Shown: one piece after another, positions 1-64,000 of the stretch
How positions within the stretch are numbered: the first letter of the stretch is position 1
Layout of the letters: each line of letters opens with the position of its first letter
NCBI GenBank assembly: GCA_001819815.1
Contig: MHNO01000009.1
Span: 71,734 to 135,733, forward strand
DNA from: Candidatus Ryanbacteria bacterium RIFCSPHIGHO2_02_FULL_45_17b
GTDB taxonomy: Bacteria; Patescibacteriota; Minisyncoccia; Ryanbacterales; 2-02-FULL-48-12
Reading direction: 5' to 3'
DNA length: 64,000 nucleotides
Translations under genes and position numbers: made by a program
The notes under the pieces: model-generated
What the model was told of the DNA's origin: nothing
Database searches by the model: none
Seen by the model: the letters and a program-made list of their open reading frames with translations, nothing else

Positions 1-287
1 ATTTCATGCTGAAACGGCACCGCGTCTATGCCATAGTGCTCCATCAACGGATGTTTGGTGTTTGCGGCGCGGTGTATATCAAATTCTTTTTTTAATAGTT
101 TATCAACCGCCGAATTCAAATTAAACGGAAACCCGGGTGGCCGCCCCACGCCACGCTTTCTATCAAGATAAAAACACCGCGGACACTCCGTGTATAACTC
201 AATTTTAGAACGCGACAACTTAAAGGGAGTTTTTGATCCGGTAATGTATATGTTTTTTGTGCGCGTTGAGTTGTAGTATTGAGACAT
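1..287 (-). CDS. PD-(D/E)XK (Cas4-like) nuclease family protein, N-terminal part; the gene runs off the left edge of the window
   Basis: Minus-strand frame starting at the ATG at 287 gives MSQYYNSTRTKNIYITGSKTPFKLSRSKIELYTECPRCFYLDRKAW..., with no stop before position 1. The ELYxxCPRxFY motif is the hallmark N-terminus of PD-(D/E)XK/Cas4-like nucleases. It abuts the stop of the 294..1088 gene and replaces the track ORF 116..568. Confidence 0.5.
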   Translation of the reverse strand, partial: MSQYYNSTRTKNIYITGSKTPFKLSRSKIELYTECPRCFYLDRKRGVGRPPGFPFNLNSAVDKLLKKEFDIHRAANTKHPLMEHYGIDAVPFQHE

Positions 288-293
288 AAAAAA

Positions 294-1088
294 TCAAGGT
301 GATGACAATTCCTGTAAGCATCGCCCCACGGCTGCCGTAAGCGTCCATCCACAGTGGCCATCATCCTGACGTTCGCACACAGCTTGTTCATAGCACGCAA
401 ACTCGGACTTGTACTCGCATGTGGTAATAACATCACCATCCGCGCACACCTGCCCATTGCAACCGGTAACCATACAGCCACCGCGTTCTCGGCCTGTTTC
501 AATATCTTCCTCTGCCGATTCTTTTGGCGTATCACGAAAGAGTACAGGGATTTCAATCGCATCATCATGTTCCGGCAACCCTGAAGGATTATCTTTTCGT
601 AATATCAACGTGCCGTAGTTTTTATAGGCAGGCGCTTTGAATGTAAGTGTTGCTTTAAATGGCACAAATTCTTCCGTCATCCACTTACCCTGCGCCTCGG
701 CATACCCTTCGGCAATAATTAACCCGTCCCAATCTACAAGCACAACCGGAAACGATGCTTCAAAATACCAACCGCCGCGGGCTTCTCCGGTAATCGTAAT
801 CGGACTTACAATCTCTTGGTTTGGCTGGGGATCTGAAACCCGAATAAGATTACTTTTATCCTTCTTATTATCAATCTCTTCAGTAAATGTTTGGCCATTA
901 GGAGTCCGACATTGCCGTGGGTATCTTTCCGTTATGGGGTGGCCAGCTTCCATACATTCTTTGAAACTTGTAATGTGGATCGTCTCGCCATTGTTTTCAG
1001 GAAGCCCTATCTTATAGACAACCGCGCCCATGAGTAGCAATACTATAAGACCTAGGAAGAGAAAAAGTCGTTTTAGAGACATGTGCAT
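294..1088 (-). CDS. secreted/membrane-anchored protein with a Gmad2-like Ig domain and a C-terminal Cys-rich domain
   Basis: N-terminal hydrophobic signal (LFLFLGLIVLLLMGAVV). The C-terminus has about 8 Cys in a short span (CMVTGCNGQVCADGD...CEYKSEFACYEQAVCERQDDGHCGW). ATG start. Confidence 0.55.
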   Translation of the reverse strand: MHMSLKRLFLFLGLIVLLLMGAVVYKIGLPENNGETIHITSFKECMEAGHPITERYPRQCRTPNGQTFTEEIDNKKDKSNLIRVSDPQPNQEIVSPITITGEARGGWYFEASFPVVLVDWDGLIIAEGYAEAQGKWMTEEFVPFKATLTFKAPAYKNYGTLILRKDNPSGLPEHDDAIEIPVLFRDTPKESAEEDIETGRERGGCMVTGCNGQVCADGDVITTCEYKSEFACYEQAVCERQDDGHCGWTLTAAVGRCLQELSSP

Positions 1089-1133
1089 GCATACAATTAT
1101 ATCACGGCGCCATAAAAAGAAAAAAGAAGAGGT

Positions 1134-1463
1134 TCAATGCACTCTTCTTGTGTTATTCACCACGAGACGTGGCGGATTTTTGTTTGGGGGTCGAATTTTT
1201 TCAAGCGGACGATTCCGTCGTTCTTTTTTTTGATTCACAGTCGGCTTTGTTTGCTGTCCGCGGTTAAGACCTGCCAAGTAGGTATTTTTAATAAGCAACA
1301 TACATCCTACGGCACAGCCAACCAATAAAACAAAGGTCAAAAAACCGCTGAATACGTAAACAAAACTGCTCAACGAAGCACCCAAGACAACAAAGAAACC
1401 GAAAAGATAAAAAGATACAAGCTCTTCTCGCGCGTAGTCAGATAAACTTTCATTCATAGACAA
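1134..1463 (-). CDS. hypothetical small membrane protein (2 TM, basic C-tail)
   Basis: Two hydrophobic helices followed by a Lys/Arg-rich tail. No recognisable family. Confidence 0.4.
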   Translation of the reverse strand: MSMNESLSDYAREELVSFYLFGFFVVLGASLSSFVYVFSGFLTFVLLVGCAVGCMLLIKNTYLAGLNRGQQTKPTVNQKKERRNRPLEKIRPPNKNPPRLVVNNTRRVH

Positions 1464-1565
1464 CTCCCTCCTGTAAGATCTGATTTAAACGTATACTAAC
1501 AAATAGAAAATTGCAATCAATAGTATCATGCGTTTGGCGACCTGACCGCCATTATAGACAACCGT

Positions 1566-1771
1566 GAATTACGAAACACACCCTCATCCGATGACCGCCA
1601 CACGAATTGATAATGAGTTGAACAAGATGTGTAACGTCTTGCGATGACCAAAATATGAAAAATAATAATAAAGAATTCAATATTGGGTCATCGCAAGACG
1701 TTATATTGTACTTGTGTATGCAAATTGATGGGAGGTCATCAGATGAGAGGAATACATGTGTTTCGTAATTC
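1566..1771. mobile_element. MITE-like inverted-repeat element, copy 1 (full length, with an internal 17-bp-stem hairpin)
   Basis: Terminal inverted repeats GAATTACGAAACACACCCTCATCCGATGACC ... GGTCATCAGATGAGAGGAATACATGTGTTTCGTAATTC. Internal perfect hairpin AACGTCTTGCGATGACC / GGTCATCGCAAGACGTT. Related copies lie at ~48700 and ~27116. The track ORF 1552..1773 lies inside it. Confidence 0.55.
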
Positions 1772-1944
1772 AAAGAGACAAGTAATTCTTAGACATGAAG
1801 AATCGTTTAGCGGAGAAGGTCGTATTGTTTTGTAACACTCAATACGCTACAATAGCCCTATGTACAAAAAGAAAAAAGTTGCGCGCCGAAAGCACGCAAA
1901 ACACAAAGGAAAACAAGTGCGGGTGGCGCACCGGTAAAGTTTCT

Positions 1945-2304
1945 TTACGAGCGTGAAGCCGAGTAATAATTCCGTTCGGAGTTTTTTCGCATCATATGCA
2001 CAACGGAAAGAATAACTCCGAACAGGAACGCCCACCAAAACCCATCCACATAAAACCCGGGAACAATCCACGCGGCAAATTGTATAACGAGCGCGTTTAT
2101 TACCAATAGGAAAAACCCAAACGTGATAACAGTAATGGGAAGCGTAAGAATAATAAGTAATGGCTTTACGGTTGCGTTGGCAAGCCCGATAATAATAGCG
2201 GCGCCAAACGCGGCAAGATACCCCGCAACGGATACTCCGGGCAACACATAGGCAAGCACAAAAATAACAGCCGCGCTTATAATCCAATCAAAAAGAAATT
2301 TCAT
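1945..2304 (-). CDS. DUF360 / phage-holin-4-like (YvlD-type) 4-TM membrane protein
   Basis: MKFLFDWIISAAVIFVLAYVLPGV...VINALVIQFAAWIVPGFYVDGFWWAFLFGVILSV is typical of the family. Start set at the internal Met (ATG at 2304). Confidence 0.6.
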   Translation of the reverse strand: MKFLFDWIISAAVIFVLAYVLPGVSVAGYLAAFGAAIIIGLANATVKPLLIILTLPITVITFGFFLLVINALVIQFAAWIVPGFYVDGFWWAFLFGVILSVVHMMRKNSERNYYSASRS

Positions 2305-2476
2305 ATTTCTATTATAATCTATTTTTTGGGCTTGTCGAGAATAAACGCGCAATCGTAATACTCATTAAAAAAGGGCGGAGAATATATCCTCCACTGAAAC
2401 CGCGTATGGTATAAAGACAGTATAACAAAAACTCCGCACATTGTGCAGAGTCATTGTTTGCAGTAACTATCAATAC

Positions 2477-2650
2477 CTACTGGCTATTTTCATCAAGGGT
2501 ATCGCTATCATCATTCTTTTTGTGCGCCGACATATCACCGCAACCACACTCTTCAAATGCTTCACCCTTATGCGTACAGCCTTCCGCAGAACAGGTATCT
2601 GACTGCTCTGAAACAGCTCCACATGTCCCTTTACATACATGATGCTCCAT
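2477..2650 (-). CDS. small Cys-rich protein (57 aa), below the size cutoff of the ORF track
   Basis: MEHHVCKGTCGAVSEQSDTCSAEGCTHKGEAFEECGCGDMSAHKKNDDSDTLDENSQ, with 8 Cys in CxxxC/CxC spacing. Lies directly downstream of the DUF378 gene on the same strand. Confidence 0.3.
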   Translation of the reverse strand: MEHHVCKGTCGAVSEQSDTCSAEGCTHKGEAFEECGCGDMSAHKKNDDSDTLDENSQ

Positions 2651-2676
2651 AAAAAATACATCTTAAGAATAATCTA

Positions 2677-2913
2677 TCAACGTGGCATGGTTGTAGGACT
2701 CCCTCCAGAACAGTTACGACAATCATTCTTATGCGTTACAACCAGCATAATTGCGGAAAGTCCTACAAGAATGTAAATAACCCTTGAGACAAGCGCATCC
2801 ATGCCACCAAAAAGTTTTCCAATATCCCAACCCGCAACACCTACCAACAACCAATTAAGACCACCCACCACCAAGAGAATAAATGCTACTGTGTGTAATG
2901 CTTTCATATACAT
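2677..2913 (-). CDS. DUF378 family membrane protein
   Basis: GGLNWLLVGVAGWDIGKLFGG...ILVGLSAIMLV matches the characteristic DUF378 two-helix signature. Confidence 0.6.
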   Translation of the reverse strand: MYMKALHTVAFILLVVGGLNWLLVGVAGWDIGKLFGGMDALVSRVIYILVGLSAIMLVVTHKNDCRNCSGGSPTTMPR

Positions 2914-3056
2914 ATAAAATTAAAAAATAAAGAGCAATTTTGACAAATCGACCTTTTGCAAATTACATAGACTTTGCTATTATACAACAGGCTAGACGGC
3001 GATTTCTAAAAGGTTATCCACACGTAGTAATATAAGCTTCTAACTTCTAAACATAT

Positions 3057-3290
3057 ATGAAAAAAGTAGCAATCTATACAACACCTACCTGCGTATATTG
3101 CAAAATGGCAAAGGAGCTTTTCGGAGAACACGGCATTGAATACACAGAATACAACGTTGCTCAAGATGCCGAAAAGCGAAATGAATTGATAGAGCGCACC
3201 GGGCAAATGGGTGTGCCGGTAATCACCATAGACAATGAAGTTGTTATCGGCTTTGATGAAGAGAAGCTTCGAGTACTCCTCGGTATCTAA
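3057..3290 (+). CDS. glutaredoxin-like protein (NrdH/Grx family)
   Basis: 77 aa with a CVYC active-site CxxC motif near the N-terminus and a thioredoxin-fold pattern (VAIYTTPTCVYCKMAKELF...GVPVITID). Confidence 0.8.
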   Translation: MKKVAIYTTPTCVYCKMAKELFGEHGIEYTEYNVAQDAEKRNELIERTGQMGVPVITIDNEVVIGFDEEKLRVLLGI

Positions 3291-3353
3291 AAATATAAGT
3301 ATACCCGCGTTGCTAACAGCATATCCACATACCTCTCTTGTTCTTTAACGTTT

Positions 3354-3382
3354 TAAGAGCCAATGTGTGTTGGCTTTTTTTA
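3354..3382. terminator. intrinsic terminator between the convergent glutaredoxin and rarA genes
   Basis: GCCAA-TGTGTG-TTGGC hairpin followed by TTTTTTT. Confidence 0.5.
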
Positions 3383-4507
3383 TAATAAATACTTTTTGTC
3401 TTTCAGTTTTTCCGGCAAATAGCTTTCCTTGTCATATGTTTCGTATCCTTTGCCATAATCCAAATCCTTCATCAATTTGGTAGGCGCGTTTCGAATTTTG
3501 AGCGGCACTGGCAAATTACCATGCATCTTTACATCCGCCATCGCGGCCATGAGGCCGTCATACGCGCGGCGATCTTTTTTTTGCGCGCATAAATACGCGA
3601 CACCATGCGCGAGGTTAATGGCGCACTCGGGGTAGCCAATGGTTTCTACTGCCCGAAATACATCATTTGCAACCACAAGCGCGGTGGAGTTCGCAAGTCC
3701 TATGTCCTCACTTGCGAATATAACCATGCGCCGCGCAATGAATTTGGGATCTTCCCCCGCATCCACCATGCGCGCCAAGTAATACAATGCCGCGTCTGCC
3801 TGCCCCGCGCGCATGCTTTTTATAAACGCGGAGATAACAGTATAATGTTCTTCGCCTTTTTTGTCATAGCGCAAATGTTTTGATTGGAGTGTTTCCTTGA
3901 GAGTTGATACGGTTACAGCGCCATATAATTTTTCTGTGTTCTCAAGCATGGTAATTGCTTGGCGCGCGTCTCCATTTGCCATTTGTATAAGCCACTCGCG
4001 AGCGGCTGCGGAAATATTCATGTTTGTTCTATCAATTACGCGCGCCATTTCATCACAAGACAATTCATTGAGCACAAATACACGACATCGTGAAAGCAAC
4101 GGAGCTATTACCTCAAAACTGGGATTTTCCGTAGTAGCGCCAATGAGCGTAAGAGCGCCTGACTCCACATGCGGCAATAAATAATCCTGTTGCGCCTTAT
4201 TGAAACGGTGAATTTCATCCAAAAATAATATTTTTGGTTTACCGAGGCTTCCGATAGCAACTATTTTTCTCACATCATCTTTTCCGGCGGAGACCGCTGA
4301 TAATTCATACAACTCGGCAGAGAGCGCTTTTGCATAAATTTTCGCAAGTGTGGTTTTTCCCACACCGGGCGGACCCCACAAAATAAACGAAAAGAGATGC
4401 TGTTGTTCCATGGCAACGCGGAGAGGTTTTCCCTCGCCAACCAAATGATCCTGCCCCACAAACTCATCGAGCGTTTGCGGACGTATTTTTGACGCAAGCG
4501 GTTCCAT
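3380..4507 (-). CDS. rarA: replication-associated recombination protein A (AAA+ ATPase)
   Basis: Walker A GPPGVGKTT, AAA+ lid, MgsA C-terminal domain. Full length, 375 aa. Confidence 0.9.
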   Translation of the reverse strand: MEPLASKIRPQTLDEFVGQDHLVGEGKPLRVAMEQQHLFSFILWGPPGVGKTTLAKIYAKALSAELYELSAVSAGKDDVRKIVAIGSLGKPKILFLDEIHRFNKAQQDYLLPHVESGALTLIGATTENPSFEVIAPLLSRCRVFVLNELSCDEMARVIDRTNMNISAAAREWLIQMANGDARQAITMLENTEKLYGAVTVSTLKETLQSKHLRYDKKGEEHYTVISAFIKSMRAGQADAALYYLARMVDAGEDPKFIARRMVIFASEDIGLANSTALVVANDVFRAVETIGYPECAINLAHGVAYLCAQKKDRRAYDGLMAAMADVKMHGNLPVPLKIRNAPTKLMKDLDYGKGYETYDKESYLPEKLKDKKYLL

Positions 4508-4518
4508 AAAAACTTACC

Positions 4519-6168
4519 TCAAGATTTCGTCTCTATATACCCCAACATGTTTTCAAGGGAAACATCAAGCTTTTTCCCCGGATTAAAAATACCATTGGGG
4601 TCAAAAATGCGCTTTGTTTGTTGAAACAATCCATACATGTCTTTGCCAAACATATCTTCTACATAAGCTCCGCGTATCAAACCATCATTATGCTCCCCGC
4701 TAATAGAACCATGATATGCAAACACAAGATCATACACGCGCCGCGCCACCTCGCGTATGGTTTGCTTCATGCGCTTATTTTTCGGATCCATGAGCGGTAT
4801 CACATGAAAGTTTCCATCACCCATGTGCCCCGCAATCGTATAAATTAAATCATCATATTCATCTATAATCTGTTTCAACTTGGGGAGAAATTCCGATACC
4901 TGTTCCGGCGGAACAACCACATCATCTATAAAAGGAGCCGCGCGTAATCCTCGAACACGTCTCCGTAATAAATTGAAACTCTCCCGGCGCATAACCCAAT
5001 ATTTTTCCGCTTCCGCGTTGGTACGCGCAATTTTACTGCGTAACCCTGAAACCATATGGATATCCTTTTCTGCTTTCTCTGCCATGAGGCGCGCTTCCTT
5101 CTCGGTCTTTGCTGTAAATTCCACAAGAAGCACCAATTTGGGAACACCTCCTGTAAGCACCATCCACATCTCGGGCAAAAATGAGACGGCAAGTTTAAAA
5201 AAGGTACTCTTCAAGCGCGCAGCAAACTCCGGAAAAAACTGTATGGCAACCCGAAACGTATGGTCATCATATGATTCAAAACTCTCCGGCTTATGACGCA
5301 TTATACGTTTAATCACCCTTCCCAAATTGTTCATGTCATCAAGAAAGAGCACTAAAAGCGCTGAATGCGGATTCGGACGCACCAGCTGAAACGTGACATC
5401 CGTAATAATACCAAGCGTTCCCTGGGAACCCACAATAACTTTAGTCAGATCAAAAACACCGCGGTTTTCATCAAACACGTCCCATAAATTGTACCCTGAT
5501 GAATTTTTTGAAACAGCGGGGCGCGCTTTTTCAATAATCGCGCGATGAGAAATAATCAATTCACGCATCCGCCGATATATATCTCCTTCAATCCCATCCT
5601 CTTGCATTTTCCGCTTCCATTCCTCTTTATGCAACGGTTTAAACACATGAGGTTTTCCATCGCCCAGCACCATGGTTATTTTTTTGACATACCGTTCCGT
5701 TTTTCCATACTTGAGATTTTTCTCCCCGCCTGCGTTGTTTGCCACCATCCCTCCGATGGCGCAAATTTCACGAGATGCCGGATAACTCGGCAATATCAAT
5801 CCATGTTTTTTTGTCTCGGCATCAAAATCACGATAATACATACCCGGCTCAACAACTGCGTACTCCCCCGCAAACCCTTTCAGGCGATTCATGTACCGCG
5901 CGAATACTAACACGATAGACTGGGAAAGCGGACCACCTGTCATATCCGTACCGCCAGAACGAGCCGTAAGTGATATCGATGCTCCTCCTTGTTTTTTCTT
6001 CGCGACAAAGGAGACCAGATTACATACATCCGCCACGCCTTTCGGAAACACAACAATTTCTGGTTTTATGCGGAATAAACTAGCATCTCTGCTATATTCA
6101 TCACGCACTTTCGGAGATGTTTCCACATCACCTTCAAAAAAAGAACGTATTTCTCCTGCAAGATTCAT
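4519..6168 (-). CDS. FAD-linked oxidase (PCMH-type FAD-binding domain; GlcD/D-lactate dehydrogenase-like)
   Basis: GGTDMTGG FAD-binding motif and a long C-terminal oxidase domain. Start taken at MNLAGEIRSFF (internal ATG at 6168). Confidence 0.75.
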   Translation of the reverse strand: MNLAGEIRSFFEGDVETSPKVRDEYSRDASLFRIKPEIVVFPKGVADVCNLVSFVAKKKQGGASISLTARSGGTDMTGGPLSQSIVLVFARYMNRLKGFAGEYAVVEPGMYYRDFDAETKKHGLILPSYPASREICAIGGMVANNAGGEKNLKYGKTERYVKKITMVLGDGKPHVFKPLHKEEWKRKMQEDGIEGDIYRRMRELIISHRAIIEKARPAVSKNSSGYNLWDVFDENRGVFDLTKVIVGSQGTLGIITDVTFQLVRPNPHSALLVLFLDDMNNLGRVIKRIMRHKPESFESYDDHTFRVAIQFFPEFAARLKSTFFKLAVSFLPEMWMVLTGGVPKLVLLVEFTAKTEKEARLMAEKAEKDIHMVSGLRSKIARTNAEAEKYWVMRRESFNLLRRRVRGLRAAPFIDDVVVPPEQVSEFLPKLKQIIDEYDDLIYTIAGHMGDGNFHVIPLMDPKNKRMKQTIREVARRVYDLVFAYHGSISGEHNDGLIRGAYVEDMFGKDMYGLFQQTKRIFDPNGIFNPGKKLDVSLENMLGYIETKS

Positions 6169-6266
6169 AAAGAAATTATAACACGACGAATATAATTGAC
6201 ATAAGAACGACAGAGATATGTTTTCGACGGTTTTCCTGCTCAAGGTTTACGAGGAGACGGGCAGAA

Positions 6267-6950
6267 TCACTCAATGGTTTGCTGTTCTATGGAAATGATT
6301 TTTCCATCGTCAAACTTTACAACTCTATCCGCGCGTTTTGCGTATTGAATTTCGTGCGTAACCATAATAATAGTCTGACCTTCTTTGTGCAGTCTCTTAA
6401 AAATATCCATGATAAGCGCGGATGACTCGTTGTCCAGGTTCGCGGTCGGCTCATCCGCAAACAATACCTTGGGATTATGCGCAATCGCACGCGCAATAGA
6501 TACCCGTTGTTGCTCCCCGCCCGATAGCTGGCTCGGTAAGTTGTATAAGCGATGGCCAAGACCCATTTTGGTAAGCGCATCATCCGCTTTTTTGTATGCT
6601 TCTATGGAAATAAGGTTTTGCATCAAAAGAGGTAACGCTACATTTTCAATAGCTGTAAGATCCGGTAACAAGGCATAATCTTGGAATACGTATCCAAACT
6701 TTTGTAGACGAAATATAACCTCTTCTGCATCAGTCATCTCGCGCGTGCTATGGCCATCCACCAACACATCACCGGAAGTTGGTTCATCAAGCAAACTCAT
6801 TTGATATAAAAAAGTGCTTTTCCCTGCACCTGAGCGCCCCATGATGGCAATAAACTCTCCATCGCTCACGGCAAAATCAATGCCTTTCAATACACGGGTT
6901 TCCACACTCCCGTTCTTAAATGTTTTTACTAATTTTTTTACTTCAATCAT
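6267..6950 (-). CDS. ABC transporter ATP-binding protein (MacB/LolD/FtsE-like)
   Basis: Walker [10 protein letters not shown], signature [14 protein letters not shown], Walker B LFADEPT. Start at MIEVKKL. Confidence 0.85.
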
Positions 6951-7061
6951 GGAATTATGTGCAAGTAAAATTCTGAAACATGCAGGGGAAAAGTCCTCGG
7001 TTCTCCTTCGCTTCGCTCGGCCAGACTTTTCTCGTGCATGTTTCAAAATTTTCACATAGGC

Positions 7062-8315
7062 TTAATTTCTTCCCAATATAGAATCAAGTGTGTTCTTTCG
7101 AATAATCATCCACGCGGGAATATAACCGGCAATAATAGTAGAAAACACCAACAACCCGACACGAAAAAGTGTTTCGTCCACGGGCGCTACCAAAATGCCG
7201 TCGCTAAAAGGAAAATCTATGGGGTGCTCATCAATAAACGGAACAAGAAAACCATATACCAAAAGAAGTCCAATAGCCGAACCAAGCAAAGCGTAAAACG
7301 CCGATTGAAACACATATGACATCCGAATAGCGCTGCCATCAATGCCGATACCTTTCATAATGCCAATATATTTTCGCCGCGTAATGGCATTAATAAACAC
7401 CACAATAAAAATCGTAATGGATGCGACCACGAGACCCATGGAACTAAACACGGTTCCCAACATGTTAAACGTATTAATAATATCTTTCAAAAATTGCGGT
7501 TGGGCGTCCACATACGTTTGCACTTTTGCGTATCCATCAACTCCGCTTTGCTTTAATTTGTCACGCACGAGCGCGGGATCCGTTCCCGGACGTAAAAGTA
7601 CCGAAATTTGCGCCACATTGCCATCGTTCCGTCCGATCATGCTTCGAAATTGCGAGTCAACCATAAACATATTTCGGGTAAGCGCGTCTACTTTACTCTT
7701 TATAATGCCTTTCACCGTAACCTCGCGCGTAACGTCCCCTACGGTAATACGAATTTTACTCCCTACACCCACATTATCCAGCGCGGCAAAATTAGGATCA
7801 TCTACCGGTACGTACTGACTTAATAAAAACTGCCCGATAATGACCTGATCATAATCGGTTGGCAATAGATAATCACCCTCCGTTACCGATTCAGATAAAT
7901 GCGTAACCGCATCTTCCTGCGCTGGGTCAATGCCAAAAATTTGCGCGTTTGCGGTATTGCGTTTTTCTGTTTCTTTTCGTGTTTTATAATTCGCTTCAAG
8001 CACCGCTCCACTACCGTATCGTCCGGAAACTGCTTGTACTTCTGGAAAACTCCTCATAAGCGCTAGCAGGTTGGGGCTATTTTCAATATATTGTTTATCA
8101 TCGGGCGCCGATATAATAACATCACTTGTAAACTCAAAACGAGCCTGATCAACCGCGCCCTGAATTAACCCGACCAAAATACCGCTTACTACCACCAAGT
8201 TAAGAAATGTAAGCACCATGACAAAAATAATGAGACTGGTTGTCCAAATACTTGCCCTATGTACCTGCCGTATCGCGAGAAAAAATCCAATACGGATAGT
8301 AAGAAAAGATGCCAT
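7062..8315 (-). CDS. ABC transporter permease, FtsX/MacB-type
   Basis: N-terminal TM helix, a large extracytoplasmic domain, and C-terminal FtsX-type TM helices. Confidence 0.8.
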   Translation of the reverse strand: MASFLTIRIGFFLAIRQVHRASIWTTSLIIFVMVLTFLNLVVVSGILVGLIQGAVDQARFEFTSDVIISAPDDKQYIENSPNLLALMRSFPEVQAVSGRYGSGAVLEANYKTRKETEKRNTANAQIFGIDPAQEDAVTHLSESVTEGDYLLPTDYDQVIIGQFLLSQYVPVDDPNFAALDNVGVGSKIRITVGDVTREVTVKGIIKSKVDALTRNMFMVDSQFRSMIGRNDGNVAQISVLLRPGTDPALVRDKLKQSGVDGYAKVQTYVDAQPQFLKDIINTFNMLGTVFSSMGLVVASITIFIVVFINAITRRKYIGIMKGIGIDGSAIRMSYVFQSAFYALLGSAIGLLLVYGFLVPFIDEHPIDFPFSDGILVAPVDETLFRVGLLVFSTIIAGYIPAWMIIRKNTLDSILGRN

Positions 8316-8316
8316 G

Positions 8317-9789
8317 TTATTCTTCTGCCATTTTCAATACCACCCTATCTCCTGAAGATAAACCGGAAATAATTTCCACAAATCCAAGCGATGAAACCAT
8401 GCCGGTAGTAACTTTTCGTTCTTCTAATACGTCACCTTTCTTCACAGACACATATGTTGCGCCGCCGCGATTGGTTACCACGCCCTGCGGAACACTGATA
8501 ACCCCTGATTTTTGTCTCGTGGTAACAGTAATATTTGAGGTCATTCCTGTTTTTATACGCGGATCCTGTTGAGTAAATTGAAGCACGGCGCGATATGTTG
8601 AAATACCGTCACGAATGGTTTCCCCCGGGTCAATAGAAACAACCGTAGCAAAAAATACTATGTCCGCGCCATAAGCGTCGAGCACCGCTTCCGCTGGATT
8701 CCCCGCGGCAAGAAGCGCTACATGAATTTCTGGCACATAACTTTCTATCTGAAGCGTCTCACGACTTATTAAAGAAACAAGCGCCGAACCCGATAACACG
8801 CTCTCTCCCGCTCGTACATCCGCTTTTGTTATTACTCCTGAAAATGGAGCGCGTATGATGGTTTTTGCAAGCTGTGCTTGCGCTTGGGTCACTTCAGCTT
8901 GGGCAGATCGCACCCGCGCCGCTTGAGCATTTGTATCCGCCCCTGAAGCACCCGCTTTCTCAAGCGCAAGACTGCGTATATCTTTTTTTAATGTGGCGGC
9001 GGCGCTCTGTTGAGTTGTGACCGCGCTAGTCAGCGTAGAAACAGAGGTATTTATGGTGGTGCGAGCCGTCACGATAGCACTTTTCCAATCATTAATATTC
9101 GCTCTGCTCACAGATGAACTTGTCACCGCTTTGCTCAAAGCACTATCAGCATCCGCAAGCAAAACACTTACTTGCTTCAAATCATTTTGGGCAAATGCCA
9201 CCATCTGAGATACATTATTCTCAGTGATAAGAGCTATGTTGCGTTCCTTCCACTCCACAAGCACTCCTTCTATAGCCACACGCTCAGACGTAAGCGTTGT
9301 TTCCAATTGCGCGTCCGGCAGTAAAAACACAAGACTCGTGCCTGATGTTTGGGAATATGACATAAACTGATCAATTTTGTTCCGTATTGCGTCATCCGCT
9401 TTTGTATACGCGTCGCGTAAGGCGTTTTCCACGGCTTGGCGCGCTTGATCGAGCGCAATCCCATCGCTTTCTATGGATGCTTCAAGCACCGCGATTTCTT
9501 CCGGCCGCGATCCTTCTTGCAAAGAATCCAACTCCGCGCGCGCAGTCTCAACCGCCGCTTTTTTTTGAAGTACCTGCGCGTACAAATCATCATTTTCAAG
9601 CTCAGCAAGCACCGCTCCAGCCACCACATCATCACCAACTTTTGCATACATATGCCCGAGGCGTCCTGTCTGGGCAAACCCCAAATCCACACTATCTGCC
9701 GCGACAACCGTGCCAGCCAGGGCTACCTGCTGAATAAAGTCACCGGGCTCCACCACAAGCGTCTCATAGCCATTACTTTTTTCTTTCAA
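8317..9789 (-). CDS. HlyD-family periplasmic adaptor subunit (MacA-like)
   Basis: Long coiled-coil (LDSLQEG...AQAEVTQAQAQL) and a C-terminal beta-barrel. Forms an operon with the permease and ATPase. The true start is probably upstream (see finding). Confidence 0.75.
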   Translation of the reverse strand: MKEKSNGYETLVVEPGDFIQQVALAGTVVAADSVDLGFAQTGRLGHMYAKVGDDVVAGAVLAELENDDLYAQVLQKKAAVETARAELDSLQEGSRPEEIAVLEASIESDGIALDQARQAVENALRDAYTKADDAIRNKIDQFMSYSQTSGTSLVFLLPDAQLETTLTSERVAIEGVLVEWKERNIALITENNVSQMVAFAQNDLKQVSVLLADADSALSKAVTSSSVSRANINDWKSAIVTARTTINTSVSTLTSAVTTQQSAAATLKKDIRSLALEKAGASGADTNAQAARVRSAQAEVTQAQAQLAKTIIRAPFSGVITKADVRAGESVLSGSALVSLISRETLQIESYVPEIHVALLAAGNPAEAVLDAYGADIVFFATVVSIDPGETIRDGISTYRAVLQFTQQDPRIKTGMTSNITVTTRQKSGVISVPQGVVTNRGGATYVSVKKGDVLEERKVTTGMVSSLGFVEIISGLSSGDRVVLKMAEE

Positions 9790-9880
9790 GACAAAAAACC
9801 ACGTGCCTGCCCCTGCAACAAGCGCCGCGCAAACAACAAGGATTGTTTTTACGGATGATCTTATATATTTGAAAAAACTC

Positions 9881-10555
9881 TTAGTACGTCTTCCAATAGG
9901 AGATGTTTGCTTCTGCTTTTGTAGCGCTCAACCATGCTGAGAACGCGGAAGAAAATTTTTGCTGGCGCAGTGTATCTCGTACTATTTTCTTCTGTTCTTC
10001 AGCTGAATTTGTAGGAGATAGGAAACTTTTATTTTGTTCCGTGTATGCCTTTATTTCCTCTTCAGAAACAACAAGCTGATCTTCCAAAAGCCGCTCCGCG
10101 AGTTTTTGCATGCGAATGGTTTTTCGCACTTGTTCAATGGTGACATTCTCTGCCTTCAGCGCATCCTCTAAGGTCATATTCTGCGAGCTCAAACTCGCAC
10201 GTATATCCGATAAAGCTCCCTCAATATCTTCGTCGCTCACTACAATTCCTAACTCCGTGGCTCTCTTTTCTACAAGCGTCTGATTCACAAGCGCATCAAG
10301 CACTTGCGCCCCTGACTGGTTTTCCAACTCGCGCACAACCGCGAAACGGCTAATAGGAGTTCCATCTATGAGCGCTACAACAAATGTGCTCCTGAATACA
10401 TATAAAAGCGCGAGAACAATAATAATCACAACAAGCGCCACTGCCCAACGCACCAAATGTCTTTTGGGCGCAGGTAGTAATGGAACACCCGGCACTACTT
10501 CTTCTTTTGCGTACGGAGGAACTTGTGTTTCCTCTAGAATGTGAATTGGATCCAT
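9881..10555 (-). CDS. membrane-anchored SurA-N-like chaperone domain protein
   Basis: N-terminal TM helix, then a helical SurA_N-like region (ALIDGTPISRFAVVRELENQSG...). Confidence 0.5.
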   Translation of the reverse strand: MDPIHILEETQVPPYAKEEVVPGVPLLPAPKRHLVRWAVALVVIIIVLALLYVFRSTFVVALIDGTPISRFAVVRELENQSGAQVLDALVNQTLVEKRATELGIVVSDEDIEGALSDIRASLSSQNMTLEDALKAENVTIEQVRKTIRMQKLAERLLEDQLVVSEEEIKAYTEQNKSFLSPTNSAEEQKKIVRDTLRQQKFSSAFSAWLSATKAEANISYWKTY

Positions 10556-10667
10556 ATAGTATTACTATGCTTATATTTTTTTGTTCCGCGAATAAACCGC
10601 CATTAGCAAAATCAAAATATGTCTCCATGGTGTCACAATAAAAAAACAAAGTCAAATCCTGTACATA

Positions 10668-11609
10668 TCAGCCTGTAAACCCTGTCCTTATCAACGCATC
10701 TTCAAACATAATACGTTTTACTCCATAGGGCTTCAAAAACTGTTCTTCGTGTTCCATAAGCATTTTACATTGGTCAGCCGCAATAACAGCTTCAGAGTTA
10801 TTTTGTGAGAGAGCTGTATGTACTCTATTTGCGAGTATAGCAATGCTTTCCGTAAACCATTTTTGCATTCCTTCCGGATTTTCACGTAACTTTTCCGCGT
10901 ACTTCATACGTTCCGCGATAGAAGCGCCACATAACGCATGGACATGCGTGTGTTCCTTCTCTAACAGTTTTTGCTCATCCACGGACGTTATAAGTCGAAT
11001 AGCAACACCCGGAAAACCGCCCGCGAGCCGTGCTACGCGAGCCGCTTGTTCCGAAGAAAGCCGATGTTCTTTTTCAAGACCCGCAGCAAGCGCGCTCTCA
11101 GATAATGGCCAAAACCGTACATGCCACACACGTGAACGAATGGTCTGGAGCACATCATCTGCTGTACACGCGAGAAGCAAAAACAGCACCCGCCCGCGTG
11201 GCTCCTCCAACACTTTCAAAAACGCGTTTGCCGCTTCGCGCGTTATGCGAGAAATATCCCGAATTATAAAAACACGTGTTCCGCCATACGCCGACAAAGC
11301 GGCTTGTTCCCGCACCTGTTGAATATCCTCCAAATGAAGAGTGGTTTCTCCTGTCTGTTCGGCATCAACCACTACCATATCTGGATGCGTTCCCGCCTTC
11401 GTCATTACGCACGCGCGGCACATTCCGCATGAAAATAGTGTTTCCGTTCCGGTTTCTTTTTTTTCACACAGCAACGCGGCGGCAACTTTTTTAGCAAACG
11501 CCATTTTCCCCACATGCCGCGCACCCGAAAAAAGATACGCGTGGGACATAGTGCCCGAACGCATATGAATATCAAGTAATTGTAATTGACGGTAGTGACC
11601 AATAATCAT
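10668..11609 (-). CDS. holB: DNA polymerase III subunit delta prime
   Basis: HAYLFSGARHVGK P-loop-like motif, CGMCRAC zinc module, SRVW sensor. Start at MIIGHYRQL. Confidence 0.75.
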   Translation of the reverse strand: MIIGHYRQLQLLDIHMRSGTMSHAYLFSGARHVGKMAFAKKVAAALLCEKKETGTETLFSCGMCRACVMTKAGTHPDMVVVDAEQTGETTLHLEDIQQVREQAALSAYGGTRVFIIRDISRITREAANAFLKVLEEPRGRVLFLLLACTADDVLQTIRSRVWHVRFWPLSESALAAGLEKEHRLSSEQAARVARLAGGFPGVAIRLITSVDEQKLLEKEHTHVHALCGASIAERMKYAEKLRENPEGMQKWFTESIAILANRVHTALSQNNSEAVIAADQCKMLMEHEEQFLKPYGVKRIMFEDALIRTGFTG

Positions 11610-12658
11610 GAGCGTATCATACCAAACAAAAACAGCCCCTGCGAACAAGAGCTGTTTTAAAATTCCACGTCTCAATCTATTACTTGTCTAACAGACTAGG
11701 ATGTGGAGGGCAGATGGTTTCAATACCTGCCCTATACTCACTAGTTATATGAAACAAAAACAGCGAGCCAGTCATATGTCTGAACTTTCCCATCTTGGAC
11801 CCACGCCTTTCGACATGGGACCAATTCGACTGCCGTCACGTTGGACGGCAGCCAGTAAGGAAGGGCTGCAAACAAAACATCTGTAAAGTGCTTGAACATC
11901 TTTCTCTCCTCCTTCAGGTGAGATTGTAATTTCCGACCGCGATTCAAGTATAACTTTATAAATTACCCCAATCGCAACCGGGAACGTGTATGGTTCAAAG
12001 AACTTTCCTCTCAGAATCTTTATCTTGGGTTTGGTCCTTTGACTTTGCTCAGGATAAAAATTCAGTCAAGGAGGGAAAGATGTTTACAAAGATGTCTCTG
12101 CAAACTTCCTTGGTAACGGCATTCCGATATAATCGGAACTTTCCCTCAGCCGAAACTTTTTACGGTGGTGTTTTCCCACCTTGGTTTCTTCACCTCATTC
12201 GTGGCTCCTTTCGGAAAGGACAGGAAACTCTACTTTAGTCTCCTGCCAGTCTATCTTGTCCCATCTGCAGAATCGCTATCCTCTCCACGAGGATAGTTAA
12301 AACGAGCGTCCCTCTCACACCCTCCCCCAAGAATATGGAGAGGATTGCGGTTACAACCCCGACCCCCACGATGTTTGCAAACGAGTTGACCCCCGTCTTT
12401 CCGTGGAAAGTGTCAACTGTACTTTTTATCACCATACAAAGAAAGTACAGCGCCACTGCGAACAAACAAACATCTACAAACGTAACACTAAACGTAATAC
12501 CAGGCATCTTCTCCTCCTCGTCCGAACGTCGGGACCACGGTTTTTGGCATGAAATTAAGGGACTTTCTATCTGCCTAAATTATAACAATATATGCTACAA
12601 AAGTCAATAGAACCATGCCCACAACAATAAATACCCTTATTTTACAAGGGTATTTATA

Positions 12659-13672
12659 CTATCTTTTTGCCACCATACTTCTCTTGTACACGTCCAAATG
12701 ATCCAGCGCTTCTCCGGCGCCACGCGCAACGCAAAGCGCGGCATCTTTTGCCACGCGCGCGGGAACTCCCGTGGAGCGAAACACAAGCTCGTCGATATTC
12801 CGCAATAACGAGCCGCCGCCTGTCATAATAATGCCATGATCCATAACGTCTGCCGCAAGCTCCGGCGGGGTTTGTTGTAAAACGGTTTTGATGGTGCGAA
12901 CCATTTCTTGCAAGCGCTCAGAAATGGCATCCACCACGTCATTCGTAGAAAGTTCTGCTGTGCGCGGAAGACCAGTAAGAAAATCCCGCCCGCGCACTTC
13001 ATGTGTTTCTTCCTCTTCCACAGGTATAGCAGAACCAATGGCAACTTTTATTTCTTCAGCCGCACGCTCACCAATGGCAAGATTCATATGTTTTTTAATG
13101 TAATCAGCAATTGCCTGGTCAATTTTATTTCCCGCCACTTTTGCGGACGCCGCCGCCACAATACCTCCCAGCGAAATAACAGCCACATCCGTGGTACCGC
13201 CTCCGATATCTACAATCATGTAACCCGTAGGCTCATGAATGGGAATACCCGCGCCGATTGCCGCAAGTATCGGTTCTTTTATAACATAAGCAGATTTTGC
13301 CCCCGCGCGCATGGCTGCCTCCACCACCGATCTCCGTTCGGTAGACGTAACGCCTGCGGGTACCGATATCACCACTTCGGGTTTGAATATCTGAAATCGT
13401 CCGCGGGCTTTTGCAATAAAATAACGCAACATTGCTTCTGTTACGCGATAATCCGCGATAGCGCCGTCGCGCATAGGCTGATACGCGATAATATGTTCGG
13501 GTGTGCGTCCTACCATCACTTTTGCCTCGTTCCCAACCGCAAGAACTTTATTTTCAATCGTGGAAACAGCAACTACCGACGGTTCGTTGATAACAACGCC
13601 GCGCCCGGGTACAAACACAAGCGTGTTTGCCGTACCCAAATCTATGCCAAGTTTTGTAATAAAATTAAACAT
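12659..13672 (-). CDS. mreB: rod shape-determining protein MreB
   Basis: Actin-fold motifs (IDLGTANTLVF, DIGGGTTDVAV). Start at MFNFITK. Confidence 0.9.
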   Translation of the reverse strand: MFNFITKLGIDLGTANTLVFVPGRGVVINEPSVVAVSTIENKVLAVGNEAKVMVGRTPEHIIAYQPMRDGAIADYRVTEAMLRYFIAKARGRFQIFKPEVVISVPAGVTSTERRSVVEAAMRAGAKSAYVIKEPILAAIGAGIPIHEPTGYMIVDIGGGTTDVAVISLGGIVAAASAKVAGNKIDQAIADYIKKHMNLAIGERAAEEIKVAIGSAIPVEEEETHEVRGRDFLTGLPRTAELSTNDVVDAISERLQEMVRTIKTVLQQTPPELAADVMDHGIIMTGGGSLLRNIDELVFRSTGVPARVAKDAALCVARGAGEALDHLDVYKRSMVAKR

Positions 13673-13691
13673 AGCAGCACCTGATGCCTGA

Positions 13692-14954
13692 CTATTCTCT
13701 CTTAATATCCGCTCCCACCGCTTGCAAGCGTTCATCTAATTTCTCATACCCTCTGTCAATTTGATACACATTACTGACGCGTGAAGTACCGCGAGCCACA
13801 AGTGCAGCAATTACAAACGCCATACCCGCTCGCAAATCCGGACTTTCAAAATTACGGGGACGTAATTTCGCGGGTCCAAATACGATAGCACGATGCAAAT
13901 CACACGGGACAATATGCGCGCCCATACGATTCAAATCTTCTACATATGCAAGACGCCCTTCAAAGAGAGTTTCAAATACCATTGATTCACCGTGTGCTTG
14001 CGTAAGAAGGACCATAAAAGGAGCTTGATAATCAGTCGCAAACCCGGGATATTCATGCGTCCGCACATTCACCGGCTGCAGTTTTGCCGCGCGCGTTATG
14101 GAAAGCCAATCTTTCCCCTGTTCGATACCCGCGCCCGCGGAACGCAAATAAGCGAGAAGTACCTCCATGTGCGCCGGATCACATTGTGTAATCTTTAGGT
14201 CTTTTCCTAAAAGAGCCGCAAGAATAGCAAAGCTCCCCGCCTCCAATCTGTCTGGTATTATCTGGCAAGTCCCGCCTTTGAGCAGTTTACCTCCCGTACC
14301 CTCGATGGAAATGATAGGCGTTCCTGCACCCTGTATACGAGCACCGCACGCATTCAAAAATTTTGCGAGCGCCGCGATTTCCGGTTCCAAAGCGGCATTT
14401 CGGAGTATTGTGCGTCCTTTTGCCAAAACAGCAGTCATCATGAGCCCCTCCGTTCCGGTATGACTCACCAAACGAAATGTGTAATCAGTACCACGCAACT
14501 CCCGAGCGCGTATATCAAATCCGGCAGAATTTTCTCGGATCACCGCGCCCATTGCGCGCCATCCTTCCAGAAAAACATCTATAGGCCGGCGCCCGATAAC
14601 ACAACCCCCCGGATGCGGAAATTGCGCCCGGCCCTCACGCGCAAGAAGCGGACCTGCAAAAAGAATGGATGGACGTATGCGTTCCGCGATAGAACGAGGA
14701 AGTTCCGTAGCAAGAGAGCGTGTGGTCGGAATAATACGAATTGAACGAGATGCCGTGTCAACCGTTTGGTACCCAACAGAAGAGAGAAGATCGCGCATAC
14801 GCGCAACGTCTTCTATAACAGGCATGTGAGTCAACACTACAGGCTCTTTACATAACAAAGCGGCTGGAAACATCTTTGTTGCATGATTTTTTGCCCCCCG
14901 AACGGGAATTTCACCGGAAAGCGTCTTGCCGCCGCGAATAATAAAATGAGACAT
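13692..14954 (-). CDS. murA: UDP-N-acetylglucosamine 1-carboxyvinyltransferase
   Basis: Full-length EPSP-synthase fold, 420 aa, classic MurA N-terminus (IIRGGKTLSGEIPVRGAKN). Confidence 0.9.
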   Translation of the reverse strand: MSHFIIRGGKTLSGEIPVRGAKNHATKMFPAALLCKEPVVLTHMPVIEDVARMRDLLSSVGYQTVDTASRSIRIIPTTRSLATELPRSIAERIRPSILFAGPLLAREGRAQFPHPGGCVIGRRPIDVFLEGWRAMGAVIRENSAGFDIRARELRGTDYTFRLVSHTGTEGLMMTAVLAKGRTILRNAALEPEIAALAKFLNACGARIQGAGTPIISIEGTGGKLLKGGTCQIIPDRLEAGSFAILAALLGKDLKITQCDPAHMEVLLAYLRSAGAGIEQGKDWLSITRAAKLQPVNVRTHEYPGFATDYQAPFMVLLTQAHGESMVFETLFEGRLAYVEDLNRMGAHIVPCDLHRAIVFGPAKLRPRNFESPDLRAGMAFVIAALVARGTSRVSNVYQIDRGYEKLDERLQAVGADIKRE

Positions 14955-14995
14955 AGCGCATTCACTCTATCACTCATATTTGCTAGCATCAAGGT

Positions 14996-16387
14996 ATGAC
15001 CTACCGTGCGCGGAAGCTCCTTTTTTTGTTCAGTATACTCGCATTCCTGACATTAAGCGGACCTCTTCTCCTCTACACATTCGGCTATCGGCTTTCACTT
15101 TCAAACTTCGACATACATAAAACGGGGGGTGTTTTTATACACACAAACCCGCCGGGGACAGACCTTGCCATTGGAGAAGTCAAGCAAACAACATCGTATC
15201 TTACCGGCAACGCGTTTATCCAAAACCTGCGCCCTGCTCCCTATACCATACGCGTATCACGTAAAAGCTATCAGTCTTGGGAAAAAACGGTTGATGTAGA
15301 AGCGCAAACGGTAACAGAATTATTTCCGGTACTCATGCCCGCCACGCCCATAATAACCGTATTGAAGACTGCGTCATCCACCGGCATGCGCGCGTCTCCC
15401 AACGCATCGCTCCTCATTCTCTATGATACAAAGAAGGCCAAACATATATATGAACTATTTGATCCCAACCTGCACAAAACACTTCCGTTCGCCGACGCAC
15501 TGTCTCAATCCCTCATAGCTTCCGTGCCACCGGATGCCGTATGGAATTGGAACGCATCAGAAACCGGTGCCCTGATAGAAACATCCGATAACTGGATCAG
15601 ACTCACGCGCCAAGACAATGTCATACGCGTCCGTTCACTCTACCGCCAAACACCGCTCGCACATATCGTGAGCAAAAAACCGCGTCTTCTGGCAGAAGAC
15701 CCGCGCAATGTAGATTCCTATTTTTTTCTTGATGGAACAAATTTTGCACGCTGGAACACAAAAACCAACGTCGCACAGCAGCTTCTCCAAAGTATCGGCG
15801 GGTTTCTTGTGGGAGACACGTATCTTATCTTGTGGGACATGCAAAGCGGCGCGCCACAAATCACAACATTTGATGCAACCCAGCCGCGGCCGTATGCCAC
15901 TTCTTCCTTTCCTATCATTACAGAAAGCAAGATGCGGGAAATAGGTAGCTATCTTTTACTTGCAAGCAAGGATAAAACGTGGCTTCTTTCAAATTCAGGC
16001 AAAAACCCATCCCAACTCTCCACAAACTCATCAAACCTTCAAAACATACTTCATACTGATGCTTACGTGCTTTGGTGGGATAATCACACTATCTCGATCC
16101 ACTGGATTGTGCCCGAGCAACAACTCCCCTCTTTCCAAAAAAGTCAGCAGGAAACACTATATGAATCGAATGAAACCATTCAAAATGTGATGCCCTATCC
16201 GGAAGAACACTATCTGATTATCCAGGAAGAGAACACGATCTATACTCTAGAACTCGACGGACGCGGCGGAACACGCAATAAACATATTCTCTATAAAGGC
16301 AACAAACCTTCTTTCTTTGCGCCACCGCATAAAAAAATACTGTACGTGTATGATAATGGGTCCCTGCTTGCGATTGAACTTCCATAG
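14996..16387 (+). CDS. hypothetical membrane-anchored protein (possible PEGA-like beta-sandwich near the N-terminus)
   Basis: N-terminal TM helix. The YTIRVSRKSYQSWEKTVDVEAQTVTEL segment resembles a PEGA domain. No other assignment. Confidence 0.45.
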   Translation: MTYRARKLLFLFSILAFLTLSGPLLLYTFGYRLSLSNFDIHKTGGVFIHTNPPGTDLAIGEVKQTTSYLTGNAFIQNLRPAPYTIRVSRKSYQSWEKTVDVEAQTVTELFPVLMPATPIITVLKTASSTGMRASPNASLLILYDTKKAKHIYELFDPNLHKTLPFADALSQSLIASVPPDAVWNWNASETGALIETSDNWIRLTRQDNVIRVRSLYRQTPLAHIVSKKPRLLAEDPRNVDSYFFLDGTNFARWNTKTNVAQQLLQSIGGFLVGDTYLILWDMQSGAPQITTFDATQPRPYATSSFPIITESKMREIGSYLLLASKDKTWLLSNSGKNPSQLSTNSSNLQNILHTDAYVLWWDNHTISIHWIVPEQQLPSFQKSQQETLYESNETIQNVMPYPEEHYLIIQEENTIYTLELDGRGGTRNKHILYKGNKPSFFAPPHKKILYVYDNGSLLAIELP

Positions 16388-16561
16388 AAAAAAGCGAGTT
16401 TTCAGGCTCGCTTTGGTTTGGTCGTGGTGGTTGGCAATCTTGCAAGAATGTGAGGTCTAACCCTCAAGTTCCAGAGAATGTCTCTTTATAAAGCCGACGC
16501 CACCACTCGCCTGCTTGCGCTCAAACACTATACCCGTTCCTAGGGTAGCACTCCTATAATT

Positions 16562-17845
16562 TTACGCAACCGCCTTTGCAATCTTCCACCCATTCCCCGC
16601 GCCAAGCGTAATGATAACATGTTGTTTCGGGGTAAAAGATAATCTCTTGCCATACATAATCGCCTCCGGAAAAGATAAGATATGTACAAGCGATTTTTTC
16701 TCTCTCCGCATAATGCCGTCTCGCAAGCGCGGTAACAAATCGGTTGGAAAATCTTCTTTGCGTTCCCGCGCGGAACTATAAATCGGCAGCAACACCACCT
16801 CGTCAACATCTTTGAAAGCGCGCGCAAAATCATTCAGTAATGCGTGTGTACGCGAATAGGTGTGCGGTTGAAACAGCGCGGTTATGCGATGTTTTGGATA
16901 TTGGCGGCGCACCGCGGCAAGTGTAGTACGAATTTCCGTCGGGTGATGCGCGTAGTCATCTATCACAATAGTTGAAGCAGTCGGGGACGTATAAAATTCC
17001 ATGCGTCGTGAAGTTCCTTCATACGCATTAAGCGACTGCCTCGCTTTTAACGCGGAAATACCAAGATATTTCGCCACACAAAGCGCAGCCGCTTTGTTGA
17101 GCTCCATGTGTCTCCCTTCTCCTTTTCTTGCGATACCGTACCACACAACGTTGCATGGAATTTTTTTGAGAATCCCTTTGAGATGTTTTTCCCCAATCAG
17201 AAGACCGTTTTGGGGAAGATACGATACGAGTTTTCGAAACGCATCTTCGTACTCTTTTTTTGTCTTAAAAAAATCAGGATGATCATGCTCAATACTTGTG
17301 AGCACAAGTATCTCCGGCCGTAATTTCAAGAACTTGTTTTGGTATTCGTCTCCCTCTGCAACCATCCACGATCCTTGACCCACGCGCGCGTTCTTTTGCC
17401 ATCGCCGCACCGTGGCTCCCACAAGCACGGTTGGGTCTAATCCGGCATCTTCCAACATAAGACCAATAAGCGCGGTAGTGGTAGTTTTGCCGTGAGTTCC
17501 GACAATCAGAATACCTCTTTTGATAGTAAATAACTCTGCAACCGCGTCACTATAATTCATAACAGGAATGCCCTTTTTGCGCGCAGTGGCTATCTCTACA
17601 TGACTATCTCCATAAGCGCTTGAACGCACTACCACATCAATTGATTTTGTGATATTCTTTTTTTGAAATCTCCGCACCCGAATGCCAAGTTTTCGTAAAA
17701 CACTGTCGGTAGAAAAGGGCTCAGTTGTGTCCGAACCCGTTACATGCTTTCCCTGGGCAACCAAAAGTTCACACAAAGCCGCCATGCCCTGGCCCTTAAT
17801 ACCCACCATATGAATCGTCTTATAATCAAGAATATGTTGCTTCAT
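16562..17845 (-). CDS. murC: UDP-N-acetylmuramate--L-alanine ligase
   Basis: Mur ligase N-terminal, central (GTHGKTTTT) and C-terminal domains. Start at MKQHILDYK. Confidence 0.85.
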   Translation of the reverse strand: MKQHILDYKTIHMVGIKGQGMAALCELLVAQGKHVTGSDTTEPFSTDSVLRKLGIRVRRFQKKNITKSIDVVVRSSAYGDSHVEIATARKKGIPVMNYSDAVAELFTIKRGILIVGTHGKTTTTALIGLMLEDAGLDPTVLVGATVRRWQKNARVGQGSWMVAEGDEYQNKFLKLRPEILVLTSIEHDHPDFFKTKKEYEDAFRKLVSYLPQNGLLIGEKHLKGILKKIPCNVVWYGIARKGEGRHMELNKAAALCVAKYLGISALKARQSLNAYEGTSRRMEFYTSPTASTIVIDDYAHHPTEIRTTLAAVRRQYPKHRITALFQPHTYSRTHALLNDFARAFKDVDEVVLLPIYSSARERKEDFPTDLLPRLRDGIMRREKKSLVHILSFPEAIMYGKRLSFTPKQHVIITLGAGNGWKIAKAVA

Positions 17846-17964
17846 GGTATAGTAGTAGTATGCTGAAAAAAGAAACAAAATCAAATAGGACGAAGGCTGC
17901 CCCACGTGCTACGAACCCAGATATATTCCGCTTTATTGATTTTTTTGTCCGCACAGGTGAAAAA

Positions 17965-18300
17965 ATGATAGGCAAAAAACCAACCATTATACGCGGAAAG
18001 GATGGCAAGCTTGTCTCTTATGCATTGCGCCGTCTCCCCGTGGGTAAATTGGAAACACTCACCGTGTGGTTCCTGGCACGCAAGAAAAACTTACAGCCCC
18101 TTATCGGCACCATGCTCTCAACACGCGTGCTTGATGAGCTTACGCGGGAAATGGATAAATCGTCGTTTTGGAAAGAAATAGATACGCTCATGGACCAATA
18201 CTACCCGCGCAAGGAAACAGTATCCATGTGGAAACCCTTTACTCATGCAGACATAACAAGCATGAAAGAAGAAGTCGCGCGTATCATGCGGAAATTCTAA
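17965..18300 (+). CDS. hypothetical protein
   Basis: ORF upstream of def on the same strand. Start taken at MIGKKPTI. Confidence 0.35.
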   Translation: MIGKKPTIIRGKDGKLVSYALRRLPVGKLETLTVWFLARKKNLQPLIGTMLSTRVLDELTREMDKSSFWKEIDTLMDQYYPRKETVSMWKPFTHADITSMKEEVARIMRKF

Positions 18301-18306
18301 CTGTAT

Positions 18307-18861
18307 ATGTCTCCTCAAAACTCAAAAAAAATTGTTACCAACCCAAACCCCGTTCTTCATAAACGGGCACTTGAGGTACCTATTGTTGAAATTACTTCCA
18401 AAAAAATCCAGCATATACTTGCGGATATGACGACGGCACTCCGCGGCACATCAGAAGGCATTGGCATTGCCGCGCCCCAAATCGGACATAGTTTGCAAAT
18501 CTTTCTTGCATCCGAAGAAGCCCTCCGGTGGGATGAGCTTGAAGACATGCCACGTGAAGATCGAAAGAAAAAACAATGGACGTATTATACATTTATAAAC
18601 CCTATCATAAGAAAAGCTTCAAAAAAGAAAACATCTGAAACAGAAGGATGTTTGAGCGTGCCTAAAACATATGGCACCGTGGAACGGTCAGAAAAAATTA
18701 CCGTAGAAGCGTATGATGAAACAGGTAAAAAGTTCCAGCGGGGCACCTCAAAATTATATGCCCGCGTCATGCAGCACGAAATAGATCACCTCAATGGCAT
18801 TTTGTTTATTGAAAAAGCAAAGAATATTAAGAACATACACGCTATAAAACCTGAAATATGA
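18307..18861 (+). CDS. def: peptide deformylase
   Basis: The three PDF motifs: GIGIAAPQIG, EGCLSVP, HEIDHLNG. Confidence 0.9.
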   Translation: MSPQNSKKIVTNPNPVLHKRALEVPIVEITSKKIQHILADMTTALRGTSEGIGIAAPQIGHSLQIFLASEEALRWDELEDMPREDRKKKQWTYYTFINPIIRKASKKKTSETEGCLSVPKTYGTVERSEKITVEAYDETGKKFQRGTSKLYARVMQHEIDHLNGILFIEKAKNIKNIHAIKPEI

Positions 18862-19847
18862 AGATAATCTTTTTCGGCACCCCTGATTTTGCTGTTACCA
18901 TTTTGAAAGCGTTGATAGACGCGCATATGTCGCCTATCGCGGTAGTAACAACTCCCGATAAACCCGCCGGACGCGGACATATCATTACAAGTCCGCCCGT
19001 AAAAACATTTGTAGAAAAATATACCATTCCTGTATTTCAACCAGAAAAACTCAAAGACGAAACTTTCTTGCATACATTGCAAAATCTCAACGCGGATGTC
19101 TTTGTTATCGCGTCTTATGGAAAAATTCTTCCCCAAAATCTTCTTGATATCCCACTCAAAGGAACTATAAATGTCCATCCATCACTGCTTCCGCGCCACC
19201 GCGGCCCATCACCCATCCAGAGCGCAATTCTCGCCGGAGATAGCACAACAGGCATAACGCTCATGCTCACAGACAAAGAGATGGATCATGGACCCATCAT
19301 TGCAACCTGTAGTTGGCACATTGCAGATAGCAATAGTACCTACGCCCAACTTCACGACAAGCTTGCTGAACTTGGTGGAGATTTGCTTGTAAAGACTTTA
19401 CCGAGATGGATTGCAGGAGAAATCACACCTCAAGAGCAACATCATCCGGAAGCAACCTATACAAAACTTCTTACAAAAGAAGACGGACACATTGATTGGA
19501 CTAAATCAGCAAAAGAAATAGACCGCATGGTGCGTGCTCTAAATCCATGGCCCGGCACTTGGTCTACACTTTCGGAGGCGAAACCTCCGATTTTTTCAAA
19601 AATCGGAGGTTTCGCCTCCGAAAGTGTTAAGCGGGTAAAAATTCTTGCCGGACATCCACTGGATGAAAAATCAACCGTGCCAGCCGGTACTATTCTCAAA
19701 ACAAAAAGCGGCCACCTTGCCGCTTGTACTAAAAATGGTCTCTATATGATCGAGATGTTGCAAGTGGAAGGAAAGAAAGCAACTCTTGGCACAAACCTCC
19801 TTAATGAACTGTCTCATTCTCAACAGGCACATCCACGCCTCTTGTAA
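18858..19847 (+). CDS. fmt: methionyl-tRNA formyltransferase (carries a 17-codon in-frame palindromic insertion)
   Basis: Formyl-transferase N-terminal domain (SLLPRHRGPSPIQ) and C-terminal domain. Overlaps def by 4 nt. Confidence 0.9.
   Translation: MKIIFFGTPDFAVTILKALIDAHMSPIAVVTTPDKPAGRGHIITSPPVKTFVEKYTIPVFQPEKLKDETFLHTLQNLNADVFVIASYGKILPQNLLDIPLKGTINVHPSLLPRHRGPSPIQSAILAGDSTTGITLMLTDKEMDHGPIIATCSWHIADSNSTYAQLHDKLAELGGDLLVKTLPRWIAGEITPQEQHHPEATYTKLLTKEDGHIDWTKSAKEIDRMVRALNPWPGTWSTLSEAKPPIFSKIGGFASESVKRVKILAGHPLDEKSTVPAGTILKTKSGHLAACTKNGLYMIEMLQVEGKKATLGTNLLNELSHSQQAHPRLL
19572..19622. repeat. 51-bp perfect palindromic element inserted in frame in fmt (copy 1)
   Basis: TCGGAGGCGAAACCTCCGATTTTTT C AAAAATCGGAGGTTTCGCCTCCGAA. 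The arms are reverse complements of each other. The element encodes SEAKPPIFSKIGGFASE. Confidence 0.7.
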
Positions 19848-20289
19848 TAAACTTCTCAAACGGAGGATGCTGAGCAACCTTGCCAACCATTTCATAGAGA
19901 CGAAGGCGTTCAGATGATCGATGCCAATCCGCCGGAGTCATTTTTGTATTGAAGTAGATATCCCGCAGTTTCCAAAACATGTCCCATGCTTCCTGTCCGA
20001 TCACTTGTATGACATCAGCTTCATGTTCCTCATCCTCCATGAATGCAAGCGCGTTCCCAAACCGGCCTGTATGCAAAGCAACCATCTGCGCTTGTGTTCC
20101 CTCCATGTAGCCGGGTCGTTGTTGATTCCATTTGTGTAATTCTTCCTCTTGTCTATCAGCTTCCGTCCAAATATCTTCCACCCCGGGCGGCATTTCATCC
20201 TCCTTCCCGTTTGAATGTGATTCAATACCATCCTGATTCATATACAACAATACTACCACTCCATAAAAGATACAAGCAACTGTGGACAA
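19801..20289 (-). CDS. hypothetical protein (N-terminal TM helix, acidic)
   Basis: ORF only. No recognisable family. Confidence 0.35.
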   Translation of the reverse strand: MSTVACIFYGVVVLLYMNQDGIESHSNGKEDEMPPGVEDIWTEADRQEEELHKWNQQRPGYMEGTQAQMVALHTGRFGNALAFMEDEEHEADVIQVIGQEAWDMFWKLRDIYFNTKMTPADWHRSSERLRLYEMVGKVAQHPPFEKFITRGVDVPVENETVH

Positions 20290-20494
20290 AATTATAGGGA
20301 GTCCGCGAGGACTCCCTCAAAAAGCTTTATGGGGGACTTTCACAACTTTGTTTGGGTTTGGTAGGCAAGATATCATGCCCTCTTTGAATAACTGCAATTT
20401 CTCCTGAAGAGACATCCTGTAGACCAGCAAGACAAAAATCAACACAAGTCCGGAAATTTTCATAGACACACCGTTCCATTATCACAGGTTGTTT

Positions 20495-21496
20495 CTATAA
20501 ATTTTTAGCAACTCTCCGCACATGTTCGACCAAGGTCGCCGTATACCCCGCTTCATTGTCGTACCATGAAAATACTTTTAGCAGATTCCCATCCACTACT
20601 TTAGTAAGCGCGAGATCCACAATGGCGCCGTAGGGTTGCCCTAGAACATCAGTAGAGACAAGCGGATCCTCGCTCACAGAAAGAATTTTTGACCATCGAG
20701 GATCCTGAGCCATTTTTTTGAATGCATCATTTACTTCCTCCTTGGAAACCGGACGTCCAAGTAGTGCGGTTATTGCCGACAGGGACCCTGCGACCACCGG
20801 CACCCGCATCGCGATCGCGTCAAATTTTCCTTTGAGTTCCGGAATAGATTGAATTACTGCTTCCGCCGCCCCCGTGGTGGAAGGCACAATGTTTACCGCA
20901 GCCGCCCGTCCTCGGCGCATATCTTTTTCATCGGGTCCATCCACTAACTTTTGTGTGGCGGTATACCCGTGCACCGTAACCATACCTGCTTTTTCAATTC
21001 CAAACGCATCCATCAAAATGCGCATCACGGGCGCTACGGAATTGGTAGTACAAGACGCGTTGCACGTTATTTTACCCGCAGTCTCAAAGTCATCATCATT
21101 CACTCCCACCAAAAGCGTAGGAACTCCGCCTTTTGCAGGCGCAGTAATGACCACGTGTTTGGCCCCGGCATCCAAATGCACACGCGCTTTCTCGCCCGAA
21201 GTGAAAAATCCCGTTGACTCTACTACTATATCGACATCCAAATCCTTCCATGGGAGACGGGCAGGATCTTTTTCGGCAAGAACTCTCACCTTATTGCCAT
21301 CTACGATAATATGCTGTTCGTCTGCGCTGACCTCTTTGTCATACCGTCCGTAAACCGAGTCGAACTTCAACAAATATGAGAGCGTTTTAGTGTCCGTTAA
21401 ATCATTAACAGCGACAATATCAAACTCATCAAGACCATGTGTTGCTCGAAAAAATGAACGGCCAATACGCCCAAATCCATTTATTGCAATTTTCAT
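20495..21496 (-). CDS. gap: type I glyceraldehyde-3-phosphate dehydrogenase
   Basis: NGFGRIGR NAD-binding motif and the catalytic region (SCTTN). Confidence 0.9.
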   Translation of the reverse strand: MKIAINGFGRIGRSFFRATHGLDEFDIVAVNDLTDTKTLSYLLKFDSVYGRYDKEVSADEQHIIVDGNKVRVLAEKDPARLPWKDLDVDIVVESTGFFTSGEKARVHLDAGAKHVVITAPAKGGVPTLLVGVNDDDFETAGKITCNASCTTNSVAPVMRILMDAFGIEKAGMVTVHGYTATQKLVDGPDEKDMRRGRAAAVNIVPSTTGAAEAVIQSIPELKGKFDAIAMRVPVVAGSLSAITALLGRPVSKEEVNDAFKKMAQDPRWSKILSVSEDPLVSTDVLGQPYGAIVDLALTKVVDGNLLKVFSWYDNEAGYTATLVEHVRRVAKNL

Positions 21497-21536
21497 AGAA
21501 TAGTAGTTAGTTGTTAGTAATTAATAAGATGATATA

Positions 21537-21746
21537 TTAATTACCTTTGGCACTAGAATTTCCGACCAGACTTGGGAAAAACCTACGTAGAATTAGGTAT
21601 GTAATAATAACTCCTGGCAAAAACCCATACAATATAAGTCCAAACCCAATATCCACTACGGTAAACAAGTATGTTATTTTAACGAATAAATAACCTCCTA
21701 TATACCCCCCTGCGATACACAAGAAAATGCCGATAGTTGATTTCAT
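21537..21746 (-). CDS. hypothetical small membrane protein
   Basis: 69 aa with two hydrophobic helices. Confidence 0.3.
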   Translation of the reverse strand: MKSTIGIFLCIAGGYIGGYLFVKITYLFTVVDIGFGLILYGFLPGVIITYLILRRFFPSLVGNSSAKGN

Positions 21747-21758
21747 TTAGACGATAAA

Positions 21759-22697
21759 TTATTTATTAAGCAGATACTGATAACAAGAAAGTGCGGCCTT
21801 TACCCCGTCCCCCACCGAAATATTATTCTGTTTATACATTTCATCGGTAACATCTCCTGCCGCCCAAATGCCTGGAACTGATGTTGCAGATGTTTTGTGG
21901 TCAATTACGATTTCGCCTGCCTTATTCAATTCTACTAAATCTTTTATAAACTCGGAATTTGGCACCGAGCCGATTTCCACAAATACGCCGCCAACCGAAA
22001 GCGTTTTTTCTTCGCCCGATACACGGTCTTTATATACAAGCCCCGTTACAAATTTTTCCCCCTCTACTCGCACCGTCTCGGCATGATAAATCACCTCGGC
22101 CTTCCCCGAGCTTTTTATTTTCTCCTGCGTTACCGGATCACCTTTTAAGGTGTCAGTATATTCCAATAAATAAATTTTATTCGCGTACGGCAACAAATCC
22201 ACCGCCGCTTCGAGCCCCGCGTTTCCTCCGCCTACCACTGCGACATCCTTTCCACTGAACAATGGCGCGTCGCATGTGGAGCAATAAGCCACCCCCTTGC
22301 CGTCAAATTCTTTTTCACCCGGAATGCCCAACTTGCGCCGGCGCGCCCCCGACGTAACGATAACCGTACGTGTTTCGTATACCCCACCTCTGTCGGTTTC
22401 CACCAAAAAACCGCCATCTTTCTTGGAAATTTTTGTAACAAGTTCCGGCGCTTTTATTTCCACCTCTTCCTGATAATTGCGTATGTGCGTTTCCAGATTT
22501 TTAGCAAGCTCAAGCCCCGACAACGATTTGGTGCCGATCCAGTTTTGCACATCGGCAGAAACAATGGATTGCCCGCCAAACTCGCCTGTAATAAGCAATA
22601 CTTTTAATTTTTTCCGCGCGGCATACACCGCCGCTCCCGCGGCCGCCGGTCCTCCCCCGATAATGATGACGTCGTACATAATGATATTATTTTCCAC
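21759..22697 (-). CDS. trxB: thioredoxin-disulfide reductase
   Basis: GGGPAAAGAA FAD-binding motif, redox CSTCD motif, NADPH-binding GGGNAG motif. The start may be the internal MYDVIIIGGG. Confidence 0.85.
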   Translation of the reverse strand: MENNIIMYDVIIIGGGPAAAGAAVYAARKKLKVLLITGEFGGQSIVSADVQNWIGTKSLSGLELAKNLETHIRNYQEEVEIKAPELVTKISKKDGGFLVETDRGGVYETRTVIVTSGARRRKLGIPGEKEFDGKGVAYCSTCDAPLFSGKDVAVVGGGNAGLEAAVDLLPYANKIYLLEYTDTLKGDPVTQEKIKSSGKAEVIYHAETVRVEGEKFVTGLVYKDRVSGEEKTLSVGGVFVEIGSVPNSEFIKDLVELNKAGEIVIDHKTSATSVPGIWAAGDVTDEMYKQNNISVGDGVKAALSCYQYLLNK

Positions 22698-23037
22698 TAT
22701 CTATTCCCGCTTTTATCTCAAGATATTTAACTCGAGCCATTAAATCCTCAAATTCATCTTTATACACCAAATTACCACGTATTTCCGCAACGTCGGCTTC
22801 TATTCTGCCTAAGCGGGCATCCATGTGATCCATGCGCCCATCAAAACGATCCATGCGCTCTTCAAAACGATCCATGCGCTCTTCAAAGTGATCCATACGA
22901 CCGTCTAATGTATCCATACGGTCGTCTAGCGTATCCATACGACCATCCAATCGTTTTATATCATCTTTCGTTGCTGTATTCTCAAAACCCTTCGCAATCA
23001 TACGCGCAAGTTCTTCATTTGTGACTTTTTTTACCAT
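22687..23037 (-). CDS. heptad-repeat protein (7 tandem copies of D/E-x-R-M-D-x-F/L)
   Basis: MVKKVTNEELARMIAKGFENTATKDDIKRL, then DGRMDTL DDRMDTL DGRMDHF EERMDRF EERMDRF DGRMDHM DARLGRI. Start at the internal ATG at 23037. Confidence 0.5.
   Translation of the reverse strand: MVKKVTNEELARMIAKGFENTATKDDIKRLDGRMDTLDDRMDTLDGRMDHFEERMDRFEERMDRFDGRMDHMDARLGRIEADVAEIRGNLVYKDEFEDLMARVKYLEIKAGIDSGK
22801..22947. repeat. 21-bp tandem direct repeat, 7 copies, inside the heptad-repeat gene
   Basis: ATCCATGCGCTCTTCAAAACG-type units repeated head to tail (plus strand). Confidence 0.7.
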
Positions 23038-23113
23038 GCCTCTAGTATACAAAACAGTTGATAAAACGCAAAATTCGGTTTCTGAACGTAGCGGTTGAAC
23101 CGCTACATAACTA

Positions 23114-24298
23114 TCAATAGGCTTCTTTCGTGTACACATTCTTTGGATCCCACACCATCCACGAGTCAAGCCTTGCATCATACGTTGCTTGTTTTTCTTT
23201 CCGAATCATATCTGCCGTGTAATCCGCGCCTAAATCAAAATCCTGAATCCATGGTCGTAGCTCGGCAATGTGCGCGCCATATAAAGGCGAAGTTGTGCTT
23301 GCAGTTAATACACGCATTGCCTCTAGACGCCGTTCTCCTTCTGACATGGCAAAATGAATAACCTCATAAGGATGTGCCGCAGGGTTTGAGAGACCATTCC
23401 ATCCATTGGGATAATGGGAAGGATATACCATGGGCGCAATATAGTCCGCATGAGGCGCTGCTTTTTCAAGCACTTGTCCAATGTTCAAGTCATCGGTATT
23501 TGTCATGGTCATACCAAATAAATCAAGGGAAATAGGAATGGGCAGTTTGCTAAGTTCAGTATCAAGATAGGCAAAAAAATTCTCAAGAACATCGCTCCGC
23601 GGCACAATGCCATCCCACACGGGAAACGCAATATTTTTCATATTACCATCAGATGGAAACCGCACATAATCAAAGTTGAGTTCATCAAACCCCACCGCTT
23701 CCGCGGCATGCGCAACCCGAATAATATACTTCCACATTTCCGTGGAGGCAGGATCAACCCATGTGATTCCTTTCCTATCTTTCCACACCGTTCCTTCTTT
23801 TGTGCGCACGGCAATCTCAGGCATTTTCGCAACAACATGCGGATCTTGAAAGACGCTAATACGCGCGATTGTGTAAATATCATTACGATGCAACTCCTCG
23901 ATAAAAGAACGCATATTCGGCACGCGTTCTTCTTCCGAGCCCATCTTCTCTATTATCGGATCGCCCGTGCGAAAAGAAACCTTGCCAGAATAATCTTTAA
24001 CATCAATAACAATTGCGTTGACTTCTGATGTTCGAACAAATTCTACAAGCGGTTCACGTATGGATGGAGTCCCCGCAACCCAACTTGACATATAAATGGC
24101 GCGAACGGCATCCGGCGTGGATATATGTTGGGGCGGCGGAGGTAAAACCGCTGTTGCTATAGTTGCGCTACCGTACTCGTCCGCAATGTATATCAGTGCT
24201 GTTCCTCTGTTCATTACCCAAACAAAAACAACCGCAATAACTACGACCGCGCTTCCCATTCCTGTAAAAATATATTTTTTTGAAAAAAAGCTTCTCAT
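23114..24298 (-). CDS. putative TIM-barrel glycoside-hydrolase-like protein (DUF4015-like), N-terminal TM helix
   Basis: Signal anchor, then a sequence consistent with a polysaccharide-hydrolase-like beta/alpha barrel. Family assignment tentative. Confidence 0.4.
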   Translation of the reverse strand: MRSFFSKKYIFTGMGSAVVVIAVVFVWVMNRGTALIYIADEYGSATIATAVLPPPPQHISTPDAVRAIYMSSWVAGTPSIREPLVEFVRTSEVNAIVIDVKDYSGKVSFRTGDPIIEKMGSEEERVPNMRSFIEELHRNDIYTIARISVFQDPHVVAKMPEIAVRTKEGTVWKDRKGITWVDPASTEMWKYIIRVAHAAEAVGFDELNFDYVRFPSDGNMKNIAFPVWDGIVPRSDVLENFFAYLDTELSKLPIPISLDLFGMTMTNTDDLNIGQVLEKAAPHADYIAPMVYPSHYPNGWNGLSNPAAHPYEVIHFAMSEGERRLEAMRVLTASTTSPLYGAHIAELRPWIQDFDLGADYTADMIRKEKQATYDARLDSWMVWDPKNVYTKEAY

Positions 24299-25575
24299 GT
24301 AATGTAATCTGCGAGTGTAACGGATGGATCGGACAAATAAGGGATATAAGACACACAGTCTCGCTGTTCTTTTATAAGAAGCTCGATAACCCGCTTATCT
24401 TTGAATTTATTTATAAACACAGCGCTCACAAGTTTGCCATCTTCCATGCCAAAACGCTCATACCACGCGCCTTCTTGGAAACGTGAAATATATGTACGGT
24501 TGGTATGTTGTATCGCTCCGGATACATCCCCAAGAAACGCAATATGCATCCCCAATACATCAATAGCGTACAAGGGAACATAGGTAAACGCGTGCCGATG
24601 CCCGGTTTTCATATGTGAAGCAGCCATGTTTAAGCCCACAATTCTTCCTTGTAAAAACGCGTTGTTCCAATTTCCCGTTAAAAGATGCTGCTCAAATACC
24701 GGATGGTAGTTTTCGGCAACATCCCCGGCTGCCCATATGTGTTCTGTTGTTGTTTCTAAAAATTCGTTCGTGATAATGCCGCGGTTTACTTCCATACCGA
24801 TGTCTCTAAAGGTCTCGACTTCACGATCCAGCCCGACGCCAACCGCGAGCACATCAGCCGCGTAAGACGTATTCCTGCCCGTAAATACGGTTATAGTTCC
24901 TTTTTCGTCTTGCCGTACTCTTGTTGCTAATTCGTTATGATGGAAAATAACTCCCTTCCGTTCGAGATGCGTTTCCAGTAATACACTCCCCTCTGTATCC
25001 ATATAGTCTTGCCAATATCGTTTTTCTGAAATAAGACAATGGATCATCGAGACTCCGCGCGGCACAAGCGCGTTTATAAGTTCAAGGGCAATAAATCCGC
25101 CGCCGACAAGAACTACTTCCTGTTTATGTTTCTCCGATAGTTTACTATATAATGCATCTGCGTCATTGATGGTTTGAAACCGTGTTATTGGCACCGTTTC
25201 CGACCCTTCCACGCGCCATGGTTTGGCATGCCCGCCCGCGGCGATCAGAAGCTGTTTATAGAAAAAAAGAGTGCCGCGCCTCGTACGCACCTCGTTTCGC
25301 TTAAGGTCTAACACCGTTGCCTCCTCTTCCAAATATAAACTAATGTTTCGTTTGTTGTAATCCTCCACTGTACGCAAAAAAACTTGTGCGCGTGATAAAG
25401 CGCCCTCTACATATTTAGGCAGAAGAACTCGCGAATAGAGGACATGAGGCTCCTTGCTTACAATAGCTATCGTGCCACTATCATCTTTGTTGCGAATGGT
25501 CTCGGCAGCAGTGGTGCCTGCAATTCCTCCGCCGATAATAAGATAATCCACGTTGTGCTTTGCTCCATCAGACAT
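24295..25575 (-). CDS. FAD-dependent pyridine nucleotide-disulfide oxidoreductase family protein
   Basis: DYLIIGGGIAGTTAA FAD motif, a second Rossmann motif (VLVGGGFIALE), and GD in WAAGDVA. No redox-active Cys at the usual position. Confidence 0.75.
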   Translation of the reverse strand: MSDGAKHNVDYLIIGGGIAGTTAAETIRNKDDSGTIAIVSKEPHVLYSRVLLPKYVEGALSRAQVFLRTVEDYNKRNISLYLEEEATVLDLKRNEVRTRRGTLFFYKQLLIAAGGHAKPWRVEGSETVPITRFQTINDADALYSKLSEKHKQEVVLVGGGFIALELINALVPRGVSMIHCLISEKRYWQDYMDTEGSVLLETHLERKGVIFHHNELATRVRQDEKGTITVFTGRNTSYAADVLAVGVGLDREVETFRDIGMEVNRGIITNEFLETTTEHIWAAGDVAENYHPVFEQHLLTGNWNNAFLQGRIVGLNMAASHMKTGHRHAFTYVPLYAIDVLGMHIAFLGDVSGAIQHTNRTYISRFQEGAWYERFGMEDGKLVSAVFINKFKDKRVIELLIKEQRDCVSYIPYLSDPSVTLADYIT

Positions 25576-25659
25576 GGAGAAATGGTAGCATAATTTTCTT
25601 TTCTCCAAAAGAAAAAACAGACGATAGAACATATCGTCTGCCGCCATAAGAAAACAATG

Positions 25660-26913
25660 TTATATTTTGTCGAGAGCCTGCATGATATCAAAAACAATAC
25701 ACGCAATATCCTCTCCGCCCACTGAAAACCGAACACCATTGGGAACAATGCCACTGCTCGCTTTTTCGTTTGGCTCTAATACGCCATGCGTAGTAGACCA
25801 GCAATGCGTAGCGAATGTATTTAAGTCACCCAAATGCACACAGTTGCGACAAAACCGGAGAGCATCCATAAAACGCCGCGTCTCTTCTTCTCCCCCGTCA
25901 ATTTCCATATACACCAAGGGCGGGTATCCATCTAACAGCTGAGACGCAACCGCATAGGAAGAATGGTCAGAGCAAAGCGGATGCCATACTTTGCGTACGC
26001 GCGGATGATGTTGCAAAGTAAGCGTTAAACTGAGTGTATTTTCCGCGTGCCTCTTCATGCGTTCATAGAGCGTCATAATCCCGAGCCGGATAAGCCACGC
26101 CGCATCAGGCGCAAGGACAGATCCCTCATCACGAGATTCACTGATCTTTAGATGGTGGATTATATCTTTTCGCCCAACCAACACGCCTCCCATACCTTGA
26201 GAGAAACCCGCCATTCCTTTGGTAAGCGAATGAATGACAATGTCTGCGCCAAATTCCAGCGGCCGCAACAAAATGGGCGTAGCAATGGTACTATCCACCA
26301 CAAGCGGTTTTCCAAAACTATGCGCGAGATCAGCAAGGGAGCGAATATCATACACGTAACCATGCGGATTGGTAGGCATTTCCACAAAAAGATATTGAGT
26401 TTTATCGTCTATCAACCGCCGCCACGACTCAATATCAGTTGGATCTTCCACAAACCGAGCTTCTATATTTGCGAATGAAACACGGTGTTGGACCAAATGC
26501 CGCGTGCCTCCGTACAGATACGGCGACAATACGATGTTGTCTCCGCTACTGCAAAAGTGAGTGATTAGAAGCCGATGCGCCGCATTCCCCGAAGCGCACG
26601 CAAGAGCATCCACACCACTCAAAAAAAGAGCTGGCGCGTTCGAACCTTCCAGTTGAGCAACAGACTGTTCGAGCATTTCTACAGTGGGATTACCAAATCG
26701 ACCATAGACAAAACCACTTTCTTTCCCGGAAACCATGCGCTCCGCAGTTTCTGTATCGGGCATCGCATAGGTAACCCCGCGATACAACGGAGGTAAAATA
26801 GCTCCGTGCGGATCAACAAACGGATCGTAACCGCCGCGGATACAGATAGTCCGCAAATCCTCCCTAGTTTCGATAAATGATACCCCGAGACTAAAACGAT
26901 CTTGTGCATTCAT
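25660..26913 (-). CDS. Cys/Met-metabolism PLP-dependent enzyme (O-acetylhomoserine sulfhydrylase / cystathionine gamma-synthase family)
   Basis: PLP-lysine motif HSLTKGMAG with the fold-type I pattern. Confidence 0.8.
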   Translation of the reverse strand: MNAQDRFSLGVSFIETREDLRTICIRGGYDPFVDPHGAILPPLYRGVTYAMPDTETAERMVSGKESGFVYGRFGNPTVEMLEQSVAQLEGSNAPALFLSGVDALACASGNAAHRLLITHFCSSGDNIVLSPYLYGGTRHLVQHRVSFANIEARFVEDPTDIESWRRLIDDKTQYLFVEMPTNPHGYVYDIRSLADLAHSFGKPLVVDSTIATPILLRPLEFGADIVIHSLTKGMAGFSQGMGGVLVGRKDIIHHLKISESRDEGSVLAPDAAWLIRLGIMTLYERMKRHAENTLSLTLTLQHHPRVRKVWHPLCSDHSSYAVASQLLDGYPPLVYMEIDGGEEETRRFMDALRFCRNCVHLGDLNTFATHCWSTTHGVLEPNEKASSGIVPNGVRFSVGGEDIACIVFDIMQALDKI

Positions 26914-27115
26914 GTGTGCGTTCCTTTCTTTCAAAGCTTACCAATAGAGTAACACGCGAGACTTAATTTTACAACACAAAATTCTTCTACTCTCCTACCA
27001 ATATTCTCATTTTGTTTGTATCACGTATCTCAAGAAACTCCACCGAAGAAACTTCAAATTACATAACGCCTTTTGGTAAAACGGAAATCAACGGCCAATG
27101 ATGAGATAATCAGAG

Positions 27116-27150
27116 CCTCATCTGATGAGGATGTGTTTCGTGATTCAAAG
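27116..27150. repeat. remnant (joined inverted repeats) of the MITE-like family, copy 3
   Basis: CCTCATCTGATGAGG ATGTGTTTCGTGATTCAAAG matches the inverted-repeat core plus the right outer arm of copy 1. Confidence 0.4.
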
Positions 27151-27177
27151 TATGGATTTTACGGCGGCAGAGTCTGT

Positions 27178-27211
27178 TTGAAACAAAAAGAAATCCCGAT
27201 TAATATCGGGA
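27178..27211 (-). terminator. intrinsic terminator downstream of the 27235..27822 gene
   Basis: 9-bp stem AATCCCGAT-TAAT-ATCGGGATT followed by a T-run on the minus strand. Confidence 0.4.
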
Positions 27212-27234
27212 TTGTGATAGGAAAGAAAGAGTGG

Positions 27235-27822
27235 CTACTTGTAATATGGCAGTAATTCAGGATAAGCCGCATTCCAGTATTCTCGGTCAAGATAATAACT
27301 TTTTTTGTCATCATCTCCGCCGAGATCAAACTGGCACAGCGCGGCAACCGGAATTTCAAGAAGTGTTTCTTTGGAGCATTTCTTTGCCGCAAACAAAACA
27401 TTCATAGTCTGGAACAGAGCATCTTTGCCTATCGCCGCCTCCACCGCCAAGCACGGATAATGCGCATGCAATAAAAACGATGCAAATCCGCCAAGATGCA
27501 TCATTCTTTTGATAGTAAAAAACGCTTCCTCCATAAAGTTGCCACTTACAATAATACCCGTAAGAGGCGATACGGGCGTTAATGCCAAGGGCCCTCCGGG
27601 CCAGGCAAAAAGAAACGACTTTGGCTCCTCGCGCACTCCATCTTGAAGGTCAACATGAAACCTGCACATATCGCGCATCCGCCCATTGCGATCATCTCCG
27701 CATCCAAAACCAAGGACACCATCTCTTGGTTCTAGCGCTTCCTTACTAACAGGTTTCAAAACCTGTCTCCTTTTCAACTCCTGGAAAAGATCCAAATCCC
27801 TTCCCGTAAGCACTTCCGCCAT
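27235..27822 (-). CDS. hypothetical protein with a CxDDR...HxxC motif arrangement (beta-carbonic-anhydrase-like?)
   Basis: GFGCGDDRNG ... LLHAHYPC. A paralogous arrangement in the neighbouring gene. Confidence 0.4.
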   Translation of the reverse strand: MAEVLTGRDLDLFQELKRRQVLKPVSKEALEPRDGVLGFGCGDDRNGRMRDMCRFHVDLQDGVREEPKSFLFAWPGGPLALTPVSPLTGIIVSGNFMEEAFFTIKRMMHLGGFASFLLHAHYPCLAVEAAIGKDALFQTMNVLFAAKKCSKETLLEIPVAALCQFDLGGDDDKKSYYLDREYWNAAYPELLPYYK

Positions 27823-27889
27823 TGTACCCTCCTATTACAAAGATTTACCAAACTTCAGAGTACCACCATTACAAAATTTTATCAACATC

Positions 27890-28381
27890 TTAGATTTTCC
27901 ACACCCCCGTAAAGTCCACAAACACCGGCTCGATTTTTATTGATGCTTCAAGATTGGCAGTCAAAAAATCCACCGCTCTTTTTGCTTCCAGCTGATAGTG
28001 CCTAAGCTCCGCGTTTTCATCATTGCCAAACGTTTGTAGCCCTCCATACTTACCGCAGTCACTGTGCACCATCAGATACACGGTTGGTGTATGATGCAAT
28101 GCAATCGAAGCAAGGATTTGCCCCAACACAAACGTACGATCATTTTCATTGTCGGGAGAAGCAAGTGTTTTTAGCCCCCCCGCGATACAAACTAAATCTT
28201 TGCGCTTTATCTGTTTTGTTTCAAGAAACACCGAAAGCGCCGAGCTAAATCGATCATCAAAACACCACACAACCGCCGCGTCAGCATGGTAATGATCTTT
28301 GGCAGTTTCAAGAGCAATAATTTGTTTGCCTGAGAGAAACTCTGCCTTGTTAAATTTGATCAATGATGCATCGGGATTCAT
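27890..28381 (-). CDS. hypothetical protein with a CxDDR...HSDCG motif arrangement (beta-carbonic-anhydrase-like?)
   Basis: VVWCFDDRF ... (66 aa) ... MVHSDCGKYGG. Spacing and motifs resemble the beta-CA zinc site (CxDxR ... HxxCGG). Confidence 0.45.
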   Translation of the reverse strand: MNPDASLIKFNKAEFLSGKQIIALETAKDHYHADAAVVWCFDDRFSSALSVFLETKQIKRKDLVCIAGGLKTLASPDNENDRTFVLGQILASIALHHTPTVYLMVHSDCGKYGGLQTFGNDENAELRHYQLEAKRAVDFLTANLEASIKIEPVFVDFTGVWKI

Positions 28382-28595
28382 TGGTTTGCATTACTTCCAA
28401 AAACCCGCTCGCTACCGGAACGTAGTGCTCACGCCTATCGGTGTCGGTAATTTTTATCACGCCCGGCGCAAGCACACTCAAAAGCGGTCGATGATGATCA
28501 AGAACCGTAATCTCGCCCGCCGATGTCCGGCAGGTAATGGATTTTACTTCCCCTTGATAACAGGTATTTTTGAGTGAATAGACACCGAGTTTCAT
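28350..28595 (-). CDS. atpC: F0F1 ATP synthase subunit epsilon (N-terminal beta-sandwich only)
   Basis: GEVKSIT..TSAGEITVLDHHRPLLSVLAPGVIKI...GFLEV matches the epsilon N-domain. No C-terminal helices (81 aa). Confidence 0.7.
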   Translation of the reverse strand: MKLGVYSLKNTCYQGEVKSITCRTSAGEITVLDHHRPLLSVLAPGVIKITDTDRREHYVPVASGFLEVMQTNESRCIIDQI

Positions 28596-28603
28596 ATAGG
28601 AAC

Positions 28604-31555
28604 CTAGAAAGTAACAGTCTTTTCCAACATGTTGTTATTTTCATTGGACTCACTAATAACACCATTCGGATCAATGGTTGCCTTAATGTTGTGCGATCCG
28701 GAAAGAATTTGGGGCTGAACAATAGTAACACCGCCTGCCAGACGATAATCTTTAGTCGACCAAGTGCTGACACTGTAGGTCCATTTTAACTGATCGTCTA
28801 TCCAAATATAGAGGTGTCCCGTATCAATAGGCGCATCGGCAACACCTATATTCTGAACTTTAATAGATAATTTGCCACCATCATTATAAATGTCAGAAAC
28901 AGTAAGATCGGGAAGCAGGGTAACAACCGCGTTCGACCGATAGACAACACCCGTCTGTCGATCGTTGATTGTTATGTAGACGGACTGTGGCGGATTGGAC
29001 CCTTGCAAAATGCCGAACCAAATGGTGGTAAGGTCTCGTGCTGATCCTAACGCACAAAAACCATACACATAGGCATTATTTGTAGCATTGTAGATGTTGA
29101 TCCATGTTCGGGAGGAATTGGCATTCAAACCACAAGGAGGTAGATTTGATGCTGACGTAAACATGCTGTCCGAATACGAAGACCAGTTAGTTACCGACAG
29201 GTTATACTTTACATAGGGATTGCCGTCAGAACCGGTATAATTTTGGGTGCCTGTAAAACTAAGTTGCGGGTTAGGAAGGGCTGATATTGTAAACGGCGCG
29301 TCGCTATCGTCATATGCAACATTGAGACCGGTTACTTCAACTATGCGAATTTTGTATGATCCAGTAATAATAGAAGCCTGCCCGTCAGAATATGTGTTTA
29401 CTGTCCAATTATATGATCCTGTATTTGGGACATCTACAACATTGAAAAAAGCACTTGGGATAGCGCCTGGGTTTTGATTTTGGAGCGCTATTGTCACTTT
29501 AGGAATTGAAGGAGAGGCATTCCATCTCACCTGATATGTTTGCCCTTTTTGCAACGTCTCCCCGCCATTGGGAGAAAGAACAGTGATAGAGGGTTGAGCC
29601 GTAGTTGCCGAAACAATACGAAACGGCGCGTCGCTATCGTCATGGACATATTGTTTTTCCGGAGAAATTGGGCAATTTGTATTTGGATTTGGAGCAATAG
29701 TAAAGTCCATACAAAGCATATTTATTTCATTCGGGTTATTTGAGATTCTGATTTTTTTATTTCCCATATGAACTAAATCAGGATAAACAGTAAATTCATT
29801 GCTGGTGCTTGGAAGAAACGACCCTATACCATTCGTAAGTTTATTAGCCTGAGTCCAATTACCATAAGAATCTTGTTCAAGAAAATACAGATAAAGCCGT
29901 GCATTTGGCGTAAAACCTGACAAATTCCATAAAATTTTCTGCGATGTTTTGTTTTGTGTATCAGTACCAACTTGCCATACCTCGCCGCCATTTGGAGAAA
30001 GGACTTGGATTGAAGGGCTAGTTGACGGAGAGCTAGCTACAAATACTTCTTCTGACCAACCACAGCTATTTCCTCCTGATTGCATTTTTCCATCACACAC
30101 AGCCACTTTCCAACTACTACCACTCCTTGCAGGCAAATCGGAATTCGTGACCGTATAATCAAAGTAGTAATTGGTACCGATTGAGGGACCCCCGATATAT
30201 TTGGAATACCCTTCAGTATTGCCTCCACCGCTTAGATAGACAAATGTGTCCGCAGTCGGAGAAAACGGCAACCAACTGATACGATACGTTTTCCCGACAA
30301 CCCACTGATCACCCTGTTTTGGAGAAAGAACTTGGATTGAAGAACTAGTTGTTGGACTACTTACAACAACACTGAACGGCGCGTCACTTACGTCCGAGGG
30401 TCCATCCGCATCAACAATGCGTATTTTATAATTACTTCCTGCTACCACCTTCGTATCCGTTCCTCCACTAAATTGACAGTCACTGCTCACAGAACTCCCA
30501 TCCCAATAAAGTGCTTTTTGAGTGCCAAGATCGAACTTTTTAGAGTAAATACAGCCGACAGTTCTGCCTGTTGATGCGTCTTCCAGATATATATCCATAA
30601 GAGAATCGCCTCCAGACCACCTAATCACATTATCATCTCCCATATAAAATATTTCTCCCCCGTTTGGAGAAAGAACTTGAAGTGTTGGGTTTGTGACTTC
30701 TCCACCCACATTTACAGTCAAACTTGTTTGCGCAGTTTCTACGTTAGTAGGACATGGAGTTGTAATACAACGTATTGTATTTTCGCTCGTGACATAAAAC
30801 GTAATTCTGTATATTCCAGCTTGCGCATAACTATGAGTAAATGTTGAAGTCTGTTGACCCTGAGCATATCCCGGCATACCATTCGCACCACCAGTTCCAA
30901 ATGGAGGCATTTCATCTCCCCAAGTAACCCAATACGAAAGATTCCCTCCATTTTTATCATAGGCTTTTACAACCCAAGTTCCTTGTTGATTAATATCTAA
31001 TGATTGCGGACCACTGACTCCGCTGATGATTGGAGGTCGCATAGATGATACTGGAATAGGTAGTGGTGTTGGCGTACCACACAATCCACGCATTTTTGCC
31101 CGCGTTGCTGGCCCCACTACACCGTAGCCCGTAGTATCAGGAGAACCCGAGGAGACAATACTGTGTTTCTTTTGATACCGCCGTACTGCTTGCTCGGTAA
31201 GCGGACCATAATATCCGGTGATAAGAGCCTCCGGATAGATTTCAGAATCTGCCCCAAGAATTTTTTGCAATTCCGTAACTTGCCCGCCTGTTTCGGCATC
31301 ATCCATGCCAAGATAAAAGTTATAGGTGAAACGCGGGCACAAATTAGATGCCGGGGGCACTACCGGAGAGGAAACCGGCTCTCTGTTTAACTGTTCTTGC
31401 AATGCCGTAATGTGGGCAAGCAAAGTGGTAATTTGCTGTTGAAGTTGTTCAATGGTGTGCGTGTTGGTGTGATCGGCAGATACAAAGGCAAAAGGCGTTA
31501 GTATTACACACGCCAATAAAAATAAAAACGAAATCTTCTTATATATATGTTGCAT
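28604..31555 (-). CDS. large secreted surface protein: signal peptide, PG-binding-like domain, multiple Ig-like repeats, C-terminal CARDB-like domain
   Basis: Signal peptide. GQVTELQKILG...ITGYYGPLTEQAVRRYQKKH (PG_binding_1-like). Repeated GSYKIRIV..DSDAPF modules. C-terminal DLTVSDIY...KVQNIGVADAP (CARDB-like). Inserted between atpD and atpC. Confidence 0.7.
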   Translation of the reverse strand: MQHIYKKISFLFLLACVILTPFAFVSADHTNTHTIEQLQQQITTLLAHITALQEQLNREPVSSPVVPPASNLCPRFTYNFYLGMDDAETGGQVTELQKILGADSEIYPEALITGYYGPLTEQAVRRYQKKHSIVSSGSPDTTGYGVVGPATRAKMRGLCGTPTPLPIPVSSMRPPIISGVSGPQSLDINQQGTWVVKAYDKNGGNLSYWVTWGDEMPPFGTGGANGMPGYAQGQQTSTFTHSYAQAGIYRITFYVTSENTIRCITTPCPTNVETAQTSLTVNVGGEVTNPTLQVLSPNGGEIFYMGDDNVIRWSGGDSLMDIYLEDASTGRTVGCIYSKKFDLGTQKALYWDGSSVSSDCQFSGGTDTKVVAGSNYKIRIVDADGPSDVSDAPFSVVVSSPTTSSSIQVLSPKQGDQWVVGKTYRISWLPFSPTADTFVYLSGGGNTEGYSKYIGGPSIGTNYYFDYTVTNSDLPARSGSSWKVAVCDGKMQSGGNSCGWSEEVFVASSPSTSPSIQVLSPNGGEVWQVGTDTQNKTSQKILWNLSGFTPNARLYLYFLEQDSYGNWTQANKLTNGIGSFLPSTSNEFTVYPDLVHMGNKKIRISNNPNEINMLCMDFTIAPNPNTNCPISPEKQYVHDDSDAPFRIVSATTAQPSITVLSPNGGETLQKGQTYQVRWNASPSIPKVTIALQNQNPGAIPSAFFNVVDVPNTGSYNWTVNTYSDGQASIITGSYKIRIVEVTGLNVAYDDSDAPFTISALPNPQLSFTGTQNYTGSDGNPYVKYNLSVTNWSSYSDSMFTSASNLPPCGLNANSSRTWINIYNATNNAYVYGFCALGSARDLTTIWFGILQGSNPPQSVYITINDRQTGVVYRSNAVVTLLPDLTVSDIYNDGGKLSIKVQNIGVADAPIDTGHLYIWIDDQLKWTYSVSTWSTKDYRLAGGVTIVQPQILSGSHNIKATIDPNGVISESNENNNMLEKTVTF

Positions 31556-31625
31556 ACGACTTCTTTAAGAATAAGTTGTACCTTAACTCTATCATCGATC
31601 AAAATAACATGAAAGATACCTGTTA

Positions 31626-33943
<2,318 letters not shown>

Positions 33944-33966
33944 AACTCTAAACTCTGAAAACTAAT

Positions 33967-34635
33967 TTATGAACCGATAATCTCTGATTTTAATTTTTTT
34001 GCCTCTTCCATAAAAAAAGTTCTCCATTCCCGCGGATCGATTTTTATAATCATGCGGGGAAAATCCTGCACACTCTCCGCTTTTATAAACTGTGTGCCAA
34101 GTTGCAAGGGATCAATATGCCAATCGAATTTTATCTTTGCTTTCTTCATTAATTCATCAATCACATAGTTTTTTTCACGGCAAATGAGATAAAGATCTAT
34201 ATAATCACGCGCAGTTGTTCTTTGATAGATAGTAAAAAGCTTATTGACAGCGATATCAAGAATACTGTCTACTGATACACTATACTCGATTCTTCCTGTT
34301 TCGATGCGTGGAAAAGGATAATACGTAAACTCTGTTTTCAATACCTCATTGCCGAAATGGATAAAAAAGATATTCCTGTTGAAGCTCTGCTGAAAATCGA
34401 TGCTATTGGCGGACACTTTTTTTTGAATCGTCCGCACTGCCACTTCAAGCGCTCCGACATCGTTTATTTCTTGTTCAGAAAAAAAATCAAGGTCTTCCGA
34501 ATAGCGATGCTTCAGGTAAAATGCCGCCAAGGGCGTGCCGCCTGTAAGATAAAAACGTTCTGTAAACAAGGGAGACTCGCCAATCGCGGTTAAAAAAGTA
34601 ATCTGATTCTTAGTGAGAATATCCATCGATATCAA
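33967..34635 (-). CDS. nucleotidyltransferase AbiEii/AbiGii toxin family protein (DUF1814)
   Basis: YLTGGTPLAAFYLKHRYSEDLDFF matches the family GGTAL..R.S.DLDF motif. Confidence 0.7.
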   Translation of the reverse strand: MISMDILTKNQITFLTAIGESPLFTERFYLTGGTPLAAFYLKHRYSEDLDFFSEQEINDVGALEVAVRTIQKKVSANSIDFQQSFNRNIFFIHFGNEVLKTEFTYYPFPRIETGRIEYSVSVDSILDIAVNKLFTIYQRTTARDYIDLYLICREKNYVIDELMKKAKIKFDWHIDPLQLGTQFIKAESVQDFPRMIIKIDPREWRTFFMEEAKKLKSEIIGS

Positions 34636-34822
34636 GAGCCAATTCTAAATATCTTTTTCGTGGAGGATCGAGATGAAGCGTATCCCAGTATTTTCGCAAT
34701 TGAGCCTCGTTGATTTTCTCGCCGTTCAACCCAAAATTAATCAATTGCTCAAGCCGCCACTTTTCGTGCCCTTCCGGGTCCGATATTTCAAACGATTGTT
34801 CGTCTACAGACCAATTGTACAT
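34610..34822 (-). CDS. small protein overlapping the AbiEii start (possible cognate partner, not a recognisable AbiEi)
   Basis: 70-aa ORF overlapping the next gene by 26 nt. Role inferred from arrangement only. Confidence 0.3.
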   Translation of the reverse strand: MYNWSVDEQSFEISDPEGHEKWRLEQLINFGLNGEKINEAQLRKYWDTLHLDPPRKRYLELALDIDGYSH

Positions 34823-35024
34823 GCTCCCATACTAGCATGTTTCGCTTAATTTTTCCAGCTTTTCGCCTTCGTAATCTGCTCGCCTCGCCAAAGCTTCAGC
34901 AAGGACGGGTCCGATGTTCCTTACGCTCTTGATGCGTCACCACCAAGGAATCAGTAAAAAAAACAAAGCTAGTATCAGATAAAATCCGATCATAATATTT
35001 TCCAATATGTTGTTTTTTTTTGCA

Positions 35025-35696
35025 TTAATCCTTAATTATGGCAATATTTTTTAAGTTTACTATGGAAATTCCGTTCTTCGTTACTGAACCATATCCATGC
35101 AACTTAAACTCCAAGACGCCCACCTTTGCTCTAATATGTGCTATAGGTACTTCTACAGGCAGATACTCGTTCCTGCTAGATACATCTCCACGGAATGTAA
35201 ACAAGAGAGTGTCCTCGAAAGATATGGTTAACCAATCCCCATCTCCCGGTTCTAGAAAATTCATGTCGAACATCAAAAGATCTGCATTTGGATGTATTTG
35301 TATATCAGTTCTTATTCCACTCTCATCTCCCGTTTGAAGAGTCGACAATAGTAAATCCCCTTCAACAGAAGCAACTGGTTTTAATGCTTCAGAAGAAGAA
35401 AAGCTTCTCCATACTATCTTATTTGAGCTCTGATCCTGTGGTTCAGTAGGTTGCTTTGAATTACTAGTCTCTAGAGGTTTTGTATTTGTTTCATCATCGG
35501 CATCTGCCATCATTCCATTATTTTTCTCCTCCATCACATCTTTCATTTGCTCTGCCATGTCAATCGCGGATGTTTCTTCGGTTGTGGGAATAAATTTATC
35601 TTTTATCGGCAACTGTATCTTGAAAACGCCGATGCCTAAAATGGCAATAATGCCGACTACAATGAGAATACCTATAAGACCGAATCCTTTTTGCAT
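35025..35696 (-). CDS. prepilin-type N-terminal domain protein (pilin-like), variant 1
   Basis: MQKGFGLIGILIVVGIIAILGIGVF is a class III (type IV pilin-like) signal, divergent at +5 (Gly instead of Glu). The first ~55 aa are near-identical to the 36600..37649 protein. Confidence 0.6.
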   Translation of the reverse strand: MQKGFGLIGILIVVGIIAILGIGVFKIQLPIKDKFIPTTEETSAIDMAEQMKDVMEEKNNGMMADADDETNTKPLETSNSKQPTEPQDQSSNKIVWRSFSSSEALKPVASVEGDLLLSTLQTGDESGIRTDIQIHPNADLLMFDMNFLEPGDGDWLTISFEDTLLFTFRGDVSSRNEYLPVEVPIAHIRAKVGVLEFKLHGYGSVTKNGISIVNLKNIAIIKD

Positions 35697-35705
35697 GGTA
35701 TGTAA

Positions 35706-36095
35706 TTAGTTTTTAATCTTATCCAATACGAACTCTTTGATGTGTGTTGCAACTTCAAACGCTTTTTGGGCATCTTCCCGGCTAAATTCTATATAATCAT
35801 CCGCGTAACGCGTTTCTGTATAAAACTGATCCAAAAATACTGCGTCTTCATTTAATTGTTCAAATGAATTATCAATAGCAACGCATGCCTTTAGTAAGTT
35901 TTCAATAGCGTGAATCTTACGAACATTCTTTTTGTTATATGCAAGAAACCCTTTGAAATACTTTTCTGCCACTTGTTGCGCGTGAAAACAGATGGTATTT
36001 GGCACGCCATGTTCTTTAAGAAGAATTTCAATGGTTCCCATGTCGTCCTCACCACGCAAAAACCAATCATTTACATATTTAGATATCTCGCTCAT
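35706..36095 (-). CDS. HEPN domain protein (PF05168-type), partner of the adjacent MNT
   Basis: FHAQQVAEKYFKGFL ... HAIENLL ... FYTETRYADDY matches the HEPN consensus. 4-nt overlap with the MNT gene. Confidence 0.75.
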   Translation of the reverse strand: MSEISKYVNDWFLRGEDDMGTIEILLKEHGVPNTICFHAQQVAEKYFKGFLAYNKKNVRKIHAIENLLKACVAIDNSFEQLNEDAVFLDQFYTETRYADDYIEFSREDAQKAFEVATHIKEFVLDKIKN

Positions 36096-36469
36096 GCCGC
36101 CACAAGCTCAGCCGGTTCATGTAACAAAGAAATATGAAAGCCGGGATTCGTATAAAGCGCCTTTCCATTATGCACAATATCTTCGAGAAAAAGATTCCTG
36201 CTTTTATTGATACTCTCTTCTAATTCACGAGGTGTATAGACAAGAACATCTATCGGAACATCGGAAGGATACATCATACTCAAAACATCTCGCTGCCGTT
36301 CGATACGTGGCTTGTTACTTTCCATAACAACGAGTAAATCTATATCGCTATCTTCGTGTGGCTTTCCCCAAGCCCAAGAACCAAAGAGAATTATTTTTTC
36401 CGGCTGATACTCACGAACGATTTTATCCTTTATTCCATTGATTTTTTCCTCAATAACCGTTTTTTCCAT
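36092..36469 (-). CDS. minimal nucleotidyltransferase (MNT) domain protein
   Basis: ILFGSWAWGKPHEDSDIDLLVV is the Pol-beta-type GS...DxD motif. Confidence 0.8.
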   Translation of the reverse strand: MEKTVIEEKINGIKDKIVREYQPEKIILFGSWAWGKPHEDSDIDLLVVMESNKPRIERQRDVLSMMYPSDVPIDVLVYTPRELEESINKSRNLFLEDIVHNGKALYTNPGFHISLLHEPAELVAA

Positions 36470-36489
36470 ATGAGAATACTATGCTATTT

Positions 36490-36582
36490 TTATCCCAAAA
36501 GAGCAAGTTCCACAACCTTTGTTATCTGCCCGATATTTTTGACACTTCGGAGCCGTTGTTTGATTGTTTGGAGAGATTGCAT
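36490..36582 (-). repeat. direct-repeat copy of the atpG 5' end (copy B), fused into a 30-codon ORF
   Basis: ~83 bp, near-identical to atpG codons 1-27 (MQSLQTIKQRLRSVKNIGQITK) starting exactly at the ATG. The sequence upstream of the ATG is unrelated. Confidence 0.8.
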
Positions 36583-36599
36583 AAATTTACACGTAACTC

Positions 36600-37649
36600 C
36601 TATAAGGAGATCCTCATAAGAGTGCCGTCTGTATATAAAAGAGCGAAACTTGGAAAATAAATAAATTGATGCCAGCCACTTGCAACCCCATCCCACTTTA
36701 GAGCTTCATTTAATCTTGCTCTGAAATCGGAAAAAAGATAATTTCCAAAATTTTCTTTAACTAGACGGCTTGCTGTCTGCCGAACATACCAGCTATAAGT
36801 GTCTGTGCCTGCCTTGAATCCAAAATCAGAGTCTTTGGGTCGATTTGTTTCTATAAATGAGTCACTTTTTTTATCCCATACATACCACTTACCACTTGCA
36901 AAAGCTTCAGGCACAATATGGAATCCCAACCCCCGGGTACCTGGAAATTCTATGTATTCAGTCGTTGTATACACATGCGTGCCGTCGGTCAAAAATTGCC
37001 CCAAACCCTCACTACTATTGTGTTTTATAGAATAGAGTTTCATATTTTTTATATCAAACCGATACACGCCTAAAATACTTGGCTCAGAATACATTTCTCC
37101 TGATTCAGCAGCACCTATAAAGAAGTTTCCTTGGAAATAAACGGCATCAAATTGTTGAAATGCTTCTCTTTTGGGCAACTCGGGTATCTGTATGAGCTGG
37201 AAAGAAAATGTATTTGTATCAAGAAGGTACAAATCTCTACCTACCGCAAGTAATGCCGTATGATCATTATCCCCTGCAAGAACAAGAACTTGCTGTTCTG
37301 AAGACCACGCATTGGGAACCGCGAGAAAACCGGGTGCTTCAGTTCGTGCCCTCCCACCCAACCATTTTTCAGAAGGATCAGATAACATGAACTTAACAAG
37401 ATTATTTCCTGCAACAGAAGGTACATCGGTAACGTCATCAGTACCAACCGCCTGACTATTTTTCTCCTCCATTACGTCTTTCATCTGCTCTGCCATGTCA
37501 ATCGCAGATTTTTCTTCGTTCGTCGGAGTAAATTTATCTTTTATCGGCAACTGTATCTTGAAAACACCGATGCCTAAAATAGCGATAATACCGACTACAA
37601 TGAGTATTCCGATAAGACCGAATCCTTTTTGCATGGTATATTTTTGCAT
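36600..37649 (-). CDS. prepilin-type N-terminal domain protein (pilin-like), variant 2 with a different C-terminal domain
   Basis: Same N-terminal ~55 aa as variant 1 (the start may be the internal MQKGFGL). C-terminal 290 aa unrelated to variant 1. Confidence 0.6.
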   Translation of the reverse strand: MQKYTMQKGFGLIGILIVVGIIAILGIGVFKIQLPIKDKFTPTNEEKSAIDMAEQMKDVMEEKNSQAVGTDDVTDVPSVAGNNLVKFMLSDPSEKWLGGRARTEAPGFLAVPNAWSSEQQVLVLAGDNDHTALLAVGRDLYLLDTNTFSFQLIQIPELPKREAFQQFDAVYFQGNFFIGAAESGEMYSEPSILGVYRFDIKNMKLYSIKHNSSEGLGQFLTDGTHVYTTTEYIEFPGTRGLGFHIVPEAFASGKWYVWDKKSDSFIETNRPKDSDFGFKAGTDTYSWYVRQTASRLVKENFGNYLFSDFRARLNEALKWDGVASGWHQFIYFPSFALLYTDGTLMRISL

Positions 37650-37678
37650 GTGTTTATATTACCTTTGATAGAATAATT

Positions 37679-38149
37679 TTATTCATCTGAGGATACGGTA
37701 AAAATTGTCTTTTGCACATCGCGGGCATGCGGCGTATTACTACCAAGAAGCGCGCTTTGACGCATCGCTTCTTCAAAAATAACTGTATGGGTATCAAAAA
37801 TGCCTTCTCGCCCAAGTACACGCGGAGCATTCTCACTGTTGAGAAATGCAACAGGTAATCGGAAAGCGTATGATCCCATTTTTACTGGAATTTCGTGACG
37901 CCAAGCGCGAATGCTCTTCCCATCTATGCCAAATATACGCAAGAGCTTTCCTTTTGTAAGATCAATACCAAGAAGAGGCGCAATATTCTTCGGCAGTGCA
38001 GAAATGGTCGCCCCGGAATCAATCAACATCATTACAGGCAATTCTTCCTTTTGCGCGGTATGTAAGACAACCCTCGCCGCGGGGAAAATTGCGATCTGTC
38101 CCGATACTTCCATTGTTATCCCATATGGAAATCGAATGGAGTTAGACAT
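37679..38149 (-). CDS. retropepsin-like (clan AA) aspartic protease
   Basis: MMLIDSGATISALP contains the D-S-G-A catalytic motif in a hydrophobic context. Size ~150 aa, typical of single-lobe retropepsins. Confidence 0.6.
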   Translation of the reverse strand: MSNSIRFPYGITMEVSGQIAIFPAARVVLHTAQKEELPVMMLIDSGATISALPKNIAPLLGIDLTKGKLLRIFGIDGKSIRAWRHEIPVKMGSYAFRLPVAFLNSENAPRVLGREGIFDTHTVIFEEAMRQSALLGSNTPHARDVQKTIFTVSSDE

Positions 38150-38348
38150 GGTAAATGACCATTAAACTCTCCGGGACACGCAGAAATGTTACCTCCCGAA
38201 GCGGTTGCGCCGGCATTTTTTTCTTTAGAATTTTTATGACATCAGGAAGTGATTTGCCCGCAAAAATAACTTTACCATTCAAAATGGCGACCTCTTTACC
38301 GCCATACTTTTTTATGTCTATAGTGGGAATCTTTAATTTCATATTCAT
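38142..38348 (-). CDS. small protein (DUF5678-like) co-encoded with the retropepsin-like protease
   Basis: 68 aa, KKYGGKEVAILNGKVIFAGKSL. Overlaps the protease gene start by 8 nt. Family call tentative. Confidence 0.4.
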   Translation of the reverse strand: MNMKLKIPTIDIKKYGGKEVAILNGKVIFAGKSLPDVIKILKKKMPAQPLREVTFLRVPESLMVIYHV

Positions 38349-38589
38349 ATCATCATCTCTTACTCCTAAAGAGATTATTCTTCGCTTTTCCTATGTCTGT
38401 TTCACTAATCTGCACCCTTTTCCCAATGCCCTTAAGCGAAACAGGAGCTGTCGAAAATTGTTTTGATCCTTTTTTCAATTTCAAAAGTTCCTTTTCTAAC
38501 CCCCCCCAATTTTTCCACATATGTAGTTGTAGAATTTGCCATTGTAGTCATAAGCCCATAGTATGCTTTTCTCACATAGTTTTCAAGTA

Positions 38590-38674
38590 TCACTACCAAT
38601 TCCATGGCTTTTGTTATCTGCCCAATATTTTTGACACTTCGGAGCCGATGTTTAATTGTTTGAAGGGATTGCAT
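38590..38674 (-). repeat. direct-repeat copy of the atpG 5' end (copy C), fused to 53 unrelated codons
   Basis: ~85 bp matching atpG from the ATG through MELV (codon 27). ORF 38432..38674 then diverges. Confidence 0.8.
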
Positions 38675-38714
38675 AATATTTGATTGTTAGGTACTGAAAT
38701 CTAGAAACTAGAAA

Positions 38715-39344
38715 TTAGTTGATGAACTTGAAAGTAGAGAGGATAGTTTGTATCAGCCTTTCCTGCTCTGGATATTCTAAAAAACCCTGATGAGCTCTTA
38801 TTGCTTCGTGACGCGCAGATGAACTATGGGCAAAGTAAATAAAACCGTTATTGTTCGGCTCTTCTAGATAGTAATTTGTAAGAATATCATATTCGTCATA
38901 ATTAATTTTAGAAGTCTTAAATATATTTGATCCAATAGCTAAATCACTTAATGGAGCTGATGTTCCACTCATCGGCCTCTTTGTATGTGGCATTATTACC
39001 ATACGTAAATTATAAATCTTAGCCGCATCTTTATTTATTCTATAAACAGGACTTGCTGTGTCATAAACTATATAATTTGACACGGCGATAAAAGACGAGC
39101 CGTCTTCCAAAACAAACCCCGCGGGATACCTCACCTCAAACCCATACTTCTCATTCCGATATGTTTTCCAGTTTTGTATTTTATCCTGATTATTTGTAGC
39201 AAATTCTAATCTTACATCATTCCATGGGGTATGATTATACCGATAGATTAAATAACCAAGAAAGCTTACAGCTACGACAACAATGACGCAAGATACAATA
39301 AAAATAACACGCAAATATTTATTCATAACACATTTTAGTCCCAC
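38715..39344 (-). CDS. hypothetical membrane-anchored protein
   Basis: N-terminal TM helix (VIFIVSCVIVVVAVSFLGYLIY), then a ~170-aa soluble domain. Confidence 0.4.
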   Translation of the reverse strand: MGLKCVMNKYLRVIFIVSCVIVVVAVSFLGYLIYRYNHTPWNDVRLEFATNNQDKIQNWKTYRNEKYGFEVRYPAGFVLEDGSSFIAVSNYIVYDTASPVYRINKDAAKIYNLRMVIMPHTKRPMSGTSAPLSDLAIGSNIFKTSKINYDEYDILTNYYLEEPNNNGFIYFAHSSSARHEAIRAHQGFLEYPEQERLIQTILSTFKFIN

Positions 39345-39361
39345 AATTCCACATTCTAGAT

Positions 39362-40912
39362 CTATGGAAATCTATAAGAATCAATAAATTTCTGAATCAC
39401 TTCTTTGAGTGTTTTCTCAATCTCTTCATCAATTGCTTTCTTTTCCCGCAGAGGAGCAAGTAAATCCGCTTCGTGGAATTTTTCGAGATATTCCGTAAAC
39501 TCCGCTTCAAATTTTTGAATATCTTCAGGTTTTATGTCTTTAAGGTATCCATTGATAGCCGCATAAAACAACACTACCTGGCGCTCAAACGGAACCGGTG
39601 ATAAATCGGATTGTTTCAAAAGCTCGGTCATAACACGGCCTTCTTGAATGCGTTTTTTTGTCTCATCATCCACATCCGACGCAAACTGCACAAACGACTG
39701 CAATTCACGAAACTGCGCGAGGGTAAGACGGAGCTTACCCGCAACTTTTTTCATGGCTTTAGTCTGTGCGGTAGACCCCACGCGCGAAACCGAAAGCCCC
39801 GCGTTGATTGCCGGGCGCATGCCTTTGTTGAATAAATCCGCCTCCAAATAAATTTGCCCGTCGGTTATAGAAATTACATTTGTGGGCACATATGCCGTAA
39901 CATCACCCAGTTGCGTTTCAATAATAGGAAGCGCAGTTAGAGAACCACCGCCCTTTTCTTTGGAAAGCTTTGCCGAACGCTCCAACAACCGCGAATGCAA
40001 ATAAAATACGTCCCCGGGATACGCCTCGCGCCCCGGCGGCCGGCGCAAGAGCAATGAAATTTGGCGATAGGCTGATGCGTGTTTTGAAAGATCGTCATAA
40101 ATAACCACCGCGTCTTTTCCGTTATTGCGAAAATATTCTCCGATTGCGCACCCCGCAAACGGCGCTAAGTACCAAAACGCCGCGCTCGAAGACGCGGGAG
40201 CCGAAACCACAACCGTATACCCCATGGCGCCCTGTTCTTTCAACGTTTCCACCATGCGGGCAACTTTGGATTCTTTCTGCCCAATAGCCACGTAAATACA
40301 AACGGGCGGTTCCCCCTCTTCTTTTTGCTGGTTTACAATAACATCAAGCGCGATGGCGGTTTTGCCGGTTTGACGATCGCCAATGATAAGTTCGCGCTGA
40401 CCGCGGCCAATAGGGATCATAGCATCAATGGCTTTGATGCCCGTGTGCAGAGGCGTATTTACCGACTCGCGATCCACCACGGACGGCGCTTGCTCCTCCA
40501 AAAACATTCGCTGTCTCAAAGATGTGTCTGATTTCCCTGAAAAAAGCGGCCCCTTTCCATCCATGGGGTTTCCCAATGGATCAACCACGCGCCCCAAAAT
40601 TTCGGGTCCCACTTCAACCGAAAGGATTGTGCCCGTAGTTCGCACCGCATCTCCGCTTTGAATGCCTTTGTACTCACCGAGCACCAACGCGCCGATGGTT
40701 TCTTCGCCCAAGTTTAACGCAAGCGCCATGCGTTCGCTGCCTTCACGCGCTTCTACGCGCAACAGCTCCTGACTTACAGCGTTTCGTAATCCGGATACTT
40801 TTAAAATACCGTCTCCCACTTCGATAACTTCACCTGCATCTTCCCATTTCGACTCATCATGAAAGTCTGCTATTTCGCGTTTTAATTTTTCTATAAGTTC
40901 GTAAGACATCAC
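39362..40912 (-). CDS. atpA: F0F1 ATP synthase subunit alpha
   Basis: [13 protein letters not shown]-loop. 516 aa. Confidence 0.95.
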
Positions 40913-41280
40913 AATAAATTATGCAACTTCCTCTTCAGCGACCCATCAAATTCGCGCTCCCCATCGACAATTATTCTCATTCCCGCGATGAGATCAGGGC
41001 GTATCTGTTCTTCTATATAATCTTTTTTGGAAAATACTTCCCCAATTTTTTTACGTTGGGTGTCCGTAAGGGGACGGGCTGTTTCTACTGTAACCCATGT
41101 TCCCTTGCGGTGATGCACTAATTCCTTCGAAACCTGCATGGCAATACGCGGCCATTGAGCCCCCTGCCCGTGACGCAACACTGCACGAGACAGATTGCGG
41201 ACCAACTCTTCTTCGGACGCGCCTTCGCTTAGCGCTTTCCGAAATGCTTCGGCGTAAAGAAAAGGAGAAACAGATATCAT
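40909..41280 (-). CDS. atpH: F0F1 ATP synthase subunit delta (short, OSCP C-terminal-like)
   Basis: Position between atpF and atpA. The tail [20 protein letters not shown] is delta-like. Confidence 0.65.
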
Positions 41281-41780
41281 GCGTGTTTCATTACACCCGT
41301 AAGAGCTTTTTCGATAAGAGAATCATCAACACGTTCCGGATCCATTTCCACAACGCGCGCCACCGCCGTTCGAACCAACGTCCGCGCTTCCCGCTCAAAT
41401 TCAGCCCGTAGTTTCTCCTGTTCGGTATCAATGGTTCTGCGTGCTTCCTGCATTAACACTTCTCCTTTCCTCCGAGAGCTTTCAAGCAACACCCCCTCGC
41501 GTTCTTTTGCCTTTACTTCCGCATCGCCCAACAATGACATTGCTTCAGCTTCGGCTTCACGCAAACGATCACGCACCATTTCTTTAACATTTTGCAACCG
41601 CAAATCCGCCTCTTTTGCTTTTGCAATGCCCTGTTCCACGCGTTCTTTCCGTTCGCGCAACAGTACCGAAATTGGCTTATACACGAACACGCGCAACACC
41701 ACGAGCACCAAAAGAAAATTAACCACTTGGCTTGCCAAGAGCCGCCAATCAATGCCAAATTGTTTGATGAATGCTTCCAC
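41277..41780 (-). CDS. atpF: F0F1 ATP synthase subunit b
   Basis: N-terminal TM helix plus a long charged coiled-coil. Confidence 0.8.
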   Translation of the reverse strand: MEAFIKQFGIDWRLLASQVVNFLLVLVVLRVFVYKPISVLLRERKERVEQGIAKAKEADLRLQNVKEMVRDRLREAEAEAMSLLGDAEVKAKEREGVLLESSRRKGEVLMQEARRTIDTEQEKLRAEFEREARTLVRTAVARVVEMDPERVDDSLIEKALTGVMKHA

Positions 41781-41783
41781 CTA

Positions 41784-42026
<243 letters not shown>

Positions 42027-42054
42027 TTATGTTTTATAAATACGTCGACCGAAA

Positions 42055-42807
42055 TTATTCATGCTCCGATGCATGTTGCGTTGTTGCTATGGCAATAAAC
42101 ACAAGAGCGAGCATACTAAACACAAACGCTTGGATAAACCCGACAAATAGCTCAAGAATAAAAAAGGGGACAGGCGCTCCGAACGGCACCAAAAACGCGA
42201 TGACCACCAACAGTACCTCCCCCGCAAAGACATTCCCGAACAAACGAAAGGCGAACGAAATCATCTTAGCAATTTCTGAAATAAATTCAAGGATACCCAC
42301 AAAAAAATGAATAGGGCCTGAAAAGTCCAAAAACTTGGACGCATATTTCCATGCGCCAATCGACATAATACCAAATACATTTATTGCTACAACCGTAAGA
42401 ATGGCGAGCGCAAGGGTAAAGTTAAGATCACTCGCGGGAGACCGCAACAACGGCGTAAAAGAGTGGCCATGACCTGTTTCTTCCACAAGACCCAGCGATC
42501 CGACACCGGGAAGAATGCCAAGCCAGTTGGAAACAAGAATAAACACGAAAATAGTAACCACAAAGGGAAGATAGTGCTCCGATTTTTTCCGGCTATCAAG
42601 GACGGAATCCATCAAACCAACAAATTCTTCATACGCAAACTCGACAATTCCCTGTGCCGCACCCGGCACTTCAGCGTACATTCGTCTAAGCACATAACTG
42701 CCGAGAGCAATAATGCCTACAGCAAGGACTGAAGCAAAAAGCGTATTGGTAAACGGATAAGTACCTATAAAAAAAAGAGGCTCCGCGTTAAGAAATATCT
42801 CGTGCAT
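42055..42807 (-). CDS. atpB: F0F1 ATP synthase subunit a
   Basis: Five TM helices. Conserved Arg in ...FAFRLFGNVFAGEV... Confidence 0.9.
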   Translation of the reverse strand: MHEIFLNAEPLFFIGTYPFTNTLFASVLAVGIIALGSYVLRRMYAEVPGAAQGIVEFAYEEFVGLMDSVLDSRKKSEHYLPFVVTIFVFILVSNWLGILPGVGSLGLVEETGHGHSFTPLLRSPASDLNFTLALAILTVVAINVFGIMSIGAWKYASKFLDFSGPIHFFVGILEFISEIAKMISFAFRLFGNVFAGEVLLVVIAFLVPFGAPVPFFILELFVGFIQAFVFSMLALVFIAIATTQHASEHE

Positions 42808-42822
42808 TACCGTTCTTTTATA

Positions 42823-43074
42823 TCATGATTTTTCTTCCTCTGCAAGCAGTTTTTTCTTTAACATGCTTCCCCTATTATACCCTCCCATTGTTCCGTCCGA
42901 ACGTACCACACGATGGCATGGAATCGCAGGATCATAGTTTGTGTTGAGAACATTTCCTACTGCCCGCCACGCAAACGGTTTTCCCACGCGCAGAGCAACC
43001 TCTTTATACGTAAGAGTGGTACCGGAAGGAATGCGCCGCACAACCTGAAACACGTGTTGTTTGAATGTGTCCAA
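42823..43074 (-). CDS. MGMT-family DNA-binding domain protein (Ogt C-terminal-domain-like)
   Basis: IPCHRVV (PCHR active-site motif) and an HTH. 83 aa. Confidence 0.7.
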   Translation of the reverse strand: MDTFKQHVFQVVRRIPSGTTLTYKEVALRVGKPFAWRAVGNVLNTNYDPAIPCHRVVRSDGTMGGYNRGSMLKKKLLAEEEKS

Positions 43075-43079
43075 ATATG

Positions 43080-43343
43080 TTAATCGTTTAAATCTTCTTT
43101 CAATTCTTCTTCAACCTTGTCAATTTGGTTTTTTGAAAGATGGTGATGGCTTGGGTGTTCACGTAAGTATTTTACCAAGTTCTCCGTTTCATGTTTCGTC
43201 ATGGATTTTCCGCCAAAAGCCCCGTCTGTATCAAAATGACCGCTTGTGGCATTGCGTAAATCTTTAATATCCGTATCACTTAAACCATTTCGCCGAAGCG
43301 TGGAAAGAGCTTTACCAAATTCATCTCGAGATATGTTTGCCAT
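43080..43343 (-). CDS. hypothetical protein
   Basis: 87-aa charged ORF. No family recognised. Confidence 0.3.
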   Translation of the reverse strand: MANISRDEFGKALSTLRRNGLSDTDIKDLRNATSGHFDTDGAFGGKSMTKHETENLVKYLREHPSHHHLSKNQIDKVEEELKEDLND

Positions 43344-43355
43344 ATGAACATTATA

Positions 43356-43829
43356 TTACTTCTTAATTAAAACTTGCAAATCCTGCAATACTTCTTCCGC
43401 GTGTTGTTCTGGTTTTACTTTTTCGTAGATTTTTGCAATTTTTCCTTTCGGGTCTATGAGAAACGAAGTCCGCAAAATACCCATATACTCCCGCCCCATA
43501 AACTTTTTCTTTGCCCACACGCCATATTTTTTTATAATATCCTTATTTTCATCTGACAGCAATACAAACGGAAGGGTGTATTTTTCAGCAAATTTTTTGT
43601 GTTTCGCCACGGAATCCGCGCTCACGCCAAACACCACCGCGCTCATTTTTTTGAATTGAGGAAACGCGTCCCGCACCCCGCACGCTTCTTTGGTGCACCC
43701 GGGCGTATCATCCTTTGGATAAAAATATAAAAGCACCCACATGCCTTTGTAATCCGAAAGAGTATGAATTTTCTCATTTTGATCCGGAAGAGTAAACGCG
43801 GGCGCCATATCTCCTAGTTTCAGTTTCAT
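43356..43829 (-). CDS. bcp: thioredoxin-dependent thiol peroxidase (peroxiredoxin, Bcp-type)
   Basis: FYPKDDTPGCTKEAC peroxidatic Cys motif. Confidence 0.85.
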   Translation of the reverse strand: MKLKLGDMAPAFTLPDQNEKIHTLSDYKGMWVLLYFYPKDDTPGCTKEACGVRDAFPQFKKMSAVVFGVSADSVAKHKKFAEKYTLPFVLLSDENKDIIKKYGVWAKKKFMGREYMGILRTSFLIDPKGKIAKIYEKVKPEQHAEEVLQDLQVLIKK

Positions 43830-43872
43830 ACTGTATAGTATAACTCCGCCGCAGAAAAAATAAAAGGCGAGA

Positions 43873-44337
43873 TTACACTCGCCTGTTTCTGGGAATAGTA
43901 GCCTTGATGCGGATACCCCGCATTGGTTGTTTTAGTTTTGCAAACAAACAGATATATAAATAATTCCGTTGGTCGCCCGTAAACGAACTCCATAGCCATT
44001 TTTCTCGTTTTGTTATCGTGCGTTCACCTGCTTTTGTATCGAGCTTATGAAGCAATTCATGAAGGAAAATTTTACCAACATCATGCAATCTGCCATCATA
44101 TCTTCCCATTGGGTTGAGAAACAGAACTTTCTCATCCCACATGTACATACCCAACAATAACTCTCTACCTCGTGTACTATGACGCGGAACAAGAGGATCA
44201 CGCAGACGTTCTTTGAATTCTACACGCTCAATAGGTGTGCGCCAATACATTCTCTGAACCTTTCTAAAATACGCATCTACTCTCTTTTTTTCGCTCCACT
44301 CACCATGAAATGGAATACTACAAACCACAACTGACAT
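43873..44337 (-). CDS. hypothetical protein with an HExxH motif (possible zinc-metallopeptidase-like)
   Basis: IFLHELLHKLD. No further family evidence. Confidence 0.35.
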   Translation of the reverse strand: MSVVVCSIPFHGEWSEKKRVDAYFRKVQRMYWRTPIERVEFKERLRDPLVPRHSTRGRELLLGMYMWDEKVLFLNPMGRYDGRLHDVGKIFLHELLHKLDTKAGERTITKREKWLWSSFTGDQRNYLYICLFAKLKQPMRGIRIKATIPRNRRV

Positions 44338-44404
44338 AAAAATCCTCCTTTCCAATTATGTTCTTTTTCATCATAAATCCTCAACAATAAAAAATCCATA
44401 TAAA

Positions 44405-44440
44405 AAACACGCGTGATTACTTCGCGCGTGTTTTTTATAT
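44405..44440. terminator. bidirectional intrinsic terminator-like hairpin
   Basis: ACACGCG...CGCGTGT 7-bp stem flanked by A-run and T-run (AAAAAACACGCGTGATTACTTCGCGCGTGTTTTTTAT). Confidence 0.4.
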
Positions 44441-44441
44441 T

Positions 44442-45221
44442 TTACAGGCTTGGCAATGGTTCTATAAGAACCTTCGCGGTTCCTGCCTTCTGATAACCAA
44501 GAACTTTTGCCGCCTGCTTTGAGAGATCAATTCCTCGTTCGTATTTTTCAAAATTACCACGATCTGTGATACGGAGTTCGATAGACACACCATTTTCGAC
44601 ATTTGTTACGCGAACCTTCATGCCTAACGGCAAATACATATGCGCGGCAACGAGATCGTTTTGGTCGAAAATCTGCGTGTTCGCCATTGCTTTTCCATGA
44701 AATCCCGGACCATACCAGGATGCTTCCACCAACTGCGACTCCCACTCAAGATTATAAAGCGTAAGTTCCGCGCCGGGTTTTAAGTGATAGTCAGGAGACG
44801 TAAGATTATTCCACTCAATAATTTGCTGCGGCTTTATCCACACACCATCACGCTTCATGTCACGGGCAATGGTATGCACCGTATCACCTTCGCGGACTGT
44901 GTATGGAATTTCCCCTGTTACCCGATAATGTTCGCCGAGACCTTTCGGGGAATAATCACGTTGCTCCTCTACGGCTGAAATTACACTTGTAATCTCTTTG
45001 ACAAAGTTATTCACATCCGCCCCACCTTCTCCATTCAGACCACCGCCAAACATAGAGAACAGTGATGAAGCGGTAAAAAACCCTGCCGCAAGGCCTTTTG
45101 AAAGCTTTTCTACGGTTCCTTCCGCATAAGCCATAAAAGCCCTTATAAATAAGTGTTTTTTAGACATAATCGCCAATTTGGGATCAATCCGCAAACTGCC
45201 GGACGAACCTACTCTTGACAA
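44442..45221 (-). CDS. LysM domain + RlpA-like double-psi beta-barrel protein (septal ring lytic transglycosylase RlpA family)
   Basis: LysM segment (YTVREGDTVHTIARDM), then DPBB (SWYGPGFHGKAMANTQIFDQNDLVAAHMYLPLGMKVRVTN...ITDRG). Confidence 0.7.
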   Translation of the reverse strand: MSRVGSSGSLRIDPKLAIMSKKHLFIRAFMAYAEGTVEKLSKGLAAGFFTASSLFSMFGGGLNGEGGADVNNFVKEITSVISAVEEQRDYSPKGLGEHYRVTGEIPYTVREGDTVHTIARDMKRDGVWIKPQQIIEWNNLTSPDYHLKPGAELTLYNLEWESQLVEASWYGPGFHGKAMANTQIFDQNDLVAAHMYLPLGMKVRVTNVENGVSIELRITDRGNFEKYERGIDLSKQAAKVLGYQKAGTAKVLIEPLPSL

Positions 45222-45291
45222 GAAAGCATTATATATGAGTTATATATAAAAGTCAATAGCTGGTATTTTCATGTCATGATACACTCAAAGT

Positions 45292-46023
45292 ATGTCAGAA
45301 TCACCTCGTGTAACAGTGGTTGTCCCCACTTACAATGAAAAAGACTCCCTTCCGGAGCTTATAAAGCGGATTTTTGCGCTTCCGGTTAAAAACCTCGACG
45401 TGCTTGTAGTTGACGATAATTCGCCCGACGGCACCGGCGCGCTCGCAGACTCTCTTTCAAAAAAATATCCCCTCCGCGTAATCCACCGAAAAGAAAAACA
45501 AGGGCTTGGCAAAGCATACATGCACGCGTTTGGTGAAATCCTCGGGCTTCCCTCAGACGAGCGTCCCGAGCTCATTATGCAAATGGATGCGGATCTTTCG
45601 CATAACCCTTCCGACATTCCGCGCTTTCTTGAACGCGTACAAACATGCGACGTGGTGCTTGGCTCCCGCTATGTTCCGGGCGGCAGCATTAAAAACTGGG
45701 ATATAGTTCGACGTCTGGTCAGCCGTCTTGGCAATATATACGCATCACTTATTCTCGGCTTGCCACATCGCGATCTTACAGGCGGATATAAATGCTTCCG
45801 CGTAGAAGTTCTGCAGGCGATGGACATAACCGCGGTAAGTTCAATCGGCTACAATTTTCAAATCGAAATGACCTATCTTGCGCAGAAAAAGGGCTTTCGT
45901 ATATGCGAAATCCCTATTTTTTTTACGGAACGCAAAGCGGGAACATCTAAGTTTAACGCGGGAATTATTCTAGAAAGTTTTTGGAAAGTACTTATGTTGA
46001 GGTTTAAGAAACAACCGAAATAA
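45292..46023 (+). CDS. GT2 polyprenol-phosphate glycosyltransferase (dolichol-phosphate mannose synthase-like)
   Basis: VVVPTYNE ... VLVVDDNSPDGT ... DAD motif. 243 aa. Confidence 0.85.
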   Translation: MSESPRVTVVVPTYNEKDSLPELIKRIFALPVKNLDVLVVDDNSPDGTGALADSLSKKYPLRVIHRKEKQGLGKAYMHAFGEILGLPSDERPELIMQMDADLSHNPSDIPRFLERVQTCDVVLGSRYVPGGSIKNWDIVRRLVSRLGNIYASLILGLPHRDLTGGYKCFRVEVLQAMDITAVSSIGYNFQIEMTYLAQKKGFRICEIPIFFTERKAGTSKFNAGIILESFWKVLMLRFKKQPK

Positions 46024-46033
46024 GGTAGGAATA

Positions 46034-47749
46034 ATGAAAAAAAATTCTTGGCTTCTCCCAGTAATACTATTGACCGCTAGTGTACTTCGTTTATGGTCAC
46101 TCGGTAGCGGTGATACGCTTTCCGATGAAGTACTATACTCATTCCGCGCCATCGGCATGCTCGATTTTGATGAAGCGGCAGAACAAACAACGCCCCTTGA
46201 ATGGTTCGACCCACACATACCCTCATGGACAAAATTTTCTTTTCACGACCACCCGCCATTTGTATTTGCCGTACAACATATATCCATGCGCATGTTCGGA
46301 GAAACGCCGTTCGCATTTCGTCTGCCATCGGCACTTTTAGGAATTGCCTCCCTATACTTGCTGTATCGAATAGGATCTTTATTGTATGGAGAACGCGCGG
46401 GACTTCTTGCGGCGGCTCTCATGGGCGTAACAACAAACCATGTCGCAATCTCACGCCTCGGTTTACAGGAATCATACGTAATCTTTTTTATTCTTCTTGC
46501 CACCTATTTTTTTCTAAAAGCCGAAAAACAAAAAAAGTATTATATTCTCGTAGGCATCGTACTGGGATTCGCAATGCTTACTAAATACACGAGCGGAATT
46601 CTTATCCCTGTGTTTCTGACATATATGCTCCTCTTTCGGAGAAATGATTTTTTTTCACGTTTTGTGTACATAGGCGTACTGTGCGCTTTTCTTCTTTTTT
46701 CACCCGTTTTCTATTACAATTTTAGACTCTATCAAGCAGTCGGGCATTTTGATTTCCAACTTTCTTATATACTAGGACAAAACCCGGAAGTGTGGAGTGT
46801 GCAACCCGGCAAAGAAGAGTTTCCCACACTCGTGAGCCGTGCAAGAGCATTCTTTCCAAACATAATGCATTTTAATTCATGGCTCTTCTTGTCTCTTGTC
46901 ACAATCAGTATTGGCGCATGTGTTATTTCTCTCAAAAAGAATATGAAAGAAGTAGCACGAATGCATGCTTTTCTTTTCATAACACTCATCTGGCTTCTTT
47001 TTCTTATCATTGGCATCATTGGTCCCTCTCTGCGATTCTTGGCAATGCTTACACCATTTATGATACTTGTGACAGTCAGTGTATTACAGATACTAGCGGA
47101 GGCGAAACCTCCGAATTATACTTATATTCGGAGGTTTCGCCTCCGATATATTATTGGAATATTACTTCTGTTTGAAATCCTCTACTCTGCCAACTCTCAA
47201 TTGCTTCCGTACCCCAAAGGTCCGGAGTTTTGGGCATGGTCCCCCGTGCGCTATGAAAATTATCATCGGGGGTATGAAGAACTTGATTTGTGGATGCGTA
47301 AACAAACAGATGACCGCATGCCCGCGCTCGCGTTCGAACCTACATATAATTTCATAGGAGAAATCCATAAACAATCACTCGCCACCGACGAACGCGCTGG
47401 TAAAAAACCCCTCTCAACACTTTTTGTATATGATAAAAACATAAACAGCATTGCCCAGCTCTGGATACTGGACCGCCTGCAAGTGTACCATGCCTGGCCC
47501 ATCATACCCGCTGACACCTACATAAAATTTCTAAATGAAAAAGGGGCAGATTATTTTAAAAAAGCTGGATTCGCTGAAATATATTATATCTTTCCGACAG
47601 AAAACGTTCCGTGGAAAAAGGAACAATACCTCACCAACATTGGCATGAAGTTAGAACAAACCTTGACGAAAAGTGGTCTTGTACTATACACTGTACTTGA
47701 AAACAAACGCTCCGAACCCGTGTTTCGAATTTATAAGATGGAGATATAA
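46034..47749 (+). CDS. GT39/ArnT-like polyprenol-phosphate-sugar dependent glycosyltransferase (carries an in-frame palindromic insertion)
   Basis: About 11 TM helices, the conserved DE/DT loop after TM1 (LSDEV), and a C-terminal soluble domain. Adjacent to the GT2 synthase. Confidence 0.8.
   Translation: MKKNSWLLPVILLTASVLRLWSLGSGDTLSDEVLYSFRAIGMLDFDEAAEQTTPLEWFDPHIPSWTKFSFHDHPPFVFAVQHISMRMFGETPFAFRLPSALLGIASLYLLYRIGSLLYGERAGLLAAALMGVTTNHVAISRLGLQESYVIFFILLATYFFLKAEKQKKYYILVGIVLGFAMLTKYTSGILIPVFLTYMLLFRRNDFFSRFVYIGVLCAFLLFSPVFYYNFRLYQAVGHFDFQLSYILGQNPEVWSVQPGKEEFPTLVSRARAFFPNIMHFNSWLFLSLVTISIGACVISLKKNMKEVARMHAFLFITLIWLLFLIIGIIGPSLRFLAMLTPFMILVTVSVLQILAEAKPPNYTYIRRFRLRYIIGILLLFEILYSANSQLLPYPKGPEFWAWSPVRYENYHRGYEELDLWMRKQTDDRMPALAFEPTYNFIGEIHKQSLATDERAGKKPLSTLFVYDKNINSIAQLWILDRLQVYHAWPIIPADTYIKFLNEKGADYFKKAGFAEIYYIFPTENVPWKKEQYLTNIGMKLEQTLTKSGLVLYTVLENKRSEPVFRIYKMEI
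47096..47146. repeat. 51-bp palindromic element inserted in frame in the GT39 gene (copy 2)
   Basis: CGGAGGCGAAACCTCCGAAT TATACTTAT ATTCGGAGGTTTCGCCTCCG has the same arms as the fmt copy with a different centre. It encodes AEAKPPNYTYIRRFRLR. Confidence 0.7.
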
Positions 47750-48139
47750 ATGCTTATTCCCGTAAGGATCGTTATCAAGGTTTTTTTGAAAGAATATCAA
47801 AAAACAACGCAATACACCTTTTACAAGGACACAGAATTACCATCAGCCATCCTGCATCTAGACAAACACCATACCGTGCGGCTGAACATAGGAGATATGT
47901 TCCATGATTTTGCGTTGCATAGAGAAAAACTCCCCCTTTGTTTGGAAAATAGAGCGCGCGTCGTTGTATATTTAGATACAATTTGCGATACAGATGGAAT
48001 TCTGTTCGAGAGATTCAGCCAGCATTGGAGCCTTACTGAAGATTCCTCCAACGCGGAAGATTTTACAAAAACACCCGAACTGCCGAAGGTAAAACGAGCG
48101 TACAGGAAAAAAGCTAACGTGGAACCGCAACCAGCCTAA
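47750..48139 (+). CDS. hypothetical protein
   Basis: 129-aa ORF. The ATG overlaps the upstream stop (TAAATG). Confidence 0.4.
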   Translation: MLIPVRIVIKVFLKEYQKTTQYTFYKDTELPSAILHLDKHHTVRLNIGDMFHDFALHREKLPLCLENRARVVVYLDTICDTDGILFERFSQHWSLTEDSSNAEDFTKTPELPKVKRAYRKKANVEPQPA

Positions 48140-48226
48140 GTAAATCTCCATAGCGCGCGGAGTAATATTTGTAGCATATGAATAGTTAAAAACCGAAACA
48201 GAAACGGGACCGCAGGCGCTAAGAAA

Positions 48227-48682
48227 TTAGCGCTCTTTTTTTTCGTACGTCCCCATAATCTTTGCGTCTGCCACTATATGCCCTTCCATTGCTTCTATTA
48301 CGTCCTTCGCGCCCGATGCTAAAGGAATGCTCAACATCGTATCGAGCGCGTAGAGTTTGAAAAAGTAGCGGTGCACGCCACTTGGTGGGCATGGACCGTG
48401 ATAAGAATGAGCGCGATTTGTTTTTCCTTGGGCGGCGCCTTCGGGCACCGACCCCTCCGTAATTTCGCGCGTGTCAGGACGGATATTCCAAACCACCCAG
48501 TGCACCCACGTGCCGCCAGGCGCGTCAGGGTCATCCACAATTAACACCAAACTTTTCGCGTTCTGGTCTACATCACTTATGGAAAGGGGTGGGTTTATTC
48601 CACGCGTTAGCGGATTCGCATCACAGGTATATTTTTTTGGGATGGGATCAGTATTTTTAAATGCGGAACTTAGTATATGCAT
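48227..48682 (-). CDS. YbhB/YbcL-family (PEBP/RKIP-like) protein
   Basis: DPDAPGGTWVHWVVWNI ... YHGPCPPSGVHRYFFKLYAL. Start at MHILSSAF, since the longer ORF extension runs into the MITE copy. Confidence 0.8.
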   Translation of the reverse strand: MHILSSAFKNTDPIPKKYTCDANPLTRGINPPLSISDVDQNAKSLVLIVDDPDAPGGTWVHWVVWNIRPDTREITEGSVPEGAAQGKTNRAHSYHGPCPPSGVHRYFFKLYALDTMLSIPLASGAKDVIEAMEGHIVADAKIMGTYEKKER

Positions 48683-48699
48683 GGTTTTTATAATACTTT

Positions 48700-48820
48700 G
48701 AATTACGAAACACATTCTCATCTGATGACCGCCCCGCGAATTGATAGCGAGTCGAACGAGATATGTTAAAAAATGAAGGTACTTGCGTGTGCAAATTGAG
48801 GGGAGGTCATCAGATGAGGG
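48700..48820. mobile_element. MITE-like element, copy 2 (lacks the internal hairpin and the outer right arm)
   Basis: GAATTACGAAACACATTCTCATCTGATGACCGCC ... GGGAGGTCATCAGATGAGGG. Lies between the pepA stop and the PEBP start. Confidence 0.5.
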
Positions 48821-48837
48821 TATGTATGTATAGACAA

Positions 48838-50256
48838 TCAAAAATCCTCAACTATTTTTAAAAGCAAGCGCACAGGCACGCCAACGGCTCCTTTTGCTAA
48901 ATACTCCCCTTCAATACTTGTCATACGCGGCGCCATATCAATATGTACCCACGGACATGCTAAATCTTTTGCAAAAGCGTGCAAAAACTTCGCGGCAGTA
49001 ATGGCTCCTCCGTAACGAGTTTTGCCTACGTTCGCAATATCGCCAAACGTTCCTTTTATCTCTTCATCATATTCTTCCCATAAAGGCAACGGCCATACAT
49101 AATCCCCTGATTCTTCACCCCATACACGGAGCTTATGCTCCAAGGTTTCATCCTCGGTAAAAATTGCAGAACACCGCTGTCCCAACGCCGCCATAGCAGC
49201 ACCCGTAAGAGTCGCTACATCCACCACGAGTCTTGGTTTATAGCGTTTTGCGTATGTAATGGCATCAGCAAGAATAATGCGCCCTTCCGCATCCGTATTC
49301 AAAACTTCAATAGTACGGCCGGAAAGCGATTGTAACACATCTCCCGGATGATAACTTGAACCCGATGGCATGTTTTCGACTGCCGGCACGAGCCCGATAA
49401 TATTTCGTTTAATACCGAGCCGCGCCGCAAGCGCAACGGCATGAATTACCGCCGCACCCCCCGACATATCCATATGCATTTCATAAATAGCATCAGATGG
49501 TTTTAAATTGAGACCACCCGTATCAAACGTAACACCTTTTCCTACCATTACTACCGGCTTTTCATTTGACGTCCCTCCACGGTATTCAAGAATAATAAAC
49601 TGCGGTTTTTCGTCCGATCCGCAAGATACCCCGAGAATACCGCCCATGCCAACTTTTTTTATTTCGCGCTCACCCAGAACCGTGATTTTCACAGGCAACC
49701 CGCGCACTGCATTACGCGCGGCACCAGCAAGGAGAGCGGGCGTCATATCGCCACCCGGCGTATTTGCGAGCGAACGGCATGCGTTTATTTCTTTTGCAAT
49801 TACCTGCCCGCGCAAAAATGCTTTTTGGACAGTTTTTGTTTTGCATCCTGTCACAAATACATCCCGAAGAAACTTCCAGCCTTCTTTCGGTTCCGACTTG
49901 TATACAACGAACTCAAAATTCGCGAGCTCCATATGCGTGGAAATCAACTCCGCTAACTCTTCTTCTTTCAAATGAAGATGGGAATCCCCCAACTGGCGGA
50001 ATAAATCTGCAACGTCTATATGCACGCGTTCTATATGGTGCGCTTTTACAACACTTACAATTTTGCGCGCCAATAACACCAGCTTGCGCCGCGTAATATC
50101 TTTCATTTCGCCGCCCGCGCCAACCTCAAGCACACCCAAACCGTCTTCGCGAATAAGCAAAGATTCTTTTGCGTGCGCTAACCGAATGCGTGCGACATCC
50201 GGATCAAGCGCTTTTTTTGCGCCGGTTTCGAAATGAAATGTTATGGGTTTCAACAT
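48838..50256 (-). CDS. pepA: leucyl aminopeptidase (M17 family)
   Basis: NTDAEGRIILADAITYA and the metal-ligand region GKGVTFDTGG. Start at MLKPITF. Confidence 0.9.
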   Translation of the reverse strand: MLKPITFHFETGAKKALDPDVARIRLAHAKESLLIREDGLGVLEVGAGGEMKDITRRKLVLLARKIVSVVKAHHIERVHIDVADLFRQLGDSHLHLKEEELAELISTHMELANFEFVVYKSEPKEGWKFLRDVFVTGCKTKTVQKAFLRGQVIAKEINACRSLANTPGGDMTPALLAGAARNAVRGLPVKITVLGEREIKKVGMGGILGVSCGSDEKPQFIILEYRGGTSNEKPVVMVGKGVTFDTGGLNLKPSDAIYEMHMDMSGGAAVIHAVALAARLGIKRNIIGLVPAVENMPSGSSYHPGDVLQSLSGRTIEVLNTDAEGRIILADAITYAKRYKPRLVVDVATLTGAAMAALGQRCSAIFTEDETLEHKLRVWGEESGDYVWPLPLWEEYDEEIKGTFGDIANVGKTRYGGAITAAKFLHAFAKDLACPWVHIDMAPRMTSIEGEYLAKGAVGVPVRLLLKIVEDF

Positions 50257-50363
50257 AATTATAATTATTCCTTTCTTGCGTTTTCCGATACCGAAATGAT
50301 GAAGGCGTCCGATAGGCGGTACGCCCCTGCCGATTACCAAGTTTTGCGTAATTTTTCATCCCG

Positions 50364-51350
50364 TTAATACCGCGCAGGAACAGGTACCGGCTTCTCTAAT
50401 CCTTTCTGTGGCGGATAGAGTTCCGGATCAATCGTACGCTCAAAACAAGTACGCCCCGTGCCATGGGTCCAACGCCCATCAAACTTAATACTTGGATTAA
50501 CTGGTATATAGGGTACTGCATATTCATTAACGTCACCATCATTACTTGGAAGAGAAAAATCCGCACACAGTTCAAAAGTCAGACCCCCTTTTACGACATA
50601 TGAATATACTGCGCCTGATTCCGGATCCGGATCCATTGGCACCTGAAAACCGCCTATCGGATCATTCAAATCGGAAAGCGTAGCAGGTAATTTTTCTTTT
50701 TGCTGCCAATAATTTACTATCTGCCATTGAATAGATTGCAAATCGTTCACGCGTTGCTGGTCAAATTGCCGCAAGCGTTCTGTCTTTGGTGAACCCACAA
50801 AGAAAAATGAAATACCAACAATACCGGCCACAATGGCTATAACCGCCCACCCGAACAACTCCATGCCCGCGGGCTTGGTATCTTTCATGTCCCAGTAGTA
50901 GTACCAAAACACAGCACTCGCCACCAAAAACACAGAAAGAATTTTCAAAAGAAACCGCGTGGTAAGTTCTCCGTTAAGAAAACTGTTCACGAGTGCCACA
51001 AGATCTCCCATGATAATGAGTCCGGCGACAAACAAAGTAAAATACGTGAGCCATTTCCGGATGCGTATTTCTTTACGTTCCGGTTCTTTCGCGTAAGTCC
51101 GCGCCAAAAAACTCATCACCCACAAGTATACAGGAAAGACAATAACAAGCGATGAGACCCCAAAACGGATTGCAGACCGCGCGCCCTCTGCGCTTCCATA
51201 AGAAAGCGGATCTGGAATCTGAAGGTTCACAAACTGAAACAAGAGTGTCAACACACCTGCCACGCTTCCATAGAGTGTCACAATGGCCAACAATTGCAAA
51301 AAAATGTCCTTAGGAGATGGTTTATGTGATGCTTCTACCATGCTCATCAT
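50364..51350 (-). CDS. hypothetical polytopic membrane protein (DUF5671-like N-terminal region)
   Basis: 4-5 TM helices, then a C-terminal soluble domain. Confidence 0.4.
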   Translation of the reverse strand: MMSMVEASHKPSPKDIFLQLLAIVTLYGSVAGVLTLLFQFVNLQIPDPLSYGSAEGARSAIRFGVSSLVIVFPVYLWVMSFLARTYAKEPERKEIRIRKWLTYFTLFVAGLIIMGDLVALVNSFLNGELTTRFLLKILSVFLVASAVFWYYYWDMKDTKPAGMELFGWAVIAIVAGIVGISFFFVGSPKTERLRQFDQQRVNDLQSIQWQIVNYWQQKEKLPATLSDLNDPIGGFQVPMDPDPESGAVYSYVVKGGLTFELCADFSLPSNDGDVNEYAVPYIPVNPSIKFDGRWTHGTGRTCFERTIDPELYPPQKGLEKPVPVPARY

Positions 51351-51363
51351 TCTACCACAAAAC

Positions 51364-52224
51364 CTATTTTTTGCTAGTTTTCTTAAACTTCAAAAAATCT
51401 TTCACTTTAAACGTAAACCCAGCGGCGGCTGCGTGTCCGCCGCCGCCATAGCGCTCGGCAAGTTTTGCCACGTTCACCGCCTTGCCATCTGAACGTAAGG
51501 AAACAACAACCTTACCTTCCCGCCACGACCAAATCAAAGCAACCGGTGTACCATGCTTTACAATGGAATGGCCAATTTCTGAAACATAAAATGGTGAATT
51601 CACCATCAATGCTTTATGCCCTTCAAAGGTAACATCTTCTCCAAACCCAATAAGCCGCCCTATGCGTCTATCCCGCGAACGAAGCAATGTTGTTCCTTCT
51701 TCGATATATTTCTTTTCCTTTCCTTGTTCAAAGTCACGAACAAGTTTGTCCCACGTTTTAAAATTCATGTCATACAATGAAAGAGCCTCGGCAATTTCAC
51801 GCGTGTGCCGCAATCGGAATTTCCAAATATCATAATCTTCCACATGCCGCAACAAGCGCGGCACGGGTTTTCCCGGATGGAAAAATTTCCAACTCAGCAC
51901 CGCGCCCGAATGCGCCATGTCAAACAACTTGCTGTCTGCCAGAGACGCGGCTTCTTTGTTTGTTTCGTGATGATCAATGACCGTAAGCGAGTTTACCCGC
52001 TCGCGAATCCGCGGCACCACATCTAGCGAAAAAGAATAATCAAGGGTAAATAAATCAGTATGTACGGCTTTTAAGGGAAGTTCGCAATTATTAGGAGGAA
52101 CCGCGAAATAAAAAGCCTCGTCCTTGAATTTTCTCCATGCCGCCCACGCGGCGCCAAACCCATCGGTACAATCAGCATGATACAACACCGCGATTCGTTT
52201 TGTAGAATTTTTTCCGCGTGACAT
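51364..52224 (-). CDS. DHH/DHHA1-family phosphoesterase (NrnA-like)
   Basis: AVLYHADCTDGFGAA, TVIDHHE (DHH), C-terminal GGGGH (DHHA1). Confidence 0.75.
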   Translation of the reverse strand: MSRGKNSTKRIAVLYHADCTDGFGAAWAAWRKFKDEAFYFAVPPNNCELPLKAVHTDLFTLDYSFSLDVVPRIRERVNSLTVIDHHETNKEAASLADSKLFDMAHSGAVLSWKFFHPGKPVPRLLRHVEDYDIWKFRLRHTREIAEALSLYDMNFKTWDKLVRDFEQGKEKKYIEEGTTLLRSRDRRIGRLIGFGEDVTFEGHKALMVNSPFYVSEIGHSIVKHGTPVALIWSWREGKVVVSLRSDGKAVNVAKLAERYGGGGHAAAAGFTFKVKDFLKFKKTSKK

Positions 52225-52238
52225 AGATAATAATGGAA

Positions 52239-52802
52239 TTACTCGCCATCGGCGCTTGCAATTGTGTTAAAAGAAACAGAAATCATATTCCCCGCCGCAT
52301 CTTTCACAGGCTCGTCTGTTTTGTGATCAAACTGTTTGTCTCCATTTGAATCGGAAAAAAGTTCGGCTTTATACCGCTCTCCGCCAACCATATCCCGTAA
52401 TAACGGCACAAGCATATTCTCATGCACACCGCCCGGAAACCACCCCGCGCCTAAAATATTGCCCGCCGCGCCATCATCATTTGTTTCCCGCACCACAACC
52501 CACCGCGCCTCGGAAAAATCAGCCTTCTGTACCAAAACCGAAGCGCCTGCACGCTGATTTTCCACTACAACCATATCTGTTCCGGATGATGGCATCATTC
52601 CTGCCGCCACATTGGTCTCAGTTCCTTTGCCCGCAGATTCCTTGTTAAATGGAAGCGGTGCGAGCGTCGGATTCATCGCTGAATCTTTACTTGAATCCTT
52701 ATTTGTGTCTCCCGTAAAAAGAGAAGCCACGCCAAATCCAATAAAAAACGAAGCGATAGCAACAATAATTAAATCCTTGTTTTCGTTAAGTCGTTGTAAC
52801 AT
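52239..52802 (-). CDS. hypothetical membrane-anchored/secreted protein
   Basis: N-terminal TM helix. No family. Confidence 0.35.
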   Translation of the reverse strand: MLQRLNENKDLIIVAIASFFIGFGVASLFTGDTNKDSSKDSAMNPTLAPLPFNKESAGKGTETNVAAGMMPSSGTDMVVVENQRAGASVLVQKADFSEARWVVVRETNDDGAAGNILGAGWFPGGVHENMLVPLLRDMVGGERYKAELFSDSNGDKQFDHKTDEPVKDAAGNMISVSFNTIASADGE

Positions 52803-52880
52803 ACTTTTATTTGTTAGATCTTATAAGAGGCTTCCCCCTCTGAAAATCAACCTTTCTATGCCATCATATACTCATTATCC

Positions 52881-53714
52881 ATGAATGAGCAAAAACGTCA
52901 AAATTTTCAAAAAATCGTCTGGCAATGGTATCGCCTACATACCCCTGCTTTACCTTGGCGCAACACAAAAAACCCCTATCATATCTTCGTGTCGGAAGTC
53001 ATGCTCCAGCAAACACAAATCCCGCGGGTGCTTGTAAAATATCCAGAATTTCTAAAAATCTTTCCAACCATCAAAGCACTTGCAAAAGCTCCCCTGCGGC
53101 GCGTCCTTTCTGTCTGGCATGGTATGGGTTACAATCGGCGCGGACTCTATCTTTTACAATCAGCTCAATACATTATGGAAAAATATGCCGGAACAATTCC
53201 AAAAGACATAGATACGCTTAAGGCACTCCCGGGCATCGGGCACTATTCCGCGCGCGCCATTGCGTGCTTTGCATACGGCGTCTGCGAACCGTTTATTGAA
53301 ACAAATATCCGCCGTGTCATCATTCATGAATTTTTCCCGAAGAAAAAACAAGTTGACGACAAAGATGTTTTAAAAGTCTTGACCGCAGTAGAACCCGCAC
53401 AGAAAACCCAAGAATGGTATTGGGCGCTTATGGATTACGGGCGAGAAGCATTGAGACATACACCGAACGCGAATCGAAAGAGTAAACACTACGCGAAACA
53501 ATCCCGGTTTGAAAGCTCACCGCGCTACGTTCGCGCAAAGATAATTTCTTACTTATTGGAAAACAAAAAAGCGACGGTGGAAGAACTCCGCGCATCGCTT
53601 AGAACAGACGGGCACCTGAAACATCTTTCCCTGCAAGCTGTGAAAAACATCCTTGCGGGATTAGAGAAAGAAAAACTTGTCACAAAGACAGAATTATTTT
53701 TTGGGATCGCTTGA
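52881..53714 (+). CDS. HhH-GPD base-excision glycosylase, MutY/A-G-specific adenine glycosylase-like
   Basis: PWR...PYHIFVSEVMLQQTQIPRV ... LPGIGHYSARAIACFAYG (HhH-GPD). No clear 4Fe-4S Cys cluster. Confidence 0.65.
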   Translation: MNEQKRQNFQKIVWQWYRLHTPALPWRNTKNPYHIFVSEVMLQQTQIPRVLVKYPEFLKIFPTIKALAKAPLRRVLSVWHGMGYNRRGLYLLQSAQYIMEKYAGTIPKDIDTLKALPGIGHYSARAIACFAYGVCEPFIETNIRRVIIHEFFPKKKQVDDKDVLKVLTAVEPAQKTQEWYWALMDYGREALRHTPNANRKSKHYAKQSRFESSPRYVRAKIISYLLENKKATVEELRASLRTDGHLKHLSLQAVKNILAGLEKEKLVTKTELFFGIA

Positions 53715-53927
53715 TTTGCTCCCACACTCTATATCCATGTTTGGTTTTTTGCGGACGTGCCACGTCGTTAAATCAATACAACCACGAAGACCGGGACGAC
53801 GCGACATGAGATTTGCCACATCCTTCTGCCTATTCGCCTCCTCCTCCGTATACAGACTATCCAACCACACGAGCCCACTATTTGAGGCCGTGTAACCAAT
53901 CTGCCATCCCTTTTCCTCGTCAGGCAT
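53694..53927 (-). CDS. hypothetical protein
   Basis: 77-aa ORF overlapping the 3' end of the MutY-like gene. Weak. Confidence 0.2.
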   Translation of the reverse strand: MPDEEKGWQIGYTASNSGLVWLDSLYTEEEANRQKDVANLMSRRPGLRGCIDLTTWHVRKKPNMDIECGSKSSDPKK

Positions 53928-53997
53928 TTTTCTACTCCTTTTTGGGCAAAATTCTATCCGAAGACATTGTACTATAGAAATAAAACTATATCAATAG

Positions 53998-54933
53998 CTA
54001 TCCAACTTTTTTCTCTTGCCATTTCTGCCATGTTACCAAAAGCGGGCTTGCGATAAAAATAGAGCTGTAAGTACCGGCAATTGTGCCAACTAAAAGCGCC
54101 AATGAAAAATATTTGGTAGATTCGCCTCCCAAGAAAAATAAAGTCAGGAGCACTAAGATAAGCGTAAGAGAAGTATTTATAGATCGCACTATCGTCTCGT
54201 GAATGCTCACATGTACGGTTTCTGCAAAATTTGTGGCGCTATGCTTTCGCAAATTTTCGCGAACGCGGTCAAACACTACAATGGTATCATGCACGGAAAA
54301 TCCAAGAATGGTAAGAAGCGCGCTGATAAAGAGCGCGTTTATTTCCACCCCATGAAACCTGCCCAAATACACAAACAGACCCGTCGGAATTGCCACGTCA
54401 TGAATAAGCGCGATAATCGCGACCACCCCATATTTCCACGATGAAATGGGGTGCGAGACATGCCGAAACGCAACCGCAATATAGGCAATAATCATTACTA
54501 AAACTAAGACAAGCGCCCAGACAGCTTTTCGTTTAAGCTCGCTCCCAATAACAGGACCAACAGATACAAAACGTTTCTCTAGCACCATTGAATCCAAGCC
54601 GCGCAAAGCTCCCAAAACCTGCTGATGCGTTTCTTCATCCAAGTCACGCATGCGAAGAATTATACCCTTTTGGCCTGTTTGCTGAATTTGCACGTCTCCT
54701 AATTCAAACATGGCGAGATGACTGTCTATCGCCTCCTGAGAAGGCGCGGAACCAGAAAACTCAAGTTCCATCAATGATCCGCCCGTAAAATCAATACCCA
54801 ACGGTAGACCCCAGACAGCCAACATAACACCGCTTGTAAGAACAAGCGCGCCTGATATCATATAAAAAACCTTTCGTAATGCAACAAAATCCATAATGTT
54901 ATGCTCCAAAAAGAAAACGGGTAATTTTACCAT
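53998..54933 (-). CDS. secF: protein translocase subunit SecF
   Basis: 6-TM SecF topology with the conserved GFSVHDTIVVFDR-like region. Confidence 0.9.
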   Translation of the reverse strand: MVKLPVFFLEHNIMDFVALRKVFYMISGALVLTSGVMLAVWGLPLGIDFTGGSLMELEFSGSAPSQEAIDSHLAMFELGDVQIQQTGQKGIILRMRDLDEETHQQVLGALRGLDSMVLEKRFVSVGPVIGSELKRKAVWALVLVLVMIIAYIAVAFRHVSHPISSWKYGVVAIIALIHDVAIPTGLFVYLGRFHGVEINALFISALLTILGFSVHDTIVVFDRVRENLRKHSATNFAETVHVSIHETIVRSINTSLTLILVLLTLFFLGGESTKYFSLALLVGTIAGTYSSIFIASPLLVTWQKWQEKKVG

Positions 54934-56215
54934 CTGGCAATTTCAACGCGCGAAAAAACGTTCGCGTAATCGTGATCGCCGAAAACATGCTTACTACCAC
55001 CCCCAACCCTAACGTCAACGCGAAACCTTTAATCAAACTTGTGCCAAACCAATATAAAATGAAAGCAGTAATAATGCTAGACATGTTGGAATCTCGAATG
55101 GAAGCCCACGCGCGATTGAAACCCTCTTCAATAGAACCCGCCAATGTACGACCTGCTTTCATCTCCTCGCGGAAACGTTCAAAGATGAGAATATTTGCGT
55201 CAACAGCCATACCTATGGAAAGAATAAACCCCGCGACACCCGCCGCGGTAAGCGTTACCGGAACTAATTTAAAAATAACAAGAAGCAGAGCCGTATATAG
55301 AAGAAGAGCAAACACTGCCATAAGACCGGGTAGGCGGTACCAAAGAATCATAAACAGCGCGACCGCCAAAAGACCGTACGCACCCGCGTTCAGGCTTCGG
55401 ACAAGTTCCGCCTGCCCTAAAGACGCCTCCACACTTTGCTGGCTTACCAGCGTTATGGGCACGGGTAGAGCGCCAGAATTTAACCTGCGCACAAGTTCAC
55501 GCGCTTCGTCTACCGTGAAGTTTCCGCTGATCTGCGCTTGTCCGCCCGTTATTTTTTGCTGGACAACAGGCGCTGAAATAGGAAACCCGTCCAAATAAAT
55601 AGCAAGTTGTTTTCCAATATTCTGTTCCGTGAGATTTTCAAACAACAGCGAACCTTCATCATCAAATGAAAGCGTTACCAATACTTGAATACCTGTTTGC
55701 CCATATTGAACATCTGCGCGCTTAAGATATTTCCCTGTAAGTTCTGTAGGTATAAAATAAGCATCCTCTCCCAACCGCTCACCCTTTGCTTGAGCATCCA
55801 AAATCGCTTGCCGTTCTTCAGCAGACCGTTCGGTACGAAACTCTAAAAAAGGCGTCTCACCGATAAGTCGTATTGCTTCGCTAATTTCACGCACACCCGC
55901 AAGTTCCACAATAAGCCTCTGTTCCCCGCTCGCCTCTTCAATCTGGACAACCGGTTCTGAAACACCGAACGCGTTTACCCGGCGCTCAATCACGTCACGC
56001 AAGCCTTCCATAGATTCCGCAACATCGACAGATGGTATACTAGAAACATCCGCCTGGTACAACAAATGAGTGCCGCCTTGCAAATCAAGCCCCAACCGAT
56101 ACGGAACTTGGGGAAGAAACGGAATAATTGTATACGGCGAGGCAAAAACGCCCGCAAAACCGCCGGCGACTAACAAGAGTACTGCGATAATTCTAATCTT
56201 AGCGGATTGCGGCAT
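54899..56215 (-). CDS. secD: protein translocase subunit SecD
   Basis: N-terminal TM helix, periplasmic domain, C-terminal 5 TM helices. Directly upstream of secF. Confidence 0.9.
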   Translation of the reverse strand: MPQSAKIRIIAVLLLVAGGFAGVFASPYTIIPFLPQVPYRLGLDLQGGTHLLYQADVSSIPSVDVAESMEGLRDVIERRVNAFGVSEPVVQIEEASGEQRLIVELAGVREISEAIRLIGETPFLEFRTERSAEERQAILDAQAKGERLGEDAYFIPTELTGKYLKRADVQYGQTGIQVLVTLSFDDEGSLLFENLTEQNIGKQLAIYLDGFPISAPVVQQKITGGQAQISGNFTVDEARELVRRLNSGALPVPITLVSQQSVEASLGQAELVRSLNAGAYGLLAVALFMILWYRLPGLMAVFALLLYTALLLVIFKLVPVTLTAAGVAGFILSIGMAVDANILIFERFREEMKAGRTLAGSIEEGFNRAWASIRDSNMSSIITAFILYWFGTSLIKGFALTLGLGVVVSMFSAITITRTFFRALKLPDGKITRFLFGA

Positions 56216-56224
56216 ATATGTGCT

Positions 56225-56653
56225 CTAGCTCCCTACCTCAATTCCCATACTCCGAGCTGTTCCTTCAATAATTTTAGAAGCGGCATCCACATCGTATGCG
56301 TTCAAGTCTTCCATTTTAACTGTCGCAATTTCGCGTACTTTGGCGCGGGAAACCTTACCCACTTTATTGCGAAGCGGACTGCCGGAACCCTTTTCCACAT
56401 CAGCCGCTTTACGAAGCAAATCGGATGCCGGCGGTGTTTTTAACTTAAAATCAAACGTGCGATCCTGATAAATAGTTATTTCCGCAGGGATAATTGAATC
56501 ACCTTTATCAGCCGTTGCCTGGTTAAACTTATTGACAAAATCACCTATGTTTATGCCATGGGGCCCTAAAGCGGTACCAACAGGAGGAGCAGGTGTTGCT
56601 TTTCCAGCGGGTAACTGAAGCTTTAATATTATTTTTATTGGTTTTCCTGCCAT
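56225..56653 (-). CDS. rplK: 50S ribosomal protein L11
   Basis: [25 protein letters not shown] signature. Confidence 0.95.
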
Positions 56654-56658
56654 AATAA

Positions 56659-57204
56659 TTATAGTTTACTTACCTGCAAAAAGTCTAACTCCACGGGCGT
56701 TTCCCTGCCAAAAATAGATACCAGAACCTTTGCTTTACCCCGTTCTTCATCCACCTCCGAGACCCTGCCCTCATAGTCTTTGAACGGTCCGTCAGTGATT
56801 TTTACCGCATCTCCCGCCACTAAGTCAATTTTGTGCCGTGGTTCGTCCTGATTCATATGCTTCAATAACACATCCATCTCTTCTTGGGAAAGAGGCGTAG
56901 GGGTAGTACCAGAACCCACAAATCCCGTCACTCGAGGCGTATTCCGAATAACATACCATGAATCGTCAGTCACAACCATTTCCACAAGCACGTATCCGGG
57001 ATAAATTTTTTCTTCCACCACGCGCCGTTTCCCGCCTTTGATTTTTATTTTTTTCTCTATAGGCACCAGTACGTTAAAAATTTTATCCTCCATACCCATA
57101 GATTCAATGCGCTGGCGCAAATTGCGGGATACCGCATCTTCGTAACCTGAATAGGTATGCACCGCATACCAATTTCTTCCAAATTCTGATGTTTGTTTAG
57201 CCAT
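56659..57204 (-). CDS. nusG: transcription termination/antitermination factor NusG
   Basis: NGN domain ([11 protein letters not shown]) and C-terminal KOW. Start at MAKQTSE. Confidence 0.9.
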
Positions 57205-57224
57205 GTACTCGCTTAAAACCTTAT

Positions 57225-57410
57225 TTATAATATAAAAATTTCCAATAAAAATTGGAACAAAATATCTAACGTTCCTAAAAATATTGCCACCACGACTGAA
57301 ATACCAATAACCGCGAGTGTGTGCTTTGTGGTATCCTGCCGCGAAGGCCACACGACTCGCTTAAGTTCGGTTTTTGTTTCAGAAAAATAGGTTGCAAGTT
57401 TTGTGAACAT
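57225..57410 (-). CDS. secE: preprotein translocase subunit SecE
   Basis: 61 aa with a single C-terminal TM helix, immediately upstream of nusG (conserved secE-nusG-rplK order). Confidence 0.8.
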   Translation of the reverse strand: MFTKLATYFSETKTELKRVVWPSRQDTTKHTLAVIGISVVVAIFLGTLDILFQFLLEIFIL

Positions 57411-57419
57411 AGTTTTGAG

Positions 57420-57450
57420 CTTTTTTAAAAGGCCCGCAGGCCCTTATACG
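57420..57450 (-). terminator. intrinsic terminator upstream of secE (end of the preceding transcription unit)
   Basis: GGGCC-TGC-GGGCC hairpin followed by TTTTAAAAAAG on the minus strand. Confidence 0.4.
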
Positions 57451-57503
57451 GTCATACTACTATACGCCTGGAGGAAAGTCAAATTCTTAGAAAAATAGTT
57501 CTT

Positions 57504-58523
57504 TTAGGGAAACAGCTTGTTAAAATGTTCTTTTATAACCTTCGAGGCAAACTGATCAGGAATATCTTCCGTATTGATAGAGTGATAAGCCCGCTCTTGT
57601 GCTTCTACAATTGATTCTCTCGTAGGATACCCTTTCTGGGAAAGAATTTTTTCATTTGTAGTATACCATGTATCTAATTTCCCTCCAGCATCAAGTGCAA
57701 GCGCAAGCCGCCCGGGATTCCAATTTCCAAAAGGCAACGCCTCCATTTCAATCTTCCTTTGCTCTCTATACTTATCCCCATCAGGTTCTATAAGATAATG
57801 CCGCGCATGGCCTAATTCATGGAGAAAAATAAAAGCTGCTAATATTTCAGGTGTCACCTTATCTGGATCAATTCCTGCTTTCTCAGCACTAATCTGCGCA
57901 GACACACGGCGCTCTTTCATAAGATTACGGTAATGTTCTATCCCTAAACGAGCATTCACTGTCACTGAAGGTCTCTGCCTGAAAGTTTGCGATTGATGAC
58001 GAGCAAAACCTCCTGTTTTCTTTAACACTGGCTCGCGTTCTGGATCTCCCAAAATAATATCCACGTCTCGCAGTTCAGGAAAATTTCCGGCTGCCGCTTC
58101 ATATGCGCGTGCAAATATTTTTCCCACTTCACCTGCGCTCTCTAGAACTTGAACTACCCGACCGCCTGCAATAGCCTCGCCATCATAAAATAGTATTGTT
58201 CCCCCCTCTTTACCCCACAATGTTCCTTCTTCAAAAATTTTTATTGTCTTACCTTCATCATCTTTTATAACCGCTTGATAGGAGTCTTTTTCTCTGTCTC
58301 GCAGAATAGTAAAATGCTCTCCTGGCTGTAATCGAAGATGGCCGCCTTCAGGTGTTTTTACGGCAAGCTCTTGGCTCGTTCCTTGTGTAACTCGCGTCTC
58401 CCATAATAAATAACGTGGTACTGTTCCTCCTGGTGTAAGTGGTTTTAACTTCTCTATGCCTTCCATCTCTTTTGACGGTTCAGATGTAGATTCAACAAAT
58501 TGTTTTGGCCCTTCAAATCCCAT
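57504..58523 (-). CDS. hypothetical protein starting MGFEG, with an HExxH motif (HELGHARHY)
   Basis: 339 aa. Starts 27 nt after a gyrB-tail repeat copy, like the paralogous-start gene at 60313..60996. Confidence 0.5.
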   Translation of the reverse strand: MGFEGPKQFVESTSEPSKEMEGIEKLKPLTPGGTVPRYLLWETRVTQGTSQELAVKTPEGGHLRLQPGEHFTILRDREKDSYQAVIKDDEGKTIKIFEEGTLWGKEGGTILFYDGEAIAGGRVVQVLESAGEVGKIFARAYEAAAGNFPELRDVDIILGDPEREPVLKKTGGFARHQSQTFRQRPSVTVNARLGIEHYRNLMKERRVSAQISAEKAGIDPDKVTPEILAAFIFLHELGHARHYLIEPDGDKYREQRKIEMEALPFGNWNPGRLALALDAGGKLDTWYTTNEKILSQKGYPTRESIVEAQERAYHSINTEDIPDQFASKVIKEHFNKLFP

Positions 58524-58550
58524 AGGTTTTTGTCCTTACATTTGTGTTCA

Positions 58551-58592
58551 TTACATATCCAAATTCTTCACCAATTTAGCGTGTGTTTGAAT
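58551..58592. repeat. direct-repeat copy (copy 3) of the gyrB 3' end
   Basis: Minus-strand reading gives IQTHAKLVKNLDM*, against the gyrB C-terminus IQTHAKAVKNLDI*. Confidence 0.7.
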
Positions 58593-58599
58593 GAGTACA

Positions 58600-59001
58600 C
58601 TACAATAACGTTGCCCAACCATACTGTTTGATGTGTTGGTATAACTTTCTATCTGCTGTCACAAATGGGCAATGAAGTTGCCTCGCAAGATACACATAAA
58701 GAGCGTCATATACTGTTATATTATGACTGTGAGCAAGAGAATAGACCTCTTTTAATTCCTTCAGGGAAAAGTTAAATGCTTGCAGTTCCATACCAGTCAA
58801 AATGTCCATTACAGCAAGTCCGCCTTCTTCCGTAATACCCGACTTGTGCCGTAACACATTAGCCACTTCGTAATATAAAAGATCAGGTACTCCTACTACA
58901 TCTTCTCCAGAAACATGTTGACGCTCAAAAACACGGGCTTCCTCTGAACCAGCTTCTTCCTGCAACCACTTAATGACAACTGACGCATCAAGAACAATCA
59001 T
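58600..59001 (-). CDS. vapC: PIN-domain ribonuclease toxin (VapC-like)
   Basis: MIVLDASVVIKWL ... YDALYVYLA ... FVTADRK contains the PIN acidic quartet. Confidence 0.8.
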   Translation of the reverse strand: MIVLDASVVIKWLQEEAGSEEARVFERQHVSGEDVVGVPDLLYYEVANVLRHKSGITEEGGLAVMDILTGMELQAFNFSLKELKEVYSLAHSHNITVYDALYVYLARQLHCPFVTADRKLYQHIKQYGWATLL

Positions 59002-59166
59002 GTAGACTGTTTTCCGTCACGCAAATTACGTATCGCTTTTACCGCATTCCATCCTTTAAGTTTTCTTGCATATTTCTTGCGCCATGCCTCAAGCGAACGA
59101 TGAGCATCCATGCGCTGTAAAGATGTAGTGCCTTTATTTTTTTTTCTCGTGGTTACCGTTGCCATG
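58998..59166 (-). CDS. putative VapB-like antitoxin (56 aa; below the ORF-track cutoff)
   Basis: MATVTTRKKNKGTTSLQRMDAHRSLEAWRKKYARKLKGWNAVKAIRNLRDGKQST. The stop TGA overlaps the vapC ATG (ATGA). Coordinates are +/- a few nt. Confidence 0.45.
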
Positions 59167-59196
59167 ACAACATTCTACCATGAGACGTGATATTCA

Positions 59197-59841
59197 TCAA
59201 TCACCCTCCATTCGTAACATCTCCTCAAAAATATGCCTCCGTTGCACAGTTTCCCTCTCCACCAATTGTACCAAACCTGGTACGGTACCGCTATATTCCG
59301 AGACAAGTTTTTCCGCCCAACCTACCATGAAGTCATGATGTTGCTTCAACATACCGTCTGTTTGCGCATGGCGATATTCTTCGTGTGTTGCCTCTTTATG
59401 AGAATTGACCGCAAGTTGTGGATGGTTATCGGCACCATGCTTATTCTTCCATGCTTCCCGCTCATCAACCCATGGACCAGTTTCTAAAACTTCCAGACAC
59501 TCATGGGTCAAAATATATGGCTGGTGCTCCGGCGGACACGCTTCCTTATTTATAATTGGCCGTGACATTACCCCGCCAAAACCAAAAAACTCAGACATAG
59601 GAACGGGATCATCCCTTCCTTCATCCTTTGCACGCTTTGCAAATTGCTCACGAGAAAGAAACACGGCGCGCGCTCGTATGCGATCCAAGAGATCTTTCTT
59701 CAATTCAAGATTGGATCGATCCCGCTGATACACCTTTATTCCTTCCTCAAGACTAACTGTTTCTCGTGTTTCCGCATCAAATGACTTTTCAATGGACATA
59801 TAACTTTCTCTTAAAACAATCTTGGAAACATTTAATTTCAT
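59197..59841 (-). CDS. hypothetical protein
   Basis: 214-aa ORF, charged/His-rich. No family. Confidence 0.4.
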   Translation of the reverse strand: MKLNVSKIVLRESYMSIEKSFDAETRETVSLEEGIKVYQRDRSNLELKKDLLDRIRARAVFLSREQFAKRAKDEGRDDPVPMSEFFGFGGVMSRPIINKEACPPEHQPYILTHECLEVLETGPWVDEREAWKNKHGADNHPQLAVNSHKEATHEEYRHAQTDGMLKQHHDFMVGWAEKLVSEYSGTVPGLVQLVERETVQRRHIFEEMLRMEGD

Positions 59842-59888
59842 TTCTTATGTTATATACCCTGCGCTTTATGTTAGCTGATAAACCTAAA

Positions 59889-59935
59889 TTATATATCCAA
59901 ATTCTTCACTGCTTTTGCCGCTACTGCCATAGAAA
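59889..59935. repeat. direct-repeat copy (copy 2) of the gyrB 3' end, fused to the end of a 60-aa ORF
   Basis: ORF 59889..60071 ends AAKAVKNLDI*, identical to the last 9 residues of GyrB. Confidence 0.7.
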
Positions 59936-60045
59936 GCTTTTTCTCAATAGATTTTGGAAATTTACGCACTTCTCTATCGGCATGAATATAGCGATTATAA
60001 GCCACGCGCTCATTTTTTGTAAGCTTCTTATTAATGAAGGCATCG

Positions 60046-60309
60046 TCAGCAATAATATATTCTGGAAACACAATAGAAACCGATCTCCGGCTTCAATCCA
60101 GCGATCGCATGCAAAAGATCAGGGTCTTCTTCAGTTGCTTTCCGAAAAACAGAACTTTTTTCTTGCGCTTCCAAAAACCTTTTAACACCCATTTTAGCCT
60201 GTTCTGTAGTGGTGGGAAAATATTCCTGCACCATTGGGCCTTGTTCAAAATTTGAAGCTTTATTTTCAACTTCAATTGTGGGCTTTTCGATGGCCATACG
60301 TCTATCCAA
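60046..60309 (-). CDS. hypothetical protein
   Basis: 87-aa ORF in the cassette. Weak. Confidence 0.3.
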   Translation of the reverse strand: MDRRMAIEKPTIEVENKASNFEQGPMVQEYFPTTTEQAKMGVKRFLEAQEKSSVFRKATEEDPDLLHAIAGLKPEIGFYCVSRIYYC

Positions 60310-60312
60310 AAG

Positions 60313-60996
60313 CTAGAAACCTAACAGAGCTATTCGCCATTTCCGCAAACGCTGCTGACGAACATGCTCCGATCCTAATCGGTTTGGCGCTTGCGATACC
60401 CTAGGATCCCTTATCTCAATAAACTTTTCTTTCAAAAATGTGCGTGCTTCTTCGGGTGTTAACATGGTCTTAGAAAAGTCCAGCGGTTCCCCTGTATACT
60501 TCCAACTGCCTTCTGTATCGCCCTTAAACCTACTCCTTAGTTGAATCCACTCATTTACAGAAAAACGCTTCGTTTCCCCCTCGGACCTGTTCAGCGCATA
60601 CAATTCGATCTGCGACAATCGTTCCTCCACTTGTCTCCCACCACCCATGTCCACTTTCACTATCGCTTCACCAGTTTGCTGATCAAACCCCGAAAGCACT
60701 CGTGCCTCCTTCTCGCCCTCTTCACTTAAAATCTCTACATTGTCCCCCGCCTTGAGTTGCTTAGCCTGCTCCTCTCGAAATTCGCCTGTTTCAAGGTTAA
60801 ATCCTGCTTTCTCCGCTGCCTTACGCGCATCAGGAGTCGCTCGTAACAATTCAAGATCCTCTGCTATCTCTTCCTGAGACAAAGGATCGTTTCTTATTTC
60901 TAATTTTGCAGGAGCAGGGTCTATAAACGGTTTTTTCTTCGGCACACCCTCTTCGGGTGGTTGTGGATAATTATGAATTTGTCCTTCAAATCCCAT
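60313..60996 (-). CDS. hypothetical protein starting MGFEG (second cassette-leading gene)
   Basis: 227 aa. The start ATGGGATTTGAAGG lies 27 nt after the real gyrB stop. Confidence 0.45.
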   Translation of the reverse strand: MGFEGQIHNYPQPPEEGVPKKKPFIDPAPAKLEIRNDPLSQEEIAEDLELLRATPDARKAAEKAGFNLETGEFREEQAKQLKAGDNVEILSEEGEKEARVLSGFDQQTGEAIVKVDMGGGRQVEERLSQIELYALNRSEGETKRFSVNEWIQLRSRFKGDTEGSWKYTGEPLDFSKTMLTPEEARTFLKEKFIEIRDPRVSQAPNRLGSEHVRQQRLRKWRIALLGF

Positions 60997-61023
60997 ATAT
61001 TTTATAAGTTAGTTAATAATCTT

Positions 61024-63078
61024 CTATATGTCCAAATTCTTTACTGCTTTTGCGTGTGTTTGAATAAATGATTTTCGGGGCGCAACTTCGTCGCCCATGA
61101 GAATATCAAAAATATGGTCGGCTTCCGCCGCATCCCGAATGCTTACGCGCAATAACAACCTCTGCGCGGGATCCATAGTAGTTTCCCAAAGCTGATCCGG
61201 ATTCATCTCACCCAACCCTTTATACCGTTGGATATTAAATCCTTTATATGTCTCTCCAATACCCGATTCTCCGGATTGCTCTCCCTTAGATTCTGTGTCC
61301 ATATCTTCTTCTTGTGTTTTATGTTTTACGTTTTGCGCTTCGCGTTTTTCCTGCATCTCTTTTAATATGATTTCTTTTTGAGCATCCGAATACGCATAGC
61401 GAAACTCCCGCCCACGGCTTATTTTATAAAGCGGCGGCTGGGCTATATATAAGTATCCCGCTTCCACAACCGGCCGGTAATACCGATAAAACAATGTTAG
61501 CAACAATGTGCGAATATGGGCGCCATCCACGTCTGCATCGGTCATAATTACGATTTTGTGATAGCGAATTTTTTCCAAGCTAAACTCCTCCGCAATAGCG
61601 GCCCCAAGCGCGATAACAAGCGATTTAATTTCTTTGGACGCAAGCATTTTATCCAGCCGCGCCCGTTCCACGTTTAATATCTTTCCTCGTAGAGGCAAAA
61701 TTGCCTGCGTGCGCCGATCGCGAGCACCCTTGGCACTACCACCGGCGCTATCTCCCTCCACAATGAAGATTTCCGATTCTTCCGCGCTCTTTGACTGACA
61801 ATCGGCAAGTTTTCCGGGGAGCGTCATTCCTTCTAAAATACCTTTGCGTAAAATAGTATCTTTGGCGGCTTTGGCGGCTTTGCGCGCTTTGGAAGCAAGA
61901 ATAACTTTACCCGCGATAGCACGCGCATCCGCGGGGTTTTCTTCCAAATACGAGGAAAACAATTCCGCAAAACAAGATTCCACCGCGGTACGCGCCTCGG
62001 GATTTCCTAACTTTGATTTCGTTTGTCCTTCAAACTGTGTTTCTCTTAATTTTACCGAGACAACAACCGTAAGTCCTTCACGCACATCTTCCCCAATCAA
62101 ATTTTCTTCATCTTGTTTTAAGTAACTATTTTTTCGGGAATAATCATTTAACACACGCGTGAGCGCGGTGCGAAAGCCCGTAATATGCATGCCTCCCTCG
62201 GGGGTGTGTATATTATTCGCAAATCCCATTTCGCGCGCCTGCAAGTCATCAGCATACTGCAACGCGATTTCAATTTGAATATCGTTTACTGTTTTCTCCG
62301 CGTAAAAAACCGTGTCGTGAATGACGGTGATATCACGATTCAAATGCTTTACAAACGACTTGATGCCGCCTTCAAAATAGAACGCGTATTTGTGCTCGTT
62401 TGCGGCATCGCTTTTTCGTTGATCATGAAATGAAATACGAACACCGCGCGTAAGATATGCCTGTTGGCGAAGTTTATCAAGTACGCGCTTTTCGTTAAAT
62501 TCAATCTCGCTGAATATCTGCGGATCAGGCTCAAACAGAATAGTGGTGCCATTCGCGCCGCACTTACCGACTTTTTTTACATCTGCTTTTGGTTTTCCGC
62601 GCTCGTATTCCTGGGCATATAAACTCCCCTCTTTGCATACTTCTGCGCGCATATACACGGAAAGCGCGTTTACCACCGACGCTCCCACGCCATGCAAACC
62701 GCCCGATACTTTATATGCTTCTCCGCCAAATTTTCCGCCCGCGTGAAGCGTGGTCATAATAGTTTCGAGAGCAGATTTTTTTGTCTGTTTATGAATATCT
62801 ACCGGAATACCGCGGCCATCATCAGACACGCGAACTTGGTTTTTTGGAAGAAGAACAATTTCAATATTCTTTGCGTGTCCCGCCATGGCTTCATCTATTG
62901 AATTGTCCACTATCTCCCAAATGAGATGATGCAATCCATCCGGTCCGGTAGAGCCAATATACATGCCCGGGCGCTTGCGTACCGGCTCTAGCCCTTCCAA
63001 CACAAAAATATCCTTCGCGCCGTAGTCGGAAGATGAACTTGCTTCAGATTTTTTCTCTTTGGATTCTTTTTTAGCCAT
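61024..63078 (-). CDS. gyrB: DNA gyrase subunit B
   Basis: GHKL ATPase, transducer and TOPRIM domains (EGDSAGG) and a C-terminal tail. 684 aa. Confidence 0.95.
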   Translation of the reverse strand: MAKKESKEKKSEASSSSDYGAKDIFVLEGLEPVRKRPGMYIGSTGPDGLHHLIWEIVDNSIDEAMAGHAKNIEIVLLPKNQVRVSDDGRGIPVDIHKQTKKSALETIMTTLHAGGKFGGEAYKVSGGLHGVGASVVNALSVYMRAEVCKEGSLYAQEYERGKPKADVKKVGKCGANGTTILFEPDPQIFSEIEFNEKRVLDKLRQQAYLTRGVRISFHDQRKSDAANEHKYAFYFEGGIKSFVKHLNRDITVIHDTVFYAEKTVNDIQIEIALQYADDLQAREMGFANNIHTPEGGMHITGFRTALTRVLNDYSRKNSYLKQDEENLIGEDVREGLTVVVSVKLRETQFEGQTKSKLGNPEARTAVESCFAELFSSYLEENPADARAIAGKVILASKARKAAKAAKDTILRKGILEGMTLPGKLADCQSKSAEESEIFIVEGDSAGGSAKGARDRRTQAILPLRGKILNVERARLDKMLASKEIKSLVIALGAAIAEEFSLEKIRYHKIVIMTDADVDGAHIRTLLLTLFYRYYRPVVEAGYLYIAQPPLYKISRGREFRYAYSDAQKEIILKEMQEKREAQNVKHKTQEEDMDTESKGEQSGESGIGETYKGFNIQRYKGLGEMNPDQLWETTMDPAQRLLLRVSIRDAAEADHIFDILMGDEVAPRKSFIQTHAKAVKNLDI

Positions 63079-63295
63079 GAGTAGTTGTATTGTTTGTATT
63101 TGCTTGCTTCGTCAGTACAAAAATATAAAAAATTTCAAGCAAGCCCATTGTGTTTATAAGTAAAAGCGCAACAAACCATCCGCGCTCATTTCGGCGGGCC
63201 GCCTTCCAAAGTGCTACTGCTTTCCATGGCAACGTCCATAAAGCAATAAGCAAAAATACCCACCAAAACTGTTTAACAAAAATTTCCACATACAT
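63071..63295 (-). CDS. small 2-TM membrane protein
   Basis: MYVEIFVKQFWWVFLLIALWTLPWKAVALWKAARRNERGWFVALLLINTMGLLEIFYIFVL. The start is probably the internal Met. Confidence 0.4.
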   Translation of the reverse strand: MYVEIFVKQFWWVFLLIALWTLPWKAVALWKAARRNERGWFVALLLINTMGLLEIFYIFVLTKQANTNNTTTHG

Positions 63296-63415
63296 AGATA
63301 TAAATATTTTATCACCTTTTCTAAACACCAGCACTATTGACAAATAGCACACGTTGTGCATAATAGAGACAAATCTACAAGGAGGATGAGGTATTCACCC
63401 TAAAGGAGGTTCGTT

Positions 63416-63691
63416 GTGAGCTATGAGAAATACATTCTCCGTCTCATTCTAGAAATTCCGCTTTCAGAATTTGACGGCGATATGCGTATGCCAACTCGCT
63501 TGGAAACGTCCATGCGCGTGGCAAATGTGCATACACTTCGGGAAATATTCACGCAATACCAAAATCAGGCAGCTCTTTTGTCAGCCACGCAAGTCGGTAA
63601 AAAAACGGTGCGAGATTTTGTCGCGATTCTTATGGAGCTTGAGAAACGTCATGGCGTTCGCTTTGATTGGTTAGAACATCCAAAGACCTAA
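63416..63691 (+). CDS. hypothetical protein with an RNA-polymerase-alpha-CTD-like helix-hairpin-helix
   Basis: GTG start with an AAAGGAGG RBS. LETSMRVANVHTLREIF...ATQVGKKTVRDFVAIL resembles an alphaCTD HhH. Confidence 0.4.
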   Translation: MSYEKYILRLILEIPLSEFDGDMRMPTRLETSMRVANVHTLREIFTQYQNQAALLSATQVGKKTVRDFVAILMELEKRHGVRFDWLEHPKT

Positions 63692-63716
63692 CCAAAATCA
63701 GGAAAGGAGTACTCTG

Positions 63717-64000
63717 ATGAGTAACACATTATTTCTGGAAGAAAAGTTGTTTGGCGCACAGGAAGAAACAAAGCGCAACTTGGATGCACTGGTTGCATCC
63801 TGTGGAAAACACCCGACCGAAGAAGATGAGGAGAAAATTATAACCCTCAAAATCAAGTTGGATACTCTACAAAAGATTGCACTCATTAACTCTCTTGTGG
63901 AGTATGGCGAAAGCTCCACAGAACTTGAGAAGATGTGTGTACCAGAGACACCCGGTGTAGTGCATATGTACGGGTGTAACGCGCTCGAGTACATCGAGCT
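63717..64000 (+). CDS. hypothetical protein, N-terminal part (runs off the right edge)
   Basis: ATG at 63717 preceded by a GGAAAGGAG RBS. Open frame MSNTLFLEEKLFGAQEETKRNLDALVASCGKHPTEEDEEK... to the window end. Confidence 0.4.
   Translation, partial: MSNTLFLEEKLFGAQEETKRNLDALVASCGKHPTEEDEEKIITLKIKLDTLQKIALINSLVEYGESSTELEKMCVPETPGVVHMYGCNALEYIE

Follow-up and report, generated by a model that had tools for sequence, protein, structure and literature searches.

Three inverted-repeat elements in the window (the whole 64,000-nt stretch of Candidatus Ryanbacteria DNA analyzed here) very probably represent a family of MITEs, non-coding DNA transposons of 143-214 bp with imperfect terminal inverted repeats of ~35-45 bp that share the core CTCATC-N-GATGACC. 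Members of this family occupy many unrelated sites, carry inverted repeats at their ends, and are flanked by target-site duplications. Some are identical to one another, all are strictly intergenic, and a syntenic relative has no spacer at the position where one of the window copies lies. An earlier reading of this DNA, made from the sequence only, had left the choice between a MITE-like non-autonomous transposon family and a structured regulatory RNA motif placed at the 5' side of genes. The first of these is upheld by the number of insertion sites, the duplications, the conserved inverted repeats, and the occurrence of identical copies at different loci.

All three repeat sites were found where the sequence-only reading had placed them, and their intergenic location was likewise borne out (Table 1). 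Copy 1 is structurally intact, and copies 2 and 3, the former having lost one arm and the latter consisting of one arm only, are decayed. The limits originally given for copy 1 (1566-1771) captured a real element that in fact reaches 4 nt further on each side; its internal hairpin has a perfect stem, as described, with arms measured at 18 nt (1632-1649 and 1686-1703) instead of the 17 bp claimed. Copy 2 lies between the stop codon of an M17 aminopeptidase gene (48838-48840) and the start of a PEBP gene (48682) and is 97.8% identical over 135 nt to a complete copy at another locus (L023:12802-12952). The two features said to be missing from this copy, the internal hairpin and the outer right arm, are indeed absent; we rejected the presence of a decayed outer right arm, as the sequence past 48822 aligned to intact arms with a score no better than that of shuffles. 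Because this arm is missing, copy 2 is presumably immobile. Copy 3 is 92% complementary to the copy 2 arm, and a solo arm resembling it is found at L020:3206-3231.

The outer arm, TTGAATTACGAAACACA, has four matches in the window at one mismatch or fewer (1564-1580, + strand; 1757-1773, - strand; 27132-27148, - strand; 48698-48714, + strand). Shuffled sequences are expected to give 0.34 matches at up to three mismatches, and none of 100 shuffles reached four. The core CTCATCNGATGASS occurs at eight window positions versus 0.14 expected. Copies 1 and 2 have in common a block of 81 nt (80% identity) and another of 40 nt (93% identity), and their predicted fold energies are -89.4 kcal/mol (z = -11.8) and -43.9 kcal/mol (z = -5.8), respectively.

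Table 1. Positions of the three probable MITE copies in the window and of the component parts of copy 1.
Feature	Position	Strand	Sequence or type	Remarks
Copy 1	1562..1775		Complete 214-bp element, long-loop central hairpin variant	Both arms intact, duplication-flanked
Left target-site duplication, copy 1	1556..1561		AGACAA	Hexamer abuts element end
Right target-site duplication, copy 1	1776..1781		AGACAA	Hexamer abuts element end
Left terminal inverted repeat ("short" arm), copy 1	1562..1596	+	CCGT-GAATTACGAAACACA-CC-CTCATCCGATGACC	
Right terminal inverted repeat ("long" arm), copy 1	1734..1775	-	CTTT-GAATTACGAAACACA-TGTATTCCT-CTCATCTGATGACC	Minus-strand reading
Optional central hairpin module, copy 1	1632..1703		TAACGTCTTGCGATGACC, 36-nt AT-rich loop, GGTCATCGCAAGACGTTA	
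Copy 2	48696..48822		Hairpin-less variant	Left arm intact (48696-48730), outer right arm absent
Copy 3	27116..27150		Perfect palindrome CCTCATCTGATGAGG, then outer arm ATGTGTTTCGTGATTCAAAG (ATGTGTTTCGTGATTC), tip AAAG	Single-arm remnant

A transposon family should, by the earlier account, have further copies elsewhere, and a pattern scan of public metagenomes turned up ~20 additional sites with unrelated flanks. The pattern CGAAACACA-N(2-10)-CTCATCNGATGA was run against species-representative genomes, viral contigs, and metagenome contigs. The metagenome contigs yielded 26 loci (22 real copies and 4 chance matches), and the real copies derive exclusively from Rifle aquifer samples, the same place from which the source MAG was sampled. 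The Candidatus Ryanbacteria phylum was itself first introduced by a study of the Rifle aquifer (PMC5079060). With the three window copies included, we count 23 distinct insertion sites with unrelated flanks, a figure that pools the window with Rifle contigs from one field site and is not a per-genome count. It was obtained by merging loci with shared flanks, splitting one group that was joined solely by a chimeric contig, and taking in one divergent copy reached through its ORF. Several metagenome contigs bear two to four copies apiece. The species-representative genomes gave four pattern matches that showed no similarity beyond the pattern; this is close to the chance estimate for 21 fixed bases, and we therefore regard the family as absent from that collection. 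No match was obtained in the scan of viral contigs or in BLAST searches of plasmid and phage collections with the element as query. Seven contigs end inside a copy (L009, L010, L012, L017, L021, L030, and L032), and in the chimeric contig L018 the left flank of window copy 1 has been fused to the right flank of a different copy. Contig breaks and false joins of this kind are a typical effect of dispersed repeats on short-read assemblies.

Seventeen full copies (copy 1 and 16 others) align end to end, and the alignment confirms the conserved terminal inverted repeats noted from the window. The inverted repeats of full copies end C-N-N-T-GAATTACGAAACACA. Each arm consists of a 4-nt tip (CTTT at one end of the element; C-Y-R-T, usually CCGT or CCAT, at the opposite end) followed by GAATTACGAAACACA and then the near-palindromic core. 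The long arm exceeds the short arm by 7 nt, as it does in copy 1, where the shorter arm is the left one. Across the 17 copies the arms are invariant or nearly so, with the predicted arm pairs kept in 12-17 of the sequences. The segment of the long arm that the short arm lacks is a different one in the L015/L033 subfamily; short arms are therefore independent deletion derivatives of the long arm and not products of compensatory evolution.

Element lengths of 143, 150/151, 161/163, 184, 193, and 214 bp reflect whether the central hairpin is present, how long its loop is, and whether 21 nt have been deleted. The hairpin is missing in the 143/150/151-bp variants and short-looped in those of 161-184 bp. 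It is also found alone, at L034:1061-1141 and, adjoining the L023 copy, at L023:12957-13003, and we therefore consider it a separable palindromic module. Neither solo hairpin has a clear flanking duplication. Simple nested insertion of the hairpin was rejected, since the junctions do not fit a clean insertion into the hairpin-less form; one copy (L014) looks like a hairpin deletion between two CAAGA repeats. Another copy (L035) shares its 143-nt interior with L013 and L020, but its two 4-nt tips have changed places. Judging from these sequences, the exchange would most simply be explained by an inversion of the interior through recombination within the 15-nt identical part of the arms.

Target-site duplications had been named as a feature that would separate a MITE from an RNA motif, and most copies are flanked by exact duplications of 5-7 bp. 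With the duplication boundary set in every copy 4 nt outside GAATTA, exact 7-bp direct repeats flank 6 of 16 full copies (GACATTA, AAAGATA, TACATTT, TAGCAGA, TTTGTTA, and TATCTTA), exact 6-bp repeats flank three (window copy 1 among them), and exact 5-bp repeats flank two. The flanks of one further copy agree at six of seven positions, and the remaining 4 of the 16 have no duplication. The 17th copy, L048, is bracketed by TATATGA. Exact duplications of 5 bp or longer are therefore present at 12 of 17 copies, with 7 bp the commonest length; when left and right flanks were drawn from different copies (240 pairs), 1.25% reached at least 5 bp. The stagger is not firmly fixed, because the length of the duplication varies from 5 to 7 bp and four of the 16 copies show none. 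Terminal inverted repeats combined with duplications of variable sequence are the hallmark of cut-and-insert transposition in which the target is cut with a stagger. Two copies, L013 and L020, are 100% identical over 151 nt and lie at different loci within different duplications, which shows recent movement.

We envisage that a transposase supplied in trans by an autonomous element would bind both arms, cut the target with a stagger of perhaps ~7 bp, and insert the element, and that repair of the stagger would then give rise to the direct duplications of 5-7 bp. The mobilizing enzyme would probably be a DDE-type transposase. Insertions would survive in AT-rich DNA between genes, often directly at a stop or start codon that the duplication may preserve. 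No autonomous partner is present in the ~472 kb made up by the window and the other loci, in which every arm is joined to the same short interior. The sole transposase near any copy belongs to an IS3-family insertion sequence (L048:527-1718), which we rejected as the parent element because its ends (TGTACTGCGCCCCAT.../...ATGGGGCGCTTG) are unrelated to those of the MITEs and its duplication is 5 bp. The 2.8 kb between the L020 copy and the solo arm on the same contig were also considered as a parent insertion sequence and were rejected, as they hold ordinary genes (for example, for a cysteine-desulfurase-like enzyme and an ArsR-type regulator).

The IS3-family insertion sequence is of some interest in its own right. 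It encodes HTH_Tnp_1 and rve ORFs and is flanked by a ~5-bp duplication, CAAAC. Because it is present in some Rifle assemblies of the locus and not in others (L048 versus L049), it is polymorphic and presumably active in the community.

Of 18 copies, not one falls within an ORF of at least 90 aa. Four of them are located between convergent genes, five begin 4-8 nt past a stop codon, and copies occur as often in these settings as they do upstream of genes. Relative to co-directional neighbor genes, the element has the same orientation in 10 cases and the opposite in 4; this difference is not significant, and an orientation bias was rejected. The genes that flank the copies are functionally unrelated. 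Several duplications have TAA or TAG at their beginning or ATG within them and so coincide in part with, or directly adjoin, a stop or start codon of the neighboring gene, the clearest case being the TATATGA of L048, which carries the start codon of the downstream gene.

An empty-site picture for copy 2 is provided by a syntenic relative, and not by a member of the same population. In Parcubacteria Gr01-1014_29 (L041), the gene order is that of the window (DHHA1, DUF5671, M17 peptidase, PEBP, PMT, GT2), the PEBP proteins are 69% identical, and the stop codon of the M17 peptidase gene overlaps the PEBP start (ATGA) with no spacer. The corresponding spacer in the window is 155 nt long, and most of it is copy 2. 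We found no filled and empty pair that is polymorphic within one population. In a further relative (L039/L040), whose PEBP is 74% identical, the M17-PEBP junction holds a hypothetical gene and a HicA/HicB toxin-antitoxin pair, and the junction seems to be a recurrent insertion spot.

Two ORFs in the window, 1552..1773 (- strand) and the N-terminal extension of 48227..48841 (- strand), cross copies of the element and had been called spurious. One frame, which is read in the direction from long arm to short arm, remains open in nearly every copy; it is the only open frame of the element and would specify a Cys/His-rich peptide of 48-70 aa. A profile of this frame matched a single cluster of 55-aa proteins among 5.8 billion proteins, and this relative is another copy of the element, L048, situated between a NUDIX gene and a DUF5654 gene. 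The same search revealed no fusion proteins carrying the peptide. As the only match is a stand-alone 55-aa ORF that is itself an element copy, we conclude that in-gene fusions of the Rickettsia type are lacking, we reject the frame as a real protein or as an in-gene peptide akin to those of Rickettsia palindromic elements (RPEs), and we find the verdict of spurious ORFs to be sound. ORFs within MITEs have been noted before (PMC10969869, section 4.2).

The open frame and the position of the copies raise the question of whether elements that are MITEs in origin are retained for a role of their hairpin in the host, for example in stabilizing mRNA 3' ends, in termination behind stop codons, or in translation across the element between coupled genes. 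Such a role is compatible with the MITE interpretation. Consistent with it are the five copies that start shortly after a stop codon and two instances in which the frame is tied to neighboring genes: in L048 the duplicated start codon opens the frame, whose end overlaps the downstream gene by ATGA, and in window copy 2 the beginning of the frame overlaps the M17 stop (TTGA) and the frame continues into PEBP without a shift. However, a scan detected no terminator-like sites inside the elements, and no T-run follows the hairpin. The frame of one copy (L027) contains two stops, and length differences between variants are multiples of 3 in only about half of cases. Moreover, the copies share recent ancestry, so that a common open frame is weak evidence for selection; for this reason, and given the stops in L027, we treat the frame as unproven. 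Overall, we consider retention for a host role unlikely.

We likewise give little credence to a more elaborate version of the transposon interpretation, in which the family would be a currently or very recently active MITE of candidate-phyla-radiation (CPR) bacteria, mobilized by an unrecognized transposase family. The failure to find a partner or similar ends would fit such an enzyme. Selection would then have favored both the flipping of the interior relative to the tips, as suggested by L035 versus L013/L020, and a frame that lets ribosomes read through between coupled genes, as suggested by L048.

The alternative raised at the outset, a structured cis-regulatory RNA (riboswitch-like or an attenuator) in the 5' leader of downstream genes, had some appeal in that the three window copies are all upstream of minus-strand genes and the element folds very stably. 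Across the larger set of copies, however, the position is not fixed upstream: four copies sit between convergent genes and others directly after stop codons, both orientations relative to genes occur, and the flanking genes share no function. Compensatory changes, which the sequence-only reading had proposed as the mark of an RNA motif, are negligible. RNAalifold returned a single long hairpin with a covariation term of -0.37 kcal/mol and a compensatory double change in 1 of 38 pairs, a result that is in itself uninformative because the copies are too similar. In the window, no Rfam family reaches its gathering score, and at E = 10 or better only generic hairpin models of plant and animal miRNAs touch the central hairpin. 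Promoter-like matches in the elements are at background. Target-site duplications, finally, are not expected of an RNA motif, and taken together these observations make a cis-regulatory RNA very improbable.

We regard as equally improbable an origin as REPIN/REP or IS200/IS605-type elements, which would have been moved in single-stranded form by a Y1 (RAYT/TnpA) transposase recognizing the CTCATC-N-GATGAG hairpin. Each arm does contain a small palindrome, the elements are inverted doublets, and single arms exist (window copy 3 and L020:3206-3231). However, REPINs and IS200/IS605 elements insert without target-site duplication, unlike the 12 copies here with an exact duplication of at least 5 bp. 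The arms are also true terminal inverted repeats, of 35-45 bp, and no Y1 transposase (PF01797-type) is present among the annotated genes of L005-L012 and L039-L053.

A hammerhead-type self-cleaving ribozyme, suggested by the core strings CUGAUGA and CGAAAC, which are no more than 30 nt apart in the long arm, is refuted at the sequence level, where the strings are coincidental and the reading has next to no chance of being correct: ribozyme models, hammerhead ones included, yield no match at E = 10 or better, the core U is replaced by C (CCGATGA) in most short and some long arms, the strings are too close for the required helices, and the predicted fold is one long hairpin with no three-way junction.

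With these alternatives weighed, the MITE interpretation can be set beside known systems. Prokaryotic MITEs are defined by their size, inverted and direct repeats, AT-rich intergenic sites, and stable stem-loop transcripts (PMC10969869, section 2.1). The element shows every defining feature that was tested except for a matching autonomous partner, of which none was found in ~472 kb. Like other prokaryotic MITEs, which are non-autonomous elements derived from insertion sequences (PMC10969869, PMC3184786), it is shorter than 500 bp, has no transposase gene, is present in multiple copies and length variants, combines terminal inverted repeats with flanking direct repeats, resides at AT-rich intergenic sites, and has a stable stem-loop transcript, which here is predicted. 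It differs in the length of its inverted repeats (~35-45 bp, versus the 4-30 bp quoted as typical) and in its host, a CPR bacterium. Our literature search found no description of MITEs in CPR bacteria. We appear to be dealing with an ordinary kind of element in a group where such elements have hardly been described, and its biology is itself ordinary.

Among named families, the Correia elements of Neisseria (CREE/NEMIS) are similar in being intergenic elements of 100-160 bp with terminal inverted repeats and length variants that arise by internal deletion. Correia elements are often co-transcribed with neighboring genes as hairpins; they have repeats of ~26 bp and duplicate TA, whereas the duplications seen here are 5-7 bp long and vary in sequence, and the two families have no similarity in sequence. 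REPINs, too, are found strictly outside genes, as singlets and as inverted doublets whose fold is a long hairpin. They differ in having no target-site duplication and in their association with RAYT; duplications are present here, and no RAYT was seen at the loci examined. RPEs resemble the family in their length of ~150 bp, their palindromic character, their occurrence in a small genome of the host-dependent type, and the ORF that runs through the element. However, most RPEs are in-frame insertions within protein-coding genes (PMC10969869, section 4.2), whereas all 18 copies here are intergenic and no host protein carries the peptide.

CPR genomes are ~1 Mb in size and gene-dense and are thought to be poor in mobile DNA. 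The presence of at least 23 insertion sites across the Rifle contigs and the window, together with copies that are 100% identical, points to active transposition in such a genome. Several breaks in the public Rifle assemblies, along with one chimeric join, are accounted for by the family. It also exposes ORF calls as spurious, among them an N-terminal extension wrongly given to the PEBP gene, and it marks places where operons of overlapping genes were split. Its value is thus descriptive for the CPR group and practical for annotation and assembly; by itself it poses no new biological question.

In addition to the MITEs, we found an assortment of other repeats and a gene island in the window and its relatives. 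A second, unrelated palindromic element occurs in coding regions, at 19566-19627 (within the fmt ORF, 18858..19847, + strand), at 47092-47148 (within the ORF of a PMT-family glycosyltransferase, 46034..47749, + strand), and at L041:4336-4400. At each site, it consists of two inverted copies of a 17-nt hairpin, CGGAGG-CGAAA-CCTCCG, which has four exact copies in the window versus zero expected. Where the palindrome lies in fmt, the encoded protein has an insertion of 16 aa when compared with E. coli Fmt (1FMT). In the PMT ortholog of L041, a different double hairpin (CGGAAGT-CCC-ACTTCCG) of the same length occupies the same position, which indicates that the palindromic structure was kept while the sequence changed. 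This second element resembles in-frame palindromes found in Rickettsia. The PMT gene of L041 has an extra 19-aa in-frame segment, IPLYPPFLKGETPPFEKGGLGG, encoded by the palindromic AAAAAAAATCCCCC...GGGAGGGATTTTTT (L041:4530-4610). This segment is absent from the PMT gene of the window and constitutes another in-gene palindromic insertion in the lineage.

The F-type ATP synthase operon contains an island of ~5.4 kb between the genes for the alpha and gamma subunits (window ~33860-39350). It contains a set of paralogous genes with no known function as well as AbiEii-like and retropepsin-like genes and an NTP_transf_2/HEPN pair, and it also encloses an 80-aa fragment with a match to the gamma subunit. 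The island is bounded by three direct repeats of an 82-nt segment (33864-33945, 36503-36584, and 38595-38676). A 983-aa surface-type protein is encoded between the genes for the beta and epsilon subunits of the same enzyme. Elsewhere in the window, a tandem array of 147 nt (22806-22952) is made up of ~7 units of the 21-nt sequence GATCCATGCGCYCTTCAAAAC, and a short hairpin, ACGTAGCGGTTGAACCGCTACGT, occurs at two distant intergenic places (23086-23117 and 33616-33648) and may represent either a terminator common to both or one more small repeat.

Follow-up and report, generated by a model that had tools for sequence, protein, structure and literature searches.

In-frame palindromic doublets in conserved genes of Ryanbacteria as probable REPIN-type elements linked to a RAYT-like transposase

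REPIN-RAYT systems, in which doublets of REP sequences are associated with a REP-associated tyrosine transposase, have been described in E. coli and Pseudomonas (PMC3116915; PMC3479197; 10.1101/2021.07.10.451892), and in Pseudomonas the REPIN copies at conserved positions change to the type of the genome in which they reside (10.1101/2024.10.14.618302). The usual view of REPINs and RAYTs is that of enduring replicators with vertical inheritance, which persist in bacteria by keeping out of genes. Intragenic REPs are not new in themselves, as Di Nocera et al. (2013) described intragenic REPs of the GTAG/CGTC type in Opitutus terrae, Thauera, and Rickettsia conorii, where the elements RPE-4 and RPE-6 are CGTC REPs (PMC3733652). 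These copies are in-frame monomers or dimers that encode ~20-30 residues, located in genes for DNA ligase, UvrD, and tRNA synthetases among others, and were understood by their authors as a tolerated decoration of proteins (PMC3733652). RPE-1 of Rickettsia (Ogata et al., 2000, as cited by PMC3733652 and PMC1779305) is a selfish palindromic DNA that occupies conserved ORFs without breaking their frame.

Here we describe two palindromic elements of Candidatus Ryanbacteria bacterium RIFCSPHIGHO2_02_FULL_45_17b, an ultra-small member of the Parcubacteria within the Candidate Phyla Radiation (CPR), that were found in one analyzed stretch of 64,000 nucleotides (the window), the first in the methionyl-tRNA formyltransferase gene fmt and the second in a gene for a membrane glycosyltransferase of the GT39 family. 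As with the Rickettsia elements, a palindromic repeat lies in frame in conserved ORFs and is absent from distant orthologs. The likeness to RPE-1 extends to the small-genome host and to the presumed translation of the palindrome as a surface loop. In contrast to the elements considered here, RPE-1 (roughly 100-150 bp) lacks the architecture of paired 17-nt hairpins and is not known to have a linked transposase. From the RPEs the present elements differ in lineage and in unit length, and they lack the CGTC tag of RPE-4 and RPE-6. A previous sequence-only reading of the window had likened the elements to Rickettsia palindromic elements; the analysis below supports this likeness and sharpens it to a system of the REPIN/RAYT type.

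Two palindromic doublets in the window

The elements, their host genes, and an overlapping antisense ORF are located as follows.

19566-19627, no strand: REPIN-like doublet in fmt, a perfect palindrome of 62 bp (30-nt arms, 100% complementary, 2-nt centre)
19573-19589, plus strand: left REP-like arm in fmt, F1 variant, CGGAGG-CGAAA-CCTCCG, a hairpin of its own
19604-19620, plus strand: right arm in fmt, CGGAGG-TTTCG-CCTCCG, the reverse complement of the left arm
18858-19847, plus strand: host gene fmt, methionyl-tRNA formyltransferase, intact, 329 aa, with Formyl_trans_N/C domains
19457-19699, minus strand: antisense ORF of 80 aa, reading SEAKPPIFEKIGGFASE, nearly the same peptide as that of the fmt element
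47094-47148, no strand: REPIN-like doublet in the GT39 (PMT_2) gene, a near-perfect palindrome of 55 bp (23-nt arms, 96% complementary, 9-nt centre)
46034-47749, plus strand: host gene for the GT39/PMT_2 family membrane glycosyltransferase, intact, 571 aa, PMT_2/PMT

The doublet in fmt is built of an outer stem ACACTT, the arm TCGGAGGCGAAACCTCCGA, the spacer TTTTTTCAAAAA, the inverted arm, and the complementary outer stem AAGTGT. Its core (19572-19622) corresponds to codons 239-255 and reads SEAKPPIFSKIGGFASE, whereas the GT39 element corresponds to codons 355-371 and reads AEAKPPNYTYIRRFRLR, with its two arms in different codon phases. Both elements are exactly 17 codons long and leave the host ORF open. 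Translation of the inserts would give junction peptides such as TLSEAKPPIFSK and IGGFASESVK. The arm common to the two genes is the 18-nt stretch CGGAGGCGAAACCTCCGA, itself a small hairpin; beyond it the elements diverge, with TT in one and AT in the other as the next bases and T or G, respectively, on the 5' side. The sequence-only reading had quoted the element sequences at the correct positions and had correctly described the 17 codons, the preserved frame, the GGAGG-CGAAA-CCTCC sub-hairpin, and the antisense peptide. Its perfect palindrome of ~51 bp proved to be 62 bp in fmt and a near-perfect 55 bp in GT39, and the identity that it assigned to 20-nt arms is confined to the 18 shared nucleotides.

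Modelling of the hairpins, which that reading had suggested, yielded very stable structures. The RNA of the element in fmt folds into a hairpin of 29 bp (-54.2 kcal/mol, z = -13.5), that of the element in GT39 reaches -39.7 kcal/mol (z = -9.7), and even a single arm folds alone (-11.6 kcal/mol). The antisense ORF at 19457-19699 is a by-product of the palindrome and no sign of a gene. The fmt copy also scores as a hairpin followed by a T-run terminator on both strands. We rejected it as an intragenic bidirectional terminator, since the T-run belongs to the spacer of this genome only and is absent in orthologs. The 62-bp palindrome is identical in three independent assemblies, where fmt is conserved in 990 of 990 bases, and the exact Fmt protein of the window is carried on 18 contigs.

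Four copies of the arm are present in the window, compared with 0.03-0.05 expected from shuffled sequences, and none of 100 shuffles reached this number. A search of the window for further relics with up to four mismatches returned one spurious match only, and at gathering thresholds no Rfam family was matched anywhere in the window. The atpG gene of the window lacks the doublet that is carried by a relative with 81% identity. Three other inverted repeats of the window (I2, I3, and I5) are spanned by no long ORF and are unrelated to the element.

Orthologous sites and family members in metagenomes

Relative to the solved Fmt structures 3r8x and 1fmt, the element adds ~12 residues after the NPWP..W strand, and distant CPR orthologs of Fmt (from Niyogibacteria, Spechtbacterales, and others) have a short loop at the element site, in agreement with the insertion-free bacterial consensus given in the sequence-only reading. 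The AlphaFold model of the window Fmt (AF2, mean pLDDT 90.3) contains a single internal low-confidence stretch, residues 242-254, which is the element-coded loop between the strands 234-239 and 257-268; that is, the 17-residue insert is modelled as a low-confidence loop joining two beta-strands. The proposed lineage specificity of the insertion stands against distant orthologs and fails in the sense of a private insertion, as related genomes carry the element, its relics, or another variant. In the Fmt alignment, many Parcubacteria have similar peptides at this position. The DNA was examined for three Fmt orthologs (loci L053, L054, and L056) and is palindromic in all of them, so that the 17-residue segment was not encountered there without its palindrome. 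The L053 ortholog (64% aa identity) has the F1 arms of the window with a different spacer, and the L054 and L056 orthologs have a second arm type, F2, likewise of 19 nt (TCGGAAGT-CCG-ACTTCCGA), with a compensatory change of G:C to A:T in the stem. Other Fmt orthologs retain a single or decayed arm (AEVGLP, PEAKLP, EVEHP).

The site in the GT39 gene has a similar history. Orthologs with 55% identity or less lack the segment, and at the same column an F1 doublet was found in P0244, an F2 doublet in P0247, and decayed copies in P0242, P0243, P0249, and P0254. In the genome Gr01-1014_29, Fmt and GT39 alike carry F2 arms; the arm type therefore goes with the genome, and the site with the gene. The same pattern extends to other hosts: F1 and F2 occupy the same column in the same codon phase in YchF proteins that are 79% identical, and three variants were found at one alignment column of TsaD. 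Orthologous GatA and TatD hosts also have the element at the same alignment column, the elements of Alr, AtpG, and LigA fall within the same loop, and in other host pairs the sites differ. At orthologous sites the elements persist over 30-50% protein divergence with intact arms. The presence of different variants in different genomes at such sites implies replacement or rewriting in place. A candidate second insertion in atpG of locus L089 is not palindromic and was rejected.

To describe the family at large, metagenomes were scanned with one degenerate two-arm pattern that allowed 64 variants per arm and only the order A...A'. The scan resulted in 63 loci with 55 unique doublets and 12 arm variants. 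Together with the two doublets of the window, 55 of 57 have exactly complementary arms, and in 27 of 57 the complementarity extends by at least four further flanking bases. The unit is 17-19 nt long with a 6-7-bp stem. Some arm variants differ by a G:C or A:T stem pair, and the loops include forms intermediate between F1 and F3 (CGAAA, CGAGA, TGAGA, TCAGA, TCCGA). The outer flanks follow the consensus AAAA[C/T][T/A]TT before CGG, and the GTAG/CGTC tag at the hairpin foot is absent in the doublet flanks. Contigs with multiple copies have a single variant each. The density of units varies from 4 in the 64-kb window and 3 doublets on a metagenome contig of 69.8 kb to as many as 9 units in 3.2 kb near a Y1 gene. 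A separate single-arm scan of 185,579 species genomes, a collection in which the source genome is not included, gave 52 matches. Most of these could be put down to chance in genomes rich in GC or to terminator hairpins of the usual kind; the matches were rejected as family members and used as a control set.

By a fixed rule, 43 of the 55 doublets (78%) are intragenic, compared with 77.5% for random 42-nt windows of the same loci; genes are therefore neither preferred nor avoided. Both copies of the window are intragenic as well. More than 30 genes without any functional relation contain the arms, which are also found in intergenic DNA, and the in-frame copies use all three codon phases. Pfam annotation of the spanning ORFs assigned the hosts, which are intact housekeeping genes, to cell wall and envelope functions (Alr, two copies; Mur ligases, two; PilD) and to translation and tRNA functions (GatA, two; GatB; TsaD, three; YchF, two; MnmA, two; MiaA; TrmD; RF-1; MetRS; tRNA synthetases of the Ile/Leu/Val and Asp/Lys types; Fmt, two). 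Further hosts belong to DNA and RNA metabolism (TatD, two; LigA, two; UvrD; RNase R; RNase J; RNase HII; HolB), and the remaining ones are AtpG (two), PGM, and an IscS-like aminotransferase. The arms are conserved across dozens of other genes, with the reading frame kept; copies lacking frame or arm conservation, which the sequence-only reading had named as contrary evidence, did not emerge as the pattern of the scan. The arms are free of stop codons in all six frames and encode short, polar, Pro/Gly-rich peptides. Stop-freedom in six frames is weak as a sign of coding adaptation, since 17-29% of random 17-mers share this property.

Y1 transposase genes associated with the doublets

Homologs of Y1_Tnp were detected by tblastn at 7 of 54 element loci and at none of the 52 control loci (p = 0.013). 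The 64-kb window itself contains no Y1/RAYT gene. In five of the seven loci (L065, L072, L081, L088, and L117), the Y1 gene has arms on its flanks and within it, of the variant found in the doublets of that locus; the variants are F1 in L065 and L081, F2 in L072 and L117, and a CAG-loop variant in L088. The product of the L065 gene, a Pfam Y1_Tnp protein, has 100% identity with a protein from Candidatus Gorgyraea atricola (Omnitrophota). F1 hairpins precede this gene, interrupt it without loss of frame, and occur at its 3' end. Identical F1 arms are present in Omnitrophota (Gorgyraea) and Ryanbacteria. Among the loci with a Y1 gene flanked by its units, L065 is paired with L124 (L065/L124). 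Two additional loci, fetched separately, have Y1 genes flanked by other units, namely TCGCAAC-CGG-GTTGCGA in Terrybacteria (L125) and ATCGAGG-CGAGA-CCTCGAT in L127. Under the strict pattern, no flanking arms were found at the Y1 genes of L107, L078, and L126. The hairpins on either side of a Y1 gene are one unit in inverted orientation, and the unit is also found inside the gene.

The Y1 protein family comprises 1,218 matches, and its proteins are 220-250 aa long. The motif YH.YNRG, the HxH motif (HUH), and Y.H.NP with the catalytic Tyr are invariant in the family, and the proteins share a conserved C-terminal RWSSY extension. The sole NCBIfam match of the Y1 protein is NF047646, the REP-associated tyrosine transposase, with 35-42 bits against a curated cut-off of 80, and the IS200 models of NCBIfam gave no match. 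Searches of the PDB by sequence, with the protein and with a profile, returned only marginal ISDra2 matches and did not reach 4ER8; hence a fold search was needed. The AlphaFold model of the Y1 protein (pLDDT 87.7) has a disordered loop where the REP is encoded. In the PDB, Foldseek ranked first for this model the complex of a REP hairpin with the E. coli RAYT (4ER8; E = 2e-6, TM 0.63), followed by the TnpA proteins of IS608 and ISDra2. Beside the Y1 genes of L124-L127, no gene resembling tnpB was called.

Assignment of the elements and alternative explanations

The anatomy of the elements, their per-genome variants, the Y1 genes flanked by their own units, and the RAYT-like fold together point to a system of the REP/REPIN-RAYT type. 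We consider it highly probable that the elements of fmt and GT39 are non-autonomous mobile palindromes of the REP/REPIN type in CPR and Omnitrophota, linked to a RAYT-like transposase, devoid of a tag, and not avoiding genes. As in the REPIN-RAYT systems, two short hairpin units in inverted orientation, with a spacer between them, make up a single long hairpin. The dispersed copies, probably numerous, share one sequence type per genome, and in related loci an HUH/Y1 gene, whose product matches 4ER8 best in structure, lies between units of its own. The variants that differ between genomes at the Fmt, GT39, YchF, and TsaD sites correspond to the behavior of Pseudomonas REPINs. The differences are in placement (78% intragenic, equal to random, whereas REPINs are described as almost exclusively extragenic), in length (~34-63 bp from arm end to arm end, whereas classical REPINs are ~100 bp), in the lack of the GTAG tag, and in the hosts, which are CPR and Omnitrophota. 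The transposase is also longer, with its conserved C-terminal region, and often has a unit in frame in a loop of its own. With the REPs of Opitutus, Thauera, and Rickettsia the present family shares in-frame copies in ligase, UvrD, and tRNA synthetase genes. There the GTAG/CGTC-tagged family is mostly intergenic and only a minority of its copies lies inside genes, whereas here, in another lineage and without the tag, the intragenic location is the rule and genomes share orthologous sites with variant switching.

An element consists of two inverted REP units of 17-19 nt, here TCGGAGG-CGAAA-CCTCCGA, separated by a spacer of 0-30 nt. The palindrome continues for some bases into the flanks, and either strand alone is able to fold as a whole into a long hairpin. 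In the mechanism that we propose, a RAYT-like single-strand DNA transposase of the HUH/Y1 type, presumably encoded elsewhere in the source genome, would recognize the hairpin on single-stranded DNA and would copy and maintain the elements in trans. In gene-dense, ultra-small genomes (Parcubacteria/CPR, and also in Omnitrophota) the elements would land in genes at the rate expected by chance, and in-frame copies in tolerant surface loops would persist. Because the arms are stop-free and encode short, polar, Pro/Gly-rich peptides, we propose that they are translated as disordered loops of 12-20 residues. Copies are retained at orthologous sites across related genomes, and their arm sequence tracks the prevailing variant of each genome.

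An alternative explanation, which we regard as improbable, is that the hairpins are not mobile and represent cis elements selected by the host, as structured signals in mRNA or DNA (RNase III sites, signals for transcriptional pausing or termination, SD-like GGAGG sequences at which ribosomes pause, or sites for gyrase or nucleoid proteins), and conserved for their function within particular genes. The high stability of the hairpins, the persistence of intact arms at orthologous sites over 30-50% protein divergence, and the terminator-like score of the fmt copy on both strands are in its favor, and classical REPs do have such host roles (PMC3733652). The T-run is absent in orthologs, however, no Rfam family was matched, and a placement like random in more than 30 unrelated genes and intergenic DNA is not what function at a site would suggest. 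Presence and absence vary among close relatives, many copies are decayed, and the arms are concentrated near a transposase gene, with which they vary together, all of which argue against this explanation. A host function could nevertheless be layered on top of mobility.

Quite improbable in our view is a second alternative, in which the elements are derivatives of the PATE/MITE type from autonomous IS200/IS605 elements, so that the hairpins are IS ends and no domesticated single-copy RAYT with REPINs is involved. The Y1 protein does match Pfam Y1_Tnp, an IS200-like family, its score with the RAYT model is sub-threshold, and the IS608 and ISDra2 TnpA proteins are its next-best structural matches; these transposases belong to the same HUH superfamily, have a single catalytic Tyr, and recognize hairpins on single-stranded DNA. 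The identical F1 arms of Omnitrophota and CPR could also mean horizontal spread. Against this explanation, the best fold match is a RAYT, which is also the only NCBIfam match, and IS200 models of NCBIfam are not matched. The Y1 proteins of 220-250 aa with their C-terminal extension are larger than IS200 TnpA, which has ~140 aa. The Y1 genes of L124-L127 have no called tnpB-like neighbor, and the loci examined showed no IS-like multicopy gene whose left and right ends differ; the same unit is inverted on both sides of the Y1 gene and also present inside it. Variant switching at fixed positions is, moreover, the behavior described for REPINs (10.1101/2024.10.14.618302).

A local origin of the palindromes without transposition, in which a small hairpin already present gives rise to hairpin-primed or template-switch errors of replication, was rejected as very improbable. 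It would account for the palindromy that runs into site-specific flanks (at least four extra complementary bases in 27 of 57 doublets) but leaves unexplained why dozens of unrelated genes, in more than one phylum, have arms of 17-19 nt that are identical, why variants go with genomes, and why a transposase is associated. An artefact of assembly or amplification, such as a chimeric inverted junction, has a negligible probability: perfect palindromes can indeed come from MDA or assembly chimeras, but the fmt palindrome recurs in three independent assemblies and the protein on 18 contigs, reading frames are intact, and homologous elements are found in many samples.

Returning to the REPIN-RAYT-type assignment, a literature search found no description of REPs or RAYTs in CPR, and the statement of the sequence-only reading that no such description was known for this kind of genome holds to this extent; intragenic REPs as such are already on record from Opitutus terrae and Rickettsia conorii. 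The REP/RAYT phenomenon would thereby be extended to CPR and Omnitrophota, with the same architecture and transposase link as in classical systems and yet with a placement relative to genes that is indistinguishable from random. The elements lie in frame in essential genes of organisms that have almost no intergenic DNA, and they provide natural loop-insertion scans of conserved proteins. Since each copy is anchored in an alignable protein, the in-place modification or replacement of REPINs by RAYTs becomes testable across deep divergence, unlike with extragenic REPINs. A bolder version, which we offer tentatively and judge rather unlikely, is that a RAYT-REPIN system of CPR and Omnitrophota has moved wholesale into coding sequence, its transposase rewriting or replacing the in-frame copies and so re-coding at intervals the surface loops of dozens of essential proteins (among them Fmt, TsaD, GatA, YchF, AtpG, tRNA synthetases, and the transposase) to the current variant of the genome. 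If true, it would amount to enzyme-driven, genome-wide editing of essential ORFs, possibly kept because the intragenic hairpins serve the host. In practical terms, the inserts inflate and distort CPR protein alignments and gene calls and create spurious antisense ORFs.

Hairpin units inside Y1/RAYT-like genes and in other lineages

Within the Y1/RAYT-like transposase genes of related loci lie in-frame copies of their own cognate hairpin, as a single or a double unit. The site is one and the same variable loop of the proteins, located between the FEFND..PAGK segment and the HUH strand; the AF2 model shows this hairpin-coded loop as disordered.

Cognate hairpins within Y1/RAYT-like genes
L065/L124 (Candidatus Gorgyraea atricola), 10160-10199
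L117, 1219-1270
L072, 1145-1161
L088, 1843-1859
L081, 122-138
L127, 10173-10191

The 17-nt F1 arm CGGAGGCGAAACCTCCG, the arm variant of the window, is identical in the Ca. Gorgyraea atricola locus (L124, Omnitrophota) and in the Ryanbacteria window (CPR), which belong to two different phyla of ultra-small bacteria. The match could be due to horizontal spread of the system or to convergence. One genome of Candidatus Jorgensenbacteria, JAZDFV01, has four single F1 hairpins with TTTT...AAAA flanks (L023, 901-917; L046, 5491-5507; L038; L027). Since at least two of these lie within ORFs of more than 330 aa, single units are also found in frame.

Other repeat families and arm orders

A Y1 homolog of Terrybacteria (L125) is flanked by a hairpin repeat, TCGCAAC-CGG-GTTGCGA, that is unrelated to the element arms and occurs five times in 15 kb (4750-4766, 5485-5501, 5939-5955, 6521-6537, and 14563-14579), once within a called gene. 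The presence of an unrelated hairpin at a Y1 homolog suggests that CPR bacteria have many more REP families than the two-arm search pattern could detect. The metagenome two-arm pattern is also blind to the A'-then-A order, in which the inverted arm comes first; this reversed order is seen in the F2 doublet of the GT39 ortholog P0247 (SEVGLP...RKSDFR; columns ~430-460 of the GT39 protein alignment). The two arms of F2, and likewise those of F3, differ at just one loop base, so these doublets are also near-perfect direct repeats.

Terminator-like signals and other inverted repeats in the window

Each arm of the fmt element in the window is followed by a T-run, hence the consensus scan calls a terminator-like site on each of the two strands, midway through an essential gene; the orthologous fmt copies have no T-run.

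Intrinsic-terminator-like sites in fmt
19572-19598, plus strand
19621-19595, minus strand

Three further inverted repeats of the window (1632-1703, 6967-7052, and 44398-44440) have no sequence relation to the element, and no long ORF extends across them. They comprise 28-29-nt arms at 86-90% and one 19-nt A/T-flanked hairpin, which looks like a bidirectional terminator.

The atpA-atpG junction

The 5' end of atpG (the first ~75-82 nt, including the start codon region) is present in three copies with 93-94% identity, which bound ~5 kb of unrelated genes between atpA and atpG.

Features of the atpA-atpG junction
32999-33943, atpG
33864-33945, minus strand, atpG 5'-end copy
36518-36592, minus strand, atpG 5'-end copy
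38595-38676, minus strand, atpG 5'-end copy
39362-40912, atpA

This arrangement looks like repeated cassette integration, with the atpG 5' end duplicated. The ~5-kb stretch likely encodes a nucleotidyltransferase/HEPN-type pair, judging from the translations; one of its ORFs is possibly retropepsin-like. Its gene content also includes prepilin-like proteins, two of which, otherwise different, have a common N-terminus (MQKGFGLIGILIVVGIIAILGIGVFKIQLPIKDKF...) encoded by a 183-bp repeat with 91% identity (35519-35701 and 37457-37639).

Follow-up and report, generated by a model that had tools for sequence, protein, structure and literature searches.

How did the ATP synthase operon of a Candidatus Ryanbacteria genome come to be split between atpA and atpG, and what built the array of accessory genes between them? 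We addressed this in a 64,000-nucleotide stretch of DNA (the window). The source habitat of the genome is groundwater. The sequence-only reading had put the interruption at about 5.4 kb; it measures 5,418 bp (39361-33944), on the minus strand, and consists of stacked accessory units marked by remnants of the atpG start. G+C is 33-43% in the insert versus 45-54% in the atp genes, and the 64-kb window holds no tRNA. The intact atpG encodes a 314-aa product with the Pfam ATP-synt domain. The features, all on the minus strand and given from upstream to downstream, are listed below; L numbers denote the atpA-atpG loci fetched for comparison.

42807-39362, minus: atpB-E-F-H-A, from the ORF listing
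39362..40912, minus: atpA (F1 alpha), the upstream edge of the array; ORF, and the identical L001 gene matches Pfam ATP-synt_ab families
38715..39344, minus: PsbP_2-like membrane-anchored protein with 'WKTYRNEKYGF...TFKF' motifs (Pfam PsbP_2 E = 6e-5, below the cut-off)
38595..38676, minus: atpG 5' scar C, from -2 to about +80, with the native-type upstream spacer kept
38558..38586, minus: promoter-like site TTGAAA-17-TACTAT, directly 3' of scar C, with 6 nt between it and the ATG at 38551, a leaderless layout
38353..38551, minus: antitoxin-like small gene (family 7), frameshifted at a G8 run (38507-38500)
37679..38348, minus: DUF5678 small protein (38142-38348) and retropepsin-like aspartyl protease (37679-38149), by Pfam
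36600..37649, minus: pilin-like gene 2, N-terminus MQKGFGLIGILIV from the ATG at 37634; orthologue in L090
36503..36584, minus: atpG 5' scar B
36470..36506, minus: leader of the MNT-HEPN module with predicted promoter (CTTGCTCTTTTGGGATAAAAATAGCATAGTATTCTCAT), whose TTG is atpG codon 27
35706..36469, minus: MNT (36092-36469) and HEPN (35706-36095), a predicted toxin-antitoxin pair, by Pfam
35519..35701, minus: conserved 5' end of pilin-like gene 1; partner copy at 37457-37639 (183 nt, 91%)
35025..35696, minus: pilin-like gene 1, from ORF, repeat and family clustering
34855..34936, minus: degraded atpG 5' scar A (34936-34909 is atpG nt 28-55; 34879-34855 is nt 57-81)
33967..34858, minus: promoter-like CTGGAA-18-TAGTAT (34858-34829), small partner gene (34610-34822) and AbiEii-family nucleotidyltransferase (33967-34635), by Pfam
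32999..33945, minus: intact atpG including 2 nt before the ATG (ORF 33943-32999); its first ~80-95 nt are the repeated segment
32981-31626, minus: atpD, downstream of atpG, from the ORF listing

A repeat search recovered one direct-repeat family with three 82-nt copies, namely the true atpG start (33864-33945), scar B and scar C. Similarity begins 2 nt ahead of each ATG, and each partial copy runs on into non-atpG sequence. Within the 64 kb, a 32-nt core pattern matched at these three sites alone, against an expectation of 0 (100 shuffles). The copies had been described as exact through about codon 27; alignment to the true start gives 94% identity for scar C and 89% for scar B (97% over its first 65 nt), the latter matching well to about nt 66 and partially from there to nt 80. 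The proposed short ORFs do exist, scar B opening one of 30 codons and scar C one of 80. Two features add to that earlier account. One is scar A, which lies just upstream of the AbiEii partner gene, has its halves separated by a 29-nt insert, and bears an L010-like allele (RIKSVK) unlike the resident RLRSVK. The other is the 183-nt repeat of the pilin-like 5' ends, a second homology stretch between cassettes. Division of the insert into repeat-separated units was thus borne out, except that the block nearest atpG, taken as one unit, is made two by scar A.

Could the repeats have misled the assembly? With metagenomic data, repeats of 82 and 183 nt might have strung together strain variants of atpA-atpG through a shared atpG start. 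Against this, contigs of seven or more samples and assemblies show the same arrangement gap-free and 98.5-100% identical, and different assemblers and samples agree on the 20.9-kb arrangement with 100% identity. The 82-nt repeats are also shorter than the final k-mer of 141 (implied by k141 contig names) and merely 89-94% identical, and the partial copies continue into other sequence. We give an artefact practically no chance: the gap and the scars are real, and the array is fixed within the species.

We next consider what the units carry. Pfam matches above curated cut-offs identified AbiEii (69.3 bits; cut-off 22.5), HEPN (83.1; 22), NTP_transf_2/MNT (46.3; 21), the gag-type aspartyl protease (30 bits) and DUF5678 (25 bits), confirming most of the cargo named from sequence. 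AbiEii and HEPN-MNT each have a two-gene layout with overlapping or abutting genes, as predicted toxin-antitoxin modules; the MNT also gave an NCBIfam MntA-like match, below cut-off. The AbiEii stretch is homologous to L010 3046-3978. The DUF5678-protease pair, a weak PADLOC candidate match (PDC-M52B), occupies the same locus in L012 and L177, and the family-7 homologue pairs with a PIN toxin in L092 and L010. A type IV pilin assignment did not hold up. Such a pilin would show an N_methyl domain scoring above cut-off and a prepilin motif of the form G|F(T/S)LIE, Glu5 included; here N_methyl scored 16.8 bits against 21.2, and the motif is G|FGLIG, lacking Glu5, so that our label 'pilin-like' covers the signal-anchor alone. 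The PsbP_2-like protein clusters with the pilin-like genes (family 0), and is probably both a member of that family and the ancestral neighbour of atpG.

The units share a plan in which a scar is followed by a predicted sigma-70-like promoter, a two-gene toxin-antitoxin-like module and a pilin-like gene. This plan holds in the window, L092, L090, L094/L174, L010, L171, L012 and L015, with MNT-HEPN, PIN plus small partner, AbiEii plus small partner, or DUF5678 plus aspartyl protease as the module. It had been suggested that the repeats may carry a promoter. A promoter-like site does occur at each repeat, but it lies just 3' of the repeat, where it would drive the cargo. The layout at 38558..38586 recurs at scar c3 of L092, and the MNT-HEPN leader, near-identical in L092, L090, L094 and L015, may act as a promoter. 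Promoter and toxin activity are both predictions from the sequence.

The check on relatives proposed earlier proved informative, revealing empty sites and cassettes that vary in number, content and order. The atpA-atpG distance is at most 130 nt in 90 of 129 Paceibacteria loci, and L096, with an AtpG identity of 63%, has a gap of 16 nt. Close relatives carry from zero to three atpG-start scars, beside cassettes that differ in content and order; the family-7 and MNT cassettes stand in opposite order in the window and in L092. L012, L015 and L171 retain the 3' end of the PsbP_2-like gene and the spacer ahead of scar C; a conserved spacer is what one would expect if this atpA-proximal scar was the original gene start. 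In L024/L124 and L143 the scars are mirror images, derived from the 3' end of atpA and adjacent to cargo. These comparisons support the view that the gap is a stack of serially added units, each addition leaving a duplicated atpG 5' fragment, as the sequence-only reading had it.

Several observations support movement of cassettes between genomes. A 2.05-kb block shared by L090 (1330-3379) and L094 (598-2647) shows 100% identity, against about 78% for the atpG and atpD genes of the two loci; the transfer is therefore recent. On its left the block stops within the final 8 nt of the atpG fragment or where that fragment meets the cassette, a position (within ~8 nt) where a site-specific event would look alike. 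On its right, identity drops from 94% to 76% inside the HEPN gene, so that the block comprises 1.6 cassettes, no whole number. Two independent contigs, L175 and L176, tie the closing 141-155 nt of this block to the two different atpG alleles, the link running through the diverged HEPN 3' end and different pilin-like genes. Foreign alleles are also present in scars: scar c2 of L090 is 92% identical to L094 atpG and 80% to its own, and in L115 and L159 the scars bear the clade-common allele and the intact gene start is the divergent one. Finally, the atpG of L091 is a mosaic, 99.4-100% identical to L094 in its 3' part and downstream, with no fetched locus above 83-87% over its first ~500 nt and no match among fetched loci for the 177 nt upstream; all the evidence comes from metagenome contigs, and mosaics such as L005 and L091 could be chimeric assemblies.

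Two other histories have to be weighed against these data. The units might have arisen purely locally, by ancient tandem duplication of toxin-antitoxin module, pilin gene and atpG start that diverged in place. Their common plan, the 91% identity of the pilin-like 5' ends, a cargo divergence between the window and L092 close to that of core genes (82-83%) and fixation within the species all fit such a history. Yet the cargo families of the units are unrelated, cassette order varies and empty sites occur among relatives, and the shared 2.05-kb block and the foreign alleles in scars speak against a history without transfer between genomes. The varying cassette number and the shared block likewise favour mobility over the fixed ancient duplication once named as the refuting outcome. 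Local evolution is contradicted as a complete explanation, and we think it very improbable, but the very first scar might have arisen in this way.

Serial site-specific integration deserves more weight, and we rate it as unlikely rather than negligible. The enzyme would be a tyrosine or serine recombinase, supplied from another part of the genome or by a transient element, that uses an attachment site in the atpG 5' end. The inserts would be small non-autonomous cassettes with an attP-like atpG start, and the process would resemble that of islands at dusA or prfC, of tycheposons or of integron cassettes. Each unit is indeed flanked by direct repeats of the target, the intact gene is restored, the array grows at one site, and the recently shared block begins at a cassette junction. 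The nt 80-81 junction, used by four cargo types and each time at the TTG of atpG codon 27, looks site-like and speaks against an integrase-free reading; inheritance of the junction together with selection for a working -35 box might account for it. Scar ends, however, are spread over nt 18, 40, 50, 51, 55, 62, 70, 73, 80-81 and ~89-95 in the window and relatives, and differ even for the same cargo, MNT-HEPN being joined at nt 80, 51 or 40, or without a scar. We found no hairpin or inverted-repeat core in the scars, whose folding was close to that of shuffled sequence (z = -0.83, -0.85, -0.14 and +1.05). As the sequence-only reading had noted, no integrase is visible: Pfam detected no recombinase domain in the cargo and 40 other ORFs spread over the 64-kb window, the genes called in arrays L001-L005, L171 and L174-L177 included no recombinase either, and about 25 cassettes in about 10 arrays contained neither such a gene nor a remnant. 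The attP-like copies suggested as a check were absent from viral contigs in two exact-pattern scans. The end of the shared block inside HEPN, an atpG mosaic reaching well past the repeat and the atpA 3' scars of other lineages also argue against this mechanism. A site-specific integrase is thus not supported, and neither is the tycheposon-like attachment proposed earlier, although a recombinase might conceivably act in trans.

Comparison with known integrase-driven systems leads the same way. SXT/R391 is an island that integrates into the 5' end of a protein gene, prfC, and restores that gene. Islands associated with dusA set a further precedent, targeting a conserved-gene 5' end, supplying a new start and duplicating a target fragment (PMC4482086). 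The flanking target repeats and restored gene of such islands are present at atpG, but dusA and prfC islands carry their own tyrosine integrase beside the att site and use one fixed crossover, whereas at atpG we found no adjacent integrase and no fixed crossover or att core, the junctions being variable. Prochlorococcus tycheposon/tRNA-fragment islands resemble the array in that a single site receives one insertion after another and older material moves inward, in their scattered partial target copies, in their defence or niche cargo and in their streamlined host genome; their defining features are hallmark replication genes, a site-specific integrase peculiar to the lineage, and targets that are mostly tRNAs (bioRxiv 10.1101/2020.12.28.424599). 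Neither recombinase nor replication genes were found here, and the window lacks a tRNA. Integron arrays also have small co-oriented cassettes with a repeated element between them. Toxin-antitoxin cassettes are common in chromosomal integrons. The atpG array shows no intI, attI or attC-type hairpin; its borders are atpA and atpG, and its repeats are plain coding-sequence copies.

We therefore favour, at about even confidence, sequential displacement without an integrase, in which recombination is anchored in the conserved 5' end of atpG. Between these genomes atpG is best conserved over its first 100 nt (72-92%, versus 50-82% in nt 100-650), which makes this stretch the obvious homology anchor. 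Our model starts from the order atpA, one pilin-like or PsbP-like gene, atpG. Incoming DNA from the homologous locus of another Ryanbacteria genome would bring a self-promoted toxin-antitoxin-like module, a pilin-like gene, a spacer and an atpG start. One side of it would recombine homologously, in the gene body of atpG or in its conserved 5' region, and the other would be joined illegitimately to the resident atpG somewhere in the first ~20-95 nt of that gene. The outcome would be equivalent if a circle, excised between two scars, went back in through one crossover in the 5' segment of atpG. The old atpG start would be pushed upstream as a dead scar, while the essential gene would remain whole because the incoming DNA supplies its own start. 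Repeated rounds would stack units of scar, promoter, toxin-antitoxin pair and pilin-like gene, and later homologous recombination and gene conversion at scars, pilin-like 5' ends and homologous cargo could swap, reorder, delete or homogenise them. Junctions that vary, and the mirrored scars from the 3' end of atpA, would fit an illegitimate joint at the non-homologous end; each scar would then have a one-sided origin, illegitimate plus homologous.

The closest known cases are Rhs/CDI loci, with their 'C-terminal displacement' and orphan toxin tips, and the T6SS effector-immunity arrays of Vibrio cholerae (Kirchberger et al. 2017, PMC5361080). There, as we propose for atpG, part of a conserved gene is the anchor, modules from other strains displace a variable end that is kept as an orphan, and repetition yields heterogeneous arrays with no integrase. 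The atpG array has the corresponding marks: a conserved 5' anchor, scars retained as orphans, foreign alleles and a fully identical shared block. The same model, combining homology-facilitated illegitimate with ordinary homologous recombination, was put forward for the Vibrio arrays and Rhs loci, the former process being rare where measured (PMC5361080). The geometry is mirrored, in that at atpG a 5' end would be displaced and the orphans would accumulate upstream. Its anchor is an essential housekeeping gene of the ATP synthase operon rather than a polymorphic toxin gene, its orphans are atpG fragments of no evident function rather than useful immunity genes, and its cargo, unlike theirs, comprises toxin-antitoxin-like modules and pilin-like proteins. 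Neisseria minimal mobile elements (PMC3787668, PMC1797815) similarly place differing cassettes between the same conserved genes without an integrase, exchanged by homologous recombination of the flanks following DNA uptake, but they replace one another and lack the duplicated flank fragments and tandem stacks of the atpG array.

Patescibacteria are reported to retain homologous-recombination and comEC/pilus DNA-uptake genes (PMC12455944), and DNA uptake is a plausible route of transfer. Our model suggests that cassettes would be exchanged within and between Ryanbacteria species, probably following such uptake, and that inside an essential operon the cargo may benefit from read-through expression and from shelter against deletion.

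The ATP synthase operon of the window is split between atpA and atpG, which the ORF map places 5,418 bp apart, as the sequence-only reading had described. The genes lie as follows, with the atp genes taken from ORF calling:

42807-42055, minus strand: atpB
42011-41784, minus strand: atpE
41780-41277, minus strand: atpF
41280-40909, minus strand: atpH
40912-39362, minus strand: atpA
33943-32999, minus strand: atpG, intact
32981-31626, minus strand: atpD
31555-28604, minus strand: surface-protein gene (983 aa), between atpD and atpC
28595-28350, minus strand: atpC

The G+C content of the insert is 33-43%, compared with 45-54% for the atp genes. On the minus strand, atpA is followed by a PsbP-like gene and then by three units, each headed by a scar, that is, a partial copy of the atpG 5' end. 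The scar C unit holds a frameshifted antitoxin-like gene, DUF5678 with a protease, and pilin-like gene 2; the scar B unit holds a nucleotidyltransferase/HEPN (MNT-HEPN) pair and then pilin-like gene 1; the scar A unit holds a small partner gene and AbiEii, after which comes the intact atpG. The gap would then comprise three units and one ancestral gene, the PsbP-like gene next to atpA. Among the cargo, AbiEii, HEPN, MNT, the retropepsin-like protease and DUF5678 were confirmed by Pfam; the pilin and PsbP_2 signals of the three membrane-anchored proteins remained below threshold. The same arrangement is present without gaps in ENA and JGI contigs from at least seven samples, matching along as much as 20.9 kb at 98.5-100% identity; it is not an assembly artefact.

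One JGI contig (L005; L-numbers denote fetched related loci or contigs with their own coordinates) matches the window at 100% throughout the array and atpG, but is 13% diverged from it starting at the first atpD codon (L005 7334-8238, window 32981-32077), where it is 96.5% identical to L176. This contig is either a true recombinant or chimeric. The 983-aa surface protein (28604-31555, minus strand), a second interruption of the operon, carries PG_binding_1, Kre9_KNH, CARDB and PKD domains. A homologue lies between atpD and atpC in L012 and L177; in L176 (80% AtpG identity) atpD directly adjoins atpC, without the surface-protein gene. No duplicated atpC start was seen at this interruption.

A repeat search of the window returned one family with three 82-nt direct copies:

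33864-33945, minus strand: true atpG start
36503-36584, minus strand: scar B, 89% identity
38595-38676, minus strand: scar C, 94% identity

A 32-nt core of the atpG start has exactly three matches in the 64 kb and none in 100 shuffles. In the aligned copies, identity starts 2 nt ahead of each ATG. The copies had been described as exact, which the alignment contradicts (89% and 94%); copy B is 97% identical over the first 65 nt and then decays. Scar A is a degraded fourth copy, located upstream of the small partner gene of AbiEii and preserved in two pieces, 34936-34909 (atpG nt 28-55) and 34879-34855 (nt 57-81), separated by 29 nt. It is homologous to the scar-plus-promoter ahead of the same AbiEii module in the related locus L010, and its allele is L010-like (CGC ATC AAG AGC GTA, RIKSV) where the resident one reads CGG CTC CGA AGT GTC (RLRSV), with differences at 10 of 28 positions. 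A second repeat, of 183 nt, is shared by the 5' ends of the two pilin-like genes (35519-35701 and 37457-37639, 91%). Between the compared genomes, atpG is best conserved over its first 100 nt (72-92%, versus 50-82% at nt 100-650), and the scar length of ~80-95 nt corresponds to the extent of this stretch.

Between pilin-like gene 1 and scar A lies an 18-codon hydrophobic mini-ORF (MIGFYLILALFFLLIPWW; 34937-34993, minus strand), which stands in place of the first 27 nt of the scar.

Directly 3' of every window scar is a predicted sigma-70-like promoter, and the first ATG of the cargo lies 6 nt past it, a leaderless layout:

38586-38558, minus strand: predicted promoter after scar C, TTGAAA-17-TACTAT
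After scar B: predicted promoter, 37-nt leader, near-invariant in five genomes
After scar A: predicted promoter, CTGGAA-18-TAGTAT

In the MNT-HEPN, AbiEii and one PIN (toxin domain) cassette, atpG codon 27 supplies the TTG of the -35 box. These scar-adjacent sites would act as promoters. Homologues of MNT with at least 75% identity lie in atp arrays (L170, L171); a 65% homologue adjoins PNPase at another locus, and therefore the cargo families are not locus-specific. This homologue led us to reject a restriction of the cargo to the atp locus.

The antitoxin-like gene after scar C is frameshifted by a G8 run (38500-38507, minus strand), so that its N-terminal part is in frame with the 80-codon AtpG' ORF. 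An intact homologue (L092 8681-8878) precedes a PIN toxin that the window lacks. The 'pilin-like' proteins (35025-35696, 36600-37649 and 38715-39344, minus strand) carry a G|FGLIG signal-anchor that lacks the Glu5 found in true type IV pilins, and they have in common a C-terminal domain with WKTYRNEEYGF...TFKF, a domain very common at the atpA-atpG locus in relatives. The family is variable.

Some relatives carry an element of ~97 nt with 14-bp terminal inverted repeats (ATCCCGTTAGAAGT / ACTTCTAACGGGAT) at atpG nt 22, with a DNA hairpin z of -3.2:

L171 4708-4808: inverted-repeat element, in the true atpG
L090 1199-1299: inverted-repeat element
L092 6947-7047: inverted-repeat element
L019 6460-6581: relative of the element

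In L171 it lies within a functional atpG, which gains a new in-frame start (MQTSNGIKRR...) from the right end of the element; the L092 copy is inverted. L094, whose cassette sequence immediately downstream matches L090 at 100%, lacks the element. The L019 relative has the same ends and sits exactly at the atpH start, with TGAA duplicated. The element may be MITE-like or invertible.

We compared 160 fetched loci around AtpG homologues (GTDB species representatives and JGI metagenomes). Among the 129 with both genes, the atpA-atpG gap is at most 130 nt in 90, 130-1000 nt in 23 and larger in 16, so the empty state is the norm; L096 (63% AtpG identity) has a 16-nt gap. Empty sites and a variable number and content of scars, the outcome that a mobile array had been expected to give in related genomes, were thus both found. 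The closest relatives (58-82% AtpG identity) carry arrays on the same plan with other contents:

L092: three scars; PIN, MNT-HEPN and PIN modules, a pilin-like gene after each; gap 5,351 nt
L090 and L094/L174: two scars each
L010: two scars; AbiEii then PIN
L015: two scars
L171: one scar; two nucleotidyltransferase-type toxin-antitoxin-like (TA) pairs
L012 and L177: 17-nt remnant; DUF5678-protease pair
L011/L095: no scar; MNT-HEPN and pilin-like gene

The cassettes of MNT and of family 7 (antitoxin-like small genes) stand in opposite order in the window and L092. A spacer of TTTCYAG repeats at the scar nearest atpA is common to the window, L012, L015 and L171, as expected if that scar is the original atpG start. 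Variation in cassette presence within populations, which had been suggested as a check, was not seen in the window's own species: all contigs with identical AtpG carry the same array, and turnover is therefore slower than strain divergence. In distant Paceibacteria, partial atpG starts stand beside quite different selfish genes, and the junctions differ too. Mirror-image scars also occur, with a second copy of the final 62-64 nt of atpA lying downstream of the inserted cargo:

L024/L124 8553-8614 and 9606-9667: atpA 3' scars
L143 2492-2554 and 3109-3171: atpA 3' scars

These atpA scars belong to Staskawiczbacteria-like genomes, where the cargo consists of a zinc-ribbon ORF and an NYN-domain gene. 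In L115 (457-794), L120 (61-398) and L159 (9610-9938), a gene for a GIY-YIG nuclease separates a 66-70-nt atpG-start scar from atpG. An NYN-domain gene has the first nine AtpG codons (MESPQNIKK) fused in frame in L071 (4065-4604) and L078 (4598-5137). Elsewhere the atpA-atpG gap is occupied by different small accessory ORFs, one of them a conserved opposite-strand ORF of ~130 aa. ARAGORN called a 73-nt tRNA-Ser(TGA) on the opposite strand between scar and atpG in L145 (199-271, minus strand), and a similar sequence occurs in L024 (~9730-9830); Rfam gave no match at the gathering threshold on L145 and L115. A tRNA as integration target was rejected, as the window and arrays contain none.

Movement between genomes is visible in a block of 2.05 kb that is 100% identical between L090 (1330-3379) and L094 (598-2647), whose atpG/atpD are only ~78% identical. 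Its left end is in the last 8 nt of a scar or at the scar-cargo junction, and it spans a PIN module, a pilin-like gene, the next scar and MNT, 1.6 cassettes in all, before identity falls from 94% to 76% inside HEPN. An end within a homologous gene is what homologous crossover would give. Two independent k141 contigs, L175 and L176, begin 141-155 nt ahead of the divergence point, and each runs into a different one of the two atpG alleles; regardless of how the contigs are linked in detail, then, both genomes carry the shared block. Such identity in two co-occurring species indicates that exchange is ongoing. Non-resident alleles are frequent in scars: L090 scar c2 is 92% identical to L094 atpG versus 80% to its own, and L092 scar c1 is nearer to the window atpG than to its own. 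The L091 atpG is mosaic, with 99.4-100% identity to L094 in its 3' part and downstream, no fetched locus above 83-87% over its first ~500 nt, and no match among the fetched loci for the 177 nt upstream. In L115 and L159 the scar has the clade-common allele and the intact atpG start a divergent one, a pattern that fits an incoming segment with its own gene start.

The scar, allele and transfer data appear to agree with a sequential displacement without an integrase. Donor DNA, the homologous locus of another genome, would cross over by homology, either in the conserved 5' region of atpG or in the body of the gene, and would form an illegitimate joint a few dozen nt into the resident atpG. The resident start would stay as a scar, and the incoming start would complete atpG. 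Alternatively, a circle excised between two scars might re-insert by one crossover, with the same product and the junction preserved. Scars, pilin 5' ends and homologous cargo would later recombine homologously and undergo gene conversion with one another, which would explain the shuffling, the identical block, and scars that are 89-97% resident-like versus cargo ~17% different between genomes. We infer the illegitimate joint, the transfer route, and the activity of promoters and toxins. The same logic has been proposed for Vibrio cholerae T6SS effector-immunity arrays and Rhs C-terminal displacement (PMC5361080), and Patescibacteria are reported to keep recombination and comEC/pilus uptake genes (PMC12455944).

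Serial site-specific integration, as first proposed, would instead require a trans-acting recombinase at the atpG start, which we consider unlikely. The junction at nt 80-81, at the TTG of codon 27, recurs and argues for site preference; we keep this rival because the recurrence is explained no further than by an inherited junction or -35-box selection. However, scar end points are scattered (nt 18, 40, 50, 51, 55, 62, 70, 73, 80-81 and ~89-95), even among scars with the same cargo type. As the sequence-only reading had noted, no integrase is visible: a Pfam search of 50 ORFs across the whole window, the cargo and 40 others, yielded housekeeping and cargo families only, with 7 ORFs unmatched at E <= 1e-4; a tyrosine or serine recombinase would not have escaped this search. 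The called genes of other arrays contain no recombinase either. Folded as single-stranded DNA, the true repeat (both strands) and scars B and C (sense strand) did no better than shuffles, and an integron-type attC structure was rejected. Exact-pattern scans of viral contigs matched neither the atpG-start core nor the MNT junction, and a phage or plasmid carrier was likewise rejected. The atpA 3' scars, the different selfish genes and junctions in distant lineages, and the alleles of L115/L159 also speak against a recombinase acting at the atpG start.

Quite improbable, in our judgement, is a broader version in which the atpG 5' end is a dedicated Paceibacteria-wide landing pad, where a trans-acting recombination system, possibly tied to the codon-27 TTG or the nt-22 inverted-repeat element, inserts selfish modules with their own promoters (TA pairs, GIY-YIG and NYN nucleases) and rebuilds atpG. 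If true, a protein-coding gene start would be the recombination site of an integron-like cassette system.

Sequential displacement resembles Rhs/CDI/T6SS displacement arrays in its working, but here the geometry is mirrored and the target is an essential housekeeping gene inside an operon. The dusA/prfC-type 5' integrators and tycheposon arrays are alike in outcome only (target duplicated, gene restored, insertions stacked); they are defined by an integrase, which the atpG array lacks, and it has no integron hallmark. Neisseria minimal mobile elements share integrase-free core-gene exchange, to which the atpG array adds duplication and stacking.

Candidate Phyla Radiation (CPR) bacteria have tiny genomes with few recognisable mobile elements. 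We found no prior description in the literature of atp-operon cassette arrays or islands in these bacteria, and the atpG locus offers a concrete, repeatable case of accessory-gene acquisition and exchange. Where Patescibacteria MAGs show short 'AtpG-like' ORFs or interrupted atp operons, these are genuine features, not annotation errors. An essential, highly expressed operon would be a safe harbour; the portable homology arm would be the 100 nt of atpG that are most conserved, and the dead gene-start scars would be a record of successive acquisitions. If the integrase-free model is true, N-terminal displacement of a housekeeping gene would extend the Rhs/T6SS principle to core operons, and gene-end scars may mark such hotspots in any metagenome.

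What the first reader, a model, noticed from the sequence alone, without database searches (positions are those of the whole stretch)
47096..47146. Second copy of the in-frame palindromic element, inside the GT39 glycosyltransferase gene
Same arms as the fmt copy with a different 9-nt centre (TATACTTAT). It inserts AEAKPPNYTYIRRFRLR between predicted TM segments of the transferase. This is an independent insertion event of the same element family. The variable centre suggests the element is a foldback whose loop can differ, which argues against simple gene conversion between the two loci.
Basis: seen in the sequence. Interest (0 to 1): 0.6.

Follow-up and report, generated by a model that had tools for sequence, protein, structure and literature searches.

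The report
In-frame REP hairpin pair in GT39
The 51-base palindrome inside this membrane glycosyltransferase gene is a translated pair of small REP-like DNA hairpins identical to those flanking the same bacterium's IS200-type (RAYT-like) transposase gene, and it belongs to a large, apparently undescribed family that sits in frame in housekeeping genes of Parcubacteria.

Summary
Window 47094-47148 is a 23-nt-armed inverted repeat with a 9-nt centre, in frame in a GT39/PMT gene. It shares an exact 17-nt core, CGGAGGCGAAACCTCCG, with the fmt copy (4 arms found, 0.12 expected).

Each arm is itself a small hairpin, so the element is a REPIN-like doublet. The same 17-mer flanks, and sits inside, a Y1_Tnp (RAYT-like) transposase gene. 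That protein, P0361 (A2719_01660), shares its locus-tag prefix with genes of the window, so it comes from the source genome, a Candidatus Ryanbacteria MAG. Its best solved-fold match is the E. coli REP-associated transposase 4ER8. Three other RAYT-like genes, fetched by protein similarity, show the same flanked arrangement with their own hairpin types.

A metagenome scan found 78 distinct doublets. Of the 44 inverted ones, 38 (86%) lie open in ORFs of at least 150 aa, including EF-Tu, LigA, LeuRS and enolase genes.

Every sampled GT39 and fmt ortholog at about 58-76% identity carries a palindrome, or a recognisable remnant of one, at the same codon position, with differing arms (15 of 24 pairs changed on both sides). 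Distant orthologs lack it. The site is therefore old, while its content matches the other copies in the same genome.

Intragenic REPs and transposase genes flanked by REPs are already published, so this is a new variant of a known kind.

The parts
47094..47148 (.). Whole inverted-repeat element (REPIN-like doublet) in frame in the GT39 gene; encodes AEAKPPNYTYIRRFRLR
   Evidence: (I4): 23-nt arms, 96% complementary, 9-nt centre; folding z-scores of about -9.7; the reading frame stays open.
47097..47113 (+). Arm 1: 17-nt REP-like hairpin CGGAGG-CGAAA-CCTCCG, read as EAKPP
   Evidence: exact copies at four places in the window; identical to the hairpins flanking RAYT-like genes in L049 and L096.
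47114..47128 (+). 15-nt spacer AATTATACTTATATT between the two hairpins; differs in length and sequence between copies
   Evidence: spacers of 1-28 nt across 78 doublets, generally not palindromic.
47129..47145 (+). Arm 2: reverse complement of arm 1 (CGGAGG-TTTCG-CCTCCG), read as RRFRL
46034..47749 (+). Host gene: GT39/PMT-family membrane glycosyltransferase, 571 aa; the element encodes the turn between two consecutive TM helices
   Evidence: PMT_2 7e-33, PMT 2e-13; hydropathy. AlphaFold2 model, mean pLDDT 81.
19566..19627 (.). Sister copy in frame in fmt: 30-nt arms, 100% complementary, same 17-nt cores (19573-19589 and 19604-19620), 14-nt spacer between the cores; encodes SEAKPPIFSKIGGFASE
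   Evidence: I1.. DNA fold -36.9 kcal/mol, z = -13.9.
18858..19847 (+). Host gene of the sister copy: methionyl-tRNA formyltransferase
   Evidence: Formyl_trans_N and Formyl_trans_C. P0121 is 100% identical and named as fmt of a Candidatus Ryanbacteria bacterium RIFCSPHIGHO2_02_FULL MAG.

Best explanation
The element is a pair of inverted 17-nt REP-type hairpins, a REPIN-like doublet. It belongs to a family whose cognate enzyme is a RAYT-like HUH/Y1 (IS200/IS605-superfamily) transposase encoded elsewhere in the same Candidatus Ryanbacteria genome.

Shown here:
- The same 17-mer flanks, and lies inside, that transposase gene.
- Other Parcubacteria carry the same arrangement with their own hairpin variants.
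- Inverted doublets sit open-framed in many housekeeping genes.
- In GT39 the 17 encoded residues form the turn between two TM helices.

Inferred by analogy with E. coli TnpA_REP (4ER8) and IS608 TnpA:
- The enzyme recognises the folded hairpin in single-stranded DNA and cuts and joins next to it, which is how copies spread or are renewed.
- Only insertions that keep the frame, lack stop codons and fall in tolerant loops survive. The CGGARG-N5-CYTCCG stems are stop-free in all six frames.

The GT39 and fmt sites have been occupied since before this clade diversified. The sequence in them matches the genome's other copies rather than the orthologous copies. So the content is renewed or homogenised at fixed sites, by re-insertion, by conversion, or by selection for binding; which of these applies is not resolved.
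For: 1. Architecture. The arm is itself a 6-bp stem with a 5-nt loop, and two arms are inverted.

2. Link to the source genome. The protein next to GT39 in the window is A2719_03280, and the RAYT-like P0361 is A2719_01660. The first 99 residues of P0361 equal the partial gene on L049. That gene has CGGAGGCGAAACCTCCG 91 nt and 32 nt upstream and once inside. The same contig has an in-frame doublet of the same type in LigA.

3. RAYT-like genes fetched by protein similarity are flanked on both sides and carry one internal copy. L096 has the window's type as doublets on both sides, L094 has ACGAGG-CGAAG-CCTCGT, and L095 has ACGAGG-CTAAG-CCTCGT. L031, L014, L043 and L090 are flanked on both sides and L029 has a doublet about 50 nt upstream, each with the contig's own hairpin type; in L001 the doublet lies only inside the gene. 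About 190 kb chosen without regard to transposases (the window and L002-L011) contain none.

4. Enzyme family. Pfam Y1_Tnp scores 36.5 bits against a cutoff of 23. The PNHxH and YIHLNP motifs are invariant. The best solved-fold match is 4er8_A, the REP-associated tyrosine transposase bound to a REP hairpin (E = 3e-4), followed by the IS608 and ISDra2 TnpA structures.

5. Family size. There are 78 distinct doublets in metagenomes. The stem position left free by the search pattern pairs in 78/78 first arms and 75/78 second arms. Both arms share the same variant in 76/78.

6. Intragenic and translated. Of 44 inverted doublets, 38 lie in ORFs of at least 150 aa, against 77.5% for random positions. 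Hosts include EF-Tu, enolase, LeuRS, LigA, RNase R, TsaD, MiaA, TrmD, GatA, an RF-1-family release factor, TGT and ATP synthase gamma.

7. Old site, concerted content. At the orthologous GT39 site, 15 of 24 long-hairpin pairs changed on both sides, none on one side only, and there is a single G-U.
Against: - No transposase gene lies in the 64-kb window.
- Transposition has not been observed. No empty-site polymorphism or excision intermediate was looked for, and none could be with these tools.
- The RAYT-like family scores 36-42 bits against NCBIfam REP_Tyr_transpos, whose cutoff is 80. The structure model has only moderate confidence (pLDDT 67).
- The hairpins have no GTAG or CGTC tag.
- Copy density is low, about one per 20-30 kb.
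- Spacers differ completely between copies that have identical arms. Simple copy-and-paste of a whole doublet does not explain this.
- Other, unrelated palindromes occupy the same site in some orthologs (L008; peptides in P0005, P0122 and P0133). Site tolerance or targeting is therefore not specific to this family.
Confidence: 0.8

Rival explanations
1. It is a relic palindrome that is no longer mobile. One ancient insertion in the clade ancestor is kept perfectly palindromic only by replication template-switching within the hairpin (quasi-palindrome correction). The transposase link would then be historical.
For: The site is shared by all close orthologs. In L004, L006 and L011 the two arms are exact reverse complements of each other although the small hairpin has a mismatch. 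This fits arm-to-arm copying. There are no one-sided changes and almost no G-U pairs.
Against: In-situ correction cannot explain why unlinked loci of one genome share an identical 17-mer. In the source genome that holds for fmt, GT39, LigA and the transposase flanks; in L002 it holds for two loci. Orthologous loci in genomes of similar divergence carry different 17-mers. Some between-locus process or shared selection is needed.
Confidence: 0.12
2. It is a selected mRNA structure, for example a stabiliser, an internal attenuator or terminator, or a translational pause site that helps membrane insertion between the two TM helices.
For: The RNA fold is very stable (-39.7 kcal/mol). The simple terminator scan flags the small hairpins followed by T-rich tails on the sense strand of both genes. 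Published work proposes RNA-level roles for REPs (PMC3733652).
Against: Covariation shows essentially no G-U intermediates, which points to DNA-level complementarity. Elements occur in all three frames and in unrelated cytoplasmic and membrane proteins. The same hairpins flank a transposase gene. Rfam gives no match.
Confidence: 0.06
3. It is a chance palindrome or a conserved protein motif of GT39.
For: None beyond the fact that the segment is translated.
Against: Four exact 17-mers were found against 0.12 expected. The peptide differs by frame between copies. Distant GT39 orthologs lack the segment.
Confidence: 0.01

Closest known systems
REP / REPIN elements with RAYT transposases ('REPtrons'), as in E. 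coli, Pseudomonas and Stenotrophomonas (Nunvar 2010 PMC2817692; Bertels & Rainey 2011 PMC3116915; Di Nocera 2013 PMC3733652)
   Same: Short G+C-rich imperfect palindromes. Inverted doublets that form a larger hairpin. Compensatory changes between the arms. A lineage-specific sequence. The same hairpins flanking a Y1/HUH transposase gene whose nearest solved fold is TnpA_REP (4ER8).
   Different: The core is only 17 nt (about 27 nt with the AC-W-W-T / A-N-W-G-T flanks). There is no GTAG or CGTC tag. The spacers are very short (1-28 nt) and not conserved. The inverted doublets lie mostly inside genes and are translated. Density is about one per 20-30 kb rather than hundreds per genome. The transposase family falls below the NCBIfam RAYT cutoff and carries one hairpin in frame inside its own gene.
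Rickettsia palindromic elements (RPE) and other intragenic REPs, e.g. in Opitutus terrae (Ogata 2000/2002, from my own knowledge; Di Nocera 2013)
   Same: Palindromic repeats inserted in frame in unrelated housekeeping genes of a small-genome bacterium. They are tolerated as extra loop residues and are shared at orthologous sites between species.
   Different: RPE-1 is about 100-150 bp and has no identified cognate transposase. Here the cognate RAYT-like gene is identifiable, the unit is a 17-nt hairpin, and the lineage is Parcubacteria (CPR). No sequence similarity to RPEs was tested, apart from Rfam finding nothing.
Double-hairpin elements (DHE) of Allomyces mitochondrial DNA (Paquin, Laforest & Lang 2000; recalled from memory, not checked here)
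   Same: Small mobile elements made of two adjacent hairpins, found in coding regions as well as intergenic ones.
   Different: They are mitochondrial and eukaryotic, have no known transposase, and are unrelated in sequence.
IS200/IS605 subterminal hairpins and the non-autonomous palindrome-associated elements derived from them
   Same: A Y1 HUH enzyme recognises imperfect hairpins in single-stranded DNA, and no target-site duplication is made.
   Different: Here there is no left-end/right-end asymmetry and no tnpB. The transposase gene is flanked by the same repeated hairpin that is dispersed through the genome, which is the RAYT pattern rather than the IS pattern.

Membership tests
REP/REPIN | Short (about 20-40 bp) imperfect palindrome able to form a stem-loop | tested here: met
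   The 17-nt core has a 6-bp stem and a 5-nt loop, and extends to about 27 nt through partly complementary AC-W-W-T / A-N-W-G-T flanks.
REP/REPIN | Two REPs in inverted orientation that form a larger hairpin (the REPIN) | tested here: met
   (I1, I4); the long hairpin is the minimum-energy fold; 44 of 78 doublets have exactly inverted loops.
REP/REPIN | The same sequence flanks a RAYT (Y1 transposase) gene in the same genome | tested here: met
   L049 carries the 5' part of the gene for P0361 (A2719_01660), which shares its locus-tag prefix with window genes A2719_03270 and A2719_03280. Two copies lie upstream and one inside. L096 has the same type as doublets on both sides.
REP/REPIN | High copy number (tens to hundreds per genome) | tested here: inconclusive
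   There are 2 doublets in the 64-kb window. The 14.8-kb L049 stretch holds 1 in-frame doublet plus 3 hairpins at the transposase gene. One related 70-kb contig holds 3 doublets (L030, L062, L083). The whole genome was not available.
REP/REPIN | Extragenic location | tested here: not met
   Both window copies are in frame inside genes. 38 of 44 inverted doublets lie in ORFs of at least 150 aa. Intragenic REPs are a published exception (PMC3733652).
REP superfamilies of Di Nocera 2013 | GTAG or CGTC tetranucleotide at one end | tested here: not met
   The flank consensus from 36 instances is AC-W-W-T | core | A-N-W-G-T, with no GTAG or CGTC.
REP/REPIN | Evidence of mobility (presence/absence polymorphism, excision intermediates) | not testable with these tools
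   This needs read-level population data. The only indirect sign is that the copies of one genome share an identical 17-mer at sites whose orthologs carry other types.
RAYT (the associated protein) | Y1_Tnp / HUH fold with an HxH motif and a catalytic Tyr | tested here: met
   Pfam PF01797 at 36.5 bits against a cutoff of 23. All 120 listed homologs carry PF01797. H78, H80 and Y138 are invariant or nearly so in A5. The top PDB fold match is 4er8_A, E = 3e-4.
RAYT (the associated protein) | Reaches the NCBIfam NF047646 REP_Tyr_transpos equivalog cutoff | tested here: not met
   It is the best hit but scores only 36-42 bits against a cutoff of 80. A profile search of PDB sequences gave nothing below E = 0.05.
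Rickettsia palindromic elements | In-frame insertion in many unrelated protein genes, tolerated as loops | tested here: met
Rickettsia palindromic elements | Homology to RPE consensus sequences; Rickettsiales host; length of about 100-150 bp | tested here: not met
   The element is 51 nt and the host is Parcubacteria. Rfam gives no match. No direct comparison with RPE consensus sequences was made.
MITE | Terminal inverted repeats plus a target-site duplication | tested here: not met
   The flanks of the window copies (ATACTAG ... ATATATT and ACACTTT ... AAAGTGT) are inverted, not direct. No duplication is present.

The most novel reading that the evidence does not exclude
Parcubacteria host a RAYT-REPIN system that lives mainly inside the coding sequence of essential genes. 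Particular loop-coding positions, such as the GT39 TM-TM turn and the fmt C-domain loop, have been occupied continuously since before the clade diversified. Their content is repeatedly overwritten, so that it always matches the genome's current transposase-cognate hairpin. This would be homing-like renewal, or protein-driven co-evolution of dozens of translated sites, rather than ordinary insertion and decay.
Probability: 0.35. Interest if true: 0.75.

Novelty: new variant of a known kind. Interest (0 to 1): 0.55.

Why it matters
This finding gives the in-frame palindromes of a candidate-phyla-radiation genome a concrete origin: a cognate RAYT-like transposase. That link has never been available for the classic Rickettsia case.

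CPR genomes are small and densely coding. A REP family that persists by being translated in loops of EF-Tu, LigA, enolase, fmt and membrane enzymes shows how selfish or domesticated DNA survives where there is almost no intergenic space.

It also explains odd low-complexity peptides in CPR protein annotations, such as SEVGLP, RKSDFR, GSPTSE and SEAKPP. The flanking repeats may also contribute to the many RAYT-like genes that sit on very short contigs, although assembly breakage was not tested.

The pattern of an old site with young content gives a testable handle on how REPIN populations are kept homogeneous.

Tried and rejected
- Rfam at gathering thresholds over the whole window: no match.
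- tRNA and tmRNA scan: none found.
- tblastn of a RAYT-like protein against the window: nothing. The transposase gene lies elsewhere in the genome.
- Scan of viral contigs with the generic doublet pattern: 0 hits. There is no sign of a phage origin.
- Scan of GTDB species genomes for the exact doublet: one hit only, on an Omnitrophota SAG contig. The source genome is evidently not in that collection.
- PDB sequence search with the RAYT-like profile: nothing significant. Only fold comparison reached 4ER8.
- Literature searches for in-frame palindromes in CPR, Parcubacteria or Patescibacteria: nothing relevant.
- Protein-motif explanation: rejected, because the same DNA is read in three frames.
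- RNA-splicing or mini-intron idea: rejected, because the inverted doublets are consistently open and in frame in long ORFs.
- MITE: rejected, because there is no target-site duplication.
- CRISPR: rejected, because there are no arrays with distinct spacers. The tandem arrays on L014 and L022 repeat a nearly identical 28-nt spacer.
Full report
**1. The observation**

Window 47094-47148 is an inverted repeat with 23-nt arms, 96% complementarity and a 9-nt centre, TATACTTAT (I4; sequence). The 17-nt core CGGAGGCGAAACCTCCG occurs four times in the window. Two copies form this element and two form the fmt element at 19566-19627. Shuffles give 0.12 expected, and none of 100 shuffles reaches four.

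The element folds far better than shuffled sequence. As DNA it gives -26.2 kcal/mol (z = -9.75) and as RNA -39.7 kcal/mol (z = -9.7). The fmt copy as DNA gives -36.9 kcal/mol (z = -13.9).

It lies in frame in a 571-aa PMT_2/PMT (GT39) ORF and encodes AEAKPPNYTYIRRFRLR, residues 355-371. Independent assemblies encode the same proteins (P0001; P0121 on 10 contigs).

**2. Anatomy**

Each arm is itself a hairpin with a 6-bp stem (CGGAGG/CCTCCG) and a 5-nt loop. [quoted passage not shown] The spacer is 15 nt in GT39 and 14 nt in fmt.

Because of that difference, arm 1 is read as EAKPP in both genes, while arm 2 is read as RRFRL in GT39 and GGFAS in fmt.

**3. Position in the protein**

Hydropathy places the insert in a trough between TM-like segments at about 332-354 and 372-391. 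An AlphaFold2 model (mean pLDDT 81) has helix 333-356, a turn at 357-363 with pLDDT below 50 at 361-363, and helix 364-390.

**4. Orthologs**

The organism is a Candidatus Ryanbacteria MAG from the Parcubacteria/CPR.

Every GT39 ortholog at about 61-76% identity carries an extra segment at the same position. Orthologs at 56% identity or less have only a short loop there.

DNA of nine syntenic loci shows a doublet-hairpin palindrome at the same codon position in eight of them, with the same frames. The arms differ:

| Locus | Arm (stem-loop-stem) | Note |
|---|---|---|
| window, L002 | CGGAGG-CGAAA-CCTCCG | |
| L004 | CGGAGC-TCCAA-CCTCCG | |
| L005 | CGGAAG-TCCCA-CTTCCG | |
| L006 | CAGAAG-TCCCA-CTTCCG | same as L005 with a mirrored G-to-A change in both arms |
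| L007 | CGGAAG-TCGGA-CTTCCG | both arms in the same loop orientation |
| L009 | CGGAGA-TTGGA-TCTCCG | |
| L010 | CGGAAG-TCCAA-CTTCCG | |
| L011 | CGGATG-TTCCA-CCTCCG | |
| L008 | a different, longer palindrome | |

On an alignment of the arms (A4), the long hairpin is 94.9% paired. Fifteen of 24 pairs changed on both sides, none changed on one side only, and there is a single G-U. No shuffle of 500 reaches these values except for one measure, pair-type diversity (10 of 500), and slid registers collapse. The small hairpins also covary.

In L004, L006 and L011 the two arms are exact reverse complements of each other although the small hairpin has a mismatch.

fmt orthologs show the same pattern at the fmt site:
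- SEAKPP..GGFAS in P0132.
- GSPTS..SEVGLP in P0126, P0128, P0139 and P0140.
- Half elements in several others.
- Nothing in distant orthologs.

Occupancy of both sites is therefore older than this genome. This corrects the "independent insertion" reading.

**5. What the hairpin is**

The only exact match among GTDB species genomes lies in frame inside a Y1_Tnp (IS200-like) gene.

A generic pattern scan of metagenomes returned 82 loci with 78 distinct doublets. In those doublets:
- The stem position left free by the pattern pairs correctly in 78/78 first arms and 75/78 second arms.
- Both arms carry the same variant in 76/78.
- The second loop is the exact reverse complement of the first in 44/78, and identical to it in 19/78.

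A tblastn search with the Y1 protein found homologs in seven of these loci. In L031, L014, L043 and L090 the contig's own hairpin type lies upstream (30-185 nt; none upstream in L031), 7-31 nt after the stop codon, and one to three times inside the gene at one fixed position. L029 has a doublet about 50 nt upstream, and the partial gene on L049 is described below. L050 has two homologs with no hairpin nearby.

Three further family members were fetched by protein similarity. All show the flanked-plus-internal arrangement:

| Locus | Source | Hairpin type |
|---|---|---|
| L094 | Nealsonbacteria | ACGAGG-CGAAG-CCTCGT |
| L095 | Wolfebacteria | ACGAGG-CTAAG-CCTCGT |
| L096 | metagenome contig (ERZ27284378) | CGGAGG-CGAAA-CCTCCG, the window's type, as doublets on both sides |

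**6. Link to the source genome**

The window proteins flanking GT39 are A2719_03270 and A2719_03280 (also A3J55_00805 and A3J55_00815). The RAYT-like protein P0361 is A2719_01660, from the same locus-tag series.

The first 99 residues of P0361, including an internal SEAKPP, are identical to the partial gene on L049. That gene has the window's 17-mer 91 nt and 32 nt upstream and once inside. The same contig carries an in-frame doublet of the same type in NAD-dependent DNA ligase.

Within this genome, then, the hairpins at fmt, GT39, LigA and the transposase gene are all the same 17-mer.

**7. The enzyme family**

- Pfam Y1_Tnp is above threshold.
- The NCBIfam best hit is REP-associated tyrosine transposase, but at 36-42 bits against a cutoff of 80.
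- The PNHxH and YIHLNP motifs are conserved.
- A structure model (pLDDT 67) has as its best PDB match 4er8_A, the E. coli REP-associated tyrosine transposase bound to a REP hairpin (E = 3e-4, TM 0.58 on the target). The IS608, ISDra2 and IS200 TnpA structures follow.
- The family is very large. 7,992 of the 8,000 scored candidates reach E of 1e-10 or better. Sources name them as transposases of Nealsonbacteria, Wolfebacteria, Parcubacteria and Omnitrophota.

**8. Where the doublets sit**

Inverted doublets lie in ORFs of at least 150 aa in 38 of 44 cases, against 77.5% for random 50-nt segments of the same loci. Direct-repeat doublets are almost all outside long ORFs (2 of 19).

Hosts are core genes: EF-Tu, enolase, LeuRS, LigA, RNase R, ATP synthase gamma, GatA, an RF-1-family release factor, TGT, TrmD, XseA, MiaA (twice) and TsaD (twice, at the same site).

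All three frames are used, giving SE..[LP]P, R[RK]..[FL]R and G[GS]..[TAS]S[ED]. The conserved stems contain no stop codon in any of the six frames.

**9. Mechanism**

Shown: a REP hairpin family, REPIN-like doublets, a cognate RAYT-like gene flanked by the hairpins, and translated intragenic copies in tolerant loops.

Inferred from what is known of TnpA_REP and IS608 TnpA: the HUH/Y1 enzyme recognises the folded hairpin in single-stranded DNA and cuts and joins beside it. Selection then keeps only in-frame, stop-free, loop-located copies.

Unresolved: how the arms stay identical across loci of one genome, while the spacers differ completely and orthologous sites in other genomes carry other types. 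In-situ hairpin-templated correction explains arm-to-arm identity but not identity between loci. The remaining options are re-insertion at a preferred and tolerated nucleotide position, conversion between copies, or selection for binding by the co-evolving protein.

The near absence of G-U pairs argues for complementarity at the DNA level rather than an RNA structure.

**10. Comparison with what is known**

The following are already published:
- REPs, REPINs and RAYT genes flanked by REPs ("REPtrons").
- REPs inside genes, for example in Opitutus terrae and Rickettsia RPE-4 and RPE-6 (PMC3733652).
- REPIN doublets with compensatory changes (PMC3116915).

This family differs in these respects:
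- It has no GTAG or CGTC tag. The flank consensus is AC-W-W-T | core | A-N-W-G-T.
- Its core is tiny.
- Its spacers are short and not conserved.
- Its inverted doublets are mostly intragenic.
- Its enzyme is divergent and carries an internal hairpin in its own gene.
- Its lineage is the CPR.

I found no paper that describes it.

**Verdict.** The feature is real and its nature is explained. It is a new variant of a known kind. The old-site, young-content pattern is the part most worth following up.

Noticed in passing
L001:6491-7252, L031, L014, L043, L090, L094-L096; proteins P0241-P0360: Many members of the RAYT-like family carry one to three copies of their own REP hairpin in frame inside the transposase gene. 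The position is fixed, between FEFND..PAGKF and LMPNHxH, and encodes peptides such as SEAKPP, SEVGLP or YEVxPRK. In the model this region is a low-confidence loop (residues 48-60). It could be an autoregulatory site.
   Followed up: partly
L001:6707-6755 (JBHPHU010000006.1, Candidatus Omnitrophota SAG AM-312-B13): The exact Ryanbacteria-type doublet occurs in a RAYT-like gene on a contig assigned to Omnitrophota. Other family members are also named as Omnitrophota (P0262, P0263). This could reflect horizontal transfer, co-sorted cells in the SAG, or a wider host range. It is unresolved.
   Followed up: partly
Alignment A1 columns about 333-365 (P0006, P0009, P0013); A1 at the GT39 site (P0005); A2 at the fmt site (P0122, P0133); L008:11042-11131: Other, unrelated palindrome-like in-frame insertions occur in the same orthologs. 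PPFEKGGLGG-type segments sit at a second GT39 site. WIPHQVRDD and SVIPGQARNDK-type peptides, and a longer palindrome in L008, sit at the very site studied here. The same loop positions seem to be targets for several repeat families.
   Followed up: partly
L014:1637-1745, L022:13350-13458, L044:206-301: Direct-repeat arrangements of the same hairpins form short tandem arrays. On L014 and L022 the period is 45 nt with a nearly identical 28-nt spacer; on L044 the spacing is irregular. They lie mostly outside long ORFs, and the L014 array sits immediately upstream of a RAYT-like gene.
   Followed up: no
window 1632-1703, 6967-7052, 44398-44440: There are three other inverted repeats unrelated to this family, with 28-nt, 29-nt and 19-nt arms. 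The first is intergenic. The second lies at a gene boundary on the minus strand. The third (AAAAAACACGCG...CGCGTGTTTTTT) lies just downstream of the minus-strand ORF 44442-45221 and looks like a two-way terminator.
   Followed up: partly
window 1-64000: GC skew is negative throughout (-0.05 to -0.20 in 4-kb windows), so the window lies on one replication arm. Both doublets have the CGAAA-loop arm first on the + strand. Two copies are too few to test the strand bias expected of IS200/IS605-type enzymes.
   Followed up: no
one search hit table: Most RAYT-like genes of this family sit on very short contigs of 1-3 kb. The flanking repeated hairpins may break metagenome assemblies there, so MAGs may under-represent them.
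   Followed up: no
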